The notes under the pieces are model-generated. The model saw only the letters and a list, made by a program, of their open reading frames with translations. It did not search any database and was not told the origin of the DNA. A stretch of 20,000 nucleotides of DNA, taken from the IMG/VR virus record IMGVR_UViG_3300030101_001550; one strand, given 5' to 3'. Below, one piece after another: positions 1 through 20,000 of the stretch. The DNA comes from an uncultured virus (IMG/VR IMGVR_UViG_3300030101_001550). Taxonomy: Duplodnaviria > Heunggongvirae > Uroviricota > Caudoviricetes. Both the position numbers and the translations under genes were made by a program. Each line of letters opens with the position of its first letter. The first letter of the stretch is position 1.

Positions 1-1
1 A

Positions 2-283
2 GTCGAGGCGTTACAATGGCTAGACGATAATGGATTAGGCGATATTATAAAACATAAAATATCTATCTCTTTCAATCGTGGAGAACATGAAGATGCTGAG
101 AAGTTTAAGAAACAGTTCGGTGAATCGTTTAAACAAGAGATGGACGAGAAGTCGACAGTACATCCTCAGACTCTAAAAGCGACAGTTAAAGAAATGGTAC
201 AGAGTGGCCAGAATTTACCTGAAGAATTTTTTAGTGTTTACGAGGCTAAAGTTGCAAACGTGAAATTATCGAAAGGAGAATAA
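2..283 (+). CDS. Conserved phage replication-module protein, 5'-truncated by the window
   Basis: Frame 2 is open from the window edge to TAA 281-283: VEALQWLDDNGLGDIIKHKISISFNRGE...VHPQTLKATVKE...LSKGE*. The WLxxNGxGDIIK and VHPQTLKA pattern is typical of the gene preceding SSB/primase in PolA-encoding phages. Confidence 0.75.
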   Translation, partial: VEALQWLDDNGLGDIIKHKISISFNRGEHEDAEKFKKQFGESFKQEMDEKSTVHPQTLKATVKEMVQSGQNLPEEFFSVYEAKVANVKLSKGE

Positions 284-284
284 T

Positions 285-1040
285 ATGTCAGATACACAAG
301 TTGCAAAGAAGAAGAATGGCGCATTAAGTATTCCTAGTGAGGACTTATTAGCCGATGTCGGTAAGGGTTTAGAAAAAGCTAACTCTGACGATATGACGAT
401 ACCTAGATTGGCTTTAGTACAATCAGGTAGTCCACAACGAAAAAAGAAAGACGATAAATATATTGATGGAGCAGAAGAGGGTATGGTCTTTAATACTGTA
501 TCTAACAAGCTTTATTCTGATACATTTTACGTTGTACCCTGCGAATTTGAAAAAGTTTTTATCGAATGGGTACCTAGAGAAAGCGGTGGTGGTTTAGTTA
601 CAATATACAACTCAAGTAATAAACCGCAGGCGAAAAAAGAAGAAAATGGAAGAAGATTTTTATTAGAAAATGGAAATCAGTTAGTCGATACTGCACAGCA
701 CTATGTTATGGTAGTAAGTAAAGATGGTTCTTTTGAGCCAGCAGTTATGTCTATGTCATCTTCTTTATTAACAGTTTCTCGTAATTGGGTAACTCGTATG
801 AAGTTACAGAGAGAAAATGTAAATGGTAAATTAGTTGAGCCACCTACTTTTTATTACAAGTGGCCAATATCAACTATTGAGAAAACTAATTCAGATGGAT
901 CATGGTTTATTTATAAAGTAGGTAACCCAGAGCCCGTTGATAATCTTGATTTATACAACGCAGCTAAAAGTTTATCTGAATCAGTAAGAAAAGGAACTGC
1001 TACTGCAGATACATCTACGGATTCTGACGTACAGTTCTAA
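285..1040 (+). CDS. Putative ssDNA-binding/annealing protein
   Basis: 251 aa; RBS AAAGGAG upstream; IPRLxLxQxxSPQ motif; acidic tail ending in an aromatic residue (DTSTDSDVQF) as in SSBs; lies directly before the primase. Confidence 0.55.
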   Translation: MSDTQVAKKKNGALSIPSEDLLADVGKGLEKANSDDMTIPRLALVQSGSPQRKKKDDKYIDGAEEGMVFNTVSNKLYSDTFYVVPCEFEKVFIEWVPRESGGGLVTIYNSSNKPQAKKEENGRRFLLENGNQLVDTAQHYVMVVSKDGSFEPAVMSMSSSLLTVSRNWVTRMKLQRENVNGKLVEPPTFYYKWPISTIEKTNSDGSWFIYKVGNPEPVDNLDLYNAAKSLSESVRKGTATADTSTDSDVQF

Positions 1041-2539
1041 TGTCAGCACAAGACTTCTTTGAATTATTCAAAGGTCTTGAGCGTGCTCATGGCCGTTATG
1101 ACCTAGCTCCCGAAAGCGATAACGGCCAAAAGCAAGGTGGCAGTGCACGAACTGTTCAAGAATCTTTAACTGTACACGAGTGGGAATTACACTTGAAAGG
1201 CGAGAGAGGTCTCGGCGTAATACCTATTCGTGATGACAGTAAAGTTTATTGGGGAGCAATAGATATAGATATTTATGACATAGATTTAGAAAAATTTAGC
1301 GAGAATCTAGGATCATCATCAATATTTCCATGTAGGACTAAGAGTGGAGGTTTACACCTCTATATATTTTTTAGCGAGCCAGTGTTAGCTAAATTGGTTG
1401 TACCTAAATTAAGAGAGATAGCAACAGCTTTAGGACATTCGTCTGCTGAGATATTTCCTAAACAAATAAAAATAATATCAGAAAGAGGAGATGTTGGAAA
1501 CTGGATAAATATGCCATACTTTGGTGGAGAGTTTTCGACACGTTATTGTATTTATAATGGCAAAAGATTAACGACAAAAGAGTTTATAAGATTAGCAAAT
1601 GAAAGTAAAGTAGATAACATTAGTAAAATATCTTTACCAAATTTTAAAAAAGAAGATACAGAAATACTACCAGATGGTCCGCCATGTTTACAGTATTTAT
1701 TAAAAACAGGATTTCCACAAGGAACTAGAAACAACGCCTTATATAATTTAGGAGTGTATGCGAAGAAGGCATTTCCTAATGAATGGGAAGAGAAATTAGA
1801 AGATTATAACCTTGAGCACATGCAACCGCCGTTGAAGTCCAAGGAAGTAATAACTGTAATTTCTTCTTTAGATAAGAAATCGTATAACTACATGTGTAGT
1901 GAACCTCCTATTCAACCATTCTGTAATAGGGCGTTGTGTGTATCTTGTAAGTTTGGTATATCGGAAAATGGAACAATGCCTAGAATAACTGGCATATCAA
2001 AAATACAAACAGACCCTCCTACATATTTCTTAACTGTAGATGATTTAAGAATAGGTCCATTAGAATCAATAGATATACTTAATCAGAAAAACTTTCAACG
2101 TGTGGTATTTGAGCATATAGATAAAGCTATTCCTTTAGTATCGCCTCATCTATGGATAGAGATGATGAACGATTTAATGTCTAAAGTAGAACTAGTCGAA
2201 GCAACTACAGATTCATCTAATAAAGGTAGGCTATGGGAATTATGCGAAAGATTTTCTACAGGAGTTTCATCTTCTGATTCAATAGAAGATTTATTAAGAG
2301 GTAAAGCTGTAACGATAGACGGATCTACTATGTTTAGAATAAATGATTTTATAGAGTTTCTTGAGAAGCATAGGTTTAGAGAGTTTAAATTACACGAAGT
2401 AACTGCACATTTAAAAGAAAAGAATGCGAAACACCAGACTAAAAAAATAAAGGGAAAGCATGTAAACATATGGGTAATACCAGAGTTTGAAAAACAAAAA
2501 GAAGAATTTACTGAACCTAACGTAGAGGAGATATTATGA
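1040..2539 (+). CDS. Archaeo-eukaryotic-type primase (prim-pol) with PriCT/PriL-like helical domain
   Basis: AEP motifs AIDID and TKSGGLHLY; GNWINMPYF; GTRNNALY (PriCT-like); Cys pattern GPPC...YMC-x8-C-x4-C-x2-C. Confidence 0.8.
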   Translation: MSAQDFFELFKGLERAHGRYDLAPESDNGQKQGGSARTVQESLTVHEWELHLKGERGLGVIPIRDDSKVYWGAIDIDIYDIDLEKFSENLGSSSIFPCRTKSGGLHLYIFFSEPVLAKLVVPKLREIATALGHSSAEIFPKQIKIISERGDVGNWINMPYFGGEFSTRYCIYNGKRLTTKEFIRLANESKVDNISKISLPNFKKEDTEILPDGPPCLQYLLKTGFPQGTRNNALYNLGVYAKKAFPNEWEEKLEDYNLEHMQPPLKSKEVITVISSLDKKSYNYMCSEPPIQPFCNRALCVSCKFGISENGTMPRITGISKIQTDPPTYFLTVDDLRIGPLESIDILNQKNFQRVVFEHIDKAIPLVSPHLWIEMMNDLMSKVELVEATTDSSNKGRLWELCERFSTGVSSSDSIEDLLRGKAVTIDGSTMFRINDFIEFLEKHRFREFKLHEVTAHLKEKNAKHQTKKIKGKHVNIWVIPEFEKQKEEFTEPNVEEIL

Positions 2540-2697
2540 CAGAAAAGAAAGACGTTGTAGTAAAAGTTAAAGGATTAGCTTTTAACTTAACCAATAAACC
2601 GGAGAAAAAAGATGTCAAAGACACCGAGCCACTTAAAGACAGGGATAACAGTAAAGACAGTCCCGCAAAGAAAGACGAAACACATGGGAAAACATAA
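2536..2697 (+). CDS. Small charged hypothetical protein (53 aa, MTEKKDVVVKVKGLAFNL...)
   Basis: ATG overlaps the primase stop (ATGA 2536-2539); GAGGAG upstream; stop TAA 2695-2697. Confidence 0.45.
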   Translation: MTEKKDVVVKVKGLAFNLTNKPEKKDVKDTEPLKDRDNSKDSPAKKDETHGKT

Positions 2698-2770
2698 CCC
2701 TATCTATACTAAACATAGAAAAGGTAAACGTCAGTTTAAAAGAAAAAATGATCATTGGAGTCAATTATGA
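2612..2770 (+). CDS. Small very basic hypothetical protein (52 aa, MSKTPSHLKTGITVKTVPQRKTKHMGKHNPIYTKHRKGKRQFKRKNDHWSQL)
   Basis: GGAG at 2601-2604, ATG at 2612; its TGA overlaps the exonuclease ATG (ATGA 2767-2770). Confidence 0.5.
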   Translation: MSKTPSHLKTGITVKTVPQRKTKHMGKHNPIYTKHRKGKRQFKRKNDHWSQL

Positions 2771-3552
2771 AATATTTATTTTTTGATGTAGAAACAACTG
2801 GATTATGGAGGCGAGATTTAGAAGCTACAGATAAAAATCAACCTCGTATAGTTCAAATAGCAGCGCAATTAACAGATGAAAAAGAAAAAGTGCATGGACA
2901 ATTAGCGTGTATAGTTCAGCCAGATGGTTGGAAAATACCTAAAGAGGCGTCAGATATTCATAAAATAACTGAAGAAATAGCTTTGCAACATGGACTTCCT
3001 TTGATAAATGTGTTAAGTATGTTTAATTCTATGGCAGCACAAGCTGATGTATTAGTTGCTCATAACACTTCTTTTGACTTACAGATGGTGTTAAGAGAAT
3101 TTAATCACATAGGTAAAAATTTTAGAGCGCCTAAAACACAACATTGTACGATGATGACTGCGAAAGATATTCTAAAATTAGAAAGTGATTTTGACGATTA
3201 CAAATTTCCTAAATTAGAAGAAACATATAAACATTTTTTAGGTGGCGGTTATATGAATTGGCACGATGCACTAACTGATATTATAGTTTGTCGTATAATT
3301 TATTTCCACATGAAAGCGAAAGGAATAGAAATGGTAAAACCTAGAGATATGCCTAAAGCATTAATAAAAAACCTTGACGAAAAAGTGTTTAAAGAAGTAA
3401 AAAATCTTTTAGAATTATCAGATACGAAGGACTTAACAGATTGGGAAAGTAAATTTGTAAATGATCAGAAAGAAAGATTAGAGAAATATGGAGAAAAAAT
3501 ACTTATGAGTGATAAACAATTAAATGTATTGAGAAAGATAGCAGACAAATGA
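2767..3552 (+). CDS. DEDDh 3'-5' exonuclease (DnaQ/epsilon-like) with C-terminal helical extension
   Basis: ExoI FFDVETTG, ExoII AHNTSFD, ExoIII HDALTD. Start placed at ATG 2767 (GGAG 2757-2760) rather than TTG 2755. Confidence 0.88.
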   Translation: MKYLFFDVETTGLWRRDLEATDKNQPRIVQIAAQLTDEKEKVHGQLACIVQPDGWKIPKEASDIHKITEEIALQHGLPLINVLSMFNSMAAQADVLVAHNTSFDLQMVLREFNHIGKNFRAPKTQHCTMMTAKDILKLESDFDDYKFPKLEETYKHFLGGGYMNWHDALTDIIVCRIIYFHMKAKGIEMVKPRDMPKALIKNLDEKVFKEVKNLLELSDTKDLTDWESKFVNDQKERLEKYGEKILMSDKQLNVLRKIADK

Positions 3553-4511
3553 AGATAGTAGTAACAGGTGGCGCAGGATTTTTAGGCTCACATTTAGTAC
3601 AACATCTTGTACAAAAAGATCATGAGGTATATTCTATTGATAATTTTTTAACAGGTCAAGAAGAACACACTATATTTTGTGATAATTTTACTAAAGCAGA
3701 TATTTCTGATACTTACGATATGAAACAAGTATTTGAACAAATAAGTGCTAGTGGTCCAATAGATGTAATTTATAATTTAGCTTGTCCTGCAAGTCCTGAT
3801 CATTATCAAAAACATTCTCTTAAAACATTAGATACGTGTTACATGGGAGTTAAAAATATTTTAGAAGCAGCGAAGCAATCTAACGCTATGGTTATACATA
3901 CTTCAACTTCAGAAGTATATGGTAACCCTGATCATACTCCACAAGAAGAAACTTATTATGGAAATGTAAATTCTTTTGGACCACGTGCTTGTTATGACGA
4001 AGGCAAGAGAGTTGCTGAAGCACTTATATTTGAATATACTAGACTGTTTAAAACAGATGTTAAGATAGCTAGAATATTTAATACATACGGTCCTCGTATG
4101 TCTATACAAGATGGTAGAGTAATATCTAATTTTATATGTAACGCATTACAGAATAAAGACCTTTTACTTTATGGAGATGGAAATCAATCTCGTTCTTTTT
4201 GTTATGTAAGCGATACGATACATGGTTTATTGCAAATGATGAATACGACTAGATTAAAATTACCAATAAACATAGGTAATCCATCAGAGTATACAGTAAA
4301 AGAAATAGCAGAATTAGTAATTAGTATGACTGGTTCCACATCAGGAATCATGTCAGTATCACCAAAGAAAGATGATCCTTTACAAAGATGTCCAGATATA
4401 AATAGAGCAAAAGAACTTTTACATTGGACTCCAAGAGTAGGACTTGTAGATGGATTAAAGAAAACAGTAGAATATTTTGAAGAATGTTTACAGCAAGAGA
4501 TACAAACTTAA
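3549..4511 (+). CDS. uxs: UDP-glucuronate decarboxylase (UDP-xylose synthase), extended SDR family
   Basis: GGAGFLG NAD motif, NLACPASPDHYQ, STSEVYG, YYGNVNSFGPRACYDEGKRVAE (YxxxK), ARIFNTYGPRM, DGRVISNF, DDPLQRCPDI: the signature set of the UXS subfamily. Confidence 0.9.
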   Translation: MKIVVTGGAGFLGSHLVQHLVQKDHEVYSIDNFLTGQEEHTIFCDNFTKADISDTYDMKQVFEQISASGPIDVIYNLACPASPDHYQKHSLKTLDTCYMGVKNILEAAKQSNAMVIHTSTSEVYGNPDHTPQEETYYGNVNSFGPRACYDEGKRVAEALIFEYTRLFKTDVKIARIFNTYGPRMSIQDGRVISNFICNALQNKDLLLYGDGNQSRSFCYVSDTIHGLLQMMNTTRLKLPINIGNPSEYTVKEIAELVISMTGSTSGIMSVSPKKDDPLQRCPDINRAKELLHWTPRVGLVDGLKKTVEYFEECLQQEIQT

Positions 4512-5998
4512 TACTCGGTCCACCTGGAACTGGCAAGACAACTTCGTTACTTAACAAGTTAGAGAAAGAGATTGCTTCAGGAATACAGCCAATAAACATT
4601 GGTTTTGTTAGTTTTACAAAAAGAGCAATAAGAGAAGCACGAGAAAGAACTGTACAAAAATTCAACATTACAAACGAAAATGATTTAGATTATTTTAGAA
4701 CGTTGCATAGTTTGTGTTTTAGAACATTAGCTTTGAATGGAGAGCAAGTTTTTAAAGGTACACACATTACCGAATTTAAAAAGTTATTAAAGATAGAAAT
4801 GAGCGGTGGAGTTGACGAAGAAGAAATTGTACATTCAGGAACTAAATTAGGCGATCAAATGTTATTCTGCGATCAGTTAGCTAGAGCTACGTTACAACCC
4901 TTAAAAGAAATGTGGCGACACTTAGAGTTTGAATATTCTTGGAAAGAACAAGAGTTGTTTTCTAATACACTTATTAAATTTAAACAGAAAAGAGGTCTGT
5001 TAGATTTTACTGATATGTTACAAGAGTTTCTAGAAAGAGGCGACCCTCCTAAATTAAAAGTTTTATTTGTAGATGAAGCGCAAGACTTGACAATATTACA
5101 ATGGAAAGTTGTACAAAAACTTTCGCAAGATATTGATAAACTTTACATAGCAGGAGATGATGATCAAACTATTTATAAATGGGCTGGTGCTGATATAAAA
5201 ACATTTCTTAAATTAAAAGGTAATGTAGAAGTATTGCCGTATAGTTATAGACTGCCTAAAAAAGTATATGATCTTGCGATAAAGATAAGCTCACGAATAA
5301 AAAACAGATTTGATAAAGAGTGGAAAAGCAAGAAAGAAGAAGGCACGGTAAATTATGTATCGTCAATAGAATATATAGACATGAAAAAAGGGTCATGGCT
5401 CATCCTTACTCGATACAATTATCAACTTTCTCCTATACAAAAGTTTCTTAAAAATCAAGGGTTTGTATTCGAAAACAGATACGGCGGCTTCAAAGCTAAT
5501 AAACATGTGCAAGGTATTCGTGCTTGGAAAAAATTACATCAAGGAGAAAAACTTGTATATTCTGAAATCAAGAAATTATATTCTTGCTTGAGAACAGGAA
5601 CAGGTATAGAAAGAGGATTTAAGAATTTAAAAACTATTGACGAAAACGAACAGTATGAATTAGAAACTTTAGTCATGCATCATGGGTTGATAGCGCAAGG
5701 TCCGTGGCAACAAGCATTAGAAATGATACCAGAAGAAGATAAATTTTATTACGAAGCACTAGAAAAAACAGGAGATATTGATGAAGATAATCCTAGAATT
5801 AGAATAAGCACTATACATGGCAGCAAAGGTGCTGAAGCAGATAATGTTATTTTATTTACAGATGTTTCTTACAAGACTTGGAAAAACTTAGTTCAAGAGG
5901 ACGATGATGAGCATCGTGTTTTTTATGTTGGAATTACAAGAGTTAAAAACAATTTATTTATTGTAAATCCACAAACAGAATACAGTTATAGGATATAG
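4484..5998 (+). CDS. UvrD/Rep superfamily-1 DNA helicase
   Basis: Walker A GPPGTGKT, SFT, RTLHS, VDEAQD, AGDDDQTIY, SYR, STIHGSKGAE, YVGITR. Confidence 0.92.
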   Translation: MFTARDTNLILGPPGTGKTTSLLNKLEKEIASGIQPINIGFVSFTKRAIREARERTVQKFNITNENDLDYFRTLHSLCFRTLALNGEQVFKGTHITEFKKLLKIEMSGGVDEEEIVHSGTKLGDQMLFCDQLARATLQPLKEMWRHLEFEYSWKEQELFSNTLIKFKQKRGLLDFTDMLQEFLERGDPPKLKVLFVDEAQDLTILQWKVVQKLSQDIDKLYIAGDDDQTIYKWAGADIKTFLKLKGNVEVLPYSYRLPKKVYDLAIKISSRIKNRFDKEWKSKKEEGTVNYVSSIEYIDMKKGSWLILTRYNYQLSPIQKFLKNQGFVFENRYGGFKANKHVQGIRAWKKLHQGEKLVYSEIKKLYSCLRTGTGIERGFKNLKTIDENEQYELETLVMHHGLIAQGPWQQALEMIPEEDKFYYEALEKTGDIDEDNPRIRISTIHGSKGAEADNVILFTDVSYKTWKNLVQEDDDEHRVFYVGITRVKNNLFIVNPQTEYSYRI

Positions 5999-5999
5999 T

Positions 6000-6662
6000 A
6001 TGATAAATGAATACATGAAATATTTTTTACAAAAAATAGATAATGACATCTATGACGAACCTAAATCTCAATTACATTACAGTGTTATATTACCTATGAC
6101 AGGAAAAGTTTTAGCTGAGTACAATTTACAAACAACCGATAAGATATTAGACATGGGTTGCGGTGATGGATATTTTTTAAAATTATTAAAAGAAAAAGGA
6201 TTTACTAATTTAGTTGGAGTAACAAAAGCAGATAAAGATATAGAACGTTGCAAAGAAAAAGGTTTAGATGACATAAGAAAAATAGACATGACTTTTTCTG
6301 GTATAAAAGAAGAATTTGATTTTTTATGGTGTAGACATGCATTAGAGCATAGCCCTTTTCCTTATTTAACTTTACATGAATTTAATAGATTAGTTAAGAT
6401 GGACGGCGGAGCATATGTAGAAGTTCCCGCTGCTGTTAATGTAGCTAATCATGAAGATAACAGGAATCATTATTCTTTACTTACAAAAACTAATTGGATA
6501 GCATTGATGTTGCGTTCTGGTTTTGATGTAAGCAGTGTAGAAGAAATAAAGTTAGATATAAAAAATCCAAACTACAAAGATGGAGAAGCTTATCCAGAAA
6601 CATGGTGGGGATTTTATCTAAGAAAAACAGTAGAGCTTAATTTTATGAAAGGAGTATTATGA
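6000..6662 (+). CDS. Class I SAM-dependent methyltransferase (small-molecule/glycan type)
   Basis: ILDMGCGDG motif I, FDFLWCRHALEH, RLVKMDGGAYVEVP; no DPPY/NPPY or PC DNA-methylase motif. Confidence 0.85.
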   Translation: MINEYMKYFLQKIDNDIYDEPKSQLHYSVILPMTGKVLAEYNLQTTDKILDMGCGDGYFLKLLKEKGFTNLVGVTKADKDIERCKEKGLDDIRKIDMTFSGIKEEFDFLWCRHALEHSPFPYLTLHEFNRLVKMDGGAYVEVPAAVNVANHEDNRNHYSLLTKTNWIALMLRSGFDVSSVEEIKLDIKNPNYKDGEAYPETWWGFYLRKTVELNFMKGVL

Positions 6663-7717
6663 AAGCAATAGGAAGTTACATATTTGCTGGTGGTTTTACT
6701 ATTGGAGTTAAAAAACATTTTAATGTACTAGCGCACTTTGAAGGCGATGGATATGGCGCAGATACATTTAGTTTAAATTATCCAGAAATACCAGTTTTTG
6801 TTGGTCCAGAAAATTGGCCAACAGGAGATTATAAAGACATAGATTTTGTATATGGAAATCCACCTTGTGCGCCATGGAGCACACTAGGGTCAGGAAGTAA
6901 AGGAGCAGATGGTTGGAAATCAGATCCACGAGTAAGTTGTTGGAGCGATGTATTTTCTTTAATATATACAGTAAAACCAAAAGCTATCGCTATTGAGTCA
7001 GTTCCACGTGCTTATTCTCCAACAGGTGGATTACCGATGATAAAAGATTTTACAGAGAAAGCAAATAAAGAAGGTTATGCTGTTACACATCTTATGGTAG
7101 ATGGACAGTACACTGGTCTTAATCATACTAGGCGAAGATTCTTTTTCTTAGCTCATAAAGGTAAGTTCAGTCCTCCAGCACCAAACTGGAATCCATCACC
7201 AAATGTAGGCGATGTATTAGATGAGTTTAAAGCAGAACATGGTGGAGACCCTGGACATTATGGAAAACTAAGTGACAATGAAATGAAATTAGTAAAGATT
7301 GCGAAACCAGGAGAATCGTTAAGAAACATATGGGAAAGTTTAAACCCACCAGAAACTTGGAAAAGGTCAACTAAAGGACGAAAAGGAGTTATTGGTAGAC
7401 CACAATTTATGAAGTGGAGATTGACTAGAGAGCAAACTATGGGAGTAATAGCAGGAGGTTTTGCAATACATCCAGAAGAAGATAGACTTTTAGGTATAAG
7501 AGAATTGTGTGCTTTCTCTGGGTATCCAGTAGATTACAAATTTGCTGGAGCAAAATCAGGTTGGCCTAGCTTAATAGCAAGAGGCGTAATGCCACCAGTA
7601 GGCGAGTGGCTTGCGAGAAATGTAAAAGCTATGATAGAAACAGACGCTAAATACCACGTTGATTCTCAATTTATAGATTACAGAAAACCAGCAACAGGAG
7701 ATTTATTTAATGCTTAA
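6659..7717 (+). CDS. Divergent DNA (cytosine-C5) methyltransferase homologue
   Basis: Motif I-like YIFAGGF, IV GNPPC, VI IESV (canonical ENV), VIII HTRRRFF, IX RLLGIRELCAFSGYP, X IARGVMPP (canonical GNAV/GNSV). Confidence 0.85.
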   Translation: MKAIGSYIFAGGFTIGVKKHFNVLAHFEGDGYGADTFSLNYPEIPVFVGPENWPTGDYKDIDFVYGNPPCAPWSTLGSGSKGADGWKSDPRVSCWSDVFSLIYTVKPKAIAIESVPRAYSPTGGLPMIKDFTEKANKEGYAVTHLMVDGQYTGLNHTRRRFFFLAHKGKFSPPAPNWNPSPNVGDVLDEFKAEHGGDPGHYGKLSDNEMKLVKIAKPGESLRNIWESLNPPETWKRSTKGRKGVIGRPQFMKWRLTREQTMGVIAGGFAIHPEEDRLLGIRELCAFSGYPVDYKFAGAKSGWPSLIARGVMPPVGEWLARNVKAMIETDAKYHVDSQFIDYRKPATGDLFNA

Positions 7718-8090
7718 AGATATAGAAGAATTTCATAAGAAGTTTGATTTACCTAAACGTCATGGTATCAAGAATAATAAAGATATTGTAGACTTTAGGA
7801 TTAAATTTCTAGAAGAAGAATTAAGAGAATTAAAAGAAGGCGTTGAGAAAGACGATGACGCAAAGATTTTAGATTCTTTAGTAGACATAGTTTATGTAGC
7901 ACTCGGTACCGCTTATATATTTGACTATCCTTTTTGGATAGCATGGAAAGAAGTACAAGATGCTAACATGAAAAAAGAAAGAAAAGAAAGTGCTCGTTCT
8001 AAATTTGATGTAACAAAACCAGAAGGTTGGAAACATCCAGATATTGAGCAAGTGCTTAAAACATTTAAACATTGGAGTTCGTGGTCATGA
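7710..8090 (+). CDS. MazG-like all-alpha NTP pyrophosphohydrolase (candidate dCTPase)
   Basis: EEFHKKF, FLEEELREL, DSLVDIVYVALG, VQDANMKK, KPEGW: PRA-PH/MazG-like pattern. Substrate is inferred from context only. Confidence 0.8.
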   Translation: MLKDIEEFHKKFDLPKRHGIKNNKDIVDFRIKFLEEELRELKEGVEKDDDAKILDSLVDIVYVALGTAYIFDYPFWIAWKEVQDANMKKERKESARSKFDVTKPEGWKHPDIEQVLKTFKHWSSWS

Positions 8091-9121
8091 AAGTTTTAGT
8101 AACAGGGTTTACCTCTAAAGGTATTGGAACTAATAAAAATGTACTAGAAATAGCAACAGCAGCAAACTGTTTGCCTAGAGCATTAAGAGAATGTGGAATA
8201 GAAGTTGATCATAGAGTAGTAGTGCCTGGCGATGATATATCAGAATACGATAAAGTTGTTGTATTTGCATTTGCCCCTAATTCTTTACCGTCATCTTATT
8301 TGTATGGAGGTCTTTACACTTTATTAAAAAGACCTGACGCATATATTGCATTAGATGATTGGCAAACTAGAGATATACCTAATGGTTGTAGAACTTTTGC
8401 ACGTGAAGATCATTGGCGATTATGGAAAAGAGTAAGCAAAGCAGGTAATTCTGTAGGTAAAAAATTCTTTGACGAAGCACAGCCTTATAAAAAAGAAATG
8501 GAAGATTTAATTACAGAACTAGGTTTTAAGAAATGGAACTTTAAAGTATTAGCACCAATGTACGATGGTGGGGATAGTAGTCAGTTAGGAATAGATTGCG
8601 AAAAAATAATACCCTGGGATCCTACACCTGTTACTGATAGTTATAAAGAAAAAAGAAACAGTTTATTCTCTGCATTAGAACATACTGGTCCTAAAGAAAG
8701 AGAATGGATTATGGCTTCTCTTATACAAAAACAAAGTTGGCTTAATCGTCAAAACTTTACTTGGAAAGTAACTGGATATGGTAACGTAAATCTAGGCCAG
8801 CAACGAATCACAGAGCCAGAATTGTATAAAGAATACTTACGAGTAAGAGGAATACTTATACCTCCACACTATCATACGATAAAAGGTAGTGGCTGGTGGA
8901 GAGTTCGTTATGGAATGATAGCAGACGCAGGTTGCATAGCTTATGGCGATTTAGAAGAAACAAAACTATTTGGTTATTCTTACAAGATTAGAAATAACGA
9001 TATTGAGTACATGTCAGATAAAGGTTTAGATGACTTGGCTCAAGCACAAAAAGAAGATTTTATTTCTACAGTGTGGAATAAAAATAGATTAAATACGTTT
9101 ATCGGAGATAATTTTTTATGA
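8087..9121 (+). CDS. Putative GT-B glycosyltransferase, T4 DNA beta-glucosyltransferase-like
   Basis: 344 aa from ATG 8087 (ATGA overlap, GGAG 8074-8077). Collinear segments resemble T4 BGT as recalled from memory: MKVLVT, LRECGIEVD, DISEYDKVVVF, YIALDD, VTGYGN, GILIP...VRY..IADAGCIAYGD, AQAQKE. Confidence 0.6.
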   Translation: MKVLVTGFTSKGIGTNKNVLEIATAANCLPRALRECGIEVDHRVVVPGDDISEYDKVVVFAFAPNSLPSSYLYGGLYTLLKRPDAYIALDDWQTRDIPNGCRTFAREDHWRLWKRVSKAGNSVGKKFFDEAQPYKKEMEDLITELGFKKWNFKVLAPMYDGGDSSQLGIDCEKIIPWDPTPVTDSYKEKRNSLFSALEHTGPKEREWIMASLIQKQSWLNRQNFTWKVTGYGNVNLGQQRITEPELYKEYLRVRGILIPPHYHTIKGSGWWRVRYGMIADAGCIAYGDLEETKLFGYSYKIRNNDIEYMSDKGLDDLAQAQKEDFISTVWNKNRLNTFIGDNFL

Positions 9122-9756
9122 GAGATGTAAGCGATATAATCAAAGGTATAATTATAATAGAAGGTGCAGACTGTACTGGTAAAACTACTCTTGCTAAATA
9201 TCTATGCGATAAATTTAAAGCAAGATATATGCATTTAAGAATACATAAGAAGATGGAGATATGGCATACTGCAACTGTTCGTAGAGCAATAAGACTTGCT
9301 AAAAAAGAATTAGTTGTAATAGATAGACACTGGCCATCAGAAGAAACTTATGCTTACGAAAGAGCAGACGGTCCAGAATATAATCCTAAAGAATTATACA
9401 AAAAACTAAAAGAAGCAAATACTTTATATGTGTGGTGTGCACCTGAAGATAGCAGTAAAGTTATTAACATGCATAAGAATAAAAAACTAGAACGTCACGA
9501 AGAATACAGTGACATATCCAAAGTTGTAGAGAGATATAGACGTTCATGGTACGGTAATAATAACGAACATAAAAACTTCTTATCATCTCTCGGTATGTTA
9601 AAAGAAAGGTCTAACTTTATTCGCTACGATGTATTTAAAGAAGGTAGCATGATAGACGTAAAAGTATATACGATAATAAATAGATTACGATACTTGAAAG
9701 GAGAATGCCCATGGAACGAATCGATGTCAAACTTTCCGCTGACAATGAGTGGTTAG
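9118..9756 (+). CDS. dNMP (thymidylate-kinase-like) kinase
   Basis: P-loop IIIEGADCTGKTT, VIDRHWPSE (TMPK DR motif); adjacent to the TS-like gene. Confidence 0.8.
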   Translation: MRDVSDIIKGIIIIEGADCTGKTTLAKYLCDKFKARYMHLRIHKKMEIWHTATVRRAIRLAKKELVVIDRHWPSEETYAYERADGPEYNPKELYKKLKEANTLYVWCAPEDSSKVINMHKNKKLERHEEYSDISKVVERYRRSWYGNNNEHKNFLSSLGMLKERSNFIRYDVFKEGSMIDVKVYTIINRLRYLKGECPWNESMSNFPLTMSG

Positions 9757-10538
9757 ATGCTATTAAAGATATAAATCATGGTAAGTGGACAAGACCACGT
9801 GGTTTAGAAACACTTGAAAAAATAAATCATACTACAATGTGCGATATGAGATATCCCGTTATAACTAACAAAAAGAGAGAACTTGGCTACAGGTTTATGG
9901 TAGCAGAAGCACACTGGATTCTTACTGGAAATAATAAATTATCTACAATAAAACCTTTCTCTAAAAACATAGCTAGATTTAGCGATGATGGTTATTTCTT
10001 TAGAGGAGCATATGGTCCTAAGATAGTTGATCAACTTCAGTACGTGTGTAGAATATTAAATGACGATATAAATACACGTCAAGCTGTTATAAATATATGG
10101 AGAGAAAGTCCTTACGATACTGACGATGTACCCTGCACTATCTCTTTTCAATTTCTTATTAGAGAGAACAAACTAAATGTTATCGCTAATATGCGTTCAA
10201 ACGATTTATGGCTAGGTTGGCCTTACGATAATTTTAACTTCTCAATGCTAGGTGCGTATGTCGCATTACTTATGTGGGATATTTATAGAATGGATTTAGA
10301 CTTAGGAGTTACTGTAATCAATGCTGGCTCTCGTCATTTATATCAATCTGATCATGATAAAGCTTTAGAATGTGTAAAAGCAGGAGAGAATGATTTCTAT
10401 GATTATAGACCTTTAAACATTAAAGATTTTAGAAATAGCATGAGTACGAGTGCTAATAATCTTCTTGATCATCTAGCTTACTGTACTGAGGGTTGGAAAG
10501 CCGATAGTCAGTTCTTACACGAGTTCTTTGAGATATGA
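9711..10538 (+). CDS. Thymidylate-synthase-fold enzyme, probable dCMP hydroxymethylase-type
   Basis: AEAHW, FSDDG...GAYGP, TRQA, catalytic PCT (Cys codon 10134), MRSNDLWLGWPYD with Asp (10227-10229) at the TS Asn177-equivalent position, SRHLY. The RBS AAAGGAG spacing favours ATG 9711 over 9705. Confidence 0.85.
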   Translation: MERIDVKLSADNEWLDAIKDINHGKWTRPRGLETLEKINHTTMCDMRYPVITNKKRELGYRFMVAEAHWILTGNNKLSTIKPFSKNIARFSDDGYFFRGAYGPKIVDQLQYVCRILNDDINTRQAVINIWRESPYDTDDVPCTISFQFLIRENKLNVIANMRSNDLWLGWPYDNFNFSMLGAYVALLMWDIYRMDLDLGVTVINAGSRHLYQSDHDKALECVKAGENDFYDYRPLNIKDFRNSMSTSANNLLDHLAYCTEGWKADSQFLHEFFEI

Positions 10539-12403
10539 GTTTATTTTCGCCTAGCAGCGATTGGAAACCTAGAGAAATATTAATTGATTATTCTAACTCT
10601 AAATACATTGCTGTAGACACTGAAACATACGACCCTAATCTAAAGAGTAATGGACCTGGTGGTTTTAAGAAAGATGGATTTGTAGTTGGCATATCTCTAT
10701 GCGATGAGCATAATAGAATGTGTTACTTGCCGATACGCCATCAAGGAGGCGGTAATCTTCCTGAAGAACTAGTCATATCGTATTTAAAAAACGTCCTTGA
10801 GAACTCTAAAACGAAAGTATTTGCGAATGCTCTCTATGATTTAGAGTGGCTATCAACTTTAGGAGTAAATACTCAAGGAAGCATATTCGATATTCAAGTT
10901 GCAGAAACATTGATAAACGAGAATAGAAAATCATTCTCTCTTGATAACATATCATACGATTACTTGAGAGAGAAAAAAGACGAAACATTATTAGAAGATG
11001 CGGTCCGAAGCATGGTATCTGCGAGGGCTAACGTAAAACAAAACTTGTGGAAATTACACTCGTCATACGTTGGTCCTTACGCAGAGAAAGATGCTGAGTT
11101 GACTATGAGAGTATTTTTATTGCAACTACCGATACTTGAGAAAGAGGAATTAACAAAAGTCATGAAGATAGAATCAAGGCTCATCCCTCTATTATTGTCT
11201 ATGAGACAGAAAGGTGTTCGTGTTGATATTGAGAAAGCAGCGAAGCTTCGGGATACGCTAGTTAAAAAACAAGATCAAGTTCAAGCAGAACTTAATTCGA
11301 TAGCAGGTCAAGAAGTAAATGTATGGGCTAATGCAAGTATTGCGAAAGCATATGAAAAAGAAAACATAACTTTCTTGCGAACTGCAAAAGGCTCGCCATC
11401 ATTTACACAAGACTGGTTAGAGAGTGCACAAGATAACTTGAGTGGTTTAGTTTTAAAAGTGCGTAAACTGTATAAGTTGAGAAGTACATTCATTGAGAAC
11501 ATGATTATTGGAAAATCAGTAAATGGTAGAATACATAGTCAATTACATTCTACAGGAACAGTTACGGGTAGATTCAGTTCATCACATCCTAATTTGCAAC
11601 AAGTACCTGCTCATGATCCTGAGTTAGCGCCTTTGGTGCGAGGTCTATTTATTCCTGAAGATGGACACGAATGGGTATGTGTAGATTATGCACAACAAGA
11701 GCCTAGACTTCTTGTACACTTTGCAAGTCAGACGAATAATGAATCAGCAAAATTGGCACAAAATCAGTACAAAAATGATACATCTACAGACTTTCATACT
11801 ATGGTTGCGAACATGGCAAAAATCAAGAGAAAACAAGCAAAAACTATAAATCTTGGACTTACATATGGCATGGGAAAAAAGAAATTAGCAGCAGAATTAG
11901 GACTATCGTATGATGATGCAGAAATGTTATTTGAGAAGTATCATCGTAACGTGCCTTTCGTTCAAGCATTAAATAATCAAGTTGTGGCACTCGCTTCTTC
12001 TCGTGGATACATTAGAACATTATTAGGTAGACGCAGACATTTTAATTTGTACGAGCCAGGTGGTTGGGATAACTTTGGTAAGCCTGCTTATCCTTATGAA
12101 AAAGCAAAAGAAGTGTATAAAGATTTGCCATTGAAAAGAGCATATACACATAAAGCTTTGAATTGTTTAATACAAGGATCAGCTGCTGATGTTACAAAAG
12201 CTGCGATGTTAGAAGTATGGGATAACAAAGTTATGGACATAGGACTAACGATACATGATGAGTTAGATTTTTCTGTGCCTAAAAGCAAAGAGGGAGAAGA
12301 AAAATTAAAAGAAGTTGTACACTTAATGAAAAATGCAGTAAAGTTAAATGTACCTTTACAGGTAGACGTAGAAAGAGGAGCCAGTTGGGGAGAGATTAAG
12401 TGA
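10535..12403 (+). CDS. polA: Family A DNA polymerase with 3'-5' exonuclease domain (Leu762 type)
   Basis: DTET exo I, TGRFSSSHPNLQQVP, motif A DYAQQEPR, motif B RKQAKTINLGLTYGMG, IQGSAAD, motif C IHDEL. Confidence 0.95.
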   Translation: MSLFSPSSDWKPREILIDYSNSKYIAVDTETYDPNLKSNGPGGFKKDGFVVGISLCDEHNRMCYLPIRHQGGGNLPEELVISYLKNVLENSKTKVFANALYDLEWLSTLGVNTQGSIFDIQVAETLINENRKSFSLDNISYDYLREKKDETLLEDAVRSMVSARANVKQNLWKLHSSYVGPYAEKDAELTMRVFLLQLPILEKEELTKVMKIESRLIPLLLSMRQKGVRVDIEKAAKLRDTLVKKQDQVQAELNSIAGQEVNVWANASIAKAYEKENITFLRTAKGSPSFTQDWLESAQDNLSGLVLKVRKLYKLRSTFIENMIIGKSVNGRIHSQLHSTGTVTGRFSSSHPNLQQVPAHDPELAPLVRGLFIPEDGHEWVCVDYAQQEPRLLVHFASQTNNESAKLAQNQYKNDTSTDFHTMVANMAKIKRKQAKTINLGLTYGMGKKKLAAELGLSYDDAEMLFEKYHRNVPFVQALNNQVVALASSRGYIRTLLGRRRHFNLYEPGGWDNFGKPAYPYEKAKEVYKDLPLKRAYTHKALNCLIQGSAADVTKAAMLEVWDNKVMDIGLTIHDELDFSVPKSKEGEEKLKEVVHLMKNAVKLNVPLQVDVERGASWGEIK

Positions 12404-12816
12404 GTGAAAAAAATTTATGGACATCTTGTAGAAAGAAATGGCCAGATATATTTTTACAAAGAATTGAAACTGCAGTAGAACGAGGGATACCAGATTTGTT
12501 TTATTGTTACCAAGGACTAACAGGTTGGCTTGAAGGTAAGTATCTCGATAAACCTGTACATGAAACAAGCAAGTGTAGGACGAAAGTATCAGTAGAACAA
12601 ATCGCATGGCACAGATCATTTCGCCGTAATAAAGGTGCGGTATTTCTTCTAGTAAAAGTATCGAAAGAAGTTTTTTTATTCGACAGTGGCGAAGCAGAGA
12701 AGCTTAATTCTGGCGTTGTTTATAAAAATTTAAAAGATTTATCTTTAGCGCAAGGGTGGGATAAAATAAGAGATTTTTTGATCAATAAAGAAAATTACTG
12801 TATTAATGATAACTAA
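12400..12816 (+). CDS. PD-(D/E)xK nuclease (VRR-NUC/Holliday-junction resolvase-like)
   Basis: GTG start overlaps the polA stop; MSE...RIE...GIPD...WLEGK...QIAWH pattern. Confidence 0.75.
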   Translation: MSEKNLWTSCRKKWPDIFLQRIETAVERGIPDLFYCYQGLTGWLEGKYLDKPVHETSKCRTKVSVEQIAWHRSFRRNKGAVFLLVKVSKEVFLFDSGEAEKLNSGVVYKNLKDLSLAQGWDKIRDFLINKENYCINDN

Positions 12817-12830
12817 AATTTTATATTATA
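12798..12830 (+). promoter_or_regulatory. AT-rich early-type promoter candidate
   Basis: TGTATT-N17-TATATT followed by RBS AGAAAGGA; same layout as the elements at about 14480, 16761, 17151, 19197 and 19879. Confidence 0.45.
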
Positions 12831-12858
12831 AAATAAGTACAGAAGAAAGGATAAACCT

Positions 12859-13611
12859 ATGAGTATGGAAAATATAAAAAGCAAGATAGCAAAACTTATT
12901 GCTTTATCTCAAGACGAGGGCGCTAGTGAGCAAGAAGCAGAACTAGCTACTCAACGTGCTTTAGAGTTATTGTCTAAATATAATCTCAGTATGTCCGATG
13001 TTCGAACTAACGATGAGTTCCAAGACATAGAGCAAACTAAGATTATGGAAGTTCTTCGTGACGAGTGGATTAAGAGTTTATACTCAGCTAACTGTAAATT
13101 GTATTTCTGTAAATACTATTACACGAATAAGTTAGATGCTAAGTATAAAACAGCTACCGAGCATAATATTGTCGGTAGACCTCATAATCAACTAGTAGCG
13201 AGAGAGATGACTCAGTATCTTATTAAGACAGTTAAGAAATTAAGTGAAGAGCACACTTTACCGATTCCAGGCGATAAACGGACGATCAATAAGATTAGGC
13301 GTAATTTCGAGCTTGGTTGTGCGCATCGAATTGTATCTCGAATACATACTTTGGCGGCACAGAAGATGGCTGACGATGGCAGCGACAAGTTAGAAAACAA
13401 GTCGTCTGGAAACACTCTACCAGCTTTGTATAAGTCAGAACTAGCTTTATGCGAAGATTTTCTACAAAAAGCTGGAATTCGTCTAAGTTCGGGTAGAAGT
13501 CGTTCAAATGTTACGTCAAACGAAGCATATAGAAGGGGCCAAAGCGCCGGAAATAGTGTAAGTTTAAATACACAAATAAAGGGGGCGGCATCACGACATC
13601 TTCTGAATTAG
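12859..13611 (+). CDS. DUF2786-like domain protein
   Basis: N-terminal KIAKLIALS...EAELATQRALELLSKYNL and C-terminal AYRRGQSAG are characteristic of DUF2786 proteins; strong RBS. Confidence 0.75.
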   Translation: MSMENIKSKIAKLIALSQDEGASEQEAELATQRALELLSKYNLSMSDVRTNDEFQDIEQTKIMEVLRDEWIKSLYSANCKLYFCKYYYTNKLDAKYKTATEHNIVGRPHNQLVAREMTQYLIKTVKKLSEEHTLPIPGDKRTINKIRRNFELGCAHRIVSRIHTLAAQKMADDGSDKLENKSSGNTLPALYKSELALCEDFLQKAGIRLSSGRSRSNVTSNEAYRRGQSAGNSVSLNTQIKGAASRHLLN

Positions 13612-13634
13612 ATTATGATATAACAAAACGACCG

Positions 13635-13901
13635 ATGGTACGTATCACGTGGAAAGACGCACGTGATATGGAAACCGGTTGGCTTGATATAAAAGATATT
13701 AAAGACGCACCTCTTGCAACGTGTCAAGAGGTGGGTTATTTAATCGTAGACAACAGTGAGAAAGTAGTTGTCATGCGTTCTTGGTGTACTGACAAGGGCG
13801 ACAATCATGGAGGCGGCGTGGTTGCTATTCCTGCTGGTTGGATAGAGAAAGTTGAGTACCTTAAGGTAGATTACATATTACATAAATCAGACCGAGACTA
13901 G
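13635..13901 (+). CDS. Conserved phage hypothetical protein
   Basis: VRITWKDA...GW...CQEVGYLI...IPAGWI pattern common in small beta-rich phage proteins. Confidence 0.7.
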   Translation: MVRITWKDARDMETGWLDIKDIKDAPLATCQEVGYLIVDNSEKVVVMRSWCTDKGDNHGGGVVAIPAGWIEKVEYLKVDYILHKSDRD

Positions 13902-13928
13902 ACAATTTTTTTGTGGTAAAGATTATCT

Positions 13929-14174
13929 ATGTCTTTCATATTCGAATGTAACGTTAGTGTTACATACATGGATTTTAATGATAAGGTAAAAGTATTTCAA
14001 TTTAAGGAATACGATAAACCTGAAGCATATCCTCGTATCATGAGCACTGTTAATGTAATACACGAATGTAGTTACATTATGGATATTAACATAAAACCAA
14101 ATAAGTCAAAGAAGATGCCTGAGTATCCTTTTTCTTTAGAATTAATAGATAAAGGATCAGTCGTTTTTCATTGA
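13929..14174 (+). CDS. Hypothetical protein
   Basis: 81-aa ORF with AAAGGA RBS. Confidence 0.6.
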   Translation: MSFIFECNVSVTYMDFNDKVKVFQFKEYDKPEAYPRIMSTVNVIHECSYIMDINIKPNKSKKMPEYPFSLELIDKGSVVFH

Positions 14175-14203
14175 GTATATAATAAGAAAACGAAAGGAAG
14201 CAG

Positions 14204-14482
14204 ATGAGCGGTATAACATATGCGAGTAAAGATAACCTCTTGCTATTAAACGAACACAATAAAAAGAATTTTAACCATGGCTATGCGCCAGAAGAATTTG
14301 TACAGCTAAGTGATAAGATAAATTACCCTGTAGTTGAGATAAAGAAAACACGAAAATCAGAGGATTATAAAGTCATGCATTTTATGTTAGACGATAAAGG
14401 TAAGTTTTGCGTCTTTTACGTTAATCAATATTTATTTGAACAGCTAAACTCTATGGAAATACCATCAAGATTAGTAAATTAA
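14204..14482 (+). CDS. Hypothetical protein
   Basis: 92-aa ORF, GAAAGGA RBS, TATAAT just upstream. Confidence 0.65.
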   Translation: MSGITYASKDNLLLLNEHNKKNFNHGYAPEEFVQLSDKINYPVVEIKKTRKSEDYKVMHFMLDDKGKFCVFYVNQYLFEQLNSMEIPSRLVN

Positions 14483-14520
14483 TTGTATATATTGTAATAA
14501 ATTTATCGTAATATTATATA
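14480..14520 (+). promoter_or_regulatory. AT-rich promoter candidate
   Basis: TAATTGTATATATTGTA (14480-14496) is identical to 17151-17167; followed by TAATATTAT and RBS GAAAGGA. Confidence 0.5.
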
Positions 14521-14543
14521 TGATTAGCGAGAAAGGATAAATT

Positions 14544-14870
14544 ATGGCTAACAAAACTAAAACGTATATTACAATTCAACCTGACGGTAAGGTAGAAAAA
14601 CACGAAAACGTTGCATGGGAACTGAAAGACTTGCAGAAAAACGTTGGCGGTGGCTACATAGAAGGAGTCACTTTTAAAATTCAAGGTAAGAATTATAGAG
14701 GTTGGGCTAACGAAGAAGGATTGTTAAAACGATTTCCTGTTAATAGTAAAGCGAGTCATTATCGTGCAGCATATTATGGCATAAATAAGGAAAACCCTAT
14801 GTATATAGAATATACTTTGGTTGGTCCTATTATTGTCGAGGACTTTAGAGGAGACGAAAAGTTAGTATGA
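14544..14870 (+). CDS. DUF3846-like protein
   Basis: LKDLQKNVGGGYIE, WANEEG, VNSKAS, LVGPII motifs; strong RBS. Confidence 0.7.
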   Translation: MANKTKTYITIQPDGKVEKHENVAWELKDLQKNVGGGYIEGVTFKIQGKNYRGWANEEGLLKRFPVNSKASHYRAAYYGINKENPMYIEYTLVGPIIVEDFRGDEKLV

Positions 14871-14989
14871 TTACAAACATTTTATTAGGGCTAATACTTT
14901 TAGCCCTAGTGTTTAACGGCTTTATGATATTTGTTATCGGTAAGATGATAGATGAACGAGTAGGAGATGAAAACAAAAAACGTAGATGA
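14867..14989 (+). CDS. Single-TM small protein (40 aa, MITNILLGLILLALVFNGFMIFVIGKMIDERVGDENKKRR)
   Basis: ATGA overlap with the upstream stop; about 24 hydrophobic residues followed by a charged tail. Confidence 0.6.
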   Translation: MITNILLGLILLALVFNGFMIFVIGKMIDERVGDENKKRR

Positions 14990-15437
14990 CATTTTAGAAA
15001 TACCCGAGTGGTTAAGAAAACTAAACCCAGGTCCGAAATGGCAGTATTATCCTGGCGAGAAAGTCGTCACGAAAAGAAAAAGGGATAATGGAGAAATAAT
15101 AATTACCGAAAGGTGGATAAAGAGACCTTACTGGCTTGTTAACGGAGTTCCCGAGCATGAGTATTACAAGAAAGAAAAGAAATCATTCGTAGTTTCTGAG
15201 TCAAAACCTAAGAAAAGTAATGGCAAACAACGAGAACGATGGCTCACGGACATCATACGAAAGACGGGACCGATTGGAACTAAAACATTATACAAATATT
15301 TACACGAACATAAACTAGAGCCACACGAAGGGTTTTTATCTCACTCGAATTACCAAGCACATATGAGAAGTATTTTGATAAGATTGAAAAGAAAAGGTAT
15401 ACTTGGTAAGAAAAAAAGTAAATATATAATTAGATAA
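14967..15437 (+). CDS. Basic hypothetical protein, possible C-terminal winged helix
   Basis: AGGAG upstream; LEIPEWL N-terminal motif; C-terminal IIRKTGPIGTKTLYKYL...RSILIRLKRKGIL resembles a wHTH. Confidence 0.65.
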   Translation: MKTKNVDDILEIPEWLRKLNPGPKWQYYPGEKVVTKRKRDNGEIIITERWIKRPYWLVNGVPEHEYYKKEKKSFVVSESKPKKSNGKQRERWLTDIIRKTGPIGTKTLYKYLHEHKLEPHEGFLSHSNYQAHMRSILIRLKRKGILGKKKSKYIIR

Positions 15438-15483
15438 TCGAAAAAGGTAGTATTTGACTAGTTGTTACCTGTAAGATTATCTG

Positions 15484-15600
15484 TGAGTCACGCTGGTTTG
15501 CTCCCGGCGTGCTTATTAGTAGCGCAACGATGGACCAGGGCTGGCGTTCTCCTTTAGCTAGGGTTCGGCGGGTAATACCGCTTTACCAGTCCGTCTGTCA
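15484..15600 (+). ncRNA. Candidate structured RNA or 5' leader (hairpin plus three-way junction)
   Basis: GC-rich intergenic island: CACGCTGG/CCGGCGTG stem; GATGGAC/GTCCGTC encloses CTGGC/GCTAG and GGCGG/CCGCT. G-U pairs favour the + strand. Confidence 0.5.
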
Positions 15601-15615
15601 TGTAGAAAGGATTTT

Positions 15616-16143
15616 ATGAATATCTTTTATTTACACAAAGACCCGATACAAGCTGCAGAGTGGCATTGCGATAAGCACGTTTGTAAGATGATTATCGAGT
15701 CTGCTCAAATGCTTAGCATCGTAACACGTCAGAAAAATATTGACTTAGGGTATAATATGTCTACCACAGGTGCTTTCTCCAAGCATCCACAAACTATATG
15801 GGTAGGTAAAAGTGGCGAACATTTCGAATGGTTAGTATGGCTAGGTATAGCTTTATGCAGACAATATAAATTTAGATACGACAAAGTACATAAGACTAGT
15901 AAACTAATGACTGACTTCTTCATGTTATTAAATGACGACTTTTATCACAAGTTCGAAGAACAAGGGTTCAGGGATCCTCCTCAATGTATGCCAGAAGAAT
16001 ACAAAAGAGATACGACAATAGAAGGTTATAAAAACTTCTACATCCAAGAAAAGTCTAGATTTGCCAAGTGGTATGGTGGCTACGATAAAGCACCGCCATG
16101 GTGGCCTGAAGATAAAAAGGTTTTAAATGTTACTAAAAAATAG
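15616..16143 (+). CDS. Pyrimidine-dimer DNA glycosylase (DenV/endonuclease V)-like family protein
   Basis: MNIFYL...AAEWHCDKHVCKMIIESAQMLS, HPQTIW, LCRQYKFRYDKVH, PPQCMPEEYK, YKNFY..EK, PPWW. Confidence 0.7.
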   Translation: MNIFYLHKDPIQAAEWHCDKHVCKMIIESAQMLSIVTRQKNIDLGYNMSTTGAFSKHPQTIWVGKSGEHFEWLVWLGIALCRQYKFRYDKVHKTSKLMTDFFMLLNDDFYHKFEEQGFRDPPQCMPEEYKRDTTIEGYKNFYIQEKSRFAKWYGGYDKAPPWWPEDKKVLNVTKK

Positions 16144-16154
16144 TATTATTTCTT

Positions 16155-16285
16155 ACTTGTTGAAACGATATATACAAGTTAGCCAGGTAGCCTCAAGCAG
16201 ACGTGCATAGTAACTTTATGTTAGGGTTGAAAACCGTAGCCGCTCAGGAAAAATAAGATTGCCTGATGCTAAAAAACCGGGGCCA
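16155..16285 (+). ncRNA. Candidate multi-stem structured RNA
   Basis: Stems ACTTGT/ACAAGT, GCATAG/TTATGT, GGTT/AACC, TAGC..TCAGG/CCTGA..GCTA, with possible closing GCCTC/GGGGC; no ORF here. Confidence 0.35.
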
Positions 16286-16302
16286 GATGAGAAAGGACGC
16301 TA

Positions 16303-16479
16303 ATGACTACTAATACATATCTCTTTGATAAACGAGTTAGGTTGCTCGTAAGTCAAGTTGAGAAAGTTAAAAACCAAAAGCCGTATGTGTATGGCCCGGT
16401 CAAGAAAAGACGAGATACCTCCACTGACTTGAGCATGTGGGAGGGTAAACTTAGGGACTTAATGAAAAAACTCCCTTAG
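16303..16479 (+). CDS. Hypothetical protein (58 aa, MTTNTYLFDKRVRLL...MWEGKLRDLMKKLP)
   Basis: GAAAGGA RBS, ATG 16303, TAG 16477-16479. Confidence 0.6.
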   Translation: MTTNTYLFDKRVRLLVSQVEKVKNQKPYVYGPVKKRRDTSTDLSMWEGKLRDLMKKLP

Positions 16480-16672
16480 TATATAGAGGCCATATTGGTT
16501 TTTACGATTTTTCATTTCGCTAAATGGCAATCCCTAATCCCAATACTTGATTCTCTATATCCACTACTAAATTTGCGGGATTACTTATAGTAATTACAAG
16601 TAATCCCTCTAATCCCGAGACCAGACGCAATCTCATCTCATACATCAGAGAGTGTGATATGGCCTCTATATA
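16480..16672. repeat. 193-bp element with perfect 16-bp terminal inverted repeats and internal (T)AATCCC repeats; origin-like
   Basis: TATATAGAGGCCATAT (16480-16495) / ATATGGCCTCTATATA (16657-16672); inner GGGATTACTT (16577-16586) / AAGTAATCCC (16598-16607); four direct AATCCC copies. Confidence 0.75.
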
Positions 16673-16689
16673 TAGAAAGGAAATTAACT

Positions 16690-16755
16690 ATGGACTTATA
16701 TACAATGGCACTTATAGTAGTTGCCGGATTAGTAATTATGATGTTTACTAATTAA
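16690..16755 (+). CDS. Hydrophobic micropeptide (21 aa, MDLYTMALIVVAGLVIMMFTN)
   Basis: AGAAAGGA RBS; single TM-like stretch; ends FTN* like the ORF at 19930. Confidence 0.5.
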   Translation: MDLYTMALIVVAGLVIMMFTN

Positions 16756-16760
16756 AATAA

Positions 16761-16795
16761 ATGTATACTGCTGATTTTATTAATTATATATTATA
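16761..16795 (+). promoter_or_regulatory. AT-rich promoter candidate
   Basis: ATGTATACTGCTGATTTTATTAATTATATATTAT; shares TGATTTTATTA with 19208-19218; RBS AAAGGAG follows. Confidence 0.5.
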
Positions 16796-16823
16796 AATAG
16801 TAATTGTAGAAAGGAGATTATTT

Positions 16824-17153
16824 ATGGCTACAACGCAGTCAACTACAAAAACTAATGGGTCTAAAAAGCCCGTTGTAATTAAAACTCCAAGCGATATGAC
16901 TGGAGTAAAGAAATACGACCACGATGCTAGAATCCAAGTTCTAGTGCCAAAAAACCCTAAACGAGTAGGGTCAGGTGGTTGGAAACGATTTGGTTATTAC
17001 AAAAATGGTATTACTATCAAAGAGTTTTTGGCGAAAGGCGGGAAGACTATCGACTTGGATTGGGATAGAGAACGAGGGTTTATTGCTACTGAAGATAGAG
17101 ATAAATCTGGTTCCAAGAGTAAATCGCCAAAAGCGACATTTACTTTAAAATAA
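16824..17153 (+). CDS. Small basic protein with NPKxxGSxxxxRFxxY motif (putative nucleic-acid binding)
   Basis: KNPKRVGSGGWKRFGYYKNGITIKEFLAKGGKTIDLDWDRERGFI; strong RBS. Confidence 0.75.
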   Translation: MATTQSTTKTNGSKKPVVIKTPSDMTGVKKYDHDARIQVLVPKNPKRVGSGGWKRFGYYKNGITIKEFLAKGGKTIDLDWDRERGFIATEDRDKSGSKSKSPKATFTLK

Positions 17154-17220
17154 TTGTATATATTGTATTCGATTATTTTATTATATAATTATAGGGCGTC
17201 TATCCGTTCAGATGCCCTAT
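17151..17220 (+). promoter_or_regulatory. Promoter candidate followed by a 5' hairpin
   Basis: TAATTGTATATATTGTA repeat, TATAAT at 17184-17189, then the 11-bp stem ATAGGGCGTCT/AGATGCCCTAT (17191-17220). Confidence 0.5.
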
Positions 17221-17246
17221 GCTAACAACTAGAAAGGATACAGAAC

Positions 17247-17432
17247 ATGTTAGGACCATTTACAGACATTAGAAAGCTAGAGATGTATGAGACTAAATCT
17301 GGTAGGTACCAAGCTTATTTCCAATTGACTAGACCGAATGGTGAACGAGAGTTCATTACTCCAGAGCAATATGAGAAAGCTAAAACACAGTTTCTGAGAA
17401 TCCAAAGAAAGAAAGGAAAACGACATGGGTGA
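17247..17432 (+). CDS. Hypothetical protein
   Basis: 61 aa, AGAAAGGA RBS, overlaps the next gene. Confidence 0.6.
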   Translation: MLGPFTDIRKLEMYETKSGRYQAYFQLTRPNGEREFITPEQYEKAKTQFLRIQRKKGKRHG

Positions 17433-17925
17433 TAGAGTTAGTATACAATTTCAAGACAAAGATGGCGACAGTAGTATCTGTTTGTTCCATCACTGGGGCG
17501 GCAAGTGGTTTCCACATTTTGCCGGCGCTTGGTTTATGTTACATAAACAAAAGATTAATCCTAGTCAAGCAACTCCATTAACTAGATTCGAAGCAAGAAA
17601 TGTTATGGTGCAATTTATACAATCGCTTTCAAGATATAATAGTATGCGAGGTATAAAAGGGTTTAGTGGAGATTACGATAATCCTCAAATAGATTATTAT
17701 GATTCTGTAATATCACATAGTATTTACACAGGTGCTACTCCTGATGATGGCGATAACTCAGATAACGGTCATTATACTATACGAACAGACACAGGAGATT
17801 TAAGTAATCAAGATGGCGAGATAATTACCATATGTAACCCTGCTATCATGAAAGAAGTTGAGGCGATGACTAGAAAAACTAACAGAGAAGAAGTTATGGA
17901 GGTACTTAAACAATGCGCGAATTGA
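17425..17925 (+). CDS. Conserved phage hypothetical protein (MGDR...HWGG...DNGHY type)
   Basis: GAAAGGA RBS; MGDRVSI, LFHHWGG and GDNSDNGHYTI motifs. Confidence 0.75.
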   Translation: MGDRVSIQFQDKDGDSSICLFHHWGGKWFPHFAGAWFMLHKQKINPSQATPLTRFEARNVMVQFIQSLSRYNSMRGIKGFSGDYDNPQIDYYDSVISHSIYTGATPDDGDNSDNGHYTIRTDTGDLSNQDGEIITICNPAIMKEVEAMTRKTNREEVMEVLKQCAN

Positions 17926-18002
17926 TTTTATTTCTATCTGGTGCAATGGTGGCTATTTTCGCTATTGTTGTAGTGATAGTTTTTGGTACGATTTTGTTTT
18001 AA
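17913..18002 (+). CDS. Hydrophobic micropeptide (29 aa, MRELILFLSGAMVAIFAIVVVIVFGTILF)
   Basis: GGAGG at 17898-17902, ATG 17913, TAA 18000-18002. Confidence 0.5.
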   Translation: MRELILFLSGAMVAIFAIVVVIVFGTILF

Positions 18003-18043
18003 TTAGTTTACTATTAATAATAACAAAAGAAAGCGAGAACATT

Positions 18044-18358
18044 ATGATTAGAGATAACGACAAACTAAAAGCTTACATCATAGTAGCAGTTAGGGATATT
18101 AGTTTAGAGGATAGCTTAAAGAGCAATCCCTGGTCTCATGTCGTCACTGAAAACATAGACGAAAAACACTGGGATCAAAAGAGTAAACAATATCTAGCTT
18201 ACACAATATACAACGACTTAGACGCCGCAAGAAATTTTGCAGAATGGTGGACAGGTAATTGCGGAATAGAGTGTCAAGTTAAAGAAGTAGAAATCAACAT
18301 TAAAAGTACAGCTTTTGATAATACAGACGAAGGGAGAAAACAACATGCCGCTAACTAA
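18044..18358 (+). CDS. Hypothetical protein
   Basis: 104-aa ORF in the same orientation as the cluster. Confidence 0.65.
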   Translation: MIRDNDKLKAYIIVAVRDISLEDSLKSNPWSHVVTENIDEKHWDQKSKQYLAYTIYNDLDAARNFAEWWTGNCGIECQVKEVEINIKSTAFDNTDEGRKQHAAN

Positions 18359-18554
18359 CAAACACATAAAACCAAAACTAACTGCCAAGCAACAAGAAGA
18401 AGCTTTTGTTTGGTGGTGCAATCAAAATGAAGAAGAACTTAATGTATATTTTAACAAGAATAAAATAACAGAACAGCCTCAAATAACAGCTGTAGCTAAA
18501 GGTCTTTGGCTGGATAGACTAGAGAGGGTAGGACTACGAAGTTGCAATTCCTAG
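18345..18554 (+). CDS. Hypothetical protein
   Basis: Start placed at ATG 18345 (GGGAG upstream) within the 18315-18554 frame. Confidence 0.6.
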   Translation: MPLTNKHIKPKLTAKQQEEAFVWWCNQNEEELNVYFNKNKITEQPQITAVAKGLWLDRLERVGLRSCNS

Positions 18555-18570
18555 AATAAAAACCTATACA
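18542..18570 (+). promoter_or_regulatory. Sigma70-like promoter for terS
   Basis: TTGCAA-N17-TATACA upstream of the GGAGG RBS. Confidence 0.45.
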
Positions 18571-18606
18571 ATTAGCCTTCAATACGATAAATTGGAGGTT
18601 AATTAT

Positions 18607-19050
18607 ATGGATAACATTATTGAATTTAATCAAGTTGAAAATAAGATTTTATCAGACAAAGAAAAGAAGTTCGTCAATAACATAATTTCTGGATTAGGTA
18701 AGAAACAAGCGGCGTTAGAGGCAGGTTATGCTGAATCGTCAGCTCACGTACAAGCTACCCGACTACTAAAAAAGGATAAAATTCTGAGGGCCGTGACCCG
18801 TGCTCGTCAGATTCAGACTCAAAGAACAGTACACACAGTCGAAGAAGAGGTCAAAAAGCTAGACGGGCTGTATGATGCTGCGTGCGATAAGAAACAATTC
18901 GGGGCAGCGGTCCAGGCTGCGAGGTTGAAGGCACAGTTATTGGGGTACCTTGTTGAGAAGAAGGATGTCAAAGTATCACAAGTCGATAACATGGATGAGG
19001 GTGAGTTAGTCGCATACCTTGACAAGTTGAAATTAGACTACGGCGGTTGA
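18607..19050 (+). CDS. terS: Terminase small subunit
   Basis: LSDKEKKFV...KQAALEAGYAESSAHVQATRLLK HTH typical of TerS; AAVQAARLKAQLLG oligomerisation helix; GGAGG RBS supports ATG 18607. Confidence 0.8.
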   Translation: MDNIIEFNQVENKILSDKEKKFVNNIISGLGKKQAALEAGYAESSAHVQATRLLKKDKILRAVTRARQIQTQRTVHTVEEEVKKLDGLYDAACDKKQFGAAVQAARLKAQLLGYLVEKKDVKVSQVDNMDEGELVAYLDKLKLDYGG

Positions 19051-19170
19051 GTGATGCGGCTTGAGCATTGAGCCGTCCGCATTCCACCTCCGTCCTCCCG
19101 CCGCCGGCGGCGGTCGGCGGATGTTTGTCCACACATCAACAACCACAAACCGCCCGGCCTGGGCCGTTTC
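19047..19170. repeat. TTGAGN heptamer repeats plus GC-rich palindromic block
   Basis: TTGAGTG, TTGAGCA and TTGAGCC in 7-nt register (19047-19074); perfect palindrome CCGCCGCCGGCGGCGG (19098-19113). Confidence 0.65.
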
Positions 19171-19196
19171 CATATGTTAATAACTTTGTAAATTAA

Positions 19197-19229
19197 TTGT
19201 TTAATAATGATTTTATTAGTTTATATTAG
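19197..19229 (+). promoter_or_regulatory. AT-rich promoter candidate
   Basis: TTGTTT-N10-TTATTAGTTTATATTAG, repeated with identical spacing at 19879-19911. Confidence 0.55.
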
Positions 19230-19279
19230 TATTATAACATAAGGTTATAGAAAGAATAACGTAAATATAGGAGTTTATA

Positions 19280-19672
19280 ATGACTCAGACTATTAATAAA
19301 AAGTTCCCTACCTCATTCAGAGCGATAGAGAACAGAGCAATCATGTTTCTTTTAGTTAATCAAAAGAAACCATCAGGCAAAGCCTTTGCCCGATACGAAC
19401 TTTACAAAACAACAACTTCGTTACTAGACGCAGTCAATAATGGTTTCACACCGTTAGACATGCAATATGAAACGAAGTCCAACCACCGTTTTAAGAAGTT
19501 CCATACTATGTGTTTCATCGAAGGTGTCAACGTAAACGAAAAAACCAAGACATCTTTAGAAACCGTTATCAATAAGAACAAAGAAGTAGTCAAAGACTTA
19601 CCGACCGCAGTTCAAAAAAAGATAACAGAGAACATCAAGAAGTTCGAGAAACTCATTCAAGCAATCAAGTAA
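19280..19672 (+). CDS. Basic protein, distant paralogue of 16824..17153
   Basis: NQKKPSGKAFARYELYKTTTSLLDAVNNGFTPLDMQYE matches the NPK..G....RF..YK...T.......G....D..W/Y pattern; AGGAG RBS. Confidence 0.75.
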   Translation: MTQTINKKFPTSFRAIENRAIMFLLVNQKKPSGKAFARYELYKTTTSLLDAVNNGFTPLDMQYETKSNHRFKKFHTMCFIEGVNVNEKTKTSLETVINKNKEVVKDLPTAVQKKITENIKKFEKLIQAIK

Positions 19673-19681
19673 ACATATATC

Positions 19682-19708
19682 AAGGCGCCTCAACCAGGCG
19701 CCTTTTTT
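19682..19708 (+). terminator. Rho-independent terminator
   Basis: AAGGCGCCT-CAACC-AGGCGCCTT followed by a T-tract, 10 nt after the stop codon. Confidence 0.85.
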
Positions 19709-19709
19709 C

Positions 19710-19782
19710 TTGAGCATTGAGTCCTTCACCCTCCTCCTCCAGGTGAGTTGAGCACTAAGCCTTGAGCGTTGAGCATTGAGCA
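19710..19782. repeat. TTGAGCA heptamer tandem array interrupted by a CTCCTCCTCC-loop hairpin
   Basis: Units at 19710, 19717, 19748, 19755 (degenerate), 19762, 19769, 19776; stem TTCACC/GGTGAG. Confidence 0.75.
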
Positions 19783-19878
19783 TCAACATTCCACAAAACT
19801 TACGAAGTAAGTTTTATAATCTCCTGTTATAAAAATTTTTTTATAGTAAAAAATAACGAAAATGTAGAGGTTATTTAC

Positions 19879-19911
19879 TTGTTTTTATCTGTTATTATTA
19901 GTTTATATTAG
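19879..19911 (+). promoter_or_regulatory. AT-rich promoter candidate
   Basis: Copy of the 19197-19229 element; RBS AAAGGAG follows. Confidence 0.55.
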
Positions 19912-19929
19912 AAGAACGAAAGGAGAACT

Positions 19930-19989
19930 ATGCTAGAATTTTTACTAATATTTATTTTAGGAATACTAGTTTTAGTATTTACTAATTAA
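19930..19989 (+). CDS. Hydrophobic micropeptide (19 aa, MLEFLLILFLGILVLVFTN)
   Basis: Own promoter candidate and AAAGGAG RBS; ends TTTACTAATTAA like 16690..16755. Confidence 0.55.
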   Translation: MLEFLLIFILGILVLVFTN

Positions 19990-20000
19990 TCGAAATAGTG

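Follow-up and report, generated by a model that had tools for sequence, protein, structure and literature searches.

The replication region of an uncultured marine phage with a podovirus-like PolA backbone contains a gene cluster suggesting a pathway in which 5-hydroxymethylcytosine (hmC) is made before replication and then glycosylated, most likely with xylose, with a homologue of C5-cytosine methyltransferases (C5-MTase) acting in the same pathway; we consider this complete scheme about as likely to be right as wrong. That hmC is formed and glycosylated is in itself well supported, by active-site signatures and by the match of a predicted glycosyltransferase (GT) model to the fold of T4 β-glucosyltransferase (BGT). 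The identification of the sugar as xylose, i.e. of the product as xylosyl-hmC, stays near even odds because it derives from one phylogenetic contrast and one extra case (locus L115, see below).

The genes of the cluster are real, tightly packed and conserved (Table 1; positions refer to the window, that is, the entire 20,000-nucleotide stretch of DNA analysed). From exo through polA the gene junctions measure, in order, -4, -28, +1, -4, -8, -19, -4, -52 and -4 nt, and this range of -52 to +1 nt agrees with the translational coupling proposed in a preliminary description of this DNA. The gene set, gene order and position of the UDP-xylose synthase gene (uxs) just upstream of the helicase gene given there are likewise borne out by the ORF coordinates, all on the plus strand. 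The family assignments also hold for the Pfam and phrog calls, the GT being the exception: it has no Pfam match, and its GT-B fold was assigned from a predicted model and fold search. Its start is more likely the ATG at 8087, because homologue alignments begin at residue 6, and this start yields an overlap of -4 with the upstream gene. Gene order is kept in 16 related viral contigs as far as each extends, and three complete relatives (G005, G007, G010) served as whole-genome stand-ins for the window. The UvrD helicase is also present in HTVC023P-type phages devoid of the modification cluster, and polA is 39-44% identical to its counterparts in 023Pt_psg01, HTVC027P and HTVC023P; an assignment of polA as DpoZ was rejected (model score 351.5 bits vs a cut-off of 500). 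No tRNA genes were found in the window, a promoter and terminator scan gave matches at chance level, and RNA run X20 provided three short contigs.

Table 1. Genes of the putative modification cluster and its replication backbone.
Product	Position	Strand	Basis of assignment
UDP-glucuronate decarboxylase (UDP-xylose synthase, uxs), 320 aa	3549..4511	+	UXS1 structure match, motifs
UvrD-type helicase, replication backbone, separates uxs from cluster	4484..5998	+	Pfam UvrD E 3.7e-32
Class I SAM-dependent methyltransferase, 220 aa	6000..6662	+	Methyltransf_23 E 2.7e-15
C5-cytosine methyltransferase homologue	6659..7717	+	Pfam DNA_methylase E 1.4e-26
MazG/PRA-PH-like NTP pyrophosphohydrolase, 126 aa	7710..8090	+	PRA-PH E 2.4e-8; phrog_671 E 1.4e-25
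GT-B glycosyltransferase (GT)	8072..9121 (likely start ATG 8087)	+	Predicted model and fold search
P-loop dNMP kinase, thymidylate-kinase-like	9118..9756	+	phrog_761 E 6.5e-11; TIGR00041 under cut-off
TS-fold enzyme, dCMP hydroxymethylase signature	9705..10538	+	MilA match E 1.5e-20
Family A DNA polymerase (polA), HTVC023P-like backbone	10535..12403	+	DNA_pol_A E 1.2e-71

By alignment, the TS-fold enzyme keeps the catalytic Cys (C144; E. coli C146) and D169 (D167), has an acidic residue at E. coli position 143 (D141; L143D) and, as noted in the preliminary description, carries the dCMP-specifying Asp at position 177 (D175; N177D). L143D, D169 and N177D are found in every full-length TS copy aligned from the two clades of close relatives (A and B, see below). 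An acidic residue 143, D169 and Asp 177 are the signature reported for dCMP hydroxymethylases (PMC13326640), and the D169N exchange of 5-hydroxy-dCMP synthases is absent, D167 being kept in the window and in both clades, with the Rgz1 control showing Asn. Among solved structures the best match is the CMP hydroxymethylase MilA (ThyA, E 9e-11). Five distant loci carrying the TS gene also encode ThyX, and TS is therefore not the dTMP source in those loci. The enzyme fits a hydroxymethylase and not the 5-hydroxycytosine type, and dCMP hydroxymethylation is a well supported prediction of its activity; the MazG-like protein is a candidate dCTPase and the P-loop kinase a candidate hmdCMP kinase. In MetaGPA, N177D TS, PRA-PH and dCMP deaminase are hallmarks of contigs showing enrichment for modified cytosine. 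It appears very improbable that the product is instead hydroxymethyluracil, formed via the dCMP deaminase of relatives: although that gene, present in nearly all relatives, lies between TS and polA in 43 of the 44 alleles, and SPO1-type enzymes are among the TS matches (about 29% identity), the Asp at position 177 is the dCMP determinant, and the window has no deaminase at the TS-polA junction, which is spanned by contigs of runs X3 and X4.

For the GT model (pLDDT 93.6), the VIA fold search ranks T4 BGT (1c3j) first (Z 17.0, rmsd 3.7, 284 aligned; next Z 15.4), and ranks 1-6 of Foldseek consist entirely of T4 BGT. D96 of the GT, which is at least 90% conserved, is a candidate counterpart of D100, the catalytic Asp of BGT. 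Relatives number 554 at E<=0.001; the GT profile gave no match to PDB sequences and is too diverse for a locus scan. The family may already have been listed by Iyer et al. in 2013. Its cultured carriers include Aeromonas phage 25, Erwinia FBB1, Gordonia BlueNGold and DSL-LC01. In C48C1 the GT homologue is flanked by TET and UDP-galactopyranose mutase (UGM), and in FBB1 and Aeromonas phage 25, both of which encode a T4-type gp42, it adjoins UGM. Most GTs of one class are reported to need a partner epimerase (Pyle et al.).

Judged from its sequence, the epimerase encoded upstream of the helicase is a true UDP-xylose synthase: it matches human UXS1 structures at E 2.4e-89 (next family 1e-34), and its TSEVYG and CYDEGKR motifs, with the YxxxK pattern, are identical to those of UXS1 and shared by each of the 12 related copies aligned. 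From 76 loci showing both slots, 44 distinct GT alleles were obtained; 17 are accompanied by uxs (clade A) and 27 by a UDP-glucose dehydrogenase (UGD) gene (sister clade B), and none by both or by neither. On the polA tree this split maps to a single change and thus represents one evolutionary event. The extra case, L115, is a distant 72 kb phage (polA 24%, uxs 48% identical) in which uxs overlaps the end of a C5-MTase-GT fusion. In 35 distant loci bearing the C5-MTase homologue, uxs occurs once and the GT 12 times. A comparison of GT residues between the clades yielded 13 fixed differences and no residue that both uxs lineages share to the exclusion of the others. UGD was absent from all five uxs-bearing genomes searched, and likewise from G001 and G015, and the host must therefore provide UDP-glucuronate. 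Hence, the proposal of the preliminary description that xylose comes from the phage's own UDP-xylose, which was to be checked by co-occurrence of uxs with the GT and TS genes, is partly upheld: the synthase is genuine, uxs and UGD exclude each other and uxs stands beside the GT in L115, yet the phage has no UDP-glucuronate source of its own and the phylogenetic contrast is a single one. A uxs scan of viral contigs gave two near-identical loci. The phage collection gave ten uxs matches, and none of the three inspected came with a GT of this family: that of Yong-DA lies in a polysaccharide locus by annotation, with no GT of the family annotated; that of LR756500 is among replication genes, with no TS match or, by GT profile search, GT match in 17 kb; and for QdP_Psa3 the TS has N177 and a GT profile search of the stretch finds none. 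Two further observations speak against xylose, namely that the helicase gene lies between uxs and the GT gene, and that the structural module encodes another, GT-A-like protein that might use the sugar.

It is conceivable, though in our view unlikely, that hmC carries a host sugar (glucose or glucuronate), and that uxs serves, e.g., virion-protein glycosylation by the GT-A of the structural module, or drains host UDP-glucuronate. Many distant GT carriers indeed lack a nearby sugar gene (L113, L114, L116, L117, L127, L158-L171), hexuronic acid on hmC has been reported, and the GT-A-like gene (phrog_1574) is present in G005, G007 and G010. However, the latter gene is found in both clades and in HTVC023P and HTVC027P, which have no uxs match at E<=1e-40, and therefore does not track uxs; moreover, uxs is retained within the replication operon in 17 of 17 clade A alleles and directly follows the GT in L115. 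That the uxs-derived sugar is other than plain xylose, being either a pentose altered by host enzymes or O-methyl-xylose, with the class I MTase supplying the methyl group, we regard as quite improbable. The class I MTase gene accompanies 16 of the 17 uxs alleles and none of the 27 UGD alleles, two GT relatives (P0115, P0146) contain a fused class I MTase domain, and cultured GT homologues adjoin furanose-supplying genes; against this, the class I MTase is absent from loci L011, L012 and L185, and no further epimerase or mutase was found in the ORFs of at least 130 aa scanned in G005 and G007. The class I MTase is accessory and possibly a sugar O-methylase; an Atlas search linked it to generic viral class I MTase clusters only, and CmoA was rejected as its identity (15.9 bits vs a cut-off of 193.3).

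Canonical C5-MTases display an FxGxG motif I, an ENV motif and an Asn in motif X. The C5-MTase homologue (model pLDDT 94.5, C5-MTase fold) has the canonical Cys, Glu and RxR (C70 and E113 each in 118 of 120 homologues, R158 and R160 in all 120) but differs at those three motifs: (i) the motif I Gly is F9, with F/Y in 117 of 120 homologues, (ii) ENV is ESV, with S in 118, and (iii) the motif X Asn is R308, with R/Q/K in 115 (R 92, Q 17, K 6, gap 4). R308 aligns gap-free to R350 of SpCmoX (8yf3), which is reported to bind the carboxylate of Cx-SAM (PMC12783734); the SPPC motif defining CmoX candidates according to the same report is NPPC here (N67 in 118 of 120). The protein is thus probably not a plain methylase, its cofactor pocket being rebuilt, and the 'further methylation' of the preliminary description, which gave this homologue too little weight, is too simple. 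It is often fused to the GT and co-occurs with the hydroxymethylase more closely than with the GT; a complex prediction with the GT (score 0.00) was uninformative either way.

One may ask whether replacement of cytosine is partial and the C5-MTase homologue forms a separate, CmoX-like layer, compatible with the main pathway, in which remaining cytosines are carboxymethylated within a short motif, perhaps CGCG/CGWCG, by means of carboxy-SAM from the host. Besides the R308 alignment, avoidance of these sites points in this direction: CGCG is observed once vs 7.6 expected and CGWCG not at all vs 5.9 (0/300 codon shuffles as low), and the observed/expected ratio of CGCG amounts to 0.01 across 13 loci of clade A and to 0.04 across 21 loci of clade B. 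Such avoidance fits DNA still exposed to restriction and in this respect counts against the xylosyl-hmC scheme; CGCG, however, is among the motifs commonly methylated in marine hosts, and host restriction could therefore explain it. A C-to-T signature at CGCG shows TGACG in excess, yet GGCG is raised in controls too. The NPPC motif, the absence from all five genomes of CmoA, a typical though not obligatory neighbour of CmoX in phages, the lack of CGCG loss in distant carriers of the homologue, and the NadE-like ligase, which tracks UGD (19 of 27 alleles) and not the C5-MTase homologue (0 of 17 uxs alleles), likewise tell against the layer, and we consider it doubtful.

In the xylosyl-hmC pathway that we favour, the MazG-like enzyme would convert dCTP to dCMP, the TS homologue would hydroxymethylate dCMP, and the kinase together with host NDK would yield hmdCTP for incorporation by polA. 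The phage uxs would then turn host UDP-glucuronate into UDP-xylose, from which the BGT-like GT may transfer xylose to the hydroxymethyl group. The C5-MTase homologue would most likely use an anionic SAM analogue (e.g. carboxy-SAM) on unreplaced cytosines, or act on hmC, with the class I MTase providing an optional additional step. If all cytosine were replaced, the C5-MTase would have no substrate, which speaks against the pathway. It is tempting to go further and speculate, with little confidence, that besides xylosyl-hmC synthesis by the cluster the C5-MTase homologue, with its rebuilt pocket, represents a novel type of writer specific to hmC phages, installing a non-methyl group from a non-SAM cofactor on hmC or leftover cytosine via its kept Cys, Glu and Arg residues, and that an exchangeable gene determines the sugar (uxs, UGM, or UGD either alone or together with an amidotransferase). 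If so, a single pathway found throughout a broad phage family would unite TS-based replacement with C5-MTase chemistry.

As predicted from sequences and models, the cluster would represent a novel form of an established strategy by which phages evade bacterial nucleases. One GT family might then offer a natural sugar series, with xylose in the present phage, glucuronate or its amide in clade B, and galactofuranose in Aeromonas and Erwinia phages grown in culture; such a series would show marine phages varying the sugar coats of their DNA against modification-dependent nucleases. The locus, a small and testable gene set, could also supply new hmC-labelling enzymes, and the chemistry of its methylase-like protein may go beyond that of CmoX.

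Among known systems, T4 glucosyl-hmC synthesis (gp56 dCTPase, gp42, gp1 and BGT) shares the functional set, the TS signature L143D/D169/N177D and the closest GT fold, although the GTs are 14% identical; the present phage differs by its PolA podovirus-like backbone, by a TS nearer to MilA than to ThyA among solved structures, and by its own UDP-xylose synthase, C5-MTase-like and class I MTase genes. CmoX of Synechococcus phage S-B43 (8YF3; PMC12783734) is the best PDB sequence match of the C5-MTase homologue (E 1.1e-8) and shares its fold and the Arg at the HhaI N304 site, whereas the homologue is set apart by NPPC and ESV, an altered motif I, the missing CmoA, linkage to a dCMP hydroxymethylase, and GT or UDG fusions in relatives. 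With phages RB69, DLP3 and HY126 (arabinosyl-5-hydroxycytosine) and RL38JI (galactosyl-5hoC), the cluster shares adjacent kinase, GT and TS genes and a phage-made UDP-sugar (PMC13326640), and with the arabinosylating ones a pentose, here predicted to be xylose, on a modified cytosine. The likeness to RB69 is weaker than the preliminary description had it: RB69-type TS enzymes are reported to carry D169N and to hydroxylate with flavin, arabinose being attached to 5-hydroxycytosine (PMC13326640), whereas the present TS keeps D169, the cluster lacks A5P isomerase, HAD phosphatase and pyrophosphorylase, and the HY126 GT matches the GT fold at Z 12.7 only. The preliminary description knew of no xylosylated DNA base, and in the literature reached by a limited search none has been demonstrated; for Shewanella phage Thanatos, however, a 'deoxypentose, putatively xylose' on cytosine has been proposed, with an enzyme that made UDP-xylose in vitro, although no xylosylated dC was obtained there (PMC12838424). 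Thanatos is described elsewhere as mono-arabinosylated, with a D169N TS (PMC13326640). Finally, the TET-linked phage GT clusters (bioRxiv 10.1101/2023.12.21.572611), for which the main text contains neither 'xylose' nor 'pentose', are reported to make hmC post-replicatively, unlike the pathway proposed here; they resemble it in that the GT needs a sugar-nucleotide enzyme encoded nearby, and the hexuronosyl-hmC seen there is the very product predicted for sister clade B.

The genes named in the preliminary description lie on the plus strand as it had them, neighbours overlapping or abutting from exo to polA, and searches of Pfam, PHROGs and NCBIfam agreed on the family of every cluster gene except the glycosyltransferase (GT), whose sole match is an unannotated PHROG. 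The polA product is 39-44% identical to that of HTVC023P-type marine phages, which have a similar backbone and in which no such cluster separates helicase from polA. The stretch was found, whole or in part, in 20 of the 24 listed runs (one possibly its source), 18 of the 20 being labelled marine or seawater metagenome (9 studies).

For the TS homologue the nearest solved structure is MilA (E 1.5e-20; ThyA, 9e-11), and residues D141, C144, D167 and D175 correspond to E. coli L143D, C146, D169 and N177D. The dCMP-specifying Asp noticed earlier is D175. By the rules that PMC13326640, in its available text, gives for separating dCMP hydroxymethylases from the D169N hydroxylases of arabinosylating phages, the enzyme is a dCMP hydroxymethylase. 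Unlike those phages' enzyme it retains D169; D169N was seen in the control enzyme, Rgz1 TS. The available account of MetaGPA has contigs with modified cytosine marked by an Asp177 TS, PRA-PH and dCMP deaminase. A dCMP deaminase lies between TS and polA in 43 of 44 alleles, the window being the lone exception, with its junction spanned by contigs from two runs. ThyX adjoins a TS of this type in 5 distant loci. Judged by these signatures, incorporation of 5-hydroxymethylcytosine (hmC) into the phage DNA is very probable.

The window's epimerase is a UDP-xylose synthase (uxs; E 2.4e-89 against human UXS1). Scanning with the C5-MTase homologue revealed, beside the uxs-bearing clade A, a sister clade B with the same core genes, which lacks uxs and the class I methyltransferase and carries UDP-glucose dehydrogenase (UGD), often with a NadE-like amidotransferase, 3' of polA. 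Among 44 distinct GT sequences, many of them near-identical, from the 76 loci in which both slots are visible (shorter loci excluded), uxs accompanies 17 and UGD 27, never both and never neither; another epimerase occurs in 3 of the UGD alleles. Since UGD makes UDP-glucuronate and uxs decarboxylates it, both clades would work on UDP-glucuronate. A GT that needs a neighbouring sugar enzyme, and hexuronosyl-hmC, both have precedents in the accessible part of bioRxiv 10.1101/2023.12.21.572611.

The co-variation of uxs with the GT/TS cluster leans towards the xylose proposal. In its favour are this mutual exclusivity and L115, a locus whose polA is unrelated, whose genes stand in another order, and in which a true uxs overlaps the end of a C5-MTase homologue-GT fusion, the lone independent case of uxs with GT. 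On the other side, the uxs/UGD split is a single change on the polA tree (25 rows), and among 35 distant loci GT occurs in 12 and uxs in only 1. It also counts against xylose that UGD was not found in the uxs-bearing genomes searched and that no GT residue compared between clades tracks uxs. Overall we give xylosyl-hmC about an even chance as the predicted product, and regard a different uxs-derived variant as improbable. The sugar might possibly serve instead a GT-A-like structural-module gene (phrog_1574), itself possibly a virion glycosyltransferase, but this gene is present both with and without uxs and is shared with HTVC023P.

That the GT is GT-B-like, as first proposed, is upheld by a structure model (pLDDT 93.6, 116 sequences): T4 beta-glucosyltransferase is its first fold match (Z 17.0, rmsd 3.7, 284 aligned; next 15.4) and fills Foldseek ranks 1-6. 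The margin is modest and a common fold says nothing on the donor, for which gene context would be the stronger evidence. Homologues occur in 42 phage records; in the 7 whose neighbourhoods were examined, UDP-galactopyranose mutase (UGM) adjoins the GT in 4 (FBB1, Aeromonas 25, C48C1, DSL-LC01) and arabinose-5-phosphate isomerase in Rgz1, while BlueNGold and MW202657 have no recognised sugar gene beside it. Aeromonas 25 and FBB1 encode a T4-type gp42. The galactofuranosyl-hmC prediction (Table) can be checked with isolates already in culture. A search of the C48C1 genome gave no TS match, and the GT family may act there on a post-replicative route.

Compared with 120 homologues, the C5-MTase homologue retains C70, E113, R158 and R160 but shows F/Y in place of the motif I glycine, ESV in place of ENV, and R308 at the Asn site of C5-MTases. 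R308 aligns without gaps with R350 of SpCmoX, which binds carboxy-SAM according to the available text of PMC12783734, and the protein appears CmoX-like at this site; because it departs from CmoX in the SPPC criterion, and CmoA was not found in 5 genomes, we do not class it as CmoX. Among the 150 GT representatives listed it is fused to GT in 16 (BLAST) or 17 (profile), in 3 with a UDG domain between. The distant loci (TS in 28 of 35, GT in 12, TS without GT in 19) tie it more to the hydroxymethylase than to the sugar step. In AXL3 and MW202510 a class I methyltransferase occupies its slot. It is odd to find a C5 writer in a genome that substitutes its C, and hence either some C is left in place or hmC is the enzyme's substrate. 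At hmC, C5-MTases catalyse addition, removal and thiol exchange without a cofactor. In representatives P0018, P0041, P0052 and P0218 a uracil-DNA glycosylase domain is fused to the C5-MTase-like domain, GT following in three, and P0012 and P0018 carry an intein within the PPC motif region.

CGCG occurs once each in the window and the related genomes G005 (64 kb) and G007 (61 kb), with observed/expected ratios of 0.01 in clade A (13 loci) and 0.04 in clade B (21 loci) against 1.14 in psg01, 1.29 in HTVC200P and 0.40 in HTVC023P. Codon shuffling gave 7.6 CGCG (sd 2.6) for 1 observed and 5.9 CGWCG (sd 2.3) for none; GATC and CCGG are likewise low. CGCG is frequent among methylated motifs of marine prokaryotes in the published text available, and HTVC023P, devoid of the cluster, is also short of CGACG (1 vs 9). 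The avoidance is most simply explained by host restriction, which speaks against complete shielding; alternatively, an enzyme encoded by the phage might target the motifs.

Table. Positions of the cluster and of related features (L numbers, related loci)
Locus	Position	Feature	Reading
Window	3549-10538 (+)	proposed modification cluster
Window	17916; whole clades A/B	near-total CGCG/CGWCG absence; CG content normal in window and G007
Window	15616-16143	pyrimidine-dimer glycosylase-like (Pyr_excise E 0.0013, below cut-off; phrog_624); likewise near cluster in DSL-LC01
HTVC200P, L102; HTVC119P, L103 (T7-like cultured pelagiphages)	7487-8765; 7487-8771	only kinase and L143D/D169/N177D TS	possibly partial hmC, not glycosylated
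QdP_Psa3, L108 (cultured Pseudomonas phage)	2691-11540	L143D/N177 TS (hmU type), HD nucleotidase, kinase, uxs-like gene and UGD, all near one another; no GT of the window's family seen within 14.8 kb	candidate for pentose on hmU
Clade B, L035-L075 and similar (e.g. L054; L043)	16194-17480; 9238-10014	UGD and NadE-like amidotransferase 3' of polA (19/27 alleles)	glucuronosyl-hmC predicted, possibly amidated to uronamide
Erwinia FBB1, L017; Aeromonas phage 25, L019; DSL-LC01, L020 (cultured)	6940-9065; 6896-9077; 7992-11137	GT beside UGM; D169/N177D TS	galactofuranosyl-hmC predicted
C48C1, L022	6586-10033	TET/JBP dioxygenase directly upstream of GT, then UGM
AXL3, L104; L106	5647-9681; 5939-9181	class I methyltransferase, pyrophosphatase, kinase, hmC-type TS, deaminase; GT absent	possibly O-methylated hmC
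L151	9091-10002	5-hmdU DNA kinase helical domain immediately 5' of C5-MTase-like gene; Asp177 TS
G010 (clade B genome), L099	16093-19210 (opposite strand)	carbamoyltransferase among three 2OG-Fe(II) oxygenase genes, tail region
L095; L090; L100	7664-8449; 11747-12583; 4353-5168	GT-A-like gene (weak Anp1 match) among structural-module adaptor genes

A literature search on xylosylation of modified cytosine, with most subscription papers and the bioRxiv supplements outside its scope, led to RB69, Thanatos and a giant-virus review. The Thanatos modification is 'putatively xylose' in PMC12838424, whose available part describes no xylosylated product, and is later given as arabinosylated in the corresponding part of PMC13326640. 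The pathway logic is that of T4; the window departs from it in its predicted sugar, which would be new, and in an additional, unexplained enzyme.
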